64,000 nucleotides of DNA from an uncultured Bacilli bacterium (GTDB lineage Bacteria; Bacillota_I; Bacilli_A; RF39; UBA660): positions 5,070 to 69,069 of the forward strand of contig CALVSW010000006.1 of NCBI GenBank assembly GCA_944359625.1, written 5' to 3'. The translations under genes were made by a program, and so were the position numbers. This document shows positions 1 to 64,000 of this stretch, one piece after another. Positions within the stretch are counted from its first letter, which is position 1; the number at the start of each line of letters is the position of its first letter. The notes beneath the pieces were generated by a model. That model had not been told where the DNA came from and did no database searches. It saw only the letters and a program-made list of their open reading frames with translations.

Positions 1-349
1 ATTTATTTTTAAAAGATTTATTTAAACCATTATTATTTTTAAATATTATGTTATTCATATAACTAGATTTTTTTTGGCTGTTATCAATTAGTTCGATAAT
101 TTCAAAATTAGGATATCTTAATTCATACCATACAGCCACTTTTTCAATTAAATCACGCATTTCTTGAGCCTTATAATATTCTCCAATATCAGTATATCCT
201 CCAAATAATTTGCTTTTATCATACCATTTAATAAATTCATCAACTTTACTATTTAATTCTAAAGAAGTTGTCATTTCTTCTCCTACTTTTTTAGCAGTAT
301 CTATCTGTCCCCTTTTTAAAAAACTTAATAATTTTTCTTTAATATCCAT
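1..349 (-). CDS. hypothetical protein, N-terminal part (CDS runs off the left window edge)
   Basis: The ATG at 347-349 (minus) is preceded by an AGGAGGTTTT Shine-Dalgarno at 351-360. My translation MDIKEKLLSFLKRGQIDTAKKVGEEM... stays open to position 1. It is absent from the ORF track because no stop lies in the window. Confidence 0.45.
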   Translation of the reverse strand, partial: MDIKEKLLSFLKRGQIDTAKKVGEEMTTSLELNSKVDEFIKWYDKSKLFGGYTDIGEYYKAQEMRDLIEKVAVWYELRYPNFEIIELIDNSQKKSSYMNNIIFKNNNGLNKSFKNK

Positions 350-476
350 TAAAACCTCCTAAAAAAATATTATACATTAAAAGTTTTCTATGAACAACTA
401 TCTAATATAGTAAAAGTTATATATAACTTAATATGTAATATTATATTAATTTGTAAGCTTTAATTAGATATATTAA

Positions 477-1325
477 CTAAATTTTTATAGCTTTATCCAT
501 CTTTTCTATTTCAAGTTTGCCAATAACATAAGTTCTAGTATTACCATTAACTATTTGTTGATAATTATTAAAAATATCATAATCTAAAAATGTTTTTAAG
601 GTATCATTTTTAACAAAATCTATAAATTCTTCAGTAGTTATTTTTCCTATAAATGGGTAGTAATTAGAAATTCTGTTGTTACTATATGCTGTTACTGGCA
701 TACTATAGTCTAAAAGAGCATAATCATTTTTTCTTTTTACAATGTTAAAACAGTGAGTTTCTTGATGATTATCATTATCTATACATCCTAAACAATAATA
801 AACTTCAAATCCAAACAAACTTAAAATTTGTTGAGCCAAAGCTGCTCGTTCAGTACACATAGCAACCCCTACACCTTTTAAATCACCTATTTTTAGATTA
901 TCTAAAGCATCAAAATTTTCCTCATCAGAACGATCCTTTTTCCATACTAAAGATTGAAGAAATATACTTCTAATATCATTATTTTTAGGATATCCAAAAT
1001 AATTATTAATAAAAATTGCTAAATTATATATAATTTCTGCTTTAGTATGGATATTATATTTTCTAATAAATTTAGCAAATTCATAGAAATAATCGGTTGT
1101 TTCCATTCCGTATGTTTCCATTGCCCTATTGTTATATTTTATTCTAGTATGTAAAGGAATAAAGCCTTTAAATAGACTATTAAAATTCCCATTATCTAAA
1201 AAGACTAATTGTTCTATTTTAGTACTATTTTTATCCATTTCTGTTATTGATTTGAAAATAAGTTTATTAACTTCTTCGTCATTAGTACATTTTAATATTT
1301 TTTCTAATAAATTCATATTAATCAT
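477..1325 (-). CDS. hypothetical protein with a transglutaminase-like cysteine-peptidase core
   Basis: 282-aa ORF. The stretch GVAMCTERAALAQQILSLFGFEVYY...THCFNIV...ALLDYS has the Cys...His...Asp spacing of the transglutaminase/papain-like fold. Motif-level call only. Confidence 0.45.
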   Translation of the reverse strand: MINMNLLEKILKCTNDEEVNKLIFKSITEMDKNSTKIEQLVFLDNGNFNSLFKGFIPLHTRIKYNNRAMETYGMETTDYFYEFAKFIRKYNIHTKAEIIYNLAIFINNYFGYPKNNDIRSIFLQSLVWKKDRSDEENFDALDNLKIGDLKGVGVAMCTERAALAQQILSLFGFEVYYCLGCIDNDNHQETHCFNIVKRKNDYALLDYSMPVTAYSNNRISNYYPFIGKITTEEFIDFVKNDTLKTFLDYDIFNNYQQIVNGNTRTYVIGKLEIEKMDKAIKI

Positions 1326-1491
1326 TTATCCTTTGCTATAGTATAAAATAACATAATTAAAAATAGATGTATAGATTTAAATTTTATAAAAAATGTTGTT
1401 AACTTTGATAAGATTAAATTTTTTTTAATTAATTTTAGATTTTTTAAGTATTAAAATATGATTTTATAACAAATTGATATAGGTGATATTT

Positions 1492-2481
1492 ATGTTAAAT
1501 TATGAACAAGGTTTATGCGCTGTAAGAATATTTTTAAATTCTCTTGGATTAATTGTAGATGAGATAGACAAATTTGATAAAAAATCTACAATTAACATTT
1601 TTGATAATAATATGAATAAAGTTGGCTCTATATATTTAGATAATGGAAAAATACTAATATCGGCTTATTATAATCATTTTGCTTTAAATGCAAGTTATAC
1701 CCTGCCAGCTATATCATCATTTAAAGATTATGAATGTGTAAATATGGAATATGCTTTATATGGTAATTGGGAAAATATTATTAAATATAAAATAGATTGT
1801 AATGAATTTAAAGTAGATGGGAATTTTTTTATAGATTCTTCTATTGATACTGAGTATGGTTTATCTTGTTTATGTCATCATTTAATATTTTGTAAATTAT
1901 TAAATAAGATTATTACTATAAAAATATTAGAAGATGGTTTTATATTTGGAGTAGAAATTAAAGATGATAATATTGATGAAAAAATACAAATAAATCCTTT
2001 TGATGATTTAAATGGCTTTTTTATACATACTATTCAAAATATTGATTCTTATAAAAAATATTCAGGAATATTTTTAGATGCAAATGATGAAGAAAATAAA
2101 GATAAATTGCATCTTTTTCTAAAAGAATCGAAAGGTTCTAAAACAATTAATTATAGAAGTACATATGTATCTAAAATTATAAATGAAGATAATAATGAAC
2201 AAGCAATTATTCAAAAAGGAATGCTGATGCAGAAATTAGATTCATCTATGTATGATGCAATTAAAATGATAAGAAATATTTTAAAAATTAATAATGTATA
2301 TTTTTTGGATAACTTAATTAGCATAAGCTATGATGACTATACTGATAACGAAATAGAAGCTTTATTAGGAATTAAACGTGATGTTAAATTATATCAAGAT
2401 GAAGAAAAAGATTTAATAAGTGCTTACTTTGGAATTAAATCAAAAAATCGTCTTAAATTTATTCATATAAAAAAAGAATAA
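1492..2481 (+). CDS. hypothetical protein
   Basis: Long ORF. I moved the start to ATG 1492, which sits 5 nt after an AGGTGA RBS (the track starts at GTG 1483). No recognisable motifs. Confidence 0.6.
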   Translation: MLNYEQGLCAVRIFLNSLGLIVDEIDKFDKKSTINIFDNNMNKVGSIYLDNGKILISAYYNHFALNASYTLPAISSFKDYECVNMEYALYGNWENIIKYKIDCNEFKVDGNFFIDSSIDTEYGLSCLCHHLIFCKLLNKIITIKILEDGFIFGVEIKDDNIDEKIQINPFDDLNGFFIHTIQNIDSYKKYSGIFLDANDEENKDKLHLFLKESKGSKTINYRSTYVSKIINEDNNEQAIIQKGMLMQKLDSSMYDAIKMIRNILKINNVYFLDNLISISYDDYTDNEIEALLGIKRDVKLYQDEEKDLISAYFGIKSKNRLKFIHIKKE

Positions 2482-2610
2482 AACCTTTCATATAAATCCA
2501 TATTATCTTAATAAATATTAAAATGCAAGTAAAATAAAATTATAACTTTATTAACTTGTCATATCTTTTAAATATGACATCTAAAAAAATAGGTTATTTG
2601 ATTTATATGA

Positions 2611-3144
2611 TTAATTATGATTTTTATTTTTGTTTATATACTTTTTATAAGATTCTATTAGGTCTGGCTCATTCTGATTTTCCGGTAAATTATCTAAATC
2701 AAAAAAGCACATTTCTTTAGACTCTAAATTCCATTTTAAAGTACCATTATAGTTATTAATATAATATAAAACCATGTTATTTATAACGATATCCCCATTT
2801 GGATATTCATTTTTTCTACTAAAACCAGAAATAATATCAATTAATTTTAAATCACTTTCTAGAACATCTAAATTAGTTTATTCTTTAATCTATGAAATCT
2901 TTCACCTATTTTTGAAAACCACCAGGTAATATTCCAATAATCTTTATCTATTCTTCTTTATAATAATGGCAGCAGTTCCGTCTTGTAAAAGTACAAATTT
3001 ATGTTTTAACTCTCCAATGTATAGATTTGTAAATACTGGATAAGGAATTATATAACTTAATTTAATTATTTCATATATTAATTCTTTATAATTTAAATTT
3101 TATTTTTCTTTTAAAGATAATTTTTTCTCTAAAAAATATATCAT
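2611..3144 (-). pseudogene. degraded NUDIX-hydrolase-like gene (multiple stops and frameshifts)
   Basis: Minus-strand reading gives MIYFLEKKLSLKEK*. Other frames then give ...IIGILPGGFQKIGE... (a Nudix-box-like LPGG..E.GE) and ...SGFSRKNEYPNGDIVINNMVLYYINNYNGTLKWNLESKEMCFFDLDNLPENQ. No intact ORF appears in the track across about 530 nt. Confidence 0.4.
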
Positions 3145-3149
3145 ATAAA

Positions 3150-3989
3150 CTATTTAACTTTTTGAAAATAAAGATCATAACTATTATTATGTTGTTCTTT
3201 AATTGTATTTAGTATTTCTTCTTTATTAGTTTCTCCAAAACCTACAAAGGTTTTTGTTCCTATTACTATAAAAGGAACAGAAGAAATATCCTCATCTAAA
3301 GCATTAGCAAACTTATTCATTAAATTATAATTATCTTGGTTATACCATACTTCAAATGTATTAAGATTATATAAATCTTTATAATCTTCATTTTCTTCTA
3401 AGAAATTTAAAAATTCTTCACAATGAGGACAGCCATTACCCCAGAAAAGATAAATATTTATTTTGTTAGTATCATACTTTATATCTTCTAAAGAAGTATC
3501 AGGAATATCAATAGTAACAATATCATAATAATTTGTATTAGTATTAGTATTGTTAATATTTTTTTCTGGTAAAGATATATATTCTTTTAACCAAGAGTTA
3601 AAATCATCATTATCATTTATATTTAGAGTGGCTATTAATTTTCCTTTACTAAATATAGCTAAAGCTGGATAATTTTTGATTTTATCTTCTAATATAGTAT
3701 CTTTTAAATCAAAATAAGATATTTTATAAAAACTTATTTGATAATTATTCATAAAATCATATAATTCTTGTTCAAAATCATTAGATTTTATAGATTCATT
3801 ACAATTTATAAAAACTAAAAAATTTTCTTTATTATTAATTAGTTCTTTTAACTTATCAACATTTAAATTAATAAAATTGGCACTTTCTAAATATACATCA
3901 TCTAAACTAATTAATTTATCTTGATTAGAAGAAGCAGTCATTATAATTGTACTACATAAAAGGATAATTATTATTATTATTTTCTTCAT
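3150..3989 (-). CDS. exported thioredoxin-fold thiol-disulfide oxidoreductase-like protein (CPHC)
   Basis: N-terminal signal/anchor (KKIIIIIILLCSTIIMTASS). The C-terminal domain carries WGNGCPHCEEF and a cis-Pro-type motif SVPFIVIG. The start lies 2 nt after the stop of the upstream XRE gene. Confidence 0.6.
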   Translation of the reverse strand: MKKIIIIIILLCSTIIMTASSNQDKLISLDDVYLESANFINLNVDKLKELINNKENFLVFINCNESIKSNDFEQELYDFMNNYQISFYKISYFDLKDTILEDKIKNYPALAIFSKGKLIATLNINDNDDFNSWLKEYISLPEKNINNTNTNTNYYDIVTIDIPDTSLEDIKYDTNKINIYLFWGNGCPHCEEFLNFLEENEDYKDLYNLNTFEVWYNQDNYNLMNKFANALDEDISSVPFIVIGTKTFVGFGETNKEEILNTIKEQHNNSYDLYFQKVK

Positions 3990-3991
3990 AA

Positions 3992-4693
3992 TTAATCTCC
4001 ACTACAAGAATCATCCATTGTTAAAGGAATACGATAAGTAACTTTTTTATTATCTTTAGTTGCTATTATAGATAAATATAATTTATGATTAGCATAATCT
4101 TCACAAGTATTTTTATAATTATCAATAGTAAAAGTTACTTTTCTTAAGAATTCATCTAATGTTATACTATTTTCATAAAGATAAGAACTTATTTTTTTAT
4201 CGATATCATTATCATTTTCATATAATACGCACTCTATTTCATCATACAAAGTATTATCTTGTTCATCTCCGCAATAAGTAATATTAGTTATATATATAGC
4301 AGACTTATTATTATTATAGGCTATGCTTCCTGATAAACTAAAATCATTACAATTACTAGATAAAGTCTTAAATTTAAAATCTTCTCTTTTTATAATAATA
4401 CCAATAATTAAAATAATAATAATTAAGGATATTAATACACTAGTAATAATAATAATTTTCTTTTTATTATTTTTTTCTTTCTTGATATTTTCATCAGCAA
4501 ATAAAGTATCTAAACTATAATTAAAATCTTTAGCAATGTGTTTTATTAAAATAATATCGGGTAAATTTTTACCATTTTCCCATTTACTTACGGCTTGAGC
4601 AGTTACATTATATTTTTCTGCTAAATCTTTTTGGGTTAAATTATTTTTCTTTCTTATATCTTTAATTATTTGACCAAATCTTTCTTGATTCAT
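3992..4693 (-). CDS. membrane-anchored XRE-family HTH regulator with a Cys-containing external domain
   Basis: The N-terminus NLTQKDLAEKYNVTAQAVSKWENGKNLP is a Cro/C1-type HTH. It is followed by one TM helix (IIIITSVLISLIIIILIIGIII) and a roughly 130-aa C-terminal domain with 6 Cys. Confidence 0.7.
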   Translation of the reverse strand: MNQERFGQIIKDIRKKNNLTQKDLAEKYNVTAQAVSKWENGKNLPDIILIKHIAKDFNYSLDTLFADENIKKEKNNKKKIIIITSVLISLIIIILIIGIIIKREDFKFKTLSSNCNDFSLSGSIAYNNNKSAIYITNITYCGDEQDNTLYDEIECVLYENDNDIDKKISSYLYENSITLDEFLRKVTFTIDNYKNTCEDYANHKLYLSIIATKDNKKVTYRIPLTMDDSCSGD

Positions 4694-4855
4694 TAAACGA
4701 CACTCCTTTAAAAGACAATGGTTCTAAATTTATTTTATCATAAATTGAATGATTATTAATAAGTTATTTTTTTGATTTTATAATATACCCTTGAAATATT
4801 TCCTATTAATAATAATATTTACATTATAAAATAAAACTATGAAAGGAAAAAGATT

Positions 4856-5566
4856 ATGAATCAAGAAAAAATAGGTAAATTTATTGCCAGTTGTAGAAAA
4901 AAGAAAAATATAACCCAGCAAGAATTAGCAGATAAGTTAGGAGTATCTGATCGAAGTATAGGTAATTGGGAAAATGGTAGAAATATGCCGGATTTATCCT
5001 TATTTAAACCTTTATGTAAAGAATTAGATATTACTATAAATGATTTAATAAGTGGGGAAAAAGTAAAAGAAAATGAATATCAAGAAAAATTAGAAGAAAA
5101 TATTGTAAAGACAATAAATTATAGTAATAAAAAAATCGAAAATCGTAATCACTTTATAGGATTAATATTTATAATTTTTGGAATATTAATTGCTATTACT
5201 GCCATTGCTATATTTCCAAGTGAAAGTAGTTGGGGATCTATTTATTCCGTTTTAGGGGCTATAATATCTTTAATTGGAATTAATAAGTTTACAAAAAAAT
5301 TATCTTATCCAATTAGATTATTATGTAATTTTGGATATTTTATAATATTTATTATAATTTTAATAACAATAGATTATATTGGTGTTATTAATATTCATCA
5401 AGCACCAAGATTTGCCTTATTTAAAATTACTGGGGAAGATACTATCTACTATGATACTCCATTTTATGATGTTGCTAGATGTAATGTAAATGAATCTAAT
5501 GAAGAATTTAAAGTATTTAAAAATCAAACATATGATAAAAATAATATAGATAAGTACTGTAAATAA
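4856..5566 (+). CDS. membrane-anchored XRE-family HTH regulator (paralog of 3992-4693)
   Basis: The N-terminus ITQQELADKLGVSDRSIGNWENGRNMP is a Cro/C1 HTH, followed by three hydrophobic helices. It is divergent from its paralog. Confidence 0.7.
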   Translation: MNQEKIGKFIASCRKKKNITQQELADKLGVSDRSIGNWENGRNMPDLSLFKPLCKELDITINDLISGEKVKENEYQEKLEENIVKTINYSNKKIENRNHFIGLIFIIFGILIAITAIAIFPSESSWGSIYSVLGAIISLIGINKFTKKLSYPIRLLCNFGYFIIFIIILITIDYIGVINIHQAPRFALFKITGEDTIYYDTPFYDVARCNVNESNEEFKVFKNQTYDKNNIDKYCK

Positions 5567-5636
5567 TAATAAATTAAAGTAATAAAAAAGCTAGTTATTA
5601 GAAATATAACTAATTTTTTTAAATTGTATATATATT

Positions 5637-6014
5637 CTATTTAGCTCTTCTTAAAACTCTTTTATTATCTTTTAAATGAGGTCTATTAGAAGCTAATTGC
5701 ATTTTTTCATCTTCAGTTAATTCATCACTAAGTAGTTCAAGTGTCATAGTATTTAAATATGTTGTATCAACTCCAGGACAAATTTCAGAAGAATTTAAAA
5801 TTAAAGTTTTATTCTTATGTAAATATTCTTTTAATTCTAAATATAAATTATTATTATCTTTTGAGTAGCTTATAAATTCACATATATAGTCTAATTCAAT
5901 AATTTTTATGGTTTTTATAACATTTAGAGGTGAGATTATAATATCAATATCACTTAATGCTAAATTTATTTTTTGCCCTAATGACATTTTATAATCTTTT
6001 AATCTTTTTTCCAT
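5637..6014 (-). CDS. hypothetical protein
   Basis: I moved the start to ATG 6014 behind an AAAGGAGA RBS (the track ORF starts further upstream at 6068). No motifs recognised. Confidence 0.5.
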   Translation of the reverse strand: MEKRLKDYKMSLGQKINLALSDIDIIISPLNVIKTIKIIELDYICEFISYSKDNNNLYLELKEYLHKNKTLILNSSEICPGVDTTYLNTMTLELLSDELTEDEKMQLASNRPHLKDNKRVLRRAK

Positions 6015-6174
6015 GTTATCTCCTTTAATACTATTTTTTATTGTAAGAAAGTTTATAAAAAAAAGCAAGTATTATTAAATCATACAATATGTACTTATTT
6101 TACTAAACTTATTACTATTTTTATAATAAAACTTAAATTCATGATAAAATATTTATTGAAAGAATGTAAATAAA

Positions 6175-6450
6175 ATGAATGAAACAGAAAATAAAGTAAA
6201 AGATTTGATGAATGTGTTTATTGATGAAGATAAGCCTGCATCATTATCCGAAAAAGACAAAGAATTTGATAAATATGCCAAATTATACGAAGAAAGATTT
6301 AATAAGAAAGCATATATTCCTGAACCAAGTGGTACAAAAGAATTTGCTATTGAATGTATAAAAAAGTGTTTGTCCGAGAATAAAGATATATTAGATGAGT
6401 TATATTATGATAATTTTAAAAAAGATGAAAAAAACGATGTATTATATTAA
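6175..6450 (+). CDS. hypothetical small acidic protein
   Basis: 91-aa ORF with no recognisable motif. Confidence 0.45.
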   Translation: MNETENKVKDLMNVFIDEDKPASLSEKDKEFDKYAKLYEERFNKKAYIPEPSGTKEFAIECIKKCLSENKDILDELYYDNFKKDEKNDVLY

Positions 6451-6700
6451 AACTTGGTTAAAAGTAGTTGTATAATTTTCTATAATAACTCTATTATTAA
6501 ATATTTAAATTTCTAAAGGGGATATCTCATTACTATATAAATGCATCAATATCTTTAGCATTCGTATTTGAATTAGTTTTATATTTTCGATAAATTCCAA
6601 AATATCATTATTAAAATTTAAAATAATTATACTTTAAAATGATTTTTCTACTAATAGTATTTCCTATATAATTGTTTTACATTATAGTATCCGTTACTCA

Positions 6701-6730
6701 AAAAAACATAGAAATTAATCTATGTTTTTT
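6701..6730. terminator. bidirectional hairpin (A-run / stem / T-run)
   Basis: aaaaaacatag-aaattaat-ctatgtttttt: a perfect 10-11 bp stem flanked by A and T runs. Confidence 0.4.
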
Positions 6731-6829
6731 AGGTGTATATATAGATTCAAAAATAATAAAATAAGTCAATTGAACATCATGCGATGCATTTAAATAATCA
6801 TCAAAATTAATTATCTAGTACTACTATCT

Positions 6830-7048
6830 CTATTTAATAAAATCTTCTAATTTTTTTCTTTCACTCTTATCATTTAGAAAAAATAAAAATTTTGTATCTA
6901 GTAAATCCTTAACATATTTTTTGTCGTTCAACTTTAATATGCTATCTACAATGTACTGTTGATCTAATTTTTTCCAAAAATCATTACAAGCATCCAGAAA
7001 ATCAGCTAATACGGAAGCATCTTTATGTTCTATAAAATAGTCAATCAA
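6830..7048 (-). CDS. hypothetical protein or gene remnant
   Basis: 72-aa ORF that begins with TTG and has no clear RBS. It lies in a gene-poor, decaying region. Confidence 0.25.
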   Translation of the reverse strand: MIDYFIEHKDASVLADFLDACNDFWKKLDQQYIVDSILKLNDKKYVKDLLDTKFLFFLNDKSERKKLEDFIK

Positions 7049-7132
7049 AAATTTTTGATTATATTCAGTATAGATACATGTTAAAAATATTATACAATAT
7101 ATATTTTTATTAGTTATTAATTTATTAACGAA

Positions 7133-7237
7133 TTATAAATGCTCATTTTCAGTTAAATGTGTAATTAAAGTATGATATGGTCCCTTTTTATATTGTTCTA
7201 ATATTAGTTGCTCTTTTTCTGTATATTCATTTAACAT
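7133..7237 (-). CDS. possible 34-aa small ORF (MLNEYTEKEQLILEQYKKGPYHTLITHLTENEHL)
   Basis: ATG 7237 is preceded by a GAAGGTG RBS at suitable spacing. It is too short to judge. Confidence 0.2.
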   Translation of the reverse strand: MLNEYTEKEQLILEQYKKGPYHTLITHLTENEHL

Positions 7238-7633
7238 TTTTATTGCACCTTCTTCTAATATTTATTGAATTGTTAATTTTTTCAAACCATTTTAAAGATA
7301 TAATATATATTTTTCATATGTTTTCAAATGTAGTAAAATCCTAGTTGCTTTTTATTAGAATAACCATAGATGGCTAATCAAATTTTCAGCAAAAATAAGT
7401 TTTATTATTTATGGCTAAGTTCTACTCTAAAATATATTATAGAGTTTCATAAACATATAAAACTTCTTTCAAATAAACAAAAAAGTTAACCAAAATTAAC
7501 CTTTATATATAGAAGTCGATTAGTTCGACTAATTTCCCTATGGTGCGATAGTTAAGATAGTTCGAAACCATCACAACAAATAAATAAACAATTTAATTCT
7601 ATAACCATTATACCATGACTTTTACTAATTTTT

Positions 7634-7677
7634 ATAAAAATGAAAAAGACCTAAGGCTTCTAAAGTTTCCTAGGCAC
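7634..7677 (-). repeat. 44-nt direct repeat, copy 1; reads as a terminator-like hairpin plus T-run on the minus strand, downstream of the Abi gene
   Basis: tataaaaatgaaaaagacctaaggcttctaaagtttcctaggcac. On the minus strand this is gcctagg-N-gccttagg followed by tcttttt. Confidence 0.7.
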
Positions 7678-7710
7678 TTTTCAATATTATTATATGTTAT
7701 GAATTAATAT

Positions 7711-8598
7711 TTATACAATATAATAGTCCTTATCAAATCCCATTACTTTTAATACTTCATCAATAGTAATTGAAGTTAGATTATCTTTTAATGTATCTAA
7801 TTCTTTTTTAATTAAACTTTTCATTTCTATTGCTTGATCATTTTCTAAAAGTAATTCTAATGATTTAATTATTATATACATATTGGTATGTAATGCTTTA
7901 TCAGGAGATTTTTTAGTTTTATCTAGTCTAATATAGAATGTACTTCTATAAGTATATAATCTATCATCATGAGCTGCTATATTACGAACTGAAGTTAAAT
8001 TACCAAGAATATTTTTTAATATTCTATCATTAATATGAAATTGCTTACTTATTTCTTGTCTATCTTGTTGTTTCATTAAACCATAAAACTTACTTATAGT
8101 TCCAAGTGATAATAATTTAGTAACAACCCAAGGTGGAACAAATCCATATTTACTCATATAATGAGTTATTGCATCATGTTTACCATTTCCTTTATCAATT
8201 TCATTTTTTATTTCTTCAATTAATCTTTCTATATGTTCTAAGTTAGAATCATCATCCTTTAAATCAAAATTATTGATATCTAAATAATCTTCTAATCCAT
8301 ACTTTTCAGCAAATAAATTGGCAATTTTAGTTTTTATTACTGCCTCTATTTCAAGAATATATTTAAGCATTATTATCTTTAAATTTTTATCAAACTTATA
8401 CATTGCAAATATTTCTTCAAATGAAGCATTACCTTTATAATTATCTCCTATTTTAAATATCCATTTATAGGAGTTTACTATTGAATAATAAGAATACTTT
8501 TCAATTAAATATCTAGCATTATTATCATCTTTTATTGATACACCTTTTGAAGTTAATATTTCTATTAATTCATTTGTTGATTTAAATTCTTTAACCAT
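7711..8598 (-). CDS. Abi_2 (AbiD/AbiF-like) abortive-infection family protein
   Basis: The N-terminus KSTNELIEILTSKGVSIKDDNNARYLIEKYSYYSIVNSY and the downstream NIAAHDDRLY are typical of Abi-like (Abi_2) phage-resistance proteins. A strong AGGAGGTAAAA RBS precedes the start. Confidence 0.7.
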   Translation of the reverse strand: MVKEFKSTNELIEILTSKGVSIKDDNNARYLIEKYSYYSIVNSYKWIFKIGDNYKGNASFEEIFAMYKFDKNLKIIMLKYILEIEAVIKTKIANLFAEKYGLEDYLDINNFDLKDDDSNLEHIERLIEEIKNEIDKGNGKHDAITHYMSKYGFVPPWVVTKLLSLGTISKFYGLMKQQDRQEISKQFHINDRILKNILGNLTSVRNIAAHDDRLYTYRSTFYIRLDKTKKSPDKALHTNMYIIIKSLELLLENDQAIEMKSLIKKELDTLKDNLTSITIDEVLKVMGFDKDYYIV

Positions 8599-8608
8599 TT
8601 TTACCTCC

Positions 8609-8652
8609 TATAAAATGAAAAAGACCTAGGGCTTCAAAAGTTTCCTAGGCAC
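8609..8652 (-). repeat. 44-nt direct repeat, copy 2, immediately upstream of the Abi RBS
   Basis: tataaaatgaaaaagacctagggcttcaaaagtttcctaggcac. It differs from copy 1 by one indel and two substitutions. Confidence 0.7.
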
Positions 8653-8787
8653 ATCTCGATAAATAATATACACTATTTATTGATAAAATGCAATACTTTT
8701 GAAGAAATTTTCTAATCATCGTAGATTTTTATTTGGAATTCCGTTTTATAATAAAAAACTGAAATAAGTCTGATAGTAGTCTAATAT

Positions 8788-9984
8788 ACATGTTTCTTTG
8801 CCAAAAAGGAGGGATGAAAAATGAAATCATGGAAACATTTGACATTTGAACAAAGAAAAGTTATATCTAACGGAATATCTCATAAGTATAAATTAAAAGA
8901 AATTGCTGAAGCTTTAGGCTATGATCCAACTAGTATATCTAAAGAAGTTAAGCGAAACAGAGAACAAATTACAATAGGAAAAAATGTTACTGATTGTAAT
9001 AAAATAAACAGATGGCCTTTCGTTTGTACAGGCTGTAATAAAAGATATAATAATCAATGTTGTTTTACTAAATATAAATATGATGCAAAAAAAGCTCAAG
9101 ATAAGGCTGATGTTAATTTAGTTAATTCTAGAAAAGGAATTGATATTACCTCTGAAGAATTTCAAAAGCTAGATAAAATAGTTAAAGATGGTGTTGATGA
9201 TAAGAAGTCCATTTATCAAATAACCATAGAAAATAAAGATGAAATAGATAAATCAGTAACTACTATATATAGATATGTGAATAAAGGCTATTTAACAACA
9301 AAAAGAATGGACTTACCTTATGCGGTTACTTACAAGAAAAGAAACCATAATAAAAAGTATGAGTATTCTGAAAATAAGAAAATTGACAGAACAGGTCATA
9401 CTTATATTGATTATCTTGCCTATATACACAAACATCCAGGAATCTATGTCTGGCAACTAGATTTTCTTGGATCCATTAAGACAGATAACAATAATATTTT
9501 ATCATTAATTCTACCAGATTTGCAATTTTGTTTACTTGACTTAATAAAAAATCCTAACCAAGAAAAAGTAGTAGAGTTTTTTGATGAACTAGAGGAAAAG
9601 ATTGGAATTGATGCATTCGAGGAATTAATACCAGTTATTTTAACTGACAGAGATCCTAATTTTACTGATATTGAAGGTATATGTTTTTCAAAAATAACAG
9701 GAGAAGAAAGATGTAAATTATTCTTTTGTGATGCTTATGTATCTAATCAAAAGCCAAACGTAGAAAATTTAAACAAACAATTAAGATTATTTTTTCCAAA
9801 AGGTAAAACTATAGACAAATACACAAAACAAGATATAAAAAACATTAACGAAACACTTCTAAATAGGCCATTAAAATCATTGGATAGTTATACTCCAAAA
9901 GAGGCTTTTATTAATGTATTTGATGAAGATTTATTTAATAAACTGTTTTAGCTAGCTAAAATCGTTTTGGGCAAAGAAACAAAC
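8788..9984 (+). mobile_element. IS30-family insertion sequence (ends approximate)
   Basis: The transposase ORF is tightly bracketed by the inverted repeat tgtttctttgccaaaa (8791-8806) and ttttgggcaaagaaaca (9966-9982). The resulting size of about 1.2 kb fits the IS30 family. A second, outer imperfect IR pair leaves the ends uncertain. Confidence 0.6.
8821..9951 (+). CDS. IS30-family DDE transposase
   Basis: N-terminal HTH HLTFEQRKVISNGIS...IAEALGYDPTSISKEVKRNRE. The catalytic region has WQLDFLG, LTDRDPNF and NVENLNKQLRLFFPKGK, and the C-terminus reads NRPLKSLDSYTPKEAF. Confidence 0.85.
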   Translation: MKSWKHLTFEQRKVISNGISHKYKLKEIAEALGYDPTSISKEVKRNREQITIGKNVTDCNKINRWPFVCTGCNKRYNNQCCFTKYKYDAKKAQDKADVNLVNSRKGIDITSEEFQKLDKIVKDGVDDKKSIYQITIENKDEIDKSVTTIYRYVNKGYLTTKRMDLPYAVTYKKRNHNKKYEYSENKKIDRTGHTYIDYLAYIHKHPGIYVWQLDFLGSIKTDNNNILSLILPDLQFCLLDLIKNPNQEKVVEFFDELEEKIGIDAFEELIPVILTDRDPNFTDIEGICFSKITGEERCKLFFCDAYVSNQKPNVENLNKQLRLFFPKGKTIDKYTKQDIKNINETLLNRPLKSLDSYTPKEAFINVFDEDLFNKLF

Positions 9985-10217
9985 TACAAAAACTGCAATA
10001 AGTTTAAAAAACGGAAATAACCTCCGTAATTTTGTCATGCAAAAATTTAAGTAATACTAGTTAATATTAGGCAAAATTAAAAGACTTATTTCCGCTTTTA
10101 TATTCCAAAGCAGCAATAAGTCTCGTAAATTAAATGTTACTTCATAAACCTGCATTTAGTCTAAAAATTCACGTTATTGTAATTAGTTAGTTTCTTTCAA
10201 TTTTCCTAATACAATGA

Positions 10218-11212
10218 CTAGTCTTTAGCCTCTGTTTCATTTAATACTTTTTCAACTTCACTAATTAATTGCTCTTTATTAGGAATATAATAAGTATAAG
10301 TAGAAGCAAAAATATTATTAGATAAACCACCTAAAGCATATTCCATAGCTACTTCTTTTTTACTCTTACAAAGAATAATTCCTATTGATTTATTATCATA
10401 TTCATCATTTACTTCAGCATTATAGTAATTTAAATACATATTCATTTGTCCTGCGTATTCTGGCTTCATGGTACCAATTTTCAAATCTATTAAAACATAG
10501 CATTTTAAGATTTTATTATAGAAAACCATATCTACATAATAATGAGTATTCCCCAAAGTTACTCTTTGTTGTGTTCCTACAAACATAAATCATTTACCTA
10601 ATTCAAGTAGAAATTCTTCCATATGATGAACTAATTTTCTTTCTAAATCTTTCTCCAAAATAGGTTTTGGTTCTTTAATATCTAAAAATTCAAAAACATA
10701 TGGTTCTTTTAAAATATCATCAGGTTTGGCTAATGTTTGCCCAACTTTTGATAATTCATATACCTTTTCTTTATTATTTTGTCCATCAGATAACAATAAT
10801 CTTTCATATAATGAAGTTTCTAATTGTCTTTTTAACTCTCTAACACTCCAATTTGAATTAACGCATTCTTTTTCATAAAAACTTCTTTCATCATCGTTCT
10901 CAATACTTAATAATTCACAATAATGTGACCAGCTCAATTTAACAGACAGTGTCTGTTGTTTTGGGTATTTAAGATAAAATCTACGCATATATTGTAGATT
11001 TGATACCGAAAAACCAGAGCCTAAAATTTTTCTTAATTCTTTTGAAAGCTCCTTTAAGACTTGTTTACCATATTCAGCTTTAATATTTCCATTTTACTCG
11101 TTCTCAACAATAATTCTACCAACATCCAATAAGCTAGTAACATTGTATTATTTACTTCATAAGCAATTTTATTTCTACTACTAATAATTATATCTTTAAT
11201 TTCTTCAATCAT
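10218..11212 (-). pseudogene. DUF1016 / YhcG-like PDDEXK nuclease, inactivated by three lesions
   Basis: Two in-frame track ORFs (10590-10988 and 10218-10586) are separated by a TGA within LELGK*FMFVGTQ. Upstream lie an in-frame TAA (VENE*NGNIKAEYGKQ) and a 1-nt frameshift after LLAYW. The C-terminus VDMVFYNKILKCYVLIDLKIG...GQMNMYLNYY is the PD-(D/E)xK core. Confidence 0.7.
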
Positions 11213-11391
11213 TTGTATATTTTTTTTCTAACATAATGGCTCCTTTCCAAATTCTTCAGCCACATCTGAAAATCTTAAAAACCTTAATATTATTTTACCA
11301 TATAATTTACTAATAAACAGATGTTATTTATATTTATAAATTAAAATTATCAATGTATTCAGACACTTTTCGACTATGCGATTTAAAATTT

Positions 11392-11416
11392 AAAAAAACG
11401 AACTATTACTAGTTCG
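11392..11416 (-). terminator. intrinsic terminator of ssrA
   Basis: On the minus strand: cgaact-agtaat-agttcg followed by ttttttt, 15 nt after the tmRNA CCA end. Confidence 0.7.
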
Positions 11417-11430
11417 AGTAATTATCAATT

Positions 11431-11790
11431 TGGTGGAGCAGAGGAGAATTGAACTCCTGTCCAAATTACTTGAATATAAATATCTACAAGTTTAGTTAAT
11501 ATTTAAAATTTATTATAAAACTGGCTTTAACTTACCTATTTTATAACTAGATTAGTTAAATTCGTTATACTACCCTAATCAAATAATATAATATAACTTA
11601 TATCTATAAATCTTTAGCTTAACCTATAAGTGAAATTAAGTAAAGATACTCCATTACTTTATATTAAGCAAAAACAGGAGTAGCATTGAAACTATAAGTT
11701 TCGTCATTTAATTTTAATTTGTCGTTTTAAGTCATACAAGACTACTTGCAATCTATACTCAACATAACCTGTCGAAACCATTACTGCCCC
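11431..11790 (-). ncRNA. ssrA: tmRNA (transfer-messenger RNA)
   Basis: The minus strand starts GGGGCAGTAATGGTTTCGACAGG and ends GGACAGGAGTTCAATTCTCCTCTGCTCCACCA (T-arm, acceptor stem and CCA). It contains an internal tag reading frame ...DKLKLNDETYSFNATPVFA-TAA. Confidence 0.9.
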
Positions 11791-11799
11791 ATACAATTA

Positions 11800-11828
11800 A
11801 TTTTATCATAATAATAAATTCGATGCAA
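11800..11828 (-). promoter_or_regulatory. sigma-A-type promoter of ssrA
   Basis: Minus strand: TTGCAT, 17 nt spacer (with TGn), TAAAAT. The -10 ends about 9 nt before the GGGG 5' end. Confidence 0.6.
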
Positions 11829-11830
11829 GT

Positions 11831-11859
11831 TTGACAGTAAATTACTCATATGCTATAAT
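11831..11859 (+). promoter_or_regulatory. perfect consensus sigma-A promoter of the 11912-16260 operon
   Basis: TTGACA (11831-11836), 17 nt spacer, TATAAT (11854-11859). The track ORF start at 11831 is actually the TTG of the -35 box. Confidence 0.7.
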
Positions 11860-11911
11860 TCAAGTAGGAAGATACATTGTGTCTATTAAGATTCAGGGGG
11901 GAATGATAATA

Positions 11912-12970
11912 ATGAAAATAGATATTGATGAATTTTATAAGGAATTAGGAATTTCTAAAAGAGCAAGTAAAAATACTATTAGGGAAGCTTATACTAGATG
12001 GTTTTTAGAATGGGATAGTAAAGATACTCATACTGAAGAAGATTATGAGAAATTATATTATATGTGCAAAATTAAAAATGAATTATTAAATGCAGAAAAA
12101 AAAGATAATGATTACCAACGTGTAACTGATATGGAAGAAGCACCAGTTAAAACAGTAACATCTGGGAAATTATTAATAGCTTCTTTAGGTACAATTGCTT
12201 TAACAACTGCTATTGTAGCTACTTTATTAAATTCAGAAATTAATAAAACTAAAGAAAATAATAAAGAGATAAATTCTAGTACTAGTATAGCAGCTAGTAG
12301 TGATACTAATTTAATAGAAGAAACTAATGAAGCAAGTACTAGTGTTGTTTTAAATGATTATGTAAATGATAATGATTTTATGGAAAATTTAGCACAAGAA
12401 GAATGGCAAAAAATAAGTTTAATTAAAAATAGTGATAGTACTTTTGCACCAAGTATATATGATTCTAATGTATTGTATGAAATTATTAGATGGATTCATC
12501 ATGGAGAACCAATATATACAGGAGATTGGATTTTATCTAATGAAGATGCTAATGCAAGATTATCAGAATTAGTAAGCACTTCATATGATGTATCCCAATT
12601 ATATAAAGGAACTAGCATTTATTCTAATATTAATAAGTTAAGAAATGCTATTAGTAAAATAACACCTGAAAACGGGAGTTATAATGATGAATTAGATGCG
12701 TATAAAGATTTAAAAGATGTCTTAGAAAATATGGATACTAATAACTTTGTTGAAGTAATTACTATTAGAGTATTAGCAAAATATATGATATCTGATGCTC
12801 GTTACACTACGATGCGTGATATTGCTTTTGATAAATCAAATTTAAGTTCTGCTGATGTTCAATTATGTAAAGATGCTTTTAATAAAGTAAATGATGATAC
12901 AATATTTAGTATTAGTCTTCAAAATGCGATAAATGAAGATAAAGCTAATAAAGGGAGAGTTTTATCATAA
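11912..12970 (+). CDS. single-pass membrane protein with a degenerate J-domain-like N-terminus
   Basis: ATG 11912 follows a GGGGGGA RBS. FYKELGISKRASKNTIREAYTRW resembles DnaJ helices I-II, but the HPD position reads WDS. A TM helix (LLIASLGTIALTTAIVATLL) is followed by an external domain of about 220 aa. Confidence 0.6.
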   Translation: MKIDIDEFYKELGISKRASKNTIREAYTRWFLEWDSKDTHTEEDYEKLYYMCKIKNELLNAEKKDNDYQRVTDMEEAPVKTVTSGKLLIASLGTIALTTAIVATLLNSEINKTKENNKEINSSTSIAASSDTNLIEETNEASTSVVLNDYVNDNDFMENLAQEEWQKISLIKNSDSTFAPSIYDSNVLYEIIRWIHHGEPIYTGDWILSNEDANARLSELVSTSYDVSQLYKGTSIYSNINKLRNAISKITPENGSYNDELDAYKDLKDVLENMDTNNFVEVITIRVLAKYMISDARYTTMRDIAFDKSNLSSADVQLCKDAFNKVNDDTIFSISLQNAINEDKANKGRVLS

Positions 12971-12993
12971 TATAATTTTATTTAGGAGATACT

Positions 12994-13929
12994 ATGAAAA
13001 TAAATAAGTATGAATATGATGATGATCAAAAATTAACAAATGAAGGTAATAAGATTATAAAAGGTTTAAGTATTTCGGCACTTTCTTTAATAATTTTATT
13101 AAATTCCTGTTCAATATATAATAGTTTAGTGAATAATAATTCAGAAAAAAATTTAGAAAAAGATGCTAAAAAGATAACTAGTTCAAGTGTGGTTGCATCC
13201 GTAGCTAGTAATCCTAATTACGAGATTAATTATAGTTATGTAGAAGAATTTTATAATAATTTATTAGAGTATAAAACAAGATATGGTAATGATTTTGCAA
13301 GTTCTATAAATACTTTAGATGATGCTAAGAGTTTATATAATTTTATTATAAAATTTGATGATATGTATGCTTATTTTAATGGTACTACTAATATAACTTC
13401 TATAGAAGAATATGAAAATATATTAAATTCTTTTTATAATTCGTGCATAAAATATGATGTAAAACCTTTCTTAAGTATAATGTTTAAAGATAAAGGTTAT
13501 TATTATCAATTATTAAGTGAAGCTGAAGGATTAGTTTATAATTTAAAAAATTCATTAAATAATGATTATTCTATTGCTAATCAATACTTTGCTTGGTTAG
13601 GGACAAATTTATGGTATGGTAAAACATCAGTTATTACTAATAAGATTAGTGCACCATATATCTATTTATTAATGGTTCAATATACTGATTATAAAAAATG
13701 TGGTAATATGAGTTTAGCTATAAAATATGGGAAGAATAATGTTTTAGATATAGATGGCCGGTATGATTTTACTTGTCCTGCTGGAGTAGATCAATTTATT
13801 AGAGGATATAAGGTTTATGATGATAATGGTAATTTAATAGATAAAAATAAATTTCATGAAGTTTTAATCGATTTAATTAATAATCAATGTCAAATATATC
13901 AACAAAATGAATTAAAAAGAAGTAGGTAG
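12994..13929 (+). CDS. N-terminally anchored (possibly lipoprotein) envelope protein, function unknown
   Basis: AGGAGAT RBS. The hydrophobic N-terminus LSISALSLIILLNSCS has a lipobox-like Cys. No family recognised. Confidence 0.6.
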   Translation: MKINKYEYDDDQKLTNEGNKIIKGLSISALSLIILLNSCSIYNSLVNNNSEKNLEKDAKKITSSSVVASVASNPNYEINYSYVEEFYNNLLEYKTRYGNDFASSINTLDDAKSLYNFIIKFDDMYAYFNGTTNITSIEEYENILNSFYNSCIKYDVKPFLSIMFKDKGYYYQLLSEAEGLVYNLKNSLNNDYSIANQYFAWLGTNLWYGKTSVITNKISAPYIYLLMVQYTDYKKCGNMSLAIKYGKNNVLDIDGRYDFTCPAGVDQFIRGYKVYDDNGNLIDKNKFHEVLIDLINNQCQIYQQNELKRSR

Positions 13930-13938
13930 GTGGATTTT

Positions 13939-16260
13939 ATGTACGATAATAATGAATTTAGAATTCATATTGAATGGAAGAATGTTTTAATTAAATTAGT
14001 TTTGATTATATTATTTGTTTTATTGTTAGTATGGGTACTTCCAATTCCTAAATTAGATACTTTTTATAATAGAGTATTTAATGATAATATTAATACTATG
14101 AAAGAAGCTGCTAAAAATTATTTTCTTAGCAATAATTTACCTGAAAATATTGGTGAGTCTAATACTATTAAATTAGGTGATATGGTAAATAAAAATTTAA
14201 TAGTTGAATTTACTGATAAAAATAATAATAAATGTAGTGATAGCAATTCGCTTTCAACTATTACTAAAACAGATTCTAATGAATATGTTCTTAAAACCAT
14301 GTTAACATGTGGGGAAGAAAATGATTATGTACTAGAAACATTAATAAATTATACAAATAATAATAATGTAGCAAATAATAATGTGGTTAATGGTAATAGT
14401 AATGATAATAATGTTGATAAAAAACCGACAAGTAATTCTTTAAATAATGAAGAAGATGATGAAGAAGATTTAATATTAGAAAATGGTGTATATGATAAAG
14501 ATGGTAATTTAACAGGAATTACGGAATATGAATTTAAGAAACCAATTTATAATACTACTAATACTTATACTTGTCCACAAGGTTATGTTTTAAAGGGAAA
14601 AACATGTTATAAATATGAAAGTGGAGAAACTATTTCTGCTACGCCTTTATATTTTGATGATATAACAACTATAAAAGATGCTTTAAAAAATGTTACTGGA
14701 TCTTATAAAGTTTATGCTGATGCTATAAAAGAAAAAGATAAAGTAAATAAAACTTGCCCAGATGGGTATACATTAAATAATGGTGTATGTTATACATATA
14801 TTGAGGCTACTGTAAAACCAGGCACTACTAAATACGAATGTCCTGCTGGTTATAGTTTAAAAGGGACAAAATGTATTGATGAAATTGAACCTAATTATAG
14901 AGTAATTCATGAAAATGAATATAAATGTCCTGATGGGTATACATTAAGTGGTTCAAAATGTACTATTACGAAGAATGCTCAAGTAAAATATGAATCTGAA
15001 AAAGAATATTATTGTAGTTATGCTTCTGATAGATTATTAGGAACTAGTTGTTATTATAATGCAACTTATCATTCTGGTGGTAGTAGTTGTAGTTGTAATC
15101 CTGGTGATCAATTAGTAGGTAGTATTTGTTATAAAACTGAGTCTTATGCTCCAACTTACACTCCAGGAAGTCAATCTTGTTCTTGTCCTAGTGGTACTAC
15201 TGCATCTGGCAATCAATGTGTATCAACTTATACAGCTACTAATAATTCCCATTGGGGTAATCCAACTGTAATTCAATCAAATAAATTAATGAATGAATAT
15301 AATAATGGGTCTGAAAAACTAGAATATACTGGAAAATATAATTGTAGTTTAAGTGGATGTACTTATTATTATAATAAATATAAATGGGAAAAATCTTATA
15401 GTTGTCCAAATGGTGGTAGTCTAAGTGGTACTACTTGTTATAAGTATAGTCAACCTAATTGTAGTACCGGTGGTGGTAGTTATAAGTGTAGTGATGGAAC
15501 ATATCCAGTAAATAATGTATGTTATAGAAAAACTACATATAATGCTAATTGTTCTACTTCTAATGGGTATTATACATGTTCTAAAAAAGGAACATTATTA
15601 GGAACTAGTTGCTATTATGCTGCAAGTTATAGAACTAATTCAAGTAGTTATGAATATTGTGATACTGGATATACTTTAAGTAATCATAAGTGTAGTCGCA
15701 CTGTGAATGCTGAACTTGTTAATGCAGATTTAAAGATTCCTTATTGCGATAATGATAATGGTTATTATTTAGACGATAATAATATGTGTGTTAAAACTAT
15801 TGATGCTACTAAAAATACAACAGAAACTCAATATACATGTCCTGAAGGATATACTAAAGAAGGTACAACATGTTATAAAACAATTGAACCTACTGAAGAA
15901 ATAACTTATAAATATTCTTGTCCTGAAGATTATGAATTAACAAATAAAGATAATAAGCCTATTTGTTTTAAAGAAATTGAAAGTACGACAGAATATTATT
16001 GTGAAGATAAAGAAGCTACTCTTCAAGGTGATAAATGTATTGTTAATAAAAAAGGTGGTTTAAAAGGATATACTTGTCCTAAAGACTATATATTAAATGG
16101 TGATAAATGTGTATTAGAAAGAACTACATGCATTGATGCTACTTTAGAGACAAATACAACTACTACATATGAATATACATGGAGTACTAATAAGTATTTA
16201 GAAGGTTGGACACCAACTGGTAATACTAGAGTTACTAGTGCTAATGATTATATAAAATAA
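13939..16260 (+). CDS. N-terminally anchored cysteine-hairpin repeat protein (about 17 CPxGYxLxGxxC units)
   Basis: The start is probably ATG 13939, behind GGTGG (the track uses GTG 13930, directly after the previous stop). Order of parts: TM helix VLIKLVLIILFVLLLVWVL, a roughly 100-aa head domain with one Cys pair, an N/D/E-rich linker, then the repeat array. Confidence 0.75.
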   Translation: MYDNNEFRIHIEWKNVLIKLVLIILFVLLLVWVLPIPKLDTFYNRVFNDNINTMKEAAKNYFLSNNLPENIGESNTIKLGDMVNKNLIVEFTDKNNNKCSDSNSLSTITKTDSNEYVLKTMLTCGEENDYVLETLINYTNNNNVANNNVVNGNSNDNNVDKKPTSNSLNNEEDDEEDLILENGVYDKDGNLTGITEYEFKKPIYNTTNTYTCPQGYVLKGKTCYKYESGETISATPLYFDDITTIKDALKNVTGSYKVYADAIKEKDKVNKTCPDGYTLNNGVCYTYIEATVKPGTTKYECPAGYSLKGTKCIDEIEPNYRVIHENEYKCPDGYTLSGSKCTITKNAQVKYESEKEYYCSYASDRLLGTSCYYNATYHSGGSSCSCNPGDQLVGSICYKTESYAPTYTPGSQSCSCPSGTTASGNQCVSTYTATNNSHWGNPTVIQSNKLMNEYNNGSEKLEYTGKYNCSLSGCTYYYNKYKWEKSYSCPNGGSLSGTTCYKYSQPNCSTGGGSYKCSDGTYPVNNVCYRKTTYNANCSTSNGYYTCSKKGTLLGTSCYYAASYRTNSSSYEYCDTGYTLSNHKCSRTVNAELVNADLKIPYCDNDNGYYLDDNNMCVKTIDATKNTTETQYTCPEGYTKEGTTCYKTIEPTEEITYKYSCPEDYELTNKDNKPICFKEIESTTEYYCEDKEATLQGDKCIVNKKGGLKGYTCPKDYILNGDKCVLERTTCIDATLETNTTTTYEYTWSTNKYLEGWTPTGNTRVTSANDYIK
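14560..16135 (+). repeat. intragenic array of about 17 degenerate 25-45-aa coding repeats, each with a 10-14-residue Cys-Cys loop
   Basis: Examples: YTCPQGYVLKGKTCYKYE, KTCPDGYTLNNGVCYTYIE, YECPAGYSLKGTKCIDEIE, YKCPDGYTLSGSKCTITK, CSCNPGDQLVGSICYKTE, YTCPEGYTKEGTTCYKTIE, YTCPKDYILNGDKCVLE. Confidence 0.85.
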
Positions 16261-16265
16261 TAATT

Positions 16266-16296
16266 AAGAAGTGATAAAATAAATCACTTCTTTTAT
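16266..16296 (+). terminator. intrinsic terminator of the three-gene operon
   Basis: aagaagtgat-aaaataa-atcacttctt followed by a T-rich tract, 6 nt after the stop codon. Confidence 0.7.
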
Positions 16297-16320
16297 TATG
16301 AGATATTAAAAAAACAGCTA

Positions 16321-16566
16321 TTAAAGCTGTGATTTTAATATCCTTGTTAATATAATAATAAGTTCTGGATCCGTAACAGGTTTTACAAAAACATCATTAC
16401 CATCAATTATTTCTTCAATAATTTTAACCTTATTTGGAATTATATCCTTATTATCATTTACACCCATTACTAGAAAATACTTTATACCACCATACATTGT
16501 TTCATTTAATAGAATATATTTTTCATTATTTTCCAAAGTTATTACGGTATTAGTTCTTAATCCCAT
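16321..16566 (-). CDS. small conserved-looking protein, paralog family member A (81 aa)
   Basis: It shares a pattern (L.N..KY.IL...Y.G..Y......D......V....V.D.EL..IL) with the ORFs at 48557-48814 and 51152-51409. It lies 14 nt downstream of the coiled-coil gene. Confidence 0.6.
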   Translation of the reverse strand: MGLRTNTVITLENNEKYILLNETMYGGIKYFLVMGVNDNKDIIPNKVKIIEEIIDGNDVFVKPVTDPELIIILTRILKSQL

Positions 16567-16580
16567 AGTATCTCTCCTAA

Positions 16581-17483
16581 CTAAGCTGCTCTACCAAGTG
16601 TAAGAGTGTTATCTTTTTCTTGAGAATCACCTTGAAATAAATCTTGAGCATTAACTACATTTACAACCTTTTGTCTTCCAGTATCTTCAGAAACCGTACT
16701 CATTGATTCTTTATTATCTTCACCAGAAGTCATTCTTCGTAAATCTCCTAAAGCATCAGCAAACGCAATTGTATTATTCGTATCATCCTTTTTTTCTTCA
16801 GATAAACCAACCGGAGTAGTTACAGACGTTTTAGCTTCTGGAAAAGCAATGGCATTATCTTCAAATGGATTACTATTATCATCATTAAATAGGCCACTTA
16901 AACTATCTAAAGTAGTTGAATTATCATCAGATGAAGAAGTTAAAGATGAATTGTTATCTGTAGATAATTCATCAAAATTTACAGTCTTTAATTCAGGTTC
17001 TGGAGTCTTTAGGACTGGAGACTCAACTGGAGTTTCAATGGTACCAAATTTAATTTCTTGACCTTGAGAGTTAATCTCAGAGTTTTTTAATTCTGATTGA
17101 AAATCCTTACTAATAGCTTTGATTACTTTTCCTTTAACATCTTGAATTGCATTTATAGCATCAGCAATTCCATAATCAGTAGTTGAAAAACTATTATAAG
17201 CTGCTAACTGACTATCTAAATCAATTTCACTTTTATTTAATCTAGCTTCTGTATCTTTAATAGCATCTCCACTGTATTTTATATGTCTTCCTTGAACACT
17301 AACTAACTCATATAGATAACCTGCTAAATCAATTATTTCATTAGTTTTTAAGTGGTTTTGATAAACTTTTTCGGCTAAAACTAATTGCTTATCTAGTTTA
17401 CCCTTTTCTTCATTAATTTCGTCTATTCTTCTTTTTAAATCATTTACTGCTTGTTCTGTATCACTAATAACTTTCTCCATCAT
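16581..17483 (-). CDS. coiled-coil protein with a long acidic S/T/D/N-rich disordered tail
   Basis: The N-terminal roughly 150 aa are heptad-like (EQAVNDLKRRIDEINEEKGKLDKQLVLAEKVYQ). The C-terminal half is low complexity. The start is probably ATG 17483 (the track uses GTG 17492). Confidence 0.55.
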   Translation of the reverse strand: MMEKVISDTEQAVNDLKRRIDEINEEKGKLDKQLVLAEKVYQNHLKTNEIIDLAGYLYELVSVQGRHIKYSGDAIKDTEARLNKSEIDLDSQLAAYNSFSTTDYGIADAINAIQDVKGKVIKAISKDFQSELKNSEINSQGQEIKFGTIETPVESPVLKTPEPELKTVNFDELSTDNNSSLTSSSDDNSTTLDSLSGLFNDDNSNPFEDNAIAFPEAKTSVTTPVGLSEEKKDDTNNTIAFADALGDLRRMTSGEDNKESMSTVSEDTGRQKVVNVVNAQDLFQGDSQEKDNTLTLGRAA

Positions 17484-17549
17484 ATTAATCACGCCCTTTA
17501 TCTATCTTACAATACTTAAAGTTTATCACAATATGATGTTATTTGCAAC

Positions 17550-17580
17550 AAAAAAATTAGAATTTAAACTAATTCTAATT
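17550..17580 (-). terminator. intrinsic terminator of the alpha operon, overlapping the rplQ stop
   Basis: Minus strand: attagaatt-agtttaa-aattctaat followed by ttttttt. Confidence 0.6.
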
Positions 17581-17908
17581 TAACAGTTAAAGCATCGTCC
17601 CCAATTCTTTCCTTTAACTTAATTATTCTTGTATATCCACCATTTCTAGTTTCATACTTAGGGGCTAATTCATTAAATATTTTAGCAACTACATCTTTAT
17701 CATTATGTAAGAAAGCAAGGGCCTTACGACGTGATACTAATGTACCTTTTTTTCCATAAGTAATCATACGATCAACAAATTTTCTTACTTCTTTAGCTCT
17801 AGCTTCTGTAGTAACAACATATCCATTATTAACTACATCTTTTACAAGACTAGCTAAAATACTTCTACGAATACGAGATTCTCTATTTAATTTTCTATAA
17901 TTTGCCAT
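17564..17908 (-). CDS. rplQ: 50S ribosomal protein L17
   Basis: MANYRKLNRESRIRR...TTEARAKEVRKFVDRMIT. Follows rpoA. Confidence 0.95.
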   Translation of the reverse strand: MANYRKLNRESRIRRSILASLVKDVVNNGYVVTTEARAKEVRKFVDRMITYGKKGTLVSRRKALAFLHNDKDVVAKIFNELAPKYETRNGGYTRIIKLKERIGDDALTVKLELV

Positions 17909-17923
17909 GTTACCTCCGTTTAA

Positions 17924-18874
17924 CTACTCTTTAAAGCTTAAGCCCATTTCTTTAACTTTATCTAGGACTTCTTTTAAAGATTTTTTACCTAAGTTACGTA
18001 TTTTATTAACTTCACTTTCTTTTTTATTAATTAAATCTTCAACAGTGTTAATACCTGCTCTTTTTAAACAGTTATATGCACGTACAGAAAATTCAATTTC
18101 TTCAATAGGTGTTTCCAATGTCTTGGTTATAGTATCAACTTTCTTTTCTGCAATTAAACCTGTAATATTTGAAATATTATTTAAGTCTGCAACTATATTT
18201 AAATGTTCAATTAGAATCTTAGCAGATAATGCCATAGCTTCCTCTGGAGTCATAGCACCATTAGTATAAACATTCATAATAAGTTTATCAAAATTTTCAT
18301 TTTGACCAACACGAGCTGGTTCAACTTCATAACTAACTCTATCAATTGGAGAATATAAACTATCAATTGCAATTACACCAATTTTTTTCTCACCTAATAA
18401 TTTTTCATTTGCTTTAGCATCAACATATCCACGACCATTACCAACAGTCATTTCCATATCAATTTTACCACCTTTTACAAGGTTACAAATTACTAAATCA
18501 GGATTAACAACTTCAATATCAGCATCTGCTTCAATCATTCCTGCAGTTACAGGACCTTCAGTATTTGCAGATAATCTAATAGTTTTAATATTATCACTCT
18601 TATCATGATTTATTAAAACAACACTTTTTAAATTTAATACAATAGTTGTTACATCTTCAACTACACCATCAATCTTTTGAAATTCATGCATTACGCCATC
18701 AATTTTAACAGAAGTAATAGCACTTCCTGGTAAACTAGATAACATTACTCTTCTAAGAGCATTACCTATAGTTGTACCAAATCCTCTTTCAAGTGGATCT
18801 AATTCAAATTTACCATAATGATTGCTTTCAATTGATTCAGCTATTTTATAATCAGGTTTTTCAAATTTTAACAT
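17924..18874 (-). CDS. rpoA: DNA-directed RNA polymerase subunit alpha
   Basis: MLKFEKPDYK...GTTIGNALRRVMLSS, with the C-terminal domain RAYNCLKRAGINTVEDL. I set the start at ATG 18874, behind AAGGAAGGGGAG. The track start at 18928 would overlap rpsK. Confidence 0.95.
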   Translation of the reverse strand: MLKFEKPDYKIAESIESNHYGKFELDPLERGFGTTIGNALRRVMLSSLPGSAITSVKIDGVMHEFQKIDGVVEDVTTIVLNLKSVVLINHDKSDNIKTIRLSANTEGPVTAGMIEADADIEVVNPDLVICNLVKGGKIDMEMTVGNGRGYVDAKANEKLLGEKKIGVIAIDSLYSPIDRVSYEVEPARVGQNENFDKLIMNVYTNGAMTPEEAMALSAKILIEHLNIVADLNNISNITGLIAEKKVDTITKTLETPIEEIEFSVRAYNCLKRAGINTVEDLINKKESEVNKIRNLGKKSLKEVLDKVKEMGLSFKE

Positions 18875-18893
18875 ATAATCAAGCTCCCCTTCC

Positions 18894-19277
18894 TTAATTT
18901 CTTGGGCGTTTTGGTGGACGACATCCATTATGTGGAACAGGTGTTATATCATTAATAGCAGTTATTTCTAGTCCAGCAGTTTGTAATGAACGAATAGCAT
19001 TTTCTCTACCAGCACCTAAGCCTTTAACAAATACTTCTACTTTTTTAACGCCATTATCAACAGCAGTTTTTGCTGCAGCTTCAGCACTCATGCCAGCAGC
19101 ATAAGGAGTCTTCTTTTTTGAACCCTTATAACCAATTGTTCCAGCTGATGCCCAAGATATAACATTACCATTAACATCTGTTATAGAAACAACAGTATTA
19201 TTATAAGTAGAATGAATATGTGCTTGTGCTTCTGGAATATTCTTCTTTGCTTTTCTTTTTCTTCTATTATAAGCCAT
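18894..19277 (-). CDS. rpsK: 30S ribosomal protein S11
   Basis: [28 protein letters not shown]...[10 protein letters not shown]. Confidence 0.95.
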
Positions 19278-19288
19278 CTTAGTACCTC

Positions 19289-19663
19289 CTATTTACTTAC
19301 TTTTTTCTTATTAGCTACTGTTTTACCTTTACCTTTTCTTGTACGAGCATTTCTACTTGTTCTTTGACCACGGACAGGTAAACCCTTTTTATGTCTAGTA
19401 CCTTGATAAGAATTAATTTCCATTTTATTTTTAATATTTAATTGAACTTCACGACGTAGTTCACCTTCAACATTACACTTATCTACTTCAGCTCTTAATG
19501 CACTAACTTCAGCTTCAGTTAAATCTTTAGCTTTCTTTGTTCTATCAACTTTAGCAGCATCACATATAGTATTAGCTAAATTTCTACCAATACCATATAT
19601 AGCTGTTAGTCCAATACAAATATGTTTTTCATTTGGTATTTCAATATTTTTAATACGTGCCAT
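19289..19663 (-). CDS. rpsM: 30S ribosomal protein S13
   Basis: [27 protein letters not shown]...[17 protein letters not shown]. Confidence 0.95.
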
Positions 19664-19674
19664 AATTCCTCCTA

Positions 19675-19788
19675 TTAACCTTGGATTTGTTTGTGTTTTG
19701 GATTTTCACAAATAACCATTACTTTTCCTTTTCTTTTAATTATTTTACATTTTGGACAAATCTTTTTTACTGATGGTCTAACCTTCAT
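19675..19788 (-). CDS. rpmJ: 50S ribosomal protein L36 (zinc-ribbon form)
   Basis: Not in the ORF track because it is too short. My translation is [37 protein letters not shown], preceded by a GGAGGTAAAA RBS. Confidence 0.9.
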
Positions 19789-19801
19789 AATTTTACCTCC
19801 A

Positions 19802-20023
19802 TTATCTCTTATTCCATGTTATACGCCCACGTGTTAAATCATAAGTCGACAACTCAACTGTAACCAAATCACCTGGTAAAATACGAATCATGTTCATACG
19901 CATTTTACCAGAAACGTGAGCATGTACAGTTTGATTATATTTGGTTAATTTAACCAGATAATCTCCGCCTTTTAAAACTTCAATTACCTTGCCTTCTACT
20001 TCTATTTTATCTTCCTTAGCCAT
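19802..20023 (-). CDS. infA: translation initiation factor IF-1
   Basis: [20 protein letters not shown]...[20 protein letters not shown]. Confidence 0.95.
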
Positions 20024-20027
20024 ATTT

Positions 20028-20774
20028 TTATTCTCCTGTTAAAATTTCGTAACCATCTTTAGTAACTAAAACTGTATGTTCGAAATGAGCTGATGGTTTT
20101 CCATCCATGGTAACAATCGTCCAATCATCATCAAGCATACATATTTCTTTAGTTCCTAAATTCAACATAGGTTCAATTGCAATTGTCATTCCTGCTTTTA
20201 ATACCATTCCCGTATGAGGTTTACCGTAATTAAATACATTAGGATCTTCATGAAGTTCAGTTCCAACTCCATGACCACATAATTCACGAACTACACCTAA
20301 ATGATATTTATGAGCACATTGTTCAATCGCATGACCTATATCACCAATAGTAGCGCCCTCTTTAACTTGTTTAATTCCTTCATAAAGAGCTTCTTTAGTA
20401 TGTTCCATTAAATATTTCTTCTTCTCAGTTACAGTCCCTACAGGATACGTAGCTGCAGAATCAGAATGATATCCTTTATATTTAATAGATATATCTAATG
20501 ATACAATATCACCATTTTTTAACTTTCTTTTTCCAGGAATTCCATGAACTACCTCATCATTAACTGAGATACATAAATACCCAGGATATCCTTCATAACC
20601 AATCGTTGAAGAAGTACAACCATTTTCTTCCATAAACTTTCTAGCAATATCTTCTAATTCTTTAGTAGTTATTCCAGGTCGTAAATTCTTTTCTAATAAT
20701 TTGTGACATAAATAGTTAATATGACCAGAATATTTCATTAATTCAATTTCTTCTTTTGTTTTAATATTAACCAT
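20028..20774 (-). CDS. map: type I methionine aminopeptidase
   Basis: VVHGIPG...GDIVSLDI...GYHSDSA...CGHGVG..LHE...IEPM motif set. Located in the spc operon. Confidence 0.9.
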
Positions 20775-21419
20775 TTATACCTCCACTATTTTAATTATTT
20801 TATCAATCATAGATTGTAAATCATCAACCGACTTAATAGTATATAATAATCCTTTTTCTTTATAATATTCAACAACTTTATAAGTTTCTTTTAAGTATTC
20901 ATTATATCTAATTTTAAAGGTTTCTTCTGTATCATCACTACGAGTTACTAAATCTATTTTACATATATCACATTTATAAGCAACTTTAGGTTTTGTTGTT
21001 TCTATAAACTTATTATAGTTTCTACCACATTGTGGACAAATCATTCTACCTAAAGCTCGAGTCATCGCTTTTTCATAATCAATATCAAGGTAAATAACAA
21101 CACATTCAGGTAACTTTAAATCATTTATAAGTTCATTTAAATGTTTTACCTGTTCAATACTTCTTGGAAATCCATCTAATATAAATGGTTTATCCTTTAT
21201 TTCCTTAATATAATTATCTAGAATTTCATATATAATTTCATTAGGAAGTAAATTACCAGTCTTTAATAAAGATGATATTCTACTTGCTAAATTTTTTTCT
21301 TTTACATTTCTTAATAAATTACCAGTAGAAACATGTATATAACCATATTTCTCACTAAGTGCACTGCTAATTGTTCCCTTACCAGCAGCTGGAGGTGCTA
21401 AAAAGATGATATTTTTCAT
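20775..21419 (-). CDS. adk: adenylate kinase (4-Cys zinc lid)
   Basis: P-loop APPAAGKGT. The lid reads CPQCGRNYN...CDIC. Confidence 0.9.
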   Translation of the reverse strand: MKNIIFLAPPAAGKGTISSALSEKYGYIHVSTGNLLRNVKEKNLASRISSLLKTGNLLPNEIIYEILDNYIKEIKDKPFILDGFPRSIEQVKHLNELINDLKLPECVVIYLDIDYEKAMTRALGRMICPQCGRNYNKFIETTKPKVAYKCDICKIDLVTRSDDTEETFKIRYNEYLKETYKVVEYYKEKGLLYTIKSVDDLQSMIDKIIKIVEV

Positions 21420-22678
21420 CTTCTACGGCGCCCTCTTTTATAACTTCTGCTAACTAAAGAACTTTCTATTTGCTTATATGTTTCAATAGCAACACCAACA
21501 ACAATTAATAATCCAGTACCACCAATAGTTACACTACTTGGTAAACCAGAAAATTTTGAAAACACTATAGGTAAACCCGCAATTATAACTAAGAAAAAAG
21601 TTCCAACTACTGTTAAACGTTTAATAATATTAGAAACATATTTAACAGTATCATTACCAGGTCGAATTCCAGGTATATAACCACCATTCTTATTTAAATT
21701 TTTAGCCATTTCTTCAGGATTCATTTCTATAAAAGTATAAAAATAGCCGAAGAAAAATATTAATAGTATATATAATATAAAACCAGTTAGACTTGTATAT
21801 TCAATATAATTATTAACAAAATTTATAGCATTAGTATTTCCAATTAAATTTACTATTGTTGTAGGAATAGCTATCAATGTTGATGCAAATATTACTGGCA
21901 TAACTCCAGCAGAATTTAATTTAATTGGTAAAAATGAAGTTTGAGCTCCATAAGCACTATTTGTACGATTTGAATATTGTATTGGTATTCTTCTTTCAGC
22001 AATTTGAATGAAAACTACACCAACAATTATCAATATATATATAATTACAAATAGAGTAAATAATAAACTACCAATTAAAGTTGTATAAGTACCAGATAAC
22101 ACTAAACTTTGAAATGTTGTCACAAACATTGAAGGCATACTTTGAATAATACCTGCCATTATTAACAGTGACATTCCATTTCCTATTCCCTTTGATGTTA
22201 CCTGATCACCTATCCATAACAAGAAACAAGTTCCTGCAGTCATAACTAATGACGTTTTTAAAATCTCAGCTGTTCCCATACCTTTCATATAAACTATAGT
22301 AAGAATATAACCTTGTAGGAAAGCAAAAATTATTCCTAAATATCTTGTTATTCTATTAATTTTTTGTCTTCCAGTATATCCTTCTTCTTTTAGTTCCTTA
22401 AAATAAGGTATTATATCCATCTGTAATAACTGAGTAATGATAGAAGCTGTAATATAAGGTGATACACCTAATGCAAATATTGAAAAGCTTCTTAATCCAC
22501 CACCAGACATAAGGTTAAATATTTCAAGAAAACCTAATTCTTGATAAACAGCTGAAGCCCAGGGAATAGTAATTGTTGTACCTAAGCAGAAAAGGCCTAA
22601 GCACATTAAAGTAAAATATATACGTTTTCTTAAATCTTTATTTGAAGGACTTAATAGTTGCTTCATACTAGCAAACAT
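21416..22678 (-). CDS. secY: preprotein translocase subunit SecY
   Basis: Ten-TM profile with GVSPYITASIITQLL. It ends RGRRRR-TGA, overlapping the adk ATG (ATGA). Confidence 0.95.
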   Translation of the reverse strand: MFASMKQLLSPSNKDLRKRIYFTLMCLGLFCLGTTITIPWASAVYQELGFLEIFNLMSGGGLRSFSIFALGVSPYITASIITQLLQMDIIPYFKELKEEGYTGRQKINRITRYLGIIFAFLQGYILTIVYMKGMGTAEILKTSLVMTAGTCFLLWIGDQVTSKGIGNGMSLLIMAGIIQSMPSMFVTTFQSLVLSGTYTTLIGSLLFTLFVIIYILIIVGVVFIQIAERRIPIQYSNRTNSAYGAQTSFLPIKLNSAGVMPVIFASTLIAIPTTIVNLIGNTNAINFVNNYIEYTSLTGFILYILLIFFFGYFYTFIEMNPEEMAKNLNKNGGYIPGIRPGNDTVKYVSNIIKRLTVVGTFFLVIIAGLPIVFSKFSGLPSSVTIGGTGLLIVVGVAIETYKQIESSLVSRSYKRGRRRR

Positions 22679-22679
22679 A

Positions 22680-23123
22680 TTAGATCACCTCAGTTTTGCC
22701 ACCTGCTGCTTCTATTTTAGCAATTGCAGCAGTTGAAAATCTACTAGCTTTAATAGTTAATTTCTTTTCAAGAGCACCATTGCCTAAAACTTTTACACCA
22801 GATAATTGCTTTTTAATTATACCCTTTTCCTTTAAAATTTCTGGAGTAACAACATCTCCATCTTTAAAGTATCTATTTAAATCACTTAAATTAATAGTAG
22901 CATATCTAACGCTATATCTAGCATTATTGAAGCCTCTTTTTGGTAATCTTCTATATAATGGAGTTTGACCACCTTGGAACCAAGGAGCTATTGAAGCACC
23001 ACTACGAGATTTTTGACCTTTTTGACCACGAGTTGAAGTCTTACCCATTCCAGATCCTGGACCACGACCAACTCTCTTTTTTGATTTAGCTTCTGGTAGA
23101 GCATTTAATTCATGTAACTTCAT
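22680..23123 (-). CDS. rplO: 50S ribosomal protein L15
   Basis: [42 protein letters not shown]. Confidence 0.95.
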
Positions 23124-23124
23124 A

Positions 23125-23628
23125 TTATAATTCCTCTACTTTCTTTCCTCTTAATTCAGCTACTTGTTCAGCAGTTCTTTGACACTTTAATGCCTCTAAA
23201 GTTGCCTTAGCAACATTTACTTTAGTATTTGAACCTAAAGACTTAGATACAGCATCTTTAACACCTGCAAGTTCTAAAATAGCACGAGCTGCACCACCGG
23301 CAATTAATCCAGTACCTTTTTTAGCTGGTTTTAATAATACTTCAGCACGACCAACTTTGGCAATAGCTTCATGAGGAATCGTTCTATTATCAACCAAAGA
23401 TACCTTAATAACGTTTTTATTAGCAGCTTGTAAAGCTTTTTTAATAGCTTCTGGAACTTCATTAGACTTTCCACTACCTAAGCCAACTAAGCCTTTTCTA
23501 TTTCCAACTACAACTGTAGCTAAAAATCTAAAATGTCTACCGCCTTTTGTTACTTTTGTAACACGGCCAATTGATATAACTTGATCTTCAAGCATATTCT
23601 TCTTTGTTTCAGTTTCTCTTTTTGGCAT
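23125..23628 (-). CDS. rpsE: 30S ribosomal protein S5
   Basis: [27 protein letters not shown]. Its stop lies 1 nt from the rplO start, which leaves no room for rpmD. Confidence 0.95.
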
Positions 23629-23641
23629 AATATCCTCCCTC

Positions 23642-23998
23642 TTAGAATTCTAATCCGTTTTCGCGTGCTGCTTCTGCTAAAGCTTTTACACGACCATGAT
23701 ATAGGTATCCACCTCTATCAAAAACGACTTTATTAATTTTTGCTTTTTTAGCTTTAAGTGCAATATCTTTTCCAACTTCTTTAGCGCCTTCGATATTACC
23801 GCCATTTTTAATTTTTAACTCTACTGATGAAGAGCTAACTAAGGTAGTTTGTTTTTCGTCATCAATAATTTGAGCAAAAATTTGGTTATTTGATCTAAAT
23901 ACGTTTAATCTTGGACATTCACTAGTACCACTAATTTTGTTACGAACACGAGCATGTCTAATTTTACGCATATCATTATTTGATTTTTTCTTTATCAT
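23642..23998 (-). CDS. rplR: 50S ribosomal protein L18
   Basis: [34 protein letters not shown]...[21 protein letters not shown]. Confidence 0.95.
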
Positions 23999-24015
23999 AA
24001 CATTCTCTCCTTACC

Positions 24016-24555
24016 CTATTTAGCTGCTTTCTTTCCTTCTTTGCGTCTTACAAATTCGCCTTTATATCTAATACCCTTACCCTTATAAGGTTCTGGTTCT
24101 CTTATCTTACGAATGTTAGCCACAAATTCTGATACTTTTTGTTTATCAATACCGGAAATTGTAATTTCAGTATTGCTTTCTTGACTTACTTCTAAATCAT
24201 TTGGAACAATTACTTCTACTGGATGTGAAAAACCAGCACTAATGCTTATTTTCTTACCAGCAACGTTAAATCTATAACCAACACCAACAGCTTCTAAAGA
24301 TTTACTAAATCCTTCAGTTACCCCTTTAATCATATTATTAATTAAAGAATTGATTGTTCCATGTAATTGTTTTGTTTCTTTTATATCATTTGGTCTTGTA
24401 GTTAAAACTACATTTTCCTTTACTTCTACATTAATAGGTTTTTTAATATTTAATTTTAATTCACCTTTAGGCCCCTTTACAGTAACAACATTATTTTCAA
24501 CTGTTACATTAACACCATCAGGAATTACTAATTGTCTATTACCGATTCTACTCAT
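24016..24555 (-). CDS. rplF: 50S ribosomal protein L6
   Basis: MSRIGNRQLVIPDGVNVTV...VTVKGPKGEL...EPYKGKGIRY. Confidence 0.95.
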   Translation of the reverse strand: MSRIGNRQLVIPDGVNVTVENNVVTVKGPKGELKLNIKKPINVEVKENVVLTTRPNDIKETKQLHGTINSLINNMIKGVTEGFSKSLEAVGVGYRFNVAGKKISISAGFSHPVEVIVPNDLEVSQESNTEITISGIDKQKVSEFVANIRKIREPEPYKGKGIRYKGEFVRRKEGKKAAK

Positions 24556-24568
24556 AAGTTAATTTTCC

Positions 24569-24964
24569 TTACCAAATATAGGCAAGTACTTCTCCTCCTA
24601 GATTATTTTCTCTAGCTTGTTTATCAGTCATTAAACCTTTAGATGTAGAAATAATTGCAATTCCAAGTCCATTTAAAACACGAGGAATTTCATTTGCTTT
24701 GGCATATACACGTAATCCTGATTTAGAAATTCTTTTTAAACCAGTAATTACTCTTTCTTTCTTTTCACCATACTTAAGTATAATAGTTAATTTATCACCA
24801 GTAATATTTTTTTCATATTCATAATCTGTAATGAAACCTTCATTTTTTAGAATTTCTGCAATAGCTAGAGTCATTTTAGTTCCATTAACAACTACTTTTT
24901 CATAACGCATTTGTAGCGCATTACGCATTCTTGTTAGCATATCTGCTATATTATCTTGTACCAT
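24569..24964 (-). CDS. rpsH: 30S ribosomal protein S8
   Basis: [13 protein letters not shown]...LKNEGFI...GGEVLAYIW. Confidence 0.95.
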
Positions 24965-24980
24965 TAAAATTCCTCCTTTC

Positions 24981-25166
24981 CTACCAACTTGATTTCTTTA
25001 CGCCAGGTATTTGACCTTTATTTGCTAATTCTCTAAAACAAATACGACATAGTCCATATTTTCTAAGTACACCATGAGGACGTCCACATCTTTCACACCT
25101 AGTGTAACTACGTGTTGAAAACTTTGGTTTTCTTTGTTGTTTTACAACCATACTAGTTTTTGCCAT
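24981..25166 (-). CDS. rpsN: 30S ribosomal protein S14, type Z (zinc-binding, 61 aa)
   Basis: [48 protein letters not shown], carrying CxxC...CxxC. Confidence 0.95.
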
Positions 25167-25186
25167 AAAATATTTCCTCCTCTAAC

Positions 25187-25726
25187 TTACTTTCTAAATG
25201 GAAGACCGAATGCACTTAATAAGTGTAATGCTTCTTCATTTGTTTTTGCAGTAGTAACAAATACAATGTCCATACCCATTACTTTTAATACTTGATCATA
25301 ATCGATTTCTGGGAAAATCAATTGTTCTTTAATACCTAAAGTGTAATTACCTCTACCATCGAATGCAGTCTTAGAAATTCCTCTAAAATCTCTAACACGA
25401 GGAAGGGCAATTTTTATTAACTTATCCATGAAGTTATACATAGCTTCACCACGTAAAGTAACTTTGCAGCCTATTGGTTGGCCTTCTCTTAATTTAAAGC
25501 CAGCAATTGATTTACGAGCTTTTGTTACTACAGGATGTTGACCAGTAATTGCTTCTAAGTCTTTTACAGCTTCTTCAATATATTTTGGTTCGTGAGATCC
25601 TTCTCCAACGCCCATGTTAACAACTATTTTTTCTAATCTAGGAACTTCCATAATAGAACTATAGTTAAATTCTTTCATCAAAGAAGCAGTTATTTCTTTA
25701 TTATATAATTCTTTTAAATTACTCAT
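25187..25726 (-). CDS. rplE: 50S ribosomal protein L5
   Basis: [14 protein letters not shown]...[23 protein letters not shown]. Confidence 0.95.
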
Positions 25727-25734
25727 AATTTCTC

Positions 25735-26013
25735 CTAACTAGCTTTCTTTTCGCTTTTTTTACTTGTAGTTTTAGCCTTTTTTGCTTTTTGTGTTTCTTC
25801 AATCTTTTTTACGTTAGATACATGAATTGGAGCTTCAACCTCTTCGATTGAACCATTTTGACCAGTATATCTTGGTTTTAAGTGTTTCTTAATTTTATTA
25901 AGGCCTTCAACAACAACTTTATTTTCTTTTTTTAAAGTCTTAATAATTTTTCCTTCTTTGCCTTTTTCTTTACCGGCAATTACCTTGACTTGATCGCCAA
26001 CTTTAATCTTCAT
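25735..26013 (-). CDS. rplX: 50S ribosomal protein L24 (Lys-rich C-terminal tail)
   Basis: [23 protein letters not shown]... Confidence 0.9.
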
Positions 26014-26025
26014 ATCACTAACCTC

Positions 26026-26394
26026 CTATATAACTTCGTTAGCAAGTGAAACTATCTTCATGAAGTCTTTATCACGAAGTTCACGTGCTACTGGTCCTAA
26101 AACTCTTGTACCAACTGGACTTTTATCATCTTTAATTAAAACACAAGCATTATCATCGAATTTAATATATGAGCCATCTTTTCTTCTAACTCCTTCGACA
26201 CTTCTAACAATTACAGCTTTTACTACTTTACCTTCTGGGATATTACTATTAGGAATAGCTTTTTTGACAGTTCCTATTACAATATCACCAATATTTCCAT
26301 ATTTAACTTTTGAACCGCCCATTACTCTAATTACAAGTAATTCTCTTGGTCCTGAATTATCAGCAACTTTTAATCTACTTTCTTGCATTATCAT
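26026..26394 (-). CDS. rplN: 50S ribosomal protein L14
   Basis: [28 protein letters not shown]. Confidence 0.95.
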
Positions 26395-26405
26395 AATGAG
26401 ACCTC

Positions 26406-26669
26406 CTATAAAACTACAGCTTTTTCAACTACTTTAACTAGAGTATATCTTTTAGTTTTAGATAATGGTCTAGTAGAGGCAATTCTAACTGTATCTCCTT
26501 CTTTTGCTTCATTGTTTTCATCATGAGCTACATATTTTTTTGAATATTTAACTCTTTTACCATAAAGTGGATGATTTTTATAAGTTTCAACTAAAACAGT
26601 AATAGTTTTATCACATTTTGCAGATACTACTTTACCAGTTAACTCTGCTCTTTTAGTTTCTTCTTTCAT
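26406..26669 (-). CDS. rpsQ: 30S ribosomal protein S17
   Basis: [37 protein letters not shown]. Confidence 0.95.
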
Positions 26670-26875
26670 TAATTTTCTCCTCCTTCTGATAATTCTCTTT
26701 CACGAATAATAGTCTTCATTCTGGCTACATCTTTTCTTAATTCATGAATTTTAAAAGGTTTTTCTAAACTACCATTAGATTGTTTAATTCTTAAATCTAA
26801 TAGTTCTCTTTTTTCTTCAGCAATTTTTTTATTAAGTTCTTCAGTTGTTAACTTTCTTAACTCATTAACTTTCAT
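26669..26875 (-). CDS. rpmC: 50S ribosomal protein L29
   Basis: [29 protein letters not shown]. Confidence 0.9.
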
Positions 26876-27290
26876 TAGAATTACCTTCTTTCTTTACAAA
26901 TTTGCAAGTAACAGGTAATTTATGAGAAGCAAGACGTAAAGCTTCACGAGCTGATGCCTCATCAATATCACCAACTTCAAACATAATTTTACCTTTTTTT
27001 ACAACAGCCACCCAATCTTCAACATTACCTTTTCCTGTACCTTGACGAGTTTCAAGAGGTTTTCTTGTTAATGCTAAATGAGGGAAGATGTTAATATAAA
27101 CTTTACCACCACGTTTCATATAACGAGTCATAGCAATACGAGCAGCTTCAATTTGACGAGCACTAATCCATGCTCCTTCTTTAGCCATTAATCCGTATTC
27201 ACCAAAGTGTAATTCAGTATTACCTTTAGCATGACCATCATAAGTTAATCTTTGTGGTTTACGATATTTAGTTCTTTTTGGAATTAACAT
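26865..27290 (-). CDS. rplP: 50S ribosomal protein L16
   Basis: [14 protein letters not shown]...[21 protein letters not shown]. Confidence 0.95.
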
Positions 27291-27951
27291 TTAAAGTCTC
27301 TCCCTTCTTTTCTTGCTTCTTAGTAGGAAGAATTTCACCTTTATAAATCCAAACTTTAACACCTATAATTCCATAAGTAGTTAATGCTTCAGCTGTACCA
27401 TAATCGATATCAGCTCTTACAGTATGAAGTGGAACAGTACCTTCAGTATATCCTTCACTTCTAGCCATTTCAGCACCACCTACACGGCCTGAAACTAAAG
27501 TCTTAATACCTTTAGCACCAGCTTTCATAGTGTTTCTAATAGCACGTTTTTGAACGCTTCTAAATGGAGCACGAGCTTCAATTTGTAAAGCAATATTTTG
27601 AGCTACAATTTGAGCATTTAAATCAGGATTTTTTACTTCAACGATAGATAAGTAAATATCTTCTCCAACTAATTTCTTTAATTTATTTCTTAATTTTTCG
27701 ATGTCTTCGCCGCCCTTACCAATAATAACTCCTGGCTTAGCTGACTTGATAGTAACATCACATTTATTATTTTTTCTTTCAATTATTACAGAGGCAACAG
27801 CAGCTTCTTTTAATTCTTTTGCTAAAAATTGACGAATTTTAATATCATTATTTAAATACTTAGCAAAATCCTTTTTATTTGAAAACCACCTAGAGTCCCA
27901 ATCTTTATTAATACCAATTCTTAATCCAATTGGACTAACCTTTTGTCCCAT
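27268..27951 (-). CDS. rpsC: 30S ribosomal protein S3
   Basis: [23 protein letters not shown]...KH-domain [10 protein letters not shown]. Its 3' end overlaps rplP by 23 nt. Confidence 0.95.
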
Positions 27952-28298
27952 TATTTTGCCTCCTTTACAGAATCACTAACTTTTATAGTTATATGACTAG
28001 TACGTTTATCATGGCGATCAACATTTGATCTACTTCCAAAGCGAATCTTTTTACGAGTCTTTCCTGGATTAATATAGCATTCAGAAATAACTAGATCAAA
28101 TTCGTTTGCACCATTATTATTAACAGCGTTTGCAATTGCTGAATTTAAAACCTTACTAATTAAACGACTAGCTTTTGTATTAGTATTTGCTAAAATACCA
28201 AGTGCAGTTTGAACATCTTTGCCTCTAATTAAATCAAGAGTCATTCTTGCTTTACGAGGAGCTACTTCTGCACCTTTATGTATTGCATAAGTTTCCAT
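27951..28298 (-). CDS. rplV: 50S ribosomal protein L22
   Basis: [24 protein letters not shown]...[30 protein letters not shown]. Confidence 0.95.
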
Positions 28299-28313
28299 AT
28301 CTAATTATCCTTC

Positions 28314-28577
28314 CTACTTTTGACCAGCATGGCCACCAAATTTACGAGTTAAAGCAAATTCGCCAAGCTTATGTCCAACCATTTCTTCTGTTATATAAAC
28401 GGGAATAAATTCCTTACCATTATGAACAGCTATTGTATGTCCGACAAAATCAGGGAAAATTGTTGAACGACGTGACCAAGTCTTAATAACTTCTTTTTTA
28501 CCATTTTTATTTAATTCTTGAACCCTTTTTAATAATCTATCGAATACATAAGGGCCTTTTTTTAAACTTCTTGCCAT
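28314..28577 (-). CDS. rpsS: 30S ribosomal protein S19
   Basis: [11 protein letters not shown]...[42 protein letters not shown]. Confidence 0.95.
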
Positions 28578-28587
28578 CTATTTCCTC

Positions 28588-29418
28588 CTATTTTTTTCTG
28601 CGACTAACAATTAGCTTGTCAGATGCTTTCTTATTCTTTCTAGTCTTTAGACCAAGTGCAGGTTTACCCCAAGGTGTCATTGGTGCCTTACGTCCAACTG
28701 GAGCACGGCCTTCGCCACCACCATGTGGGTGATCATTAGGGTTCATAACAGAACCACGGTTTGTTGGATTAATACCCATATGGCGTTTACGTCCGGCTTT
28801 ACCAAGATTTACAAGTTCAAAGTCTTCGTTGCCTACAACTCCGATTGTAGCCATACAACTACCTAAAATCTTTCTTGTTTCACCAGATTGTAATCTTACC
28901 ATTACATATTTACCTTCACGTCCAAGAATTTGAGCACTAGTACCAGCACTACGAGCAAGTTCAGCACCTTTTCCCGGTTGAAGTTCAATACAATGGATTA
29001 CGGTACCAACAGGAATGTTTTCAAGTGGTAAAGCATTACCAACTTTAATATCAGCATCCTTACCATTTTCAATAATCATACCTACTTTTAAGTCTTTAGG
29101 AGCAATTATATAACGTTTTTCTCCATCTAAATAATTAATTAAAGCAATATTAGCATTACGATTTGGATCGTATTCAATAGTAGCTACTCGACCAGTTATA
29201 CCGATTTTATTTCTTTTAAAATCAATTATTCTATATTTTTGCTTAGCACCGCCACCAATGTGTTGTACGGTCATTCTACCTTGATTATTTCTTCCACCAG
29301 TTTTAGTTTTCTTTACTAATAAAGATTTTTCTGGAGTAGTAGAAGTAATTTCAGTATTAGCTAGTGTAGACATACCACGACGTCCATTAGTAGTTGGGTT
29401 ATATTTTTTAATTGGCAT
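28588..29418 (-). CDS. rplB: 50S ribosomal protein L2
   Basis: [14 protein letters not shown]...[11 protein letters not shown]...[14 protein letters not shown] set the start at ATG 29418, behind GGAG (the track uses an upstream GTG). Confidence 0.95.
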
Positions 29419-29434
29419 AATCTTCACTCCTATC

Positions 29435-29710
29435 CTAATATTCTATTTTAGAGCCATCTTCAAGAGTAACAAAAGCTTTTTTATAAGTCTTTGTTTTTCC
29501 TGTATAGCGTCCTACTCTTTTATCTTTTGCCTTAGTATTTAATGTATTTACACTTTTTACTTTTACACCAAATAACTTTTCAATAGCATTTTTAATTTCA
29601 ATCTTATTGGCACTCTTAGCAACTTTAAAAGTGTACACATTCTTTTCTTTTGCATACATTGACTTTTCTGTTATTACAGGTGCAATGATTACATCAGTAT
29701 AATCTTTCAT
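29435..29710 (-). CDS. rplW: 50S ribosomal protein L23
   Basis: [13 protein letters not shown]...[26 protein letters not shown]. Confidence 0.95.
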
Positions 29711-30333
29711 TATTTAAGTGCCTCCTCAATCTTATTAACAGCTTCTTCTTCAATAACTACTGTATCAGCATTAATTAAATCAAAGCAATTAATTTCATCA
29801 GCTAATAAGGAATATGCATATCCTAAATTTCTAATAGCTAAATATAAATTTTCATTTTCAGATGCAGTAATAAATAGCACTTTGCCATTTAATCCCATAG
29901 TCTTAATTAAATCTTTTACTTCAGCTGTCTTAGAAGATTTTAAATTTAATGAATCAACAACAATTATTGCCTTTTCATTATTCTTTATTGTTAATGCACT
30001 CTTAAGAGCTAAATTTCTTTCTTTCTTATTAATTTTAAATGTGTAATCACGTGGTGTTACACCACCAGCAATTCCACCACCACGCCATTGCGTAGCACGG
30101 ATAGAACCTTGACGAGCTCTACCAGTTCCTTTTTGTCTCCATGGTTTTTTACCGCCACCAGAAACTTCAGCGCGATTTTTAGTTTTTGCAGTTCCTTGTC
30201 TAGATGCTGCAAGTTGTAAATCTATAGCTTTTTTAACAGCATTTTCATTTACTTCAATTCCAAAAACCTTTGCATTAAGGGTTAAATCTTTAGTTTTTTC
30301 ATTTTTCAAATTTTTAACTTCTACTTTTGCCAT
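29710..30333 (-). CDS. rplD: 50S ribosomal protein L4
   Basis: [29 protein letters not shown]. Confidence 0.95.
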
Positions 30334-30355
30334 TTTAGATCACCTTTCTAGAAAA

Positions 30356-31084
30356 TTAATTCTCTTGGTTTTCCTCTTTAGCTTCTGTTACTACTTCTTG
30401 AGAAGTGACATTTTCTTCACTTTTCTTTTCATAAGTAACTAATTCAACATTTTCTGCTTTTCTTTCATTTTTAGCAGCTGATTTTATTAAAACTAAAGAT
30501 TTTTTAGCACCTGGAACGTTTCCACTTACTAAAATGTAATTTTCAGGAACATTTACATCTACTACCATTAAATTTTGGATAGTAACAGTATCAACACCCA
30601 TATGACCTGGTAATTTTTTACCTGGTAATACACGCATTGGTCTCATTGTACCCATTGAACCTGGTCTTCTATGATAACGAGATCCATGAGCAGATGGTCC
30701 AGAAGATTGACCATGTCTTTTAATTACGCCTTGAGTTCCATGGCCTTTACTTGTACCAGTTACATCTACAACTTCACCAACAGTAAATATAGATGCATCA
30801 ATTGTGTCTCCTAAGTTATAAGAGCCATCATAATCTCTTATTTCTTTTAAGAAGCGCTTAGGAGTTGCATTGGCTTTTTTAGCATGACCAATGCTAGCTT
30901 TAGTGGCGTTCTTTTCCTTTTTGTCACAAACGCCTAATTGAATTGCGTTGTAACCATCAGTTTCAACAGTTTTAACTTGCATTACTTTATTTGGTTCAAC
31001 TTCAATTACTGTGACAGGAATAACTTTACCTTCTTTAGTGAAGACTTCAGTCATTCCGACTTTACGTCCTAAGATTCCTTTCAT
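30356..31084 (-). CDS. rplC: 50S ribosomal protein L3 (about 35-aa acidic C-terminal extension)
   Basis: [15 protein letters not shown]...[16 protein letters not shown] set the start at ATG 31084, behind GGAGG (the track starts 4 codons upstream). Confidence 0.95.
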
Positions 31085-31101
31085 TTTTTCCTCCATTATT
31101 T

Positions 31102-31407
31102 TTATAATTGTTTAATATTGATTGCAACACCACTTGGTAAATCTAAGTGAGATAATGCTTCAATAGTTTCTTTACTAGGTTCTTTAATATCAATAAGTCT
31201 CTTATGAGTACGCATTTCAAATTGCTCACGAGCATCTTTATCTTTGTGTACAGCTCTTAATACTGTTATTTTTTCAATATCAGTAGGAAGAGGAATAGGA
31301 CCAGAAATTACGCCCCCAGTTCTTTTTACAGTTTCGACAATCTTACCAGCAGCTAAATCAATTGAACGATGATCATATGCCTTAAGATTAATACGAATTT
31401 TTGACAT
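31102..31407 (-). CDS. rpsJ: 30S ribosomal protein S10
   Basis: [29 protein letters not shown]...SGPIPLPT. Confidence 0.95.
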
Positions 31408-31550
31408 TTAATTGTCCTCCTTTCGCCTATATCTAGTATAGACTTGCTCCGTCACGAATTACCTGCATGCACCAAGAAATAGTAATTCATTCAATCAACT
31501 TTGCCTAGTGTATCAGCAACCTCGCACATCTTTGCAGTCATACAGCTAAA
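31408..31550 (-). promoter_or_regulatory. 5' leader of the S10 operon (about 140 nt, locally GC-enriched, probably structured)
   Basis: It lies between the predicted promoter and the rpsJ RBS. It contains GC-rich segments (gtgcgaggttgctg, ggtgcatgcagg, cgtgacggagc) that are unusual for this genome's intergenic DNA. Confidence 0.4.
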
Positions 31551-31579
31551 ATACTACCAAAATATTAAGAAAAATGCAA
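31551..31579 (-). promoter_or_regulatory. sigma-A promoter of the S10 operon
   Basis: Minus strand: TTGCAT, 17 nt spacer (ending TGG), TAGTAT. Confidence 0.55.
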
Positions 31580-31617
31580 GCAATTTTTCACCATTTTTTA
31601 AATAAATTTTATATAAT

Positions 31618-31653
31618 GTTAAAACCTCGTTTCTATCTTAAAAACGAGGTTTA
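31618..31653 (-). terminator. hairpin terminator after gpmI (usable in both directions)
   Basis: aaacctcgtt-tctatcttaa-aacgaggttt, flanked by A and T runs, 9 nt after the gpmI stop. Confidence 0.65.
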
Positions 31654-31661
31654 TTTTATTA

Positions 31662-33167
31662 TTAATCAACTATTAGAGGTTTAGTATCTTTCATTTCTTT
31701 TGGTAAAGCAATATCCATATATTTTAATATCGTAGGAGCAACTTGGGTTAAATTACCATTTTCTAATTTTACTTTCTTATCCGTTATAATAAAAGGTACG
31801 GGATAAAGAGAATGGGTAGTACAAACATTGCCGTTATCATCTATCATTTCATCACAATTGCCATGATCACTTAAAATAATAACTGTATAATAATTTTCCT
31901 TAGCAGCAACCATTATTTTTGCTAAACACTGATCAATAGTTTCTAAGGCACTAATCGCAGCCTTTAAATTTCCGGTATGACCTACCATGTCTGGATTAGC
32001 AAAGTTCATAAATATAAAATCATAATCTTTATCAAGGCAATCAATACAACGAGAAGTTACTTCTAAAGCTGACATACTAGGTTTTAAATCATAAGTAGCC
32101 ACTTTAGGAGAAGGTATTAAAAAGCGATCACATTTTTCTAATTGTAATTCTTTACCACCATCAAAGAAGTAAGTAACATGGGCATACTTTTCAGTTTCAG
32201 CAATACGAGCTTGTGAAAGTCCAAGAGTAGATAAATAAACCCCTAAAGAATTTTTTACATTAGGTACTTCTAAAAAATGTTTAGAATTTTTAGCTTCTTC
32301 AATTGGATAAAAAGTATAACACTTTAAATTATGATAATGAGTTGTTTGATACTCATTAAAATTAGCATCAGTTAAAACAGTTAAAATCTGTTTAGCGCGG
32401 TCTGGTCGATAATTTAACCATAATAGAATATCGCCATCTTTTATAGGCATTCCATCATTTACAATCATTGGGGGTAAAAACTCATCGGTAACGTTCTTTT
32501 GATAGCAAAAATTAATTGCTTGTTCTAAATTTTTAACTTTTGTCCCAACATTTTCAGTAACTAATTGGCTATAAATTTTAGTGCGCTCCCATTTTTTATC
32601 ACGATCCATAGCATAATATCTTCCACAAACACTTACAACATATCCCATGTTGTATTTACGAAGCAAATCATCGACATCTTTTATATATCTATAACTTACA
32701 GTAGGAGAAGTATCTCTGCCATCAGTAATTGCATGTAAATAAACATTTGTTATATTTTCTTTATATAAAGCTTCAATCATCATCTTAATAAAACCAATAT
32801 GAGAGTGAATTTTACCATCAGAAGTTAATCCCATTAAATGAATTGTTTTTTTACTATTTTTAGCATAACTTACTAATTCTTGAAAAACTTGATTTTTATA
32901 GATATCACCATTATTAAACATATCATTAATTTGCATAAAATTTTGTTTTATCAATCTTCCAGCTCCAATTGTTGTATGTCCTACTTCACTATTACCCATT
33001 TGGCCTTTTTCTAATCCTACTGCTTCTTCACTTGCAAGTAATTGACAATGAGGATATTCGTTCCATAATCTGCGAAATGTTGGCATATTAGCTAATTTAA
33101 CAGCATTACCATTAATATTCTTACGAAGACCAAATCCGTCTAAAACTATTGTTAATACTTTTTTCAT
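31662..33167 (-). CDS. gpmI: 2,3-bisphosphoglycerate-independent phosphoglycerate mutase
   Basis: MKKVLTIVLDGFG...GNSEVGHTTIGAGR...ITDGRDT...NFANPDMVGHTG...SDHGN. Confidence 0.9.
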   Translation of the reverse strand: MKKVLTIVLDGFGLRKNINGNAVKLANMPTFRRLWNEYPHCQLLASEEAVGLEKGQMGNSEVGHTTIGAGRLIKQNFMQINDMFNNGDIYKNQVFQELVSYAKNSKKTIHLMGLTSDGKIHSHIGFIKMMIEALYKENITNVYLHAITDGRDTSPTVSYRYIKDVDDLLRKYNMGYVVSVCGRYYAMDRDKKWERTKIYSQLVTENVGTKVKNLEQAINFCYQKNVTDEFLPPMIVNDGMPIKDGDILLWLNYRPDRAKQILTVLTDANFNEYQTTHYHNLKCYTFYPIEEAKNSKHFLEVPNVKNSLGVYLSTLGLSQARIAETEKYAHVTYFFDGGKELQLEKCDRFLIPSPKVATYDLKPSMSALEVTSRCIDCLDKDYDFIFMNFANPDMVGHTGNLKAAISALETIDQCLAKIMVAAKENYYTVIILSDHGNCDEMIDDNGNVCTTHSLYPVPFIITDKKVKLENGNLTQVAPTILKYMDIALPKEMKDTKPLIVD

Positions 33168-33236
33168 TTATATCATCTTCCCACAATATAAGTTTAGCAC
33201 AATAAAAAAAATTACGAAAGCTTTATTTTCGTAATT

Positions 33237-33998
33237 TTATGGCAATTTAACTTTATTATCCATTGCTAATTTATCAGTAATAGTAGCTAAGAATTCTGAA
33301 TTAGTTGGTTTAGCCCTATCAAAATCAACAGAATGACCAAATATTTCTTCCATTAAATCATAATCGCCCCTAGTCCAACTTACCTCGATTGCATGGCGAA
33401 TTGCTCTTTCAACCCGTGATGCCGTAGTATTATACTTTTCGGCAATATATGGATAAACTTCTTTCGTAATTCCTCCTAGATGTTCCGAATTATTATACAT
33501 TAGTTCAATTGAATCGCGAATATATTGATATCCTTTAATATGACTTGGCATACCTAAATCATGTAATAATTTAGATAATCCTTTCTTTAAAGCTTGGTTA
33601 TTAGAAATTTCATTATTAATAGGTATATTAACACTATCAATAATTCTTTCTTCTAAAATTTTCAAATCAATATTTTTATACAAGAAAAAAGATATATCAT
33701 AAATAGATAAAGAAGTTATAAAACTTGTATTATTAAAATTAGAATGAACAATTGTTTTACAATTAATATTTTCTTGTTTCATATATTTTAAAATACCAAA
33801 ACCATCTAATAATGGTAATATCGTATCTAAAACAATTACATCTATATCTTTATGATATTCTTTTATTATATTTAATGCTTTTAAGCCATCTGTAGCTTCA
33901 TATTTAATACTTACAACTTGGTTACTACTGAAATACTCCTTAATCATTTTAATAGACTTTTCATTATCTACTACTAAAACATTAATTACATTTTTCAT
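33237..33998 (-). CDS. spo0A: sporulation master regulator Spo0A
   Basis: The C-terminal domain is near-identical in motif content to Bacillus Spo0A: PSHIKGYQYIRDSIELMYNN...ITKEVYPYIAEKYNTTASRVERAIRHAIEVSWTRG...AKPTNSEFLATITDKL. The receiver domain has VLDTILPLLDG. Confidence 0.9.
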   Translation of the reverse strand: MKNVINVLVVDNEKSIKMIKEYFSSNQVVSIKYEATDGLKALNIIKEYHKDIDVIVLDTILPLLDGFGILKYMKQENINCKTIVHSNFNNTSFITSLSIYDISFFLYKNIDLKILEERIIDSVNIPINNEISNNQALKKGLSKLLHDLGMPSHIKGYQYIRDSIELMYNNSEHLGGITKEVYPYIAEKYNTTASRVERAIRHAIEVSWTRGDYDLMEEIFGHSVDFDRAKPTNSEFLATITDKLAMDNKVKLP

Positions 33999-34104
33999 TT
34001 TATCTCCTTACAAGTACTACATAAATAAATTATAACCATATATGTGCTAAAATACCAGATATTTTTTTGTTAAACATTGTCGATTTATGTCAAATAAACA
34101 ATTA

Positions 34105-35277
34105 TTAGTCGATAATAGCCATTTTTTCATTAATTATATAATCTAAAGTAGCACCGCCACCGGTTGATAAATATGTGTAATCATTTTCATGATTGAATTT
34201 TTTTACAGCACTTAAAGCATCGCCACCACCACAAATAACTTTTTTATTAGATTCTTTTAAAACTTCTAATAATTCTAAAGTACCATTTGAAAAGCGTTTA
34301 TCTTCATAAATACCACAAGTACCATTTAAAAATATTACATCAGAGCCATAAATTATTCCTTTATACTTACGCATAGTCTTAGGGCCAATATCTCCAATAT
34401 AATCTTCATAATCAAGTTCATTAACATTTTTTACTTCAACATTTTCTTCAGCATAACTTTTACTAATAATTACATCTAATGGTAAAGAAATCTTATTTTT
34501 ATATGTAATTAACATTTCTTTTATACTTTGTAAAATTTCTTCATCATCAGTAGCTAAAGAGGTACCTACATTTAAACCAAGTGCTTTTAAGCAACTATTA
34601 GCTAAACCTCCAGTAACTAACATATAATTACATTTAGGAAGTAATTTCTGCATTAACTCTAATTTATCATCTATCTTAGAACCACCTACAATAATTGTAA
34701 AAATGCCTTCAGGATGTAAAACATATTTATTTAGCATTGCTTCTTCTTCTAAAACTAAAAAACCTAAGTAACTTGGAATAAATTTAGCAATACCATAAGT
34801 TGATGCATGACGACGATGAGAAGTAGCAAAAGCATCCATTACAAATAAATCACCTAAACTAGCCCAATATTCTGCTAGTTCTAAATCACAATTACTTTCT
34901 AATTTATTTGGATAATCTTCAAAACGGGTATTTTCTAAAACTAAGATTTCTTTAGGATTTAATGTCTTAACTTTCAAGTCTAATTCAGGACTACGAGTAT
35001 AACGAGAAAAAATAACTTGAGTGTTTACAAGCTCATTTAATCTTTTGGCAACTATTTCTAAACTATATTTTTCTTTATCTTTAGTACTTTTTATTTTTCC
35101 TAAATGGGATAAAACAATAATACGGCAATTATTTTCTAAAAGATAATTTATAGTCTTTAAAGATGCTTTAATTTTTGTATCATCTAATATTTTATTATCT
35201 TGAATAGGCACATTATAATCAACACGTAGTAATACTGTTTTATCTTGTAAATTAGCTTCTTTTATATCTTTAAACAT
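34105..35277 (-). CDS. pgk: phosphoglycerate kinase
   Basis: LLRVDYNVP...SHLG...FATSHR...GGGDALSAV...STGGGATLDY. Confidence 0.9.
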   Translation of the reverse strand: MFKDIKEANLQDKTVLLRVDYNVPIQDNKILDDTKIKASLKTINYLLENNCRIIVLSHLGKIKSTKDKEKYSLEIVAKRLNELVNTQVIFSRYTRSPELDLKVKTLNPKEILVLENTRFEDYPNKLESNCDLELAEYWASLGDLFVMDAFATSHRRHASTYGIAKFIPSYLGFLVLEEEAMLNKYVLHPEGIFTIIVGGSKIDDKLELMQKLLPKCNYMLVTGGLANSCLKALGLNVGTSLATDDEEILQSIKEMLITYKNKISLPLDVIISKSYAEENVEVKNVNELDYEDYIGDIGPKTMRKYKGIIYGSDVIFLNGTCGIYEDKRFSNGTLELLEVLKESNKKVICGGGDALSAVKKFNHENDYTYLSTGGGATLDYIINEKMAIID

Positions 35278-35350
35278 TTAAAAACCACCTACTATCTATT
35301 ATAAGCAAAAAATAAATAAGTTAAATAAAAAAAGTAAGTCTAATTAACAC

Positions 35351-35971
35351 TTACTTGATAATATGAGATTCTGTTTTTTCATCAGGTAGCGAATTTATAT
35401 ATGTTAAAATCTCGTTATAATCTAATTCTGAAGAGTATTCATTATTACATACTGTATAAAATGGTTTTGGATTATCATTTTCTAATACTGATTTATAACT
35501 ATTGATTAAAAATAAAATTTCTTCTCTTTGAATTGGAGTTAGTTCATTTGGTAAATAAATAATTACGTTACCAAAAAATACTTGCATTATAGTTACTTGC
35601 ATTGCTGATAAATAATTTGCAATATCATAACCACTTGCAGCTAATAATGCAGGATTATTATAATATTTATCTTCATCAGATAAATGCTTATTAAATTGAT
35701 TAGCAATATTTAAAAAACTTGCAGGATGAGAAAAGCTATTTTCATTATTATCAGCAAATACCATTGCAATACTCCCATTACTATCAATTCCAATTGAGCC
35801 AGTCTTAAAATCGTAAGTAGTAGAATTAATTATTTTATTCAATAATTCTTGACGTTGAGTTAATAATTCTTGTTTTTTAGTATTTTCAGCATCATTTAAT
35901 GTAAAATTAATGACATTAAGTAATCCAACTATCGACGTTAAAACATCAGAATTTTGCTTGATTTGTCCCAT
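35351..35971 (-). CDS. hypothetical protein inserted between gap and pgk
   Basis: 206-aa ORF with an AAAGGAGGCAC RBS. No motif recognised. Confidence 0.6.
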   Translation of the reverse strand: MGQIKQNSDVLTSIVGLLNVINFTLNDAENTKKQELLTQRQELLNKIINSTTYDFKTGSIGIDSNGSIAMVFADNNENSFSHPASFLNIANQFNKHLSDEDKYYNNPALLAASGYDIANYLSAMQVTIMQVFFGNVIIYLPNELTPIQREEILFLINSYKSVLENDNPKPFYTVCNNEYSSELDYNEILTYINSLPDEKTESHIIK

Positions 35972-36212
35972 TTATTTATAGTGCCTCCTTTGTCACGTTT
36001 AACAAGTATACCTCAGATATTAATTAAATTCAACAAAATTTTAAATTTTATAAAAATATAACTAATTATGTTTTTTTACAATAAAGCATTAACAAACTTA
36101 CATAATTTTATATTTAACTTAATTTTATATATATCTTTTTGCAATATTTTATTTCTAATAATTTATAATTTTGTTTTTTGACTTCTTTTTTTAGATATGA
36201 TATTTTTAAAAC

Positions 36213-36357
36213 GGTTCAGGACATTTTGACACTTTTACCTGAACCAATCTATTATGCTTTTTTACCATATACAACCCCTAACTTTTATGCATAATAGAAA
36301 TTTTCCATTTATTATTTTCTTTTACGAGGAATACACCACTACTGTATTCCTTTTTTT
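36213..36357 (+). ncRNA. candidate small RNA: three consecutive hairpins ending in a T7 terminator, antisense to the gap 3' end
   Basis: Putative promoter TTGACT (36178-36183), 17 nt spacer with TGn, TATTTT. The hairpins are ggttcagg/cctgaacc (36213-36244), ctattatgc/gcataatag (36249-36297) and aggaataca/tgtattcct plus ttttttt (36327-36357). Confidence 0.3.
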
Positions 36358-37358
36358 AACATTAAATATCTAGCAGTACGCATCATTTGTGCCGTATAAC
36401 CCATTTCATTATCATACCAAGCAATTATCTTTACTAATTGACCATTAGGAGTATCTAAAACTTTTGTAGATAATAAATCTACTAAAGAACCACATTTTTT
36501 ACCTATAACATCACTTGATACAATAGGATCATCAGTTACTTTTAATACTTCATTAACATTTTCACGTAATAAATTATTTATTTCTTCTATTGTCGTATTT
36601 TTTTGTAATTCTAAAGTTAAATCAATCATTGAACCACAACTTACAGGAACTCTAAAAGCAATACCATCTAATTTTCCTTCTAAACTAGGTATTACTTTAC
36701 TAATTGCACTGGCAGCTCCAGTAGATGCGGGAACGATATTTTGAGCACAAGCACGACCACGACGAGCATATATTCCTTTTTTATGAGCAATATCTAAAGT
36801 TGCTTGATCATTTGTATATGCATGAATAGTACTCATACTACCCATTTTAATACCAATGTTTTTTTCTAAAACTGCTAAAACAGGAGCTAAACAATTAGTA
36901 GTACATGAAGCTGAAGAAACAATTTTTTCTTCGCCATCTAAAGTATCTTCATTAACCCCATAGACAATCGTTTTCATATTACCTTTTCCAGGAGCAGAAA
37001 TTAATACACATTTAGCACCAGCTTCAATATGTTTATAAGCATCTTCATACTTTGTAAATTTACCACTACATTCTAATACTAAATCTATTCCAAGTTCTTT
37101 CCATGGTAAATTAATAGGATCTTTTTCACTAAAAACTTGAACTTTTTTACGATTATTTATAATTATATTATTATCATCATGACTAATTTTATCTTCGTGA
37201 AAACTACGATGATTAGTATCATATTTTAATAAATAAGATAGCTCTTCAGGAGTAGATAAATCATTTATTGCTACACAATCCATTCCTACTGAAGTAATTA
37301 TTTCTCTAAAAGCTAATCTTCCTATACGACCAAACCCATTTATTGCTACTTTTATCAT
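36339..37358 (-). CDS. gap: glyceraldehyde-3-phosphate dehydrogenase
   Basis: MIKVAINGFGRIGR...SCTTNCLAP...WYDNEMGY. The start overlaps the upstream stop (ATGA). Confidence 0.95.
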   Translation of the reverse strand: MIKVAINGFGRIGRLAFREIITSVGMDCVAINDLSTPEELSYLLKYDTNHRSFHEDKISHDDNNIIINNRKKVQVFSEKDPINLPWKELGIDLVLECSGKFTKYEDAYKHIEAGAKCVLISAPGKGNMKTIVYGVNEDTLDGEEKIVSSASCTTNCLAPVLAVLEKNIGIKMGSMSTIHAYTNDQATLDIAHKKGIYARRGRACAQNIVPASTGAASAISKVIPSLEGKLDGIAFRVPVSCGSMIDLTLELQKNTTIEEINNLLRENVNEVLKVTDDPIVSSDVIGKKCGSLVDLLSTKVLDTPNGQLVKIIAWYDNEMGYTAQMMRTARYLMLKKGIQ

Positions 37359-39022
37359 TTTTCCTCCTCAAATATTGAACCACCAATAAACTCTCTTAAA
37401 ACAGAATTGTTAGATACATATTCACTTGTTATTGGAAAGTAACTATTTAAAAACTTTATTAACCTACGTGCTTCTTCATAATATGGCGAATCATTAGGTA
37501 CTGAATATAGTATTGGCTCAGCAAACACTTTTAATACCCCTAATTCATAAACTAAAGCTGTATTAAAAATTATATCTGCCCGATCTAAATATGGGAAAAT
37601 ATATTTTTCTTCACCATTACGAACACTTTGCCAATAATCTATAGTCTTAGAAACATCATATCCTCTAGTACGATTATCTCTAATCATTCTTCTAATTAAT
37701 CTTAAATCTGTAGTAGAAATATAATTATGACGATCTATATTAACTGGCATAAAAGGACTTAAATAGATTAAATACTTATCTTCCTTAGGTATATCAAAAG
37801 TTAATTTATCATTTAAGCAATGTAAACCTTCCATTAAAATTATTGTTCCTTTAATTAATTTGGTAGGTGTTTTATGATATTCTCTTTTACCAGCTTTAAA
37901 ATTATATATAGGTAATATAACTTCTTCACCATTTGCTAATGCTTTTAAATCCGCATTTAGTTTTGAAGTATCAATTGCTTCCAAACATTCAAAGTTATAT
38001 GATCCATCAGGATTGCGTGGCGAATCTTCACGATTTTTAAAGTAATCATCAACAGAAATAGTTAATGTTTTAATTCCTAAAGACTCTAAAGTAAGAGCTA
38101 ATTTTTTAGTAGTCGTTGTTTTTCCACTACTAGATGGACCAGAAAGCATAACATATTTTGAATGTTTAGCAATTATCTTTTTAGCAATATCATATAACTT
38201 ATTATCATAATTTGTTTCAGAAAGTCTTATTAAATCTGTTATATTACCATTCATTACCTTTTCATTTATTTGATAAACAAAAGGAACACCTAGATTTACT
38301 AACCAAGCTTTTTCTTGTCTAAAAACATCGATAACTTTTTCATAATGAACATATGGGGGAACACTATCAGCTTTTTCTAATGTTGGAAATAATAAAACTA
38401 ATTCATTATTATCTAAATTAACTAAATCATATTTATTTAAAATCTTAGTTCGTGGTGGCATTTCGATATAAAAATAATTAATTTTATTTTCTAATTTATA
38501 TAACGTAACAAACTCATTAATTTCATTATGAATATTATAAGCTTTTTCTAAATTATTAGTCTTTTCATAATAAGAATAAGCTTCTTTTTTTAAAACGATC
38601 ATTTTTTGAATTTCAACATTACTATTAATTATTCTATCCATTTCTTTTTTAATAGTAACTACATCTTCATCAGTTATTACTTTATCACTTATAACCCTAA
38701 CATGGATACCACGCATAATAGAATGATTAAAAGTGATTTCAATATTATCACCAAAAACTTTATTTAAAGAAACTTCTAAGACAAATTTTAATCCTGCTTG
38801 ATATATTTTATAACCATCAATTGTATTAGTATCAAAAAAGTCTAAATAAGTATCTTTTTTTAGTTTAGTAAACATATCTACTATTTCGCCATCAACTTTT
38901 ACCCCAATTATAGTACGATTTGTTTTCTCACTAATTAAATCATAAACATCTAAGATACGTGAATTAACTGGTACTTCTAGGACCTCATTATTAAAATAAG
39001 TAACTTTAATTTTATCTTTCAT
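37355..39022 (-). CDS. TGS/ThrRS-N-like domain fused to a uridine-kinase-family P-loop nucleoside kinase
   Basis: N-terminal TGS-like beta-grasp (KIKVTYFNNEVLEVPVNSRILDV). P-loop LSGPSSSGKTTTTKKLA followed by IISVDDYF. This long uridine-kinase-like architecture is common in Firmicutes. Confidence 0.6.
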   Translation of the reverse strand: MKDKIKVTYFNNEVLEVPVNSRILDVYDLISEKTNRTIIGVKVDGEIVDMFTKLKKDTYLDFFDTNTIDGYKIYQAGLKFVLEVSLNKVFGDNIEITFNHSIMRGIHVRVISDKVITDEDVVTIKKEMDRIINSNVEIQKMIVLKKEAYSYYEKTNNLEKAYNIHNEINEFVTLYKLENKINYFYIEMPPRTKILNKYDLVNLDNNELVLLFPTLEKADSVPPYVHYEKVIDVFRQEKAWLVNLGVPFVYQINEKVMNGNITDLIRLSETNYDNKLYDIAKKIIAKHSKYVMLSGPSSSGKTTTTKKLALTLESLGIKTLTISVDDYFKNREDSPRNPDGSYNFECLEAIDTSKLNADLKALANGEEVILPIYNFKAGKREYHKTPTKLIKGTIILMEGLHCLNDKLTFDIPKEDKYLIYLSPFMPVNIDRHNYISTTDLRLIRRMIRDNRTRGYDVSKTIDYWQSVRNGEEKYIFPYLDRADIIFNTALVYELGVLKVFAEPILYSVPNDSPYYEEARRLIKFLNSYFPITSEYVSNNSVLREFIGGSIFEEEK

Positions 39023-39130
39023 ATAATCCCCTTTACTATCTTTTTAATTATAACATGACTCATAAATATTGTCATATTTTTTTATGTATATTAATCATAG
39101 TTTATGACTAATATAATATTAGGTGATGCA

Positions 39131-39700
39131 ATGAATATTATTCCAACAGTTATTGAAAAAAATTCTAATAAAGATTATGCATATGATTTATATTCACGTC
39201 TTTTAAAAGATCGCATTATTTTTATAAATGGGGAAATTAATAATGAAAGTGCTAATATTATTATAAGTGAACTATTATATTTAGATTCACTAAATAATGA
39301 AGAAATAAATATATATATAAATAGTCCTGGCGGAGAAGTAACCTCAGGTTTAGCCATTTATGATACGATGAATTATATTAAAAGTGATATTCGTACAATC
39401 ACTATCGGAATGGCTGCTTCGATGGCCGCAATAATAGCAAGTAGTGGTACTAAAGGTAAAAGATGTATTTTAAAAAATGGTGAATTTATGATTCACCAAC
39501 CACTAGGAGGAGTAAAAGGCCAAGCAACTGATATCGATATTGCAGCTAAAAGAATCTTAAAAATTAAAGATAAATTAAATAAAATATTAGCTAAAAATAC
39601 GGGAGTTAATTTAAGGAAAATAGAAAAAGATACAGAGAGAGATAATTATTTAGATAGTAATGAAGCAAAAGAGTATGGACTTGTAGATATTATTCTTTAA
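39131..39700 (+). CDS. clpP: ATP-dependent Clp protease proteolytic subunit
   Basis: IIPTVIE...YDLYSRLLKDRIIF...INSPGG...GMAASMAA...MIHQPLGG. I set the start at ATG 39131, behind AGGTGA. Confidence 0.95.
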   Translation: MNIIPTVIEKNSNKDYAYDLYSRLLKDRIIFINGEINNESANIIISELLYLDSLNNEEINIYINSPGGEVTSGLAIYDTMNYIKSDIRTITIGMAASMAAIIASSGTKGKRCILKNGEFMIHQPLGGVKGQATDIDIAAKRILKIKDKLNKILAKNTGVNLRKIEKDTERDNYLDSNEAKEYGLVDIIL

Positions 39701-40622
39701 TTTTATTACGATGAGTTTCGGCTAATTTTTTTATTTTACGAAAATAATGATTTATACCTGATTTACTAATTGAATGATTTGTTTCTTGACTAATTATATC
39801 AGCTAATTCTTGATAAGAAGTTTCTGGATATTTAAGACGATATTCAATAACTTCTTTTATTTTTTCATCAAGTAAAGTAATTAAATCGTTATCCTGTAAA
39901 TACTTAATATCTTCTAATTGTTTTAAACCCGTAGCAATTGTTTTTTCTTGATTAGCAATCTCACAATTATTTAAACGATTTACCATATTTTTATGATCTC
40001 GATAAATACGAATATCTTCAAAATAAAACATTGAATTAATAGCATTAAATCTTTTAAGTAAATCACTTATCATTTCAGATGATTTAACATAAACCATATA
40101 ACTATGGGATCTTTTTAATAAACGGGAAACAATATTAAAATTTTTTAATAATTTAATAATATATAAAGCATCTTTTTTAGTACTAATATTAAATTCTAAA
40201 TGATAACCACTAGTACTAGGATTACTAATACTTCCATTAGCTAAAAATAAACCACGTAAAAAAGCTGTTTTTTCTTCATCATTTGCTAACAGATATTCTT
40301 CAATATCTGTTTTTTTATTATTTTTATATATTCCTAAAGTTTCTAAAATTGTAGATATTTTATCAGTTAAAGTTAAAATATAAATTTGTTTAATACGAAA
40401 TCTTTTTTGAATTCTAACAATAATTTTTGGTTTAACATTAAAACACATTTTTATAAATTTATAAATACGTCTAGCAATAGAAGCATTTTCAATTACTAAA
40501 GTTATTTCATCTTTTTTTATAGTAGCATCAAATCTAATAAAAGCTGATAGTTCTGTAAGGGCAGATACTAAATCAGCTTCTGTTTTGGATATTTCTTCTT
40601 TTACTTGAGTTGAAAAAGTCAT
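39690..40622 (-). CDS. whiA: DNA-binding protein WhiA
   Basis: MTFSTQVKEEI...FLRGLFLANGSISNPSTSGYHLEF, with the C-terminal HTH SYQELADIISQ...SKSGINHYFRKIKKLA. Confidence 0.9.
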   Translation of the reverse strand: MTFSTQVKEEISKTEADLVSALTELSAFIRFDATIKKDEITLVIENASIARRIYKFIKMCFNVKPKIIVRIQKRFRIKQIYILTLTDKISTILETLGIYKNNKKTDIEEYLLANDEEKTAFLRGLFLANGSISNPSTSGYHLEFNISTKKDALYIIKLLKNFNIVSRLLKRSHSYMVYVKSSEMISDLLKRFNAINSMFYFEDIRIYRDHKNMVNRLNNCEIANQEKTIATGLKQLEDIKYLQDNDLITLLDEKIKEVIEYRLKYPETSYQELADIISQETNHSISKSGINHYFRKIKKLAETHRNKIKE

Positions 40623-40677
40623 AAAATCACCTGAAGATAATTTACCATAAAATATATTAAATTTAAAGTTTTACTAT

Positions 40678-40998
40678 TTATTTAATACTATCAATTTCTT
40701 TAAGTTTATTATCTATCTCTTTTACTAACTTTTCTATAGTATTATTTTCTTTAGTACCTATTTTACTTTTTTTATTAACAAATTCTTTTACATCAAAAGT
40801 ATTAATTTGATTAGTTTGAAGCGTAGGATATTCAATTTCACAAGTAGGTATATCAATATTATTATTTAAATTTTTAATTATAGTTTCCTGATTATTAATA
40901 TTAAATTTTATTTCTTCAATAGTTGTATAAATTTCATCACTTAATTTTAAAATATATTTATTATAATTACTAAAAAAAACTTTATAAATAAAGTTAAT
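40678..40998 (-). pseudogene. 106-codon stop-free frame lacking any ATG/GTG/TTG (gene remnant or non-canonical start)
   Basis: My translation is INFIYKVFFSNYNKYILKLSDEIYTTIEEIKFNINNQETIIKNLNNNIDIPTCEIEYPTLQTNQINTFDVKEFVNKKSKIGTKENNTIEKLVKEIDNKLKEIDSIK*. The frame opens right at the tspO stop. Confidence 0.25.
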
Positions 40999-41476
40999 TT
41001 AAAAGATAGATAGAAAAATTTAATATAGATGCAAATATTAGCCATAATATATATGGTATTTGTAAATAACCTGCTAATGGTTTTATTTTATAAAATTTAA
41101 TAATCATAATAGCAACTAATATTATTAATAATAATATCCAAAAGAAAGATAATAAATATAATTTAAATCTAAAAAATAATGGTGTCCATAAAACATTTAC
41201 TAATAATTGAGCTAAATATATAAAACAAGCTCTTTTTTTAAATTTTTTATCAGTTTTATTTTCACATACTAAGTAAGTAGATATTCCCATTAAAATATAT
41301 AAAGCAGTCCAAGCAATTGGAAATACGATTGCTGGTGGTGAAAACCAAGGCTTATTAATCGTTGCAAAATCATTCATTTTACCACCAAGTAAAGCACCAA
41401 TACCACCAGCTACTAAAGCAAAAGCAATATTAAGAACTAAAGATTTAATATCAGTTTTTTTATCTTGAGCATCCAT
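40994..41476 (-). CDS. tspO: TspO/MBR family tryptophan-rich sensory protein
   Basis: Five TM helices with KPWFSPPAIVFPIAWTALYILMGIS and WTPLFF. Confidence 0.85.
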   Translation of the reverse strand: MDAQDKKTDIKSLVLNIAFALVAGGIGALLGGKMNDFATINKPWFSPPAIVFPIAWTALYILMGISTYLVCENKTDKKFKKRACFIYLAQLLVNVLWTPLFFRFKLYLLSFFWILLLIILVAIMIIKFYKIKPLAGYLQIPYILWLIFASILNFSIYLLN

Positions 41477-41522
41477 CTTATCACATCCTATTACTAGGAT
41501 ATGTTAATCTTCATTTTTTATA

Positions 41523-42281
41523 CTATCTCGTTTTACGATATTGAATTTCATAAATAAAACGCATACTAAGTTTCCAAGGGATGAAACGATTTATAAATAT
41601 GCCCATTTTAGTCATTATTCCCGGAATAATAATTAATTTATTTTTTAAAGCCTTATCAATAGCATATCTAGCTACTTTACTAGCTTCTAAAGAACCTATA
41701 CTAAATTTACCACCAGCAACTTTATTAAATTCAGTTTTTACTGGACCAGGACATAAAACAGATATATGAACATTATTTTTAGCACGACGTAATTCTTCAT
41801 AAATAGCCATTGTAAATTTAAGACAATAATTTTTAGTTGCATAATAAGCATTTAACCTTGGTCCTGCTAAAAAACCAGCTGAAGATGCTACATTTAGGAT
41901 ACGTCCTTTATCCTTTTTATAAAAATCATTAAGAAATAACTTAGTAAGTATATGACATGCTTTTATATTTAAATCAATCATTTCTAATTCACGATTTAAA
42001 TCAGTTTCAAAAGTATTACCAAATAAACCAAAACCAGCATTATTAATTAGAAAATCAATATCATCTTTTTTTACCATATCATATAATTTAAAACAATTTT
42101 TTTCTATTTGTAAATCTAAAGGTATTATTTTTACTTTGGTTTTTAATTTATTTTTTAATTTTTCTAACCTTTCTTCTCTTCTAGCAACAAGGATTAAATC
42201 CCATCCTAAACTAGATAAGTACTTAGCCATTTCTAACCCGATACCACTAGATGCTCCAGTAATTAATGCTTTCATATTCAC
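41523..42281 (-). CDS. short-chain dehydrogenase/reductase (SDR)
   Basis: ALITGASSGIGLE, NNAG and YYATKNY motifs. Confidence 0.85.
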   Translation of the reverse strand: MNMKALITGASSGIGLEMAKYLSSLGWDLILVARREERLEKLKNKLKTKVKIIPLDLQIEKNCFKLYDMVKKDDIDFLINNAGFGLFGNTFETDLNRELEMIDLNIKACHILTKLFLNDFYKKDKGRILNVASSAGFLAGPRLNAYYATKNYCLKFTMAIYEELRRAKNNVHISVLCPGPVKTEFNKVAGGKFSIGSLEASKVARYAIDKALKNKLIIIPGIMTKMGIFINRFIPWKLSMRFIYEIQYRKTR

Positions 42282-42342
42282 CTCTTTATTTTATTATACA
42301 TGATTATTAGTAAATAATACTAAAAAAAGTATCAAATTGATA

Positions 42343-43965
42343 CTAATTATTATTTAAAAATTCTGCAAGTAATGGATACATTTGTTTTTTACGAGATACC
42401 ATATTTGGTATATAAGTACCTTCTTCAATTTCTGGCATATTATAACTTGCTTTTACTATTTCATCGACACCTGTACTATAAATAATGTAAGAGCCATTTT
42501 TAACAACATCAGTGACAAATAATAATGCTAATCGATAATTATTTTTCTTACATAATTCATCTAAATACGCAATGTATGAAGATAGGTTTGCTTTTATTTC
42601 TGCAAAATCCATAGTCATTACTTGACCGATACCAATATTATCATTATCAAGTTTAAATGATTTAAAATCTTGTTCTACTATTTCATCAATAGCCATTCCT
42701 TGTATTGAAGAACCAGCTTTTAACATAGCCATACCATATTCTTCAATGTCAACATCGGCAATAGAAGCAAGTTTTAAAGAAGTTTCTACATCTATTGGGG
42801 TAGTAGTTGGACTCTTTAAAAGTAAAGTATCAGAAAGAATAGCACTTAACATTAAACCGGCGATGTTTTTAGGTATTTCAATATTATTTTCTTTAAATAT
42901 TTGATAAATAACCGTGCAAGTACAACCTACTGGCATAGAACGAAATGATATAGGAACAGTAGTTCCAATCGTACCTAAATTATGATGATCTATTATTTCT
43001 AAAACATTAGCTTCTTCTAGCCCATCAACACTTTGAACTAGTTGATTATGATCTACTAATATTACATCTCTTTTACTATAATTATTTTGGTCAATTAAAC
43101 GTAACATGCCGACACAATTATTATCATTATCTACAATTGGATAGTTAGTATGACCATATTTATTAGCACAATTAATAAAATCATCACGATAATCAGAATT
43201 TGTAAACTTAATTGGATTGGTATTAATATTAATTGTATCTATATAATTACATAATTTCATTTTATTAACAGTTAAGAATGTAGATAAAGGAGTTAAAATA
43301 ACACTAACCTTATTCTTTTTGGCTTTCTCTAATAATTCTTCTGGAAAATCTTTATCTCCGACAATTATCAAAAGCTTAACACCACTATCAATAGCATAAT
43401 CAATTATATATTGACGATCAGCTACAATTAAAATATCATTACTTGTTAATTTAACTCTTTCTATAAAAGTTTTACTTTTATAGGCAGCTGCAATAATTTT
43501 TCCAGATATTTCATCATTAAAACGTAAAATCTCTTTACCATCTAATACTCTTAAAATATTATCATAAGAAGTATTTAAATCGTAAAGTTCACCTTTAATT
43601 ATAGATTTAGCTATTTCTTTAACATTTATATAACCAATAAGCTTTTTATCTTTATCTACTAATGGTAACCCAGTTACTGATAATTCTTGTAACTTATTAA
43701 AAGTTTCTTCAATAGATGCTTTACTAGTAATATAAGTATCTTTTAAATACTCCATATCTTTTATTTGAACCTTTACATCATTTAAATATTTAGGTTCTTC
43801 TACATTAAAATAATTTAAAGCATATTTAGTTTCTTTATTAATAGGGCCTAAAACTCTTGGTTCTGCCTTTAACCCTAACTTATTTTTTAAATAAGCATAA
43901 CTAATTGCGGCACATACGGAATCAGTATCCGGTTTCTTGTGACCAAAAACATATGTTGTTTTCAT
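42343..43965 (-). CDS. ppaC: CBS-domain-containing family II (DHH) inorganic pyrophosphatase
   Basis: The N-terminus GHKKPDTDSVCAAISYAY is DHH motif I. A CBS/DRTGG-like insert of about 250 aa follows, then VDHHNLG, LSDTLLLKSPTTT and a DHHA2 tail. Confidence 0.75.
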   Translation of the reverse strand: MKTTYVFGHKKPDTDSVCAAISYAYLKNKLGLKAEPRVLGPINKETKYALNYFNVEEPKYLNDVKVQIKDMEYLKDTYITSKASIEETFNKLQELSVTGLPLVDKDKKLIGYINVKEIAKSIIKGELYDLNTSYDNILRVLDGKEILRFNDEISGKIIAAAYKSKTFIERVKLTSNDILIVADRQYIIDYAIDSGVKLLIIVGDKDFPEELLEKAKKNKVSVILTPLSTFLTVNKMKLCNYIDTININTNPIKFTNSDYRDDFINCANKYGHTNYPIVDNDNNCVGMLRLIDQNNYSKRDVILVDHNQLVQSVDGLEEANVLEIIDHHNLGTIGTTVPISFRSMPVGCTCTVIYQIFKENNIEIPKNIAGLMLSAILSDTLLLKSPTTTPIDVETSLKLASIADVDIEEYGMAMLKAGSSIQGMAIDEIVEQDFKSFKLDNDNIGIGQVMTMDFAEIKANLSSYIAYLDELCKKNNYRLALLFVTDVVKNGSYIIYSTGVDEIVKASYNMPEIEEGTYIPNMVSRKKQMYPLLAEFLNNN

Positions 43966-44071
43966 ATACTACACACCCTTCAAGTTATTCAATTATAGCA
44001 TAAATATTAATAATTGACACATTTTTTTACAATATTAAAATAATAATAAATACGTGTTATAATTATATTAG

Positions 44072-45040
44072 GTGGTATTTTTGAAAAAGAAAAAGAGAAA
44101 ACTTAAGAAGAAAGTAAAGTTTTTAATTAAATTATTATTAGTTATAATTATTATTTTAATTGGAATATTATACTTATTAAAAAGAGTTAATGATCAAAAA
44201 AAATATGAAGAAACTTATGAATATAAATTAACTATGAAAGGTTATAGTACAGATGATGTAAATAGTATTTTAAATAAATTAGAAGATAATGAAATAAATG
44301 ATTTATTAAATATTGAATATAATGATTTAATTCCTAAATTAATAAAAGAAAAATACTTTTTATTTAAAAATTTAAATAGATATATTACTTATTATGAGAA
44401 AAATAAAAAAGATTTAAATGAAGTTATTAGTTTAGTTAACGTAAATAGAGATTGCGAATATTATGAAAATACTAAACCAGCTGATTTAACCAATACAGAT
44501 ACAATGTTAGTTAATAAATATTATTATTTAGAAAAAGATTATGTTGATAGTGAGTTAACTAATATTAGTTTATCTTATGCCTATGCTGGAAATGCAGCTG
44601 CTAAAAGAGTAATTGATGCTTTCTTAACTATGTATAATGATGCTTTAAAAGATAATATTCAGTTAATTATTAATTCTTCATATCGTAGTTATGAAGATCA
44701 AGATGAAGTATGGTCCAATAGAAGAGCTACATATGGTACTAAAAATGCTGATAACTATGCTGCTAGAGCAGGATATTCCGAACATCAGACCGGTTTAGCA
44801 CTTGATATAGGTCAATATAATTATGATGGTGATGATGATAATTTACCAGCATATGAATGGCTAGCTAATAATTCTTATAAATATGGCTTTATATTAAGAT
44901 ATCCAGAGGGTAAAGAAAATATTACTGGGTATTCTTATGAACCTTGGCATTTTAGATATTTAGGTATTGATTTAGCAACTAAAGTATATAAAGAAGGTAT
45001 AACTTTTGATGAATATTATGCCTATTACATAGAGAAATAA
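44072..45040 (+). CDS. membrane-anchored VanY-type D-alanyl-D-alanine carboxypeptidase (M15B)
   Basis: SYRSYEDQ, SEHQTGLALDI and EPWHFRYLG zinc-ligand motifs, with an N-terminal TM helix. The start may instead be TTG 44081, behind AGGTGG. Confidence 0.85.
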   Translation: MVFLKKKKRKLKKKVKFLIKLLLVIIIILIGILYLLKRVNDQKKYEETYEYKLTMKGYSTDDVNSILNKLEDNEINDLLNIEYNDLIPKLIKEKYFLFKNLNRYITYYEKNKKDLNEVISLVNVNRDCEYYENTKPADLTNTDTMLVNKYYYLEKDYVDSELTNISLSYAYAGNAAAKRVIDAFLTMYNDALKDNIQLIINSSYRSYEDQDEVWSNRRATYGTKNADNYAARAGYSEHQTGLALDIGQYNYDGDDDNLPAYEWLANNSYKYGFILRYPEGKENITGYSYEPWHFRYLGIDLATKVYKEGITFDEYYAYYIEK

Positions 45041-45086
45041 TATTTATTTATAAATTATATTTATATAAAAAGTACTTAAGTACTTT

Positions 45087-46391
45087 TTATTTTACACTTA
45101 ATGAGTAAGAATAGCTAACATATGAGTAATTTGTATTGTGGATAACTTGTAATTTATCCACAAGTTCTTGTTCATAATTATTTAATAACTTATACCAGGA
45201 ATATATATTAATATTATAACCAGCTAAATTAGCAATAGTTTCAAGATCTTTTCTAGTAAAATAATTAGTCTTAGAATGATTAAAATACCAATTATCACTA
45301 ATTAAATTATAAATATGATTAATATTATTAATATTTTCTATTTCACCAATTATCTTACCATTATTAGATAAATAAGACTTTAAACTTTTTAAATATTGAA
45401 TTGGATATTTTTCTAATTCTAACTCATTTCCTATTAATATGTAATCGAATTTTCTTTTAATTTTCTTTAAAGAAGAATAAACTTTTAAAAATTTTTTAGC
45501 AATTTTTCTTTTATTTTTATCATATTCAATACCATACACCTTAGCATTATATAAATATTTTAGTCTTAAGGCAGAAACACCAATGTTACAATTTATTATT
45601 AAAATAGAAGAATTGTTAGTAATAAATGGATATGAATAATTATCTAAAATATCAAAATTATCCGTTTTAAAAGACCATTTTTGAAAAAAATACTCTCGAT
45701 TTCTATTTAAAATTTTATAAAAACTATCTAAATCTTTGCGAAATTCCGTACCTAAGTAATGATGAATAAAAGAATCATGACATAGATATTGTTTGTAACC
45801 AGATTTAGCTATTCTTATTGAATAATCATTATCATCTACGTAACCTGGAGAGTAATTTACGTCTAAATAACCAACTTTGTTAAAACATTCTCTTTTTATT
45901 AAAAGGCAATAACCTATTAGAAATACTTTTTCTTCCCATTTTGAATTATTAGATATATTGTTTTTAATAGCTAATTTTTGCATAACTTTAAAATTAGTAT
46001 AAGTAAAGTTTACACCTTGTTGATTTTCTTGATGATTAGATACACTTCCTACTGCCCCTATTTTTTTATTACTATATAAACATTTTTTTAAATTAGATAA
46101 CCAATTATTAGTAACAATTGTATCATTATTTAAAAGTAAAATATCGTTATTTTTATTAGCTATTTTTATACCTTGATTACAAGCATAAGGATAACCATAA
46201 TTTTGATTATTAAGTATTAGACGTAAATTTTTTTGTTTCTTAAGCCAATCATAAATTCCATCTTGAGAATTATTATCAACAACAATTATTTCATAAGTAT
46301 TTACTTCTGTATATTTTTTTATACTTTGTAAACATTTCTTAGTAAATTCTAAATTATTATAAGTGACTACTATTATAGAAGTATTATTCAT
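45087..46391 (-). CDS. family 2 glycosyltransferase fused to a methyltransferase-like C-terminal domain
   Basis: The N-terminus IIVVTYNNLEFTKKCLQSI...IIVVDNNSQDG...LLNNDT is GT2. The C-terminal roughly 170 aa (ILIINCNIGVSALRL...VYGIEYD) resemble a Rossmann SAM-binding fold. Confidence 0.65.
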   Translation of the reverse strand: MNNTSIIVVTYNNLEFTKKCLQSIKKYTEVNTYEIIVVDNNSQDGIYDWLKKQKNLRLILNNQNYGYPYACNQGIKIANKNNDILLLNNDTIVTNNWLSNLKKCLYSNKKIGAVGSVSNHQENQQGVNFTYTNFKVMQKLAIKNNISNNSKWEEKVFLIGYCLLIKRECFNKVGYLDVNYSPGYVDDNDYSIRIAKSGYKQYLCHDSFIHHYLGTEFRKDLDSFYKILNRNREYFFQKWSFKTDNFDILDNYSYPFITNNSSILIINCNIGVSALRLKYLYNAKVYGIEYDKNKRKIAKKFLKVYSSLKKIKRKFDYILIGNELELEKYPIQYLKSLKSYLSNNGKIIGEIENINNINHIYNLISDNWYFNHSKTNYFTRKDLETIANLAGYNINIYSWYKLLNNYEQELVDKLQVIHNTNYSYVSYSYSLSVK

Positions 46392-46438
46392 TAAATCACC
46401 TAATAAATTATATGAAAAAAAGAATTCGAAATTGAATT

Positions 46439-48394
46439 CTAATTACTTTTTAATTCAAATAAAATATCTCTTAATTCCATGGCACGTTCAAAATCTAAAT
46501 TTTTAGCCGCTTCATTCATTTGTGTTTCTATATTTAATAGCATTAATTCTTTTTCTTTCTTAGTCATTTTATTTTTCTTTTTAGAAGTTTTAGAATCATT
46601 AACTTCGTTAGTTATAACATCACGTATTTCTTTAATAATAGTTCTCGGTACAATATTATTTTTAATATTATATTCATTTTGAATTTCACGTCTTCTTTTA
46701 GTTTCTTTAATAGTTTCTTCCATTGCTTCACTAATAGTATCAGCATACATGATAACATGACCATTAGCATTTCTAGCACATCTACCAACTGTTTGAATTA
46801 AACTTCTAGTACTTCTTAAGAAACCTTGTTTATTAGCATCCATTATACATATTAAACTTACTTCAGGAATATCTATTCCTTCTCTTAATAAGTTAATACC
46901 AACTACTACATCATAAATTCCACATCTTAAATCATGAATAATTTTAAGTCTTTCTAAAGTCTTTATTTCACTATGTAAATAGGCTACTTTTATGCCAACT
47001 TCTTTTAAATAATTAGTTAATTCCTCAGCCATTCTTATTGTTAAAGTAGTAATTAAGACTCGCTCATTCTTTTCTTTACGTAAATTTATTTCTGCTATTA
47101 TATCATCAATTTGTCCTTCAGTTTTACGAACTTCAATAGTTGGATCAAGAAGTCCAGTAGGTCTAATAATTTGTTCAACATATTGATTATGGGTATGTTC
47201 AAGTTCTAAATCACCAGGTGTTGCTGATATATAAATTACTTGATTTATTTTAGATTCAAATTCGTCATATTTAAGTGGTCTATTATCTAAGGCACTAGGT
47301 AAACGAAAACCATAATCAACTAATGTTTGTTTACGCATCCTATCACCATTATACATTCCTCTTACTTGAGGTAAAGTAACATGGGATTCATCAACAACTA
47401 ATAAGTAATCATCGGGAAAGAAATCCATTAAAGTAGATGGGGTTTCCCCTGGTCCACGTAAAGCTAGATGACGAGAATAATTTTCAACACCACTGCAAAA
47501 ACCAGTTTCTCTTAACATTTCAATATCGTAGTTAACTCTTTCACGTAAACGTTGTTCTTCAATAAACTTATTATTATCATGAAAATATTTTAATCTTTCT
47601 TCTAGTTCTTCTTTAATACGACGAATAGCTTCCTCTAATTTGGCTGGAGAAGTAACAAAATGACTAGCTGGAAAAATAGAAATATTCTTTACATGTTTTT
47701 CAACAATACCAGATAAAGGTTCAAATAATGTCAATGAATCTACTTCATCACCAAAAAGTTCTATACGTATTCCATGCGATTTTTCAGAAGCCGGAATAAC
47801 ATCGATTACATCGCCACGAACTCTAAATGTTCCACGATGAAAATCTAAGTCATTTCTTTCATAAGTCATATCATACAAATGATTTATAATAGTACTACGA
47901 TCAATTTTTTGACCAACACTTAAAATTAACATAGAATTGACATAATCCTCTTTATCGCCAATACCATATATACAAGAAACAGATGCTACAACAATAACAT
48001 CACGATTGTTAATTAAACTAGAAGTTGCCCCATGTCTTAGTTCATCTATCTCATCATTTATACTACTATCTTTTTCAATATAAGTATCACTACTAGGAAC
48101 ATATGCTTCTGGTTGATAATAATCATAATATGAAACAAAGTATTCAACATGATTATTAGGAAATAATTCTTTAAATTCAGAATATAATTGTCCTGCTAAG
48201 GTTTTATTATGCGCTAATACTAAAGTTGGTTTATTTACTTCTTTTATAACATTAGCAATTGTAAAAGTTTTACCGGTACCAGTAGCTCCTAATAAAACTT
48301 GTTCCTTTTTTCCTTCTTCTATCCCTTTTACTAATTTTTCAATTGCCTGAGGCTGATCGCCACTAGGCTTAAATTTTGCTACTAATTCAAACAT
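46439..48394 (-). CDS. uvrB: excinuclease ABC subunit B
   Basis: [10 protein letters not shown]...[11 protein letters not shown]...DESHVT...the C-terminal UVR domain [15 protein letters not shown]. Confidence 0.95.
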
Positions 48395-48526
48395 AAGATC
48401 ACTTTCCTTTAATAGTATACCAACTTCTTATTTATAAAATACTAATTAATTTTATAAATAATTATTATCTTTTTTTATAAATTATAATTATAATATTTTT
48501 TTCCTAAAGCAGAAATAAATTTTGTA

Positions 48527-48558
48527 GAAAAAACAAATAAGTATAATACTTATTTGTT
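48527..48558 (-). terminator. intrinsic terminator after 48557-48814
   Basis: Minus strand: aacaaataagtat-tat-acttatttgtt followed by tttt. It overlaps the stop codon. Confidence 0.65.
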
Positions 48559-48814
48559 AAGCTAATGCATTACGACGATATTTTTGAATTAATCGAGCTG
48601 TAATATTTTTAACTAAGTTTTTATCAGTAATTTCTTTAGTAGATACTTCATTATTAATTAATGTAACTTCACAAACTAGTAAATTATCCGTATCTATATT
48701 ATCATTTTCCATATTACAAGAAGCTCCTAAAACATAATAACCGCTATTTGATTGAATGCTTTCTAATATGTAATATGCATTACCATTATTTAATTTAATC
48801 ATTTTATCTTTCAT
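48557..48814 (-). CDS. small protein, paralog family member B (85 aa)
   Basis: MIKLNNGNAYYILESIQSNSGYYVLG...VCEV...EITDKNLVKNITARL matches the pattern of 16321-16566 and 51152-51409. It lies 8 nt downstream of the 48823 gene. Confidence 0.6.
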   Translation of the reverse strand: MKDKMIKLNNGNAYYILESIQSNSGYYVLGASCNMENDNIDTDNLLVCEVTLINNEVSTKEITDKNLVKNITARLIQKYRRNALA

Positions 48815-48822
48815 AAACTCTC

Positions 48823-51150
48823 CTAAAACTTAAGTGCTTTACTGCCTGTTTCAGTTAACCCATCAATAACGCTCTTTGGGAACCAAGCATAACCTAAACC
48901 ATTACTTTGTTTAAAGTGATACCAAATTTCACCACTAGGTGTTGTAACAGCTTTATCAAATATAGCATCTTTACCAACACTAGTTATTAAATCAACTGGG
49001 TTACTAGAGTCAGAAGCCACATATCCCTGTTGGATACTACTTAAATCCAAAGTATCTCCATGAGTTAAAACATGTTCGGTTACTGGTGTAGTATCAGGAA
49101 TTACAGTAGTTGTATCTTGAGGAGCAGATGGCTCTGGAGTATCAATAGCAGGTGTTTGAGCTACTACTTTTTCTCCCGGATTAATAGCTTCAAAAATAGT
49201 TTCTCCAGTTACCATTTCAAATATATTACCAACTAAATAACCAGCTGATACTCCATTAATAAACGTATTAAGAGGACTAGAGTTCAATTTATCATTAATT
49301 ACTTTTATTCCATTAGCAATTCGTGGAAATTTATTAGATAATTTAGACTTAGCATTAGTTATTACTGTATCTATCTTACCATTAGGATGCTTATTAGTCC
49401 AAATACTAACTAATTGTCCTGCAAGTTTAAGACCAGCTAAAGTCATTCTAATAGCGCCAACGCCAGGTACACAAGATAATGCAATACCGCCAGCAAAACC
49501 TAAACCGAAAGCAATAAATTTCTTCAATAAATCTTTACGATTAGTTACTTTTTCTACTTTTGTTTCTTCTTCTTCAATCTTTCTTAACTCTTTTGTTAAA
49601 TAACTTATAGCTAATTTAATAGCATTACTTTGCTTACGTAATTCTTCTAATTCTGCATTTAATTTATTAGCTAATTCATCATATTCTGAAGCTTTATTAC
49701 GAGCAAACTCGATTAAATCAGCATCTGGAGCTACTTTATTATAAGTTTTAATTGTATCAAATATTTCTTGTTCTTCAGTAGTTAATTCTTCTTTATTAGC
49801 ATATTTTAACAATACTTCACTATACTTTTTATAAGTAGCAATAGTTTCGGCTTTAATTTCTCTTTTTTTTACTAATTTATCTTCTTCAGCATACAATTTA
49901 TCCAAATCAGCAATTATTTGTTCTTCATTTAATTCTTGATAAACATTATCATCATTTGCTTTTGGACGACCAGCTTTTAATATTTTATCAATATAATTTT
50001 CTCTTACGCCATTAGCATATTCCTTATAACTTTCAGCATCATAATTTTCTGGTTCAGGGTATTTACTTAATAATTCTTCTTTAATATTAAGTAATTGAGC
50101 CATTTTACTATAATTTTTAACTTTAGTTTTAATATCAGCTAAAGGCATTGAATTAGCTTCTTCATAATCTTTAATTGATACCAAATCAATATCATTTTCA
50201 TCATTTATTCCAAAGTTATATCGTGATTTTAAGTTATTTCGAGCAATCTTTCTTGCTTCATACAATTGATTTTCTAATTCTACTACTTGCTCTTTAGCAT
50301 ATGTATCAGATTCTAAAGATGATAAATCATTAGAAAACAAATAATTATTATAAATATCTGCTAAATTTTTACCATTTTTAGTATCAATAAATCCGGCTGC
50401 ATAAAATACTACACCATATAAGAATTCTTCTTTTTGCTTTATAGTACCATCTTGCATTACACTTACATCACGTAAATTGTGATTAATAAATTCTCTAATT
50501 ATTGCTTCATTTTCATCAAGTTCGCCTTCACTTTTAGTTACAGCAGAAAAGAAATTTTTATAACTTAAATCTGGAATTTGTAATACTTTGGTTTTCAAAT
50601 CACTATTTACGTTAGATGAAAGATTATTGTAATATGCAAGATATTTTACTATATAATCTTTACTAAACATTTTTGTAGCAACTATATCTGATGCTAATAA
50701 ATCTTGATAAGCATCTAAAATAGCACTTTCTTCTGCAGTTTTTTGCTCTTTATCTAACAATTTTTGATATTCTTCTGGATTATTGCTTAAATTTAGTGCC
50801 TTACTATAAATATCTTCAAGATTACGTAATTTAATATCAACTCCAGTTAAATAAGCATTAACATTTGTAATATAATTTACGTATTCACTGCTATCTTGTT
50901 CCATTTTTTCAGGTTCTTGAAACCCTATATCATTTAACCATCTTTTAATATCTAAATAGTTTTCTTTTTCTTCTTTACTTAAATTTTCATCCGCCTCAAT
51001 TGATGCTTTTGAAATTTTAGCAACTGATAAATAAAAGTTCTTATCAAACAAATACTTTTGATTTACTTTTAGCATATTACCAACTAATATATCAATTGAA
51101 TCAACGCCTAAACTACGTAAATATTCTAAATCTTCTTTTGTAAAATTCAT
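48823..51150 (-). CDS. large alpha-helical/coiled-coil membrane protein with a Pro/Thr linker and a small C-terminal globular domain
   Basis: About 540 aa are helical and cytoplasmic-looking. A hydrophobic hairpin follows (FIAFGLGFAGGIALSCVPGVGAIRMTLAGLKLAGQLV), then the linker TPAIDTPEPSAPQDTTTVIPDTTPV, then a roughly 80-aa tail (GEIWYHFKQSNGLGYAWFPKS). The start is probably ATG 51150, behind AAGGTGA. Confidence 0.65.
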   Translation of the reverse strand: MNFTKEDLEYLRSLGVDSIDILVGNMLKVNQKYLFDKNFYLSVAKISKASIEADENLSKEEKENYLDIKRWLNDIGFQEPEKMEQDSSEYVNYITNVNAYLTGVDIKLRNLEDIYSKALNLSNNPEEYQKLLDKEQKTAEESAILDAYQDLLASDIVATKMFSKDYIVKYLAYYNNLSSNVNSDLKTKVLQIPDLSYKNFFSAVTKSEGELDENEAIIREFINHNLRDVSVMQDGTIKQKEEFLYGVVFYAAGFIDTKNGKNLADIYNNYLFSNDLSSLESDTYAKEQVVELENQLYEARKIARNNLKSRYNFGINDENDIDLVSIKDYEEANSMPLADIKTKVKNYSKMAQLLNIKEELLSKYPEPENYDAESYKEYANGVRENYIDKILKAGRPKANDDNVYQELNEEQIIADLDKLYAEEDKLVKKREIKAETIATYKKYSEVLLKYANKEELTTEEQEIFDTIKTYNKVAPDADLIEFARNKASEYDELANKLNAELEELRKQSNAIKLAISYLTKELRKIEEEETKVEKVTNRKDLLKKFIAFGLGFAGGIALSCVPGVGAIRMTLAGLKLAGQLVSIWTNKHPNGKIDTVITNAKSKLSNKFPRIANGIKVINDKLNSSPLNTFINGVSAGYLVGNIFEMVTGETIFEAINPGEKVVAQTPAIDTPEPSAPQDTTTVIPDTTPVTEHVLTHGDTLDLSSIQQGYVASDSSNPVDLITSVGKDAIFDKAVTTPSGEIWYHFKQSNGLGYAWFPKSVIDGLTETGSKALKF

Positions 51151-51151
51151 T

Positions 51152-51409
51152 TTACTCACCTTCTTCTTTTAACATTTTATTTATTTTTTCTTCAAAAATA
51201 GATGTTAAAATTTTTCTTAATTCCTCATCTTTTACTGGAAAATATTTATCATTTTCTACTTTAAAAATATAGTTTTCTTCTCCAATATCTTCATTTTCTT
51301 TTATTTTGTTTGTAAATACATATAAAACCCCATCATAGATTGCCTTAGATAATATCAAGTATTTTCCGGATTTTAATTCAACTAAGTATCCTAAATCTAC
51401 TTTCTCCAT
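51152..51409 (-). CDS. small protein, paralog family member C (85 aa)
   Basis: The start is at ATG 51409, behind AGGGAAGG. MEKVDLGYLVELKSGKYLILSKAIYDGVLYVF...FPVKDEELRKILTSIF. Its stop lies directly before the start of the 48823 gene. Confidence 0.6.
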   Translation of the reverse strand: MEKVDLGYLVELKSGKYLILSKAIYDGVLYVFTNKIKENEDIGEENYIFKVENDKYFPVKDEELRKILTSIFEEKINKMLKEEGE

Positions 51410-51531
51410 ATTATTCCTTCCCTTTTTACACATAATAGTGCTTCAATACCCATATAATAGCATAAAACATTAAATTATGCAATTTAATTAAATAGTAGTA
51501 AACAAAATAAAAAAGTGTAAAAAAATCACAC

Positions 51532-52197
51532 TTAATTTCGACGATCTGCTGCAAGAATTAGACGTATAATTTGAAGAGCAGATGCTAATACTCCAGCTAC
51601 ATAAGTCATCGCTGCTGCCTTTAAAATAGCTTTAGTACCTTTTAAATCAGATTCTTCACATAAACCATATTCTGCTAATTTCAAATTTGCGCGTTTTGAT
51701 GCATCAAACTCAACTGGTAAAGTAACAATTTGAAATAATAAACCGAGAAAAGTTAACGCTATACCTAGGTATATCATATCCATAAGCTGTAAAATAAAAC
51801 CAATTAAAATTATATAATAAGATATAGATGTAGCAATATTTACAACTGGAAAAATTAAACTACGAAAACGCATAAACATATAAGCTTCTTTATCTTGAAT
51901 AGCATGACCACACTCGTGTGCTGCTACTGCCATAGCGGCGATTGATTCACCATGGTAAATATCTGATGATAGACGCACAACTTTTTGAGTTGGATCATAA
52001 TGGTCTGTTAAATTTCCTCTAGTTTCAACTATATATACATCTTTTAAACCATTTCTATCTAAAATATTTCTAGCAACATCGTAGCCTGTCATATTTTTGC
52101 TATTGCCTATTCTTTTATATTTATTATAACTTGTAGTTATTCCTAATTGAGCAATTAAAGGAATAAAAATAATTAAAATAATTAAAAATAAATCCAT
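51532..52197 (-). CDS. membrane zinc metallopeptidase (Zn_peptidase_2 / YpqC-like)
   Basis: HECGHAIQD HExxH motif, with an N-terminal and two C-terminal TM helices. Confidence 0.75.
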   Translation of the reverse strand: MDLFLIILIIFIPLIAQLGITTSYNKYKRIGNSKNMTGYDVARNILDRNGLKDVYIVETRGNLTDHYDPTQKVVRLSSDIYHGESIAAMAVAAHECGHAIQDKEAYMFMRFRSLIFPVVNIATSISYYIILIGFILQLMDMIYLGIALTFLGLLFQIVTLPVEFDASKRANLKLAEYGLCEESDLKGTKAILKAAAMTYVAGVLASALQIIRLILAADRRN

Positions 52198-52207
52198 TGT
52201 ACCTCCA

Positions 52208-53518
52208 TTACAATATATCTTTACTAATTAAAATCTCACGAAGTTTATCTGCTTCTAAATAATTTTTTTCTTTTTTAGCTATTTGCCAATTTTGATAAAT
52301 TTCTAAATCTTCTTTAGACATAACTGGTATTTTATAATGTAATCCTAAAATACCAATTATAAGATTAATTTTATCATAAATTAGTGTAAATGGCAAACCA
52401 GCACGGATATTGGAATTTAGTTCTTTTACTAATTCAATTAAATAAGTAATTAGATTTGGTGTATTAAAGTCATTATCCATTATCTCTTCAATTTTTTCAT
52501 CCTTATTAACTGGTAAATATTCTATATTATCTACTTGAATTTTGATAGCAGCCTGTTTTAAAGAATTATATATTTTATCATTAAGAGTAATAGCTTCATT
52601 AAATAAGTCATCACTTATATTAAATGGTAAACGATAATGGGTTTTAAACATTGCGAGTTTTATTACATTAGGTTTATATTTTTTGATAAAATCTTTAGCT
52701 AAAATAAAATTATTTAAAGACTTACTCATTTTTGTTCCATCAACATTAATATGGCCATTATGCATCCAATAATTTGCTAAGTAATTATTATTTAGAGCTT
52801 TACTTTGGACTATTTCATTTTCATGATGAGGAAATTTCAAGTCAACACCACCACCATGAATATCAATTTTACTACCAAATAAATTATTTATCATCACAAC
52901 GCACTCTGTATGCCATCCTGGAATTCCTCTTCCCCATGGAGAAGGAAAATTCTCACCACTTGTGGTTTTACGCCATAAGGCAAAATCTAATGGATCTTCT
53001 TTTTTCTCATCTATTTCAACTCTAGCACCGCTTTCAAGTTCTTCAATAGTATTATTTGATAACTTACCATAATCTTTAATTTTACGAACACGAAAATAAA
53101 CATCACCATCAACATTATAAGCATAATCTAGTTCAATTAATTTTGAAATAAAAGCGATAATATTACTTAAATTCTCTAATACAGTAGGTCTATCAGTTAC
53201 ACAAGTACATTCATATGCTGCAATATCTTCTAAATATGCTTTAATAAATTTATTAGCAACTTCTCGTTCAGTTAAAGCTAACTCTTTGGCAGCATTAATT
53301 ATCTTAGGATTAATATCAGTAAAATTAGAAGCATATCTAACTTTATAACCAAGATATTTAAAATAATTAGCTACCATATCAAAAGTAATAGCGGGACGCA
53401 TATTACCGATATGAACATAGTTATATACAGTTGGACCACAAACATAAATAGATACTTCCCCCTCTTTTATGGGAATGAATTCTTCTAATTTATTTGATAA
53501 AGAATTATAAATTTTCAT
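52208..53518 (-). CDS. cysS: cysteine--tRNA ligase
   Basis: CGPTVYNYVHIGNMR (HIGH), WHTEC and KMSKSLNN (KMSKS). Confidence 0.95.
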   Translation of the reverse strand: MKIYNSLSNKLEEFIPIKEGEVSIYVCGPTVYNYVHIGNMRPAITFDMVANYFKYLGYKVRYASNFTDINPKIINAAKELALTEREVANKFIKAYLEDIAAYECTCVTDRPTVLENLSNIIAFISKLIELDYAYNVDGDVYFRVRKIKDYGKLSNNTIEELESGARVEIDEKKEDPLDFALWRKTTSGENFPSPWGRGIPGWHTECVVMINNLFGSKIDIHGGGVDLKFPHHENEIVQSKALNNNYLANYWMHNGHINVDGTKMSKSLNNFILAKDFIKKYKPNVIKLAMFKTHYRLPFNISDDLFNEAITLNDKIYNSLKQAAIKIQVDNIEYLPVNKDEKIEEIMDNDFNTPNLITYLIELVKELNSNIRAGLPFTLIYDKINLIIGILGLHYKIPVMSKEDLEIYQNWQIAKKEKNYLEADKLREILISKDIL

Positions 53519-53671
53519 AATACACCTTCTTTATATATTATAGTAATTTAAAACCATAATTAGTAAATTAATTATATTAAAAAATATAAATAAAAGCAAA
53601 TTTATTATGAATATAATAGACTACTATTAAATTGTTTGATATACTAAATTCTTATAAAGCAAGGAGTAAAT

Positions 53672-54409
53672 ATGAATAGTGAAATTACTATAAAAGAAAA
53701 ATTATATAATTTATTAGAAAGTTATAAGAATATTTTAAGTAAAGATGTAATTGAATATCTTAAATATTTAATTGAATTAGACATAAGTGCAGTAAATGAT
53801 ACTAGTTCTATTAGTGTAGATGATAAAAAATTATTACTACAATTTGATATTTATAGAGAAATAGCCAAATATAATATTTATTATCGAGCATTAAAGTTAT
53901 TAAATATAATTAGTTCTAAATTTCCTTATGATACTGATTCTATTAGTCTTATTGCTAAAATCAATACTATAATTATTAAAATATTTGATTTTGATTATCA
54001 AAATCCTAATAATATCGGTACAATAAAATTATATCAAACTATTATTGATGAAAAAGAAAGAAATGAAGAAATTGAAAGAATAAAAAAAAGATTAGAATTT
54101 CTATACGATTTTCATAACCCTAGGATAGCATTTAATCATCTTCAAAATCATAACTTTTCATTTTTAAAAAATGAGGAAATAGACCAATTAAATAGAAGAA
54201 TTAATGAATTGCAACATAGAAATCCTATAACTTCTAAAAAAGAATTTGAAATAGAAAAAACAAAAGAACTTTGCGAATTATTTTTAGATGATTATGGTAT
54301 AAAAGAAGAAGAATTCACTTCTTTAGAAAATAAAAATAGAGGATTACAAAGAAGTTTAGTTGTTAAAAAACCAGGTTTAGTAGTTGAAAAGAAAATAAGT
54401 TTATATTAA
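53672..54409 (+). CDS. hypothetical helical protein
   Basis: 245-aa ORF behind an AAGGAG RBS. No motif recognised. Confidence 0.6.
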   Translation: MNSEITIKEKLYNLLESYKNILSKDVIEYLKYLIELDISAVNDTSSISVDDKKLLLQFDIYREIAKYNIYYRALKLLNIISSKFPYDTDSISLIAKINTIIIKIFDFDYQNPNNIGTIKLYQTIIDEKERNEEIERIKKRLEFLYDFHNPRIAFNHLQNHNFSFLKNEEIDQLNRRINELQHRNPITSKKEFEIEKTKELCELFLDDYGIKEEEFTSLENKNRGLQRSLVVKKPGLVVEKKISLY

Positions 54410-56062
54410 TTATTTAACAAGCTCTAACTCATTATATTTTATAAAGTAAGAAGACATATTATTTAAACTTTCATTTTTTATAAAACCGATGCTACTTACA
54501 TAACTATCTACTTTATCAACAATAATCATTACATTAGAAAGATTTATTTCATTACCAAAATTATCAATAATTATTCTATTTTTAATTATCTTATTAATTA
54601 TATCTTTTAAATAACTTTCACTATTATAATTTTTTATAAATAATACTCCAAATGGATTATCTATAAATTTTTGTAATATATATTCTTGATTTACATTATT
54701 AGGATTACCTAAAAAGTTATTTAAAGAATAAGCAGTATTATAATCATTTAAATTTATATTTATAAACAAGTTATGATTATAATCTTTTTCTAAAGTATTA
54801 CTTAGTAAATTAAAATCTTCAGAAACTAGACATTTTTGTTTATTTAAAAAATCTACTAATTTAGGATTATTACTTCCTAAGAAATTAATATAATATTTAT
54901 TATTAAATAAAGAATAAACATCATCTATACTAACTTGAAGTTTATTTTGAAACTTTACATAACTACACAAAGAATCTAGTAATTCTATAGATTTATCTGG
55001 ATTGGCTTTATTAAGTAAATATTTAGTTGTTAACTCGACTATAAGTTTTACAATATCATTGTCAATTTTTACACAATGATATTTTTCATAAACATCTTTA
55101 ATTTTTAATAAAATATTTAGCGTTTCTTTTGCGGATGGTTCTTCTAAAATAACTGATGTCATACGTCTTGATAATGCTTTATCTGGTTCAATAAATTTAT
55201 GATATTCATTTAATGTTGTTGCTCCAATAAGACGTATTTCACCTCTAGCTAGAAAAGGTTTAAATATATCACCAGCTCCAATTGCGCCCTCAGAACCTCC
55301 TGCATTAACTAAAGTATGAATTTCATCAACAAAAAGAATAATATTTTTATTATTTTTTACATCATTAACAAGTTTAGTAACTTTTTCTTCAAATTCGCCA
55401 CGATACTTTGTTCCCGCTACTAATGATGCTAAATCTAATCTTAATATTTTAACATCCATTAGTTCTTTAGGAACTTCTTTTTTATTAATTCTTCTTGCTA
55501 ATTCTTCAACTAAAGCTGTTTTACCAACTCCAGCTTTACCAATTAAAAGAGGATTACATTTATTTTTACGAAGTAAAATTTGGATAATATTAGCTAATTC
55601 TAAATCACGACCAACTAGTTTTTCATCCATAACTTTATTATTTAAAATAGTACAATAAGGATAATTAATTATTTCTTGATACTTTAACTTTTCTAAGTCT
55701 ATATGCATTGTTTCTAATATACGAACCGCTATTCCTTCTTTTGATTCAATAATAGTATTAAATAAGATAATTTCATCTACTTGCTGATTATTTTTTTTAG
55801 CATATTCTAATGAATCATTTAGTACACATCTTAACATAGGAGTATATAAAGTATAATCATTATTATTATCTGTTTGTCCAATTAATTTAATAAGTTGATT
55901 TTTAAATTTTTTATATGTTACCCCTTGTTTTCTAAGAAATTCAACTAATTTAGATCTACTTTTTAAAATAGCTAATAATAAATGTTCCGTTCCAACATAA
56001 GGATGTTTTAAGGCAAGTGTCTCTTGTTCTGCTTTTTTTAAAATCAAATCGTATTTATTCAT
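54410..56062 (-). CDS. ClpC-like AAA+ protein: Clp_N repeats plus an intact D1 ATPase plus a degenerate (fossil) D2
   Basis: Clp_N HPYVGTEHLLLAIL. D1 has Walker A GKAGVGKTALVEE, Walker B ILFVDEIHTL and sensor GATTLNEY. The C-terminal roughly 170 aa align to a D2 core (PFGVLFIKNYNSESYLKDIINKIIKNRIIIDNFGNEINLSNVMIIV) but lack the GxxGxGKT and DE residues. Confidence 0.7.
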   Translation of the reverse strand: MNKYDLILKKAEQETLALKHPYVGTEHLLLAILKSRSKLVEFLRKQGVTYKKFKNQLIKLIGQTDNNNDYTLYTPMLRCVLNDSLEYAKKNNQQVDEIILFNTIIESKEGIAVRILETMHIDLEKLKYQEIINYPYCTILNNKVMDEKLVGRDLELANIIQILLRKNKCNPLLIGKAGVGKTALVEELARRINKKEVPKELMDVKILRLDLASLVAGTKYRGEFEEKVTKLVNDVKNNKNIILFVDEIHTLVNAGGSEGAIGAGDIFKPFLARGEIRLIGATTLNEYHKFIEPDKALSRRMTSVILEEPSAKETLNILLKIKDVYEKYHCVKIDNDIVKLIVELTTKYLLNKANPDKSIELLDSLCSYVKFQNKLQVSIDDVYSLFNNKYYINFLGSNNPKLVDFLNKQKCLVSEDFNLLSNTLEKDYNHNLFININLNDYNTAYSLNNFLGNPNNVNQEYILQKFIDNPFGVLFIKNYNSESYLKDIINKIIKNRIIIDNFGNEINLSNVMIIVDKVDSYVSSIGFIKNESLNNMSSYFIKYNELELVK

Positions 56063-56194
56063 AGTTTCTCCTTGTCTATTAATAACTCAATTTTATTATA
56101 CGCAGAACTTTATAAATTATTTGTCTATTTATGCTTGCTAAATAAACTATATTTGTATTATAATGAATTTACTGATTACAAATTATTAGTAATT

Positions 56195-56268
56195 AGGGGT
56201 GTGGTATAATGGTAGCATAGGAGTCTCCAAAACTTTTGATGGGAGTTCGATTCTCTCCACCCCTGCCA
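56195..56268 (+). tRNA. trnW: tRNA-Trp (anticodon CCA), with 3' CCA encoded
   Basis: Acceptor stem AGGGGTG/CACCCCT, anticodon loop CTCCAAA, T-loop TTCGATT. It closely resembles Bacillus tRNA-Trp. Confidence 0.85.
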
Positions 56269-56278
56269 GAGAATAATC

Positions 56279-56316
56279 CGATTTTTCTTTATATATTAAA
56301 GAAAAATCGTTTTTTT
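56279..56316 (+). terminator. intrinsic terminator after tRNA-Trp
   Basis: cgatttttcttt-atatatt-aaagaaaaatcg followed by ttttttt. Confidence 0.8.
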
Positions 56317-56429
56317 ATAATATAAATTTATTTATTTTTCAATTGGCCTAAATATAAAAATAATATGGTAGTTGAAATAGCAATAATTTTATGTTAAATT
56401 ATGATAACTGAGAAAATATTATTATACAA

Positions 56430-56780
56430 ATGGAGATGTTTAAATTGTTTGGTTTAATTAGTACAAAAGAATTATATTTATTAAAATTAGATGTCGTTGC
56501 AAAATTTCAATATACTTCATACTTTAATGGTAATTACACATTAGCTTTTAATCCTAGATATGTTTTAGCTAGAAAAAAAGATGGCAAATTCATAGATGTT
56601 TTAACAGGCACAAAATATGAAAATGATTGTGTAGAAGGCAGAGAAATGATTGTTGGAATTAAAAGTATTATTACTTCTAAAAAACATATCACTAAAGATG
56701 AAGCTAACTTCATATTAAAGGAATTAAATCCTACATATTTAGAAGCAGTAAAGCCAAAAAAATTAGAAAGAAAAAAATAA
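56430..56780 (+). CDS. hypothetical small basic protein
   Basis: 116-aa ORF. The exact start is uncertain. Confidence 0.5.
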   Translation: MEMFKLFGLISTKELYLLKLDVVAKFQYTSYFNGNYTLAFNPRYVLARKKDGKFIDVLTGTKYENDCVEGREMIVGIKSIITSKKHITKDEANFILKELNPTYLEAVKPKKLERKK

Positions 56781-56878
56781 GTATAAACTAAAAATATGAT
56801 ATGAATAGAAATTTAATTTTATTGATATACTCACTTTACGCATGATATAATTAAGAAAATAAAAGAAAGTGAGTGTGT

Positions 56879-57322
56879 ATGAAGAAATTAATTTTAGGCG
56901 TAATTATTAGTATTTTTATTTTAACTGGATGTTCTAATAAAGTTGTAGAACAAAATAGTTCTACTGATTGGATTAATAAGAAAGTATCTGAAAATAAATT
57001 AATAAAATTATATGAGTTAAAGGAAAATATAGCAATTTATTCTAAGTTAGATACTATTGAATATAAAGATAATGATAATATTATTAATTTAAAAGATGCA
57101 TTAGAAGATGGAAAAGTTACTATTGATGATTTAATTAGTAAAATGGATTATTTAAATACTGCAAATGATGGTGGCTCTTCTTATTACGAATCTAATGATA
57201 ATTTTATTGGTGAAAAATTTTATCTTGCTAAATGTAATAGTTTAGAAGGAAATGGTGGTATAAAGGATATTTTTATTGATACTAATGAAGAAAATATTTA
57301 TAATTATTGTGTCATAGAATAA
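56879..57322 (+). CDS. lipoprotein, function unknown
   Basis: MKKLILGVIISIFILTGCSNK is a classic signal peptide plus L-T-G-C lipobox. The start is at ATG 56879. Confidence 0.7.
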   Translation: MKKLILGVIISIFILTGCSNKVVEQNSSTDWINKKVSENKLIKLYELKENIAIYSKLDTIEYKDNDNIINLKDALEDGKVTIDDLISKMDYLNTANDGGSSYYESNDNFIGEKFYLAKCNSLEGNGGIKDIFIDTNEENIYNYCVIE

Positions 57323-57359
57323 TTTAACTTAAAAAATCATGCTTTAATTGCATGATTTT

Positions 57360-58130
57360 TTATTGAGCAGAATAGCCACCATCGATATATAAACTTATTC
57401 CTGTCACAAATTTAGATTCATCACTTGCTAAATATAGGCATCCATATGCAACATCAATTGGTTCTCCAGCATGACCAATAGGATGTTTTTCACTCATAAG
57501 TTTGTTGTAAGCTTCTAAACCACCTTCCATACGAGATCCTAATTCTTTTACTAGTGGTGTCATAATTGTCCCAGGATGAATTGCGTTAACTCTTATATTA
57601 TTTTTAGCATAACTAATAGCATCTTGCTTTGTCATCGCAAACACAGCACCTTTAGCAGCATGATATGGTGTTAATTCTTGAGAACCAAGTGTTCCATAAA
57701 TTGAAGATAAATTGACAATACTACCTTGTTCATTTTCTAACATATAAGGAATTACATATTTTGTACAATAAAATACTCCCTTTACATCGACATTAAATAC
57801 TTGTTCCCATTCAGCATTTGTAAGTTCATGTACCTTTTTATCGACACCAGTAATACCAGCATTATTAATTAAAATATCTATCTTACCAAATTCATTTTTA
57901 ACTTCGCTGATAGCATTTTTTACATTTTCTTCATTAGATACATCTACTTGCCAAAATTTAGCTATACCACCATTTCCTTTAATTTCGTTAACTGTTTCGT
58001 CACCTGATTTAGCATCTATTTCAAATACCGCAACTTTACAACCTTCTTTAGCAAATAAAATACTAGTTTCTTTTCCCATACCAGCTCCAGCACCAGTAAT
58101 TATTGCTACTTTTCCTTTTAATCTATCCAT
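57360..58130 (-). CDS. SDR-family oxidoreductase (3-oxoacyl-ACP reductase / glucose dehydrogenase-like)
   Basis: GKVAIITGAGAGMGKE, NNAG and YHAAKGAV. Confidence 0.85.
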   Translation of the reverse strand: MDRLKGKVAIITGAGAGMGKETSILFAKEGCKVAVFEIDAKSGDETVNEIKGNGGIAKFWQVDVSNEENVKNAISEVKNEFGKIDILINNAGITGVDKKVHELTNAEWEQVFNVDVKGVFYCTKYVIPYMLENEQGSIVNLSSIYGTLGSQELTPYHAAKGAVFAMTKQDAISYAKNNIRVNAIHPGTIMTPLVKELGSRMEGGLEAYNKLMSEKHPIGHAGEPIDVAYGCLYLASDESKFVTGISLYIDGGYSAQ

Positions 58131-58260
58131 ATTATCCTCCTAATTTAATTTTAACATAAAAAGAAATGGTTCTATGTAATTAATAAATACTATTTACATA
58201 GTTAATGTTAATAGGAGATGTAATATCTTTAATAAAATACAAAAAAGTGGGAAATCCCAC

Positions 58261-60366
58261 TTAATTTAATACAATCTTATTATCTTTAAAATTTACTGTT
58301 ATAACTTGATTTTCTTTAATTTCATTACCAATTAATTTTTTAGCTAATATAGTTTCTAATTCTTTATTAACAAGTCTTTTTAATGGTCTTGCACCATAAA
58401 ATTCATCATAACCATTATCAATAAAATAATTTCTAGCATTAGCTGTTAATTTAATTTTTACATTTAAATCTTTTAAACGATCTTCAATTTCTTTAATTAT
58501 TTTATCCAAAATTTCACTTAAACAATCTTTAGTTAATTTCTTAAACATAATAATTTCATCAAGTCTATTTAAAAATTCTGGTTTAAAGTATTTATGTAAT
58601 TCGGCTTCAACTTTTTCTGGTTCTCCATTTAATATATATTCACTACCAACATTAGATGTCATAATAATAATTGTATTTCTAAAATCTACTAAATGGCCAT
58701 TAGAATCAGTTAATCTACCATCATCTAAGATTTGTAATAATAAATTAAGAACATCTGGATGAGCTTTTTCTATTTCATCAAATAATACTATACTATATGG
58801 ATTTCTTCTTACGGCTTCGGTTAATTGGCCACCTTCATCATAACCAATATATCCAGGAGCAGCTCCGATTAAACGAGATACAGAATATTTTTCCATATAC
58901 TCAGACATATCTATTCTAATCATGTGATGTTCATCATCAAATAGTTCATATGCTAAAGTCTTAGCTACTTCTGTTTTACCAACACCAGTTGGACCTAAGA
59001 ACATAAAGGAACCAATTGGTCTATTTGGGTCTTTAATACCACTACGACTACGTAAAATAGCATCACTTACTAATTTTAAAGCTTCATCTTGACCTTTTAC
59101 ACGTTTCTTTAAATTTTCTTCTAAAGATAAAACTTTTTCTTTTTCACTACTTACTAATTTTGCGATTGGAATATTTGTCCATTTACTAATTACATTAGCA
59201 ATATCATCACTAGTTACTGTATCACTCAAAATACGATTTTTTTCTTGATTAGCTAATTCTTGTAATTGTTTTTCTAAATCTGGAATAATCCCATGACGAA
59301 GTTTAGCAGCACGTTCTAAATCATAATTATTTTCTGCATATTCTAAATCATATTTTGCTTTTTCTAACTCTTGTTTTTTAGATTTTATATTATCATTAAT
59401 TTGCTTTTCTTTATTCCAAGCCGCCTTTAAATCAGCTTCTTTTAATTTCATATCATAAAGTTCTTTATCTATTTCTTCTCTTCTTTTAATTGATAACTCA
59501 TCTTTTTCTTTTTTAATAGCTTCTCTTTCAATTTCTAAACGCATAATATTTCTTGTTAACTCATCTAACTCTGTAGGAACACTATCCATTTGAACTCTAA
59601 TAGTAGCACAAGCTTCATCTACTAAATCAATAGCTTTATCCGGTAGAAATCTATCTGTTATATAACGATTAGATAAAGTAGCAGCCGCTACTAAGGCTTT
59701 ATCTTGGATAGTTACCCCATGATGAATTTCAAATCTTTCTTTTAAACCACGTAATATAGTTATAGTATCCATTACACTCGGTTCTTTAACTAAGACTTTT
59801 TGAAATCTTCTTTCTAAGGCACCATCTTTTTCAATATATTTACGATATTCATTAAGGGTAGTAGCTCCGATTACATGAATTTCCCCACGAGCTAACATTG
59901 GTTTTAAAATATTACCAGTATCCATAGCACCTTCAACAGCACCAGTACCTACTATTAGATGAATCTCATCAATAAACATTATAATGTTACCTTCACTTTT
60001 TTTGATCTCATCTAATACTTTTTTTAAACGTTCTTCAAATTCACCACGATATTTAGCACCGGCTACTAAAGAGGCCATATTAAGTTCCCAAATAACTTTA
60101 TCTTTTAAGCTACTTGGAACATCACCTTTAACGATACGTTGAGCTAATCCCTCTATGATAGCAGTTTTACCAACACCTGGTTCACCAATTAAAATGGGAT
60201 TATTTTTTGTTTTTCGAGACAATATTCTAGTAATACTACGGATTTCTTCATCACGTCCGATTACAGGATCTATTTTTCTTTTTTTAACCTCTTCAATAAT
60301 ATTACGTCCATATTTTTCTAAAACATTTTCATTTTCTTGATTTTCGTTATTATACATATTAAACAC
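58261..60366 (-). CDS. clpB: ClpB disaggregase lacking the N-terminal domain (701 aa)
   Basis: It starts near the D1 linker ([28 protein letters not shown]). There are two Walker A/B sets ([16 protein letters not shown] and [19 protein letters not shown]) and a long coiled-coil M-domain between them. Confidence 0.9.
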
Positions 60367-60384
60367 CTCTTTTTCTATTCAATA

Positions 60385-60412
60385 ATTATACCACAAAATT
60401 AGCACTTGTCAA
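60385..60412 (-). promoter_or_regulatory. clpB promoter embedded in CIRCE
   Basis: Minus strand: TTGACA (inside the CIRCE spacer), 16 nt spacer (ending TGG), TATAAT. Confidence 0.65.
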
Positions 60413-60425
60413 TAACGAGTGCTAA
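60399..60425. promoter_or_regulatory. CIRCE operator (HrcA binding site) upstream of clpB
   Basis: TTAGCACTT-GTCAATAAC-GAGTGCTAA, compared with the consensus TTAGCACTC-N9-GAGTGCTAA. Confidence 0.85.
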
Positions 60426-60449
60426 TTATTTTTACATAAAAAACCGCTA

Positions 60450-60893
60450 TTAACGGTTCTTTAAAATTTCTACTTTTACTTTTTCATTACGATTACATTT
60501 AACAGTAAATTCATGCTTACAAGTTGGACAAATCACTTGATGCTTTCCCTTTTTTAAAGGAAGCTTTATCATTTGTTTACATTTTGGACATCTTTTATAT
60601 AAAGCATGATTATAATTTTTAATTATATTATAAAACAATTTAAATTTCTTTTTAGGATATTTTATTACCCATTCAAATATACTATTTTCTTTTCGACGAG
60701 CTTTAATATTACGAGAAAATATTCGAAATATTATTAAAATACATAAAAGTAATTGCGTTAAACTTAAGAAAAAATTATTTATAAATATATTTAAAATTAA
60801 ACATATAATTATTAATGTTAAATTAAGATAAAATAAACTATCAATCCCATTATGTCCTTTTAATAACATATTTATTATATTCTTATATTTCAA
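60450..60893 (-). CDS. membrane protein with a C-terminal zinc ribbon
   Basis: Two TM helices followed by CPKCKQMIKLPLKKGKHQVICPTCKHEF. It lies 7 nt after htpG. The start is TTG 60893 or an internal ATG. Confidence 0.5.
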   Translation of the reverse strand: MKYKNIINMLLKGHNGIDSLFYLNLTLIIICLILNIFINNFFLSLTQLLLCILIIFRIFSRNIKARRKENSIFEWVIKYPKKKFKLFYNIIKNYNHALYKRCPKCKQMIKLPLKKGKHQVICPTCKHEFTVKCNRNEKVKVEILKNR

Positions 60894-60900
60894 ACTAACC

Positions 60901-62793
60901 TCACTTTGATAAATATTTGCAAATTAAATTACTTAATTCAGTTGGATTATCTATAGGTAATCCTTCAATTAATCTAGCTTCTGCATATAATATTTTAGTA
61001 TATTCTTTTAATTCTTCTTTATCAGTTTCATATAATTTTATGATTTTTTGAGCTATTTCATGATTTTCATTAATTTCTAATACTTTATTAGCCTTAATAT
61101 CATTTTGGAAAGGCATAGTACTCATAGCTTTCTCCATTTGAGCAGATATTTCACCTTCACTTGTTAAACATACTGGATGATTTTTTAATGTATTAGTAAA
61201 CCTTATATCTTTTACATCCGGAATAGCTTCTTTCATCAATTTAAACATATCTTGAGAATTATCATTTTTTTCTTTTAATTCTTTCTTCTCTTCTTCCGTA
61301 GTTAAATCAAGATTATCAGCACAAACATTCATAAATTCTTTATTTTCATAATTGCGTATTGTCATTATCGTAAATTCATCAATATAATCAGTACAATAAA
61401 GAACTTCATAACCTTTGTCCTTTACGGCATCAACTTGTGGTAAAGAATCAATCTTATCAATAGTTTCCCCACATGCATAATATATTTTATCTTGATTTTC
61501 TTTCATATCAGATACGTATTCTTTTAATGTTCTTAACTTTTTATCTTTAGATGTATTAAACATTAATAAGTCAACTAACTTATCTTTATCTAAACCATAA
61601 TTAGAATAAATACCATATTTTAATTGCATACCAAATGCTTGATAAAATTTTTCATAATCTTCACGATTATTATCACGCATTTCTTCTAATTCTTTTTTAA
61701 TCTTTTTTTCAATAGAAGAAGCCATTGTTTTTAAAATACGATTTTGTTGTAAAGTCTCACGTGATATATTTAAATGTAAATCAGGTGAATCAACAACACC
61801 TTTAACAAAGCTATAATAATCAGGTAGTAAATCACTGCATTTTTCCATGATTAGAACGCCATTAGAATATAGTTGTAATCCTTTTTCATAATTTTTAGTG
61901 TAATAATCAAATGGGGCATGGCTTGGAATATATAATAATGATGTATATTCAATAGTACCTTCTAATTTAGAATGAATAACACGAAGTGGTTTTTCATAAT
62001 CATCAAATTTATCTGAATAGAAAACATCATAATCTTCTTGTTTAATCTTATTTTTATCGCGTTTCCATAATGGTGTTAGAGAATTTAAAGTAGTTAACTC
62101 CTCAACTGTTTCATATTCATCTGGATCTTTTTCATTTTTCTTTTCTTTTAAATGTTGATGATGTTTTAACATAGTAATAGGATAGGTAATATAGTCACTA
62201 TATTTTTTTACTAAAGATTCAATTTTATATTCATCTAAGTATGTAGAATAATCTTCTTCATCAGTATCATCTTTTAAATATAGAATAATATCAGTACCAT
62301 AGTTTTCTTTTTCTGTATCACTTATCATATAACCATCTATACCACTAGATGTCCACTTATAAGCATTTTCTTCACCATATTTTTTAGAAACAACTTCTAC
62401 CTTTTTAGAAACCATAAATGATGAATAAAAACCTACACCAAATTGGCCTATAATATCAATATCTTTTTTATGTTCATTTGAAGTTTTAAATTCTTCAGAA
62501 CCACTTTTAGCAATAGTACCTAAGTTTTCTTCTAATTCTTCTTTATTCATACCAATACCATTATCACTAATAGTTAAAGTACGATTATCTTTATCTATTG
62601 AAATTTTAATAGCTAAATTCTTTTTATCTAATTTAATTGTATTATCAGTTAATGACATATAATGCAATTTATCAATTGCATCAGAAGCATTAGATATTAT
62701 TTCACGTAAAAATATATCTTTATTTGTATATATTGAATTAATCATTAAATCCATTAATTTTTTGGATTCTGCTTTGAATTCTTTCTTTTTCAT
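60901..62793 (-). CDS. htpG: molecular chaperone HtpG (Hsp90)
   Basis: IYTNKDIFLREIISNASDAIDKL...DNGIGM...GQFGVGFYSSFMV. Confidence 0.95.
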   Translation of the reverse strand: MKKKEFKAESKKLMDLMINSIYTNKDIFLREIISNASDAIDKLHYMSLTDNTIKLDKKNLAIKISIDKDNRTLTISDNGIGMNKEELEENLGTIAKSGSEEFKTSNEHKKDIDIIGQFGVGFYSSFMVSKKVEVVSKKYGEENAYKWTSSGIDGYMISDTEKENYGTDIILYLKDDTDEEDYSTYLDEYKIESLVKKYSDYITYPITMLKHHQHLKEKKNEKDPDEYETVEELTTLNSLTPLWKRDKNKIKQEDYDVFYSDKFDDYEKPLRVIHSKLEGTIEYTSLLYIPSHAPFDYYTKNYEKGLQLYSNGVLIMEKCSDLLPDYYSFVKGVVDSPDLHLNISRETLQQNRILKTMASSIEKKIKKELEEMRDNNREDYEKFYQAFGMQLKYGIYSNYGLDKDKLVDLLMFNTSKDKKLRTLKEYVSDMKENQDKIYYACGETIDKIDSLPQVDAVKDKGYEVLYCTDYIDEFTIMTIRNYENKEFMNVCADNLDLTTEEEKKELKEKNDNSQDMFKLMKEAIPDVKDIRFTNTLKNHPVCLTSEGEISAQMEKAMSTMPFQNDIKANKVLEINENHEIAQKIIKLYETDKEELKEYTKILYAEARLIEGLPIDNPTELSNLICKYLSK

Positions 62794-62848
62794 AACAATC
62801 TCCTTTGCACATACTAAATGTAAGTGCTAATATAAATATAAAATAATA

Positions 62849-62875
62849 TTTAGCACTTGTCAATAATAAGTGCTA
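62849..62875. promoter_or_regulatory. CIRCE operator upstream of htpG (perfect 9-bp arms), with the promoter -35 inside its spacer
   Basis: TTAGCACTT-GTCAATAAT-AAGTGCTAA. Minus-strand TTGACA (62858-62863), 17 nt spacer, TATATT (62835-62840). A second degenerate copy, TTAGCACTT-ACATTTAGT-ATGTGCAAA, lies at 62804-62830 over the 5' UTR and RBS. Confidence 0.85.
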
Positions 62876-63060
62876 AATATTTATAGTTATTTTAACTATT
62901 CAAAATTTACCTATAGAATATAATATAGTAAAGACAACAAAATTATTAATTTATCTTTATATTTATACAAAGTTTTTAACTCTGTTGTCTTTTGCACATA
63001 ATAAATTTCCTCTTTATACTTTATTATTTAATATTCACCCTTTGGCATATAATTATTTAG

Positions 63061-63492
63061 GTGAATTATATGTTAATCAATTATACAACTAAAGAATTAG
63101 AATTAATGGCTAGAATTATGCGTGCGGAAGCATTATCTGAAGGAGATTTAGGAATGTTAATGGTAGGAAATGTTGTTACAAATCGAGTACTGGCAAACTG
63201 CTTAACATTTAAAAATATCCGAAGTGTTACTGACGCGATATACCAAGCCAACCAATTTAGTGGTATTAATTCCTCTCTATTTCAATCAAGCCCAACAACT
63301 AAAGAAAAAGATCTGGCAAAAAGGGTATTACGTGGCGAATACTTTTATCCAGCTACTAACGCCTTGTGGTTTTATGCACCAACAACGGGAAGTAGCTGTA
63401 AAAATAGCTGGTATGGACAAAATTTAGCTGGGAGATATAAAAATCACTGCTTTTATGAGCCAGATCAAGGTGAATGTAAAGAACTCTATTGA
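63061..63492 (+). CDS. SleB-type cell wall hydrolase (spore cortex-lytic enzyme family, Hydrolase_2)
   Basis: LMARIMRAEALSEGDLGMLMVGNVVTNRV...AIYQANQFSG...ALWFY. The start is GTG 63061 or ATG 63070. Confidence 0.75.
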   Translation: MNYMLINYTTKELELMARIMRAEALSEGDLGMLMVGNVVTNRVLANCLTFKNIRSVTDAIYQANQFSGINSSLFQSSPTTKEKDLAKRVLRGEYFYPATNALWFYAPTTGSSCKNSWYGQNLAGRYKNHCFYEPDQGECKELY

Positions 63493-63501
63493 GTTCTTCT
63501 T

Positions 63502-64000
63502 CTATGGTACTACTAACTTTTGACCAATACTTAAATTACTTGTACTTAAGTTATTTAATTCTAAAAGATTAGTAACAGTTGTATTATACATCCTAGCAAT
63601 CTTATATAATGTATCACCACTTTTTACGATATAAATATTATCACTATTGTTAGAAGAAGAATTATTAGTAACTTTTAGTTTTTGGCCAATTGATAATAAA
63701 TTAGATGTTAAATTATTTATTTTTTTTAATTCGTCAACTGTTAAACCATATTTATTTGCTATTGAATATAGACTATCACCGCTTTTTACTGTGTAGTATG
63801 TATCAGTAGTTGGTGATTCTGCAGTTGGAACTTTTAATACTTGATTTAATGATAAAGTACTTGATGTTAAGTTATTTAGTGTCATTAAATTACTTACAGT
63901 AGTATTAAACTTTTCAGCAATTGAATATAAGGTATCACCACTTTTTACAGTATATGTATTTATATCTGTACTTTCACTTGGTAACTTTTCTACTATTAGT
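63502..64000 (-). CDS. multi-LysM-domain protein (CDS continues beyond the right window edge)
   Basis: There are repeated YTVKSGDSLYSIANKYGLTVDELKKINNL...IGQKL units. The frame stays open upstream of the track start (YTVKSGDTLYSIAEKFNTTVSNLMTLNNL), so the Met at 63885 is internal. Confidence 0.8.
   Translation of the reverse strand, partial: LIVEKLPSESTDINTYTVKSGDTLYSIAEKFNTTVSNLMTLNNLTSSTLSLNQVLKVPTAESPTTDTYYTVKSGDSLYSIANKYGLTVDELKKINNLTSNLLSIGQKLKVTNNSSSNNSDNIYIVKSGDTLYKIARMYNTTVTNLLELNNLSTSNLSIGQKLVVP

Follow-up and report, generated by a model that had tools for sequence, protein, structure and literature searches.

The window analysed here, a stretch of 64,000 nucleotides from an uncultured Bacilli bacterium of the RF39 lineage, carries a three-gene operon that extends from a promoter at 11831-11859 to a terminator at 16266-16292, and whose third gene encodes a large cysteine-rich protein that we refer to as the stalk protein. 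The neighbours of the operon in the window are tmRNA, rplQ, rpoA and other housekeeping genes, and both in the window and in one related locus (L005) the operon adjoins the rplQ end of the ribosomal protein cluster. The features of the locus are listed below, with residue numbers of the stalk protein counted from the GTG at 13930.

11831..11859, + strand: promoter of the three-gene operon (TTGACA, 17 nt spacer, TG-extended TATAAT, 12/12 matches)
11912..12970, + strand: gene 1, bitopic partner (alternative ATG at 11903; listed ORF 11831..12970)
12994..13929, + strand: gene 2, second partner (short cytoplasmic tail, TM or lipoprotein-like anchor (LLNSC), extracytoplasmic domain)
13939..16260, + strand: gene 3, stalk gene (773 aa from ATG; ORF listed from the GTG at 13930)
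13975..14043, + strand: signal-anchor TM helix of the stalk protein (residues 16-38; hydropathy scan, AlphaFold2 helix 16-36)
14044..14349, + strand: membrane-proximal alpha/beta head (residues 39-140, invariant pair Cys102-Cys127)
14350..14484, + strand: disordered Asn/Asp/Glu-rich linker (residues 141-185, pLDDT 28-37)
14485..16110, + strand: all-beta stalk (residues 186-727; 16 C-x10-15-C hairpin units and one C-x4-C hairpin)
15220..15402, + strand: non-repeat insert in the stalk (residues 431-491; Trp/Tyr-rich long hairpin, Cys472-x4-Cys477)
16111..16257, + strand: conserved C-terminal tip (residues 728-776; motif YxYxWS....L.GWT.TG.TR)
16266..16292, no strand assigned: bidirectional intrinsic terminator (10-bp stem, six bases past the stop codon of the stalk gene)

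The stalk ORF (13930..16260, + strand) is intact and encodes 776 aa counted from the GTG. On sequence grounds the ATG at 13939 is the likely true start; its Met does not vary among 99 homologues, it is preceded at 5 nt by an AGGTGG ribosome-binding site, and the protein as called in the public record (P0001) begins MYDNNEF. The original prediction had placed a chain of cysteine-hairpin modules at 14560-16135, corresponding to residues 211-736, behind an N-terminal TM anchor, a small head and an Asn/Asp/Glu-rich linker, and these three N-terminal elements were recovered by the hydropathy scan and AlphaFold2. A conserved cytoplasmic tail of 15 residues precedes the TM helix, and Met4, Tyr5 and Trp16 are invariant in the N-terminus. 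The head is the best-conserved part of the protein (conservation 0.65) and the linker the least conserved (0.35). Modelled alone, the head reached a pLDDT of 84.8 and a pTM of 0.64, and neither fold (Foldseek) nor profile searches of the PDB gave it a significant match. The tip, which contains the unpaired Cys734, is modelled as three long strands and has invariant residues at Tyr749, Trp751, Ser752, Gly759, Trp760, Thr763 and Gly764.

A type IV pilin-like head was also considered: the N-terminus, MYDNNEFRIHIEWKNVLIKLVLIILFV, has neither G/FTLxE nor Glu5. The best pilin matches to the head were ComZ (Foldseek E 0.84, TM 0.31) and, as the only PDB match to the head profile, geopilin (hmmsearch E 0.6, over the helix alone); neither was significant, and because the Foldseek comparison of the head with the PDB did not reach significance the pilin idea was dropped as unproven. 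A sortase-anchored (LPXTG) surface protein was ruled out, as the C-terminus (...GNTRVTSANDYIK) has no LPXTG motif or hydrophobic tail and the anchor is N-terminal. The hydrophobic anchor of 22 residues, the position of every Cys C-terminal to it and the existence of partner variants with Tat signals together place the conserved domains outside the cytoplasm. The stalk protein is a type-II (N-in, C-out) single-pass membrane protein, and we infer that it is exposed at the cell surface.

Cysteine makes up 5.3% of the stalk protein (41 residues), compared with 1.22% across the window's 44 long ORFs. Seventeen loops, 16 of the form C-x10-15-C and one C-x4-C, lie between residues 215 and 727, and the chain of modules proposed from the sequence proved to be real when compared with 20,000 shuffles of the stalk protein itself. 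There are 12 C-x10-C loops (mean of the shuffles 1.25, maximum 8) and 13 C[PSDN]x[GD][YGDT] motifs (mean 0.44, maximum 5), and all of the example peptides quoted in support of the modules occur in the protein. The loop type is YxCPxGYxLxGxxC, the family consensus unit is T.YtCP.GYTLnGtkCtKt..at, and the unit logo across the family reads C-P(89%)-x-G(95%)-Y(61%)-T-L-x-G(84%)-x-x-C. A C-x-C arrangement, said to occur in several units, is present, but in only two of them (Cys387/389 and Cys417/419). No DNA-level tandem repeats were found within the stalk gene, so the units are old and diverged rather than products of recent slippage.

The cysteines are conserved as pairs. At approximately 40% mean identity, 26 of the 41 Cys columns are invariant, and in the variable loops of 60 sequences the Cys pair was gained or lost jointly in 577 of 588 cases, with no single cysteine; in a set of 86 sequences the pair was gained or lost jointly in 389 of 400, with 3 single. 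AlphaFold2 modelled the stalk protein at a mean pLDDT of 78 and a pTM of 0.28 that leaves the global shape uncertain; approximately 590 residues came out as all-beta, and the insert at residues 431-491 was the most confidently modelled part (pLDDT 87-93). The local context is identical for all 17 Cys pairs, a succession of strand, turn, 3-residue mini-strand, turn and strand, with both cysteines of each unit at the base of one hairpin. This consistency is what the original prediction had asked of a structural model, and it backs the description of a membrane-anchored extracytoplasmic protein built of Cys-clamped hairpin modules; the disulfides within the units are predicted.

The window also encodes, at 3150-3989, an exported protein of thioredoxin fold that contains a CPHC motif and has sub-threshold thioredoxin matches only; as a candidate disulfide-forming enzyme it speaks for the feasibility of disulfides. 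The carriers of the stalk gene are gut anaerobes, an observation that was counted against the disulfide reading. Metal binding by the paired cysteines in place of disulfides is extremely unlikely: nothing specific speaks for it beyond a presumed reducing habitat, each unit has just two Cys, 10 residues apart, and lacks His or further Cys as ligands, the protein lies outside the cytoplasm, the cysteines are placed at the base of one hairpin in the model, and what the units match in cEGF is its disulfide 'c' hairpin.

The stalk gene is the last of a conserved transcription unit. In most related loci the cassette is preceded by an exact TTGACA whose spacer measures 16-18 nt (mostly 17, usually TG-extended), and the promoter matches at 12/12 positions in 18 loci, the window among them; what is listed as a TTG 'start' for the ORF at 11831 is in fact the -35 box. 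Between promoter and stalk gene lie one or two partner genes, their products membrane- or Tat-targeted, and in 65 of 86 sequences (85 loci and the window) the gene immediately before the stalk gene is a co-directional partner. Gene 1, which is kept upstream of the stalk gene in related loci, encodes an N-terminal cytoplasmic J-like domain, a TM helix (residues ~87-106 from the ATG at 11912, or 114-134 of the listed ORF) and an extracytoplasmic helical domain. It scores 20.1 bits against Pfam DnaJ (PF00226), below the gathering score of 27.8, and 9.7e-6 against NCBIfam DnaJ_bact, and its orthologues carry precomputed DnaJ matches. The HPD motif between J-domain helices II and III is needed to stimulate Hsp70, and it is absent from the window protein and approximately 29 of 30 orthologues, being present only in that of locus L018, so the gene 1 product is unlikely to drive chaperone Hsp70/DnaK.

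The extracytoplasmic domain of gene 2 is paralogous to that of gene 1, as a jackhmmer search from gene 1 recruits gene 2 proteins. A homologue search with the gene 2 protein returned only four close relatives, and the wider family was recovered from gene neighbourhoods; its alignment has the conserved motifs YG.FA.SF, YY.SC and CP, and in some clades a twin-arginine signal (SRRDFLKG) replaces the TM helix. The gene 2 product had no match in Pfam, PDB or PHROG, the partner profile matched only a myosin coiled coil in the PDB (E 0.039), and PADLOC models did not match any of the three operon proteins. The idea that an odd stalk Cys bonds an odd partner Cys found no support, the partner ectodomains having no parity bias (33 even, 32 odd).

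The stalk protein represents a real, conserved and uncharacterized membrane-anchored family of uncultured low-GC gut Bacilli. It has at least 282 close homologues and relatives in at least 240 GTDB species, and an exhaustive search returned 2859 cluster representatives at E<=1e-3 and 572 at E<=1e-30. The 85 family loci examined have a GC content of 24-33%, and every one derives from a MAG or CAG assembly of a gut sample, with bacteria of the human, rabbit, chicken, mouse and ruminant gut represented. No second copy of the stalk gene was seen in any assembly, and tblastn found no copy on Firmicutes plasmids or phages and no match in 50,697 phage genomes. Scans of the stalk protein against Pfam, NCBIfam, PHROGs and PADLOC gave no matches, and its sequence had none in the PDB. 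Foldseek with the full model found nothing significant in the PDB, the top structures being long beta-hairpin assemblies at an rmsd above 25 A, and one strong match in BFVD, an unnamed viral protein (A0A6M6DDH0, 1.6e-12). A three-unit synthetic consensus used as query in a word-indexed protein search recovered only 10 short fragments, and our literature search on the family, on EGF-like repeats in Firmicutes and on TraN repeat arrays found nothing specific.

The original prediction could not assign the repeat to a named bacterial family. The unit indeed has no name of its own, but it is no orphan: the family is built from an existing bacterial building block, identified by sequence, that also forms arrays in TraN, the annotated mating-pair stabilization proteins of sphingomonad conjugative plasmids, in giant Ig-like proteins and in an RHS protein. 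The stalk array matched residues 222-744 of the annotated TraN of Sphingopyxis sp. DBS4 plasmid pDB-1 (WP_306999122.1; 1058 aa, 66 Cys, 21 C-x10-C loops) with a BLASTP E-value of 4e-32 at 29% identity (tblastn 1e-23), although likeness between repeat arrays may overstate relatedness. This TraN is encoded in a TrbI-TraW-TraU-TrbC-TraN-TraF-TraH-TraG operon, and tblastn with the stalk array gave matches on 25 plasmids. TraN has been described (PMC9246713) as an outer-membrane protein of extended shape, rich in beta structure and fully disulfide-bonded, which touches porins of the recipient with its tip. The TraN unit, ..YSCP.GyTLsGttC..t.tqpAt, is nearly identical to the stalk consensus, the arrays align over approximately 520 residues, a non-repeat insert interrupts both, and both proteins are exported and Cys-rich. 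The repeat period differs, being mostly 25 residues in TraN and 28 in the stalk protein, and whereas TraN has a signal peptide, a C-terminal F_T4SS_TraN domain, a place in the Gram-negative donor outer membrane and a transfer operon, the stalk protein is anchored in the membrane by its N-terminus and has a head and tip of its own, other partners and a chromosomal gene in low-GC Bacilli.

The same unit forms tandem arrays in giant secreted proteins, namely P0148 (4088 aa, 86 C-x10-C loops), P0178, P0273 (DUF4165 and Big_3_3) and a 3267-aa 'Ig-like domain-containing protein' of Shewanella aestuarii, and in the RHS protein P0196. It occurs in Proteobacteria of soil and sea, which live without an animal host. 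The giant Ig-like carriers adjoin F-type transfer genes. The giant and RHS carriers resemble the stalk protein in using tandem Cys-hairpin arrays as an extracellular repeat, and differ in having other terminal domains, signal peptides rather than a signal anchor, and medium- or high-GC Gram-negative-type hosts; they are uncharacterized.

An echo of eukaryotic EGF-like domains had also been noted, and it is real but partial. Five of ten isolated stalk modules matched Pfam cEGF, the complement C1r-like EGF domain (PF12662; E 0.003-0.056, 13.7-17.7 bits) over profile positions 5-20 of 24, and the homologues P0037 (54 bits), P0012 (48), P0009 (39) and P0065 exceed the gathering score of 26.6 bits; the whole stalk protein gave no cEGF match at E<=1. 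The shared element is the C-x2-G-Y-x-L-x(4-5)-C hairpin, which in EGF carries the C5-C6 ('c') disulfide, and by sequence the stalk unit is the counterpart of the C5-C6 half of a complement-type EGF domain. An EGF domain has six Cys bonded 1-3, 2-4 and 5-6, whereas stalk units have two (three in two units) and neither the N-terminal half nor the C1-C3 and C2-C4 disulfides. With only this half present no six-Cys EGF domain is possible, and approximately 16 residues are too few to separate descent from convergence.

We favour, at a probability of roughly 0.5, a reading in which the protein is a surface stalk of disulfide-clamped hairpins that holds the conserved tip away from the membrane. The all-beta region of approximately 540 residues, which would be rod-like, comprises some 17 hairpin units, each with one predicted disulfide in a C-P-x-G-Y-x-L-x-G-x-x-C knuckle. 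By analogy with the TraN, giant Ig-like and RHS carriers this array may act as a stiff disulfide-stapled spacer, although its function in sphingomonad TraN itself is putative. Protein length correlates with the number of units (r = 0.91, range 560-1005 aa), which is what a spacer role predicts. The array would position the Trp-rich C-terminal tip off the membrane, probably across the cell wall or past it, where it could touch a second cell, a polymer of the wall or the surface of a host, and such display would need no sortase-type wall anchor. Driven by the consensus sigma-A promoter, the stalk gene is co-transcribed with its one or two bitopic or Tat-exported partners, and the products probably form one membrane complex. 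The G5-E repeats of SasG/Aap, rod-like Gram-positive surface stalks, we take to be a functional analogy only. They too are tandem small flat beta modules with a proposed long stiff rod projecting a terminal domain, but they have no sequence or detected fold relationship to the stalk protein, and they are sortase-anchored at the C-terminus and free of disulfides, whereas the stalk protein has an N-terminal TM helix and appears disulfide-dependent.

A further reading, which we consider unlikely, is that the stalk protein and its HPD-less J-like partner form a core, constitutive trans-envelope contact machine for cell-cell attachment, TraN-like, in reduced-genome and apparently sortase-poor RF39/RFN20-like Bacilli, with the conserved cytoplasmic tail and J-like domain relaying contact on the outside to the cytoplasm. 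Were this so, a new system of cell-cell contact would be added to those of Gram-positive bacteria, and there would be a handle on why these abundant lineages resist cultivation.

Alternatively, the protein could be a core envelope scaffold or ruler, in which the rod and its partners set or sense the membrane-wall spacing, or organize wall growth, in lineages with reduced peptidoglycan machinery. We regard this as a less likely explanation. Strong conservation, with no second copy seen in any assembly, is a pattern met more often in core envelope components than in classical adhesins, and this copy number, the strongly conserved head and cytoplasmic tail, the housekeeping-type promoter and the location beside rplQ in the window and L005 all suit a scaffold. 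So do the losses reported in related orders: many PBPs in RFN20, RF39 and ML615J-28, and sortases too in RFN20 and ML615J-28 (PMC10868615). However, the unit occurs elsewhere in proteins that reach other cells (TraN, RHS), a conserved tip with a variable number of units suits tip presentation better than a fixed ruler, and no wall-synthesis gene is linked to the operon in the loci examined.

It is distinctly unlikely that the stalk protein is a Gram-positive TraN counterpart, stabilizing cell pairs for DNA transfer or another contact-dependent exchange. The stalk array is homologous to genuine TraN arrays in F-type transfer operons, and JGI labels two family members TraN. However, the defining C-terminal TraN domain (PF06986, TIGR02750; ~240 residues) is absent from the stalk protein in Pfam and NCBIfam scans, and in long TraN proteins these models cover the C-terminal 250-320 residues and not the array. 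Enterobacterial F-like TraN was not matched by the stalk array. No tra or trb genes occur near the stalk gene in the window or in the other genome contexts examined, where the neighbours are housekeeping genes that differ between genomes, and the gene is chromosomal across its species range, with no copy found by tblastn on Firmicutes plasmids or phages.

The chance is slim that the protein acts in sporulation or at the spore surface, for instance in a layer cross-linked through cysteines. Cys-rich proteins are common in spore coats, a Spo0A-like regulator is encoded in the window, and cotJB and cotJC lie beside the gene in one related locus. Set against these are the N-terminal membrane anchor, a promoter of conserved sigma-A consensus rather than sporulation-sigma type, cysteines arranged as intra-unit pairs and not as cross-linking motifs, and partner genes that encode membrane or Tat proteins; the spore or cell-surface lattice role first suggested for the protein gained no specific support. 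Equally among the early suggestions, mimicry of host EGF-domain proteins to engage host receptors now looks very unlikely. Homologues match Pfam cEGF, EGF_Tme5 and Sushi and the carriers live in animal guts, but the EGF fold is half present, the unit extends to bacteria with no animal host, and the highly conserved gene, of which no second copy was seen in any assembly, is found in the bacteria of many host species without the diversification expected of a host-interaction factor.

Firmicutes tend to exclude cysteine from exported proteins, a trend shown for aerobic species (PMC2823432), and the suspicion that such heavy cysteine use is unusual in an exported Firmicute protein was justified. 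The stalk protein is a clear exception to this exclusion, and oxidative folding capacity is therefore predicted in these anaerobes. The carrier lineages are abundant in animal and human guts, with no cultured members among the genomes found, and the stalk protein is among their largest conserved envelope proteins, present without annotation. As an extracellular unit the disulfide-clamped hairpin of 25-29 residues is widespread in bacteria, yet no family model describes it; it is common to Firmicutes and to Proteobacterial TraN, RHS and giant Ig-like proteins, and a dedicated profile for it would annotate thousands of proteins and end mislabels such as 'TraN'.

The stalk gene is the last of three co-directional genes in the interval between a promoter and a terminator, arranged as follows, with residue numbers counted from the GTG at 13930:

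11831-11859, + strand: promoter, a perfect match to TTGACA-17-TG-TATAAT
11912-12970, + strand: gene 1, encoding a TM helix and an extracytoplasmic domain, with a weak match to the J domain
12994-13929, + strand: gene 2, with a TM or lipoprotein-like anchor and an outer domain paralogous to that of gene 1
13930-16260, + strand: gene 3, the stalk ORF
15088-15090, 15178-15180 and 16129-16131, + strand: stalk gene codons for Cys387, Cys417 and Cys734
16266-16292: terminator with a 10-bp stem

Most related loci have an exact -35 box upstream of the cassette, with a spacer of 16-18 nt (mostly 17) and usually a TG extension; the promoter reaches 12/12 matches in 18 loci, the window counted in. From this recurrence of the promoter, the operon is predicted to be expressed constitutively, during vegetative growth. 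Of 86 sequences (85 loci and the window), 65 have a co-directional partner of the gene 1/2 superfamily directly ahead of the stalk gene, and the genes beyond the cassette vary from genome to genome. In some clades (loci L016, L026, L030, L032 and L033), the partner immediately upstream of the stalk gene carries a twin-arginine signal, SRRDFLKG, in place of the TM anchor, which provides independent support for an outer domain located outside the cytoplasm. J domains need the HPD tripeptide for Hsp70 activation; it is missing from the J-like domain of gene 1 and from about 29 of 30 orthologues, and is kept only in locus L018.

The stalk ORF is intact and encodes 776 aa counted from the GTG. Translation very probably starts from the ATG at 13939: 99 homologues share this methionine without exception, an AGGTGG ribosome-binding site precedes it by five bases, and the identical protein in the public gene calls starts with MYDNNEF. 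Cysteine makes up 5.3% of the protein (41 residues), against 1.22% across the window's 44 long ORFs. The original prediction had described about 17 cysteine-hairpin modules at 14560-16135, and 17 loops were found inside that range, 16 of them C-x10-15-C and one C-x4-C, spanning residues 215-727. Both the C-x10-C loops (12 observed) and the CPxGY-type motif (13 observed) exceeded expectation: when the protein was shuffled 20,000 times, their means were 1.25 and 0.44 and their maxima 8 and 5, respectively. A search of the stalk gene for tandem repeats at the DNA level found none, and the units are therefore ancient. The cysteine total is odd; odd totals also occur in 95 of the 99 close homologues and in 58 of the 73 homologues of a more diverse set. 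Under simple pairing, Cys387 and Cys417 may be bonded to each other, leaving Cys734 unpaired; the seemingly unpaired state of Cys734, which lies in a TTCIDA motif, suggests that its thiol is free or that it forms a disulfide within a homodimer. A disulfide between stalk and partner was also considered and is unsupported, as the partner proteins have no cysteine parity bias.

The N-terminal TM anchor, small head and Asn/Asp/Glu-rich linker originally proposed were all seen in a hydropathy scan, an AlphaFold2 model built with a 99-sequence alignment, or both. Hydropathy gave a single hydrophobic segment of 22 residues (residues 16-38), which is probably a signal anchor rather than a cleaved signal peptide, being too long for the latter and lacking a cleavage motif. 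The model (mean pLDDT 78.4, pTM 0.28) is of good confidence locally and of poor confidence globally, the pattern that an elongated chain would be expected to give. It places a TM helix at residues 16-36, followed by a head in which a helix (42-66) packs on a small sheet reaching residue 139 and which has the invariant pair Cys102-Cys127, and by a disordered linker (141-180, pLDDT about 30). From residue 186 to the C-terminal end the model is all-beta (64% strand). The setting of the cysteines, whose pairing structure prediction had been proposed to check, was consistent: all 17 pairs of putatively bonded cysteines share one structural context, in which a strand ending at the first cysteine leads through a five-residue turn (P-x-G-Y), a three-residue strand and a two-residue turn (x-G) into a strand beginning just ahead of the second. 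In the model, each unit is thus a hairpin that a single disulfide could close at its base. No fold relative of the head domain was detectable. Among predicted viral structures, Foldseek matched the stalk model to A0A6M6DDH0, an unnamed 981-aa viral protein (E 1.6e-12), and more weakly to a PA14-domain protein of a phage; at the sequence level, tblastn gave no phage homologue.

The whole stalk protein had no match in Pfam or NCBIfam. Five of ten isolated units matched the Pfam complement C1r-like EGF model (cEGF; E 0.003-0.056), always at profile positions 5-20 of 24, and several homologues exceeded its gathering score; weaker homologue matches were to EGF_Tme5, Sushi and the PBCV-1 P7 disulfide subdomain. 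The resemblance to EGF-like domains initially noticed is thus real in part: an EGF domain has six cysteines, whereas the stalk unit corresponds to the C5-C6 half alone. The stalk repeat is a half-EGF-like hairpin, putatively clamped by a disulfide.

The stalk family is real, well conserved and uncharacterised. A word-indexed search gave at least 282 homologues, nearly all unnamed; HMMER over 1.84 billion cluster representatives gave 2859 at E<=1e-3 and 572 at E<=1e-30, and a scan in which a single genome stood for each GTDB species placed relatives in at least 240 species. The locus set (78 kept from that scan and 7 fetched earlier) consists entirely of MAGs or CAG assemblies of 24-33% GC from gut samples of human, rabbit, chicken, mouse and ruminants, under titles including 'Bacilli bacterium', 'Tenericutes', Coprobacillus sp. 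CAG:605, Mycoplasma sp. CAG:956, Clostridium sp. CAG:628 and Candidatus Coprovivens. Nine are titled 'uncultured Muribaculaceae bacterium' (L018, L047, L054, L070, L075, L076, L080, L082 and L085), names that are probably wrong, because these loci carry Bacilli-type genes at 25-33% GC. Among sequences averaging about 40% identity, 26 of 41 cysteine columns are invariant, and variable loops gain or lose both cysteines jointly (577/588 in 60 sequences, none singly; 389/400 in 86, 3 singly; 550/561 in 90, 5 singly). Conservation is highest in the head and TM segment (0.65) and lowest in the linker (0.35), and a Trp-rich motif at the C-terminus, YxYxWS...GWTxTG, is invariant. Family length (560-1005 aa) correlates with unit number (r = 0.91), which fits the behaviour of a spacer.

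The HMMER search also gave proteins matching the array alone, in which the unit, read as SYSCPSGYTLSGTTC...QPAT, is the same as that of the stalk. Four of these (P0187, P0194, P0229 and P0232; 1000-1300 aa) end in an F-type TraN domain (Pfam E 1e-64 to 1e-85); others were an RHS protein (P0196), a DUF4165/Big_3_3 protein (P0273) and unannotated giants of up to 4088 aa with 86 C-x10-C loops. With the window array as tblastn query against 72,556 plasmids, 25 records matched, from Sphingobium, Sphingopyxis, Shewanella, Herbaspirillum, Alteromonas and others, and no enterobacterial F-like TraN protein did. The matches include the annotated TraN of Sphingopyxis sp. DBS4 pDB-1 (1e-23), whose gene lies within a TrbI-TraW-TraU-TrbC-TraN-TraF-TraH-TraG operon; composition-adjusted BLASTP aligned it to the stalk array at 4e-32, with 29% identity over 572 columns. 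The consensus unit of TraN arrays is nearly identical to that of the stalk family. NCBIfam and Pfam TraN models span only the C-terminal 250-320 residues of long TraN proteins, which leaves the array without a dedicated model; in this sense the repeat is, as first stated, not assignable to a named family, but it is no orphan. The shared array accounts for the JGI label 'TraN' on two stalk family members, a name that is wrong for a family with neither TraN domain nor tra context. On Shewanella aestuarii plasmid pPN3F2_1 (L087, 2614-12417), a 3267-aa 'Ig-like domain-containing protein' with 152 cysteines and 30 C-x10-C units directly adjoins lepB and a TrbC-family F-type pilus assembly gene, and may be a giant TraN-like contact protein.

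Several neighbouring features in the window are relevant to folding, sporulation or genomic context:

3150-3989, - strand: 279-aa ORF with a lipoprotein-like signal (LLC) and motif WGNGCPHC, an exported thioredoxin-fold candidate
7711-8598, - strand: Abi_2 abortive-infection-like gene
8821-9951, + strand: IS30-like transposase with HTH_38
10218-10586 and 10590-10988, - strand: two adjacent short ORFs that look like halves of one disrupted gene
11431-11790, - strand: tmRNA gene encoding the tag peptide DETYSFNATPVFA, in the long 'intergenic' gap shortly before the operon promoter
16321-17492, - strand: coiled-coil protein and 81-aa DUF1292-like protein
33237-33998, - strand: response regulator with Spo0A signature SRVERAIRHAIEVSW, read by eye

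The 3150-3989 product has sub-threshold matches to Thioredoxin (23.1 bits), Thioredoxin_2 (22.7 bits) and glutaredoxins (E about 0.02) in Pfam and PDB; with its DsbA-type active site, it is a candidate for the oxidative folding of the stalk. The coiled-coil and DUF1292-like genes follow rplQ beside the cassette both in the window and in the distant relative L005 (4478-5565), the coiled-coil protein having 303 aa and 276 aa, respectively. The cassette site near the ribosomal protein cluster thus appears partly conserved, with differing orientation.

The cell surface, or the space beyond it, is where RHS proteins and giant Ig-like proteins operate. TraN is a cysteine-rich, beta-rich outer-membrane protein whose cysteines are all predicted to be disulfide-bonded and whose tip meets recipient-cell porins, stabilizing mating pairs (PMC9246713). 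As TraN, RHS and giant Ig-like proteins use the unit, and unit number varies freely, we infer by analogy that the array is a stiff, disulfide-stapled spacer. The N-terminal helix would anchor the stalk protein in the membrane, probably in complex with its partner proteins, and the array would keep the conserved C-terminal tip at a distance from the membrane.

Strong conservation, a housekeeping-type promoter and a second copy in no assembly would also suit a core envelope scaffold or ruler, which we consider unlikely. A true TraN-like mating function is very unlikely for a protein that shares the array but has neither a TraN domain nor transfer genes. The Spo0A signature suggests that the organism may be able to sporulate, and cotJ stands beside one homologue (in L006, cotJB and a cotJC-like Mn-catalase gene adjoin the stalk gene); this evidence is circumstantial, and the sigma-A promoter and membrane anchor speak against the spore-surface role once suggested, leaving a sporulation role scarcely probable. 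The receptor-mimic role fares worse: host EGF mimicry is highly improbable for a half-domain that also occurs in soil and marine Proteobacteria. Metal binding by paired cysteines, to which two-Cys units are unsuited, has almost no likelihood.

Aerobic Firmicutes tend to keep cysteine out of exported proteins (PMC2823432), a trend that makes the stalk family an exception and bears out the view that such a cysteine-dense exported protein is unusual for a low-GC Gram-positive. Sortases are reported to be missing from the related orders RFN20 and ML615J-28 (PMC10868615), and a membrane-anchored stalk would offer an alternative means of surface protein display. Overall, the stalk family resembles surface stalk proteins that other bacteria assemble from small modules in tandem, and is not a categorically new system. 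Its value lies in annotation and in the biology of uncultured gut Bacilli, in which, we infer, it would serve as a surface spacer.
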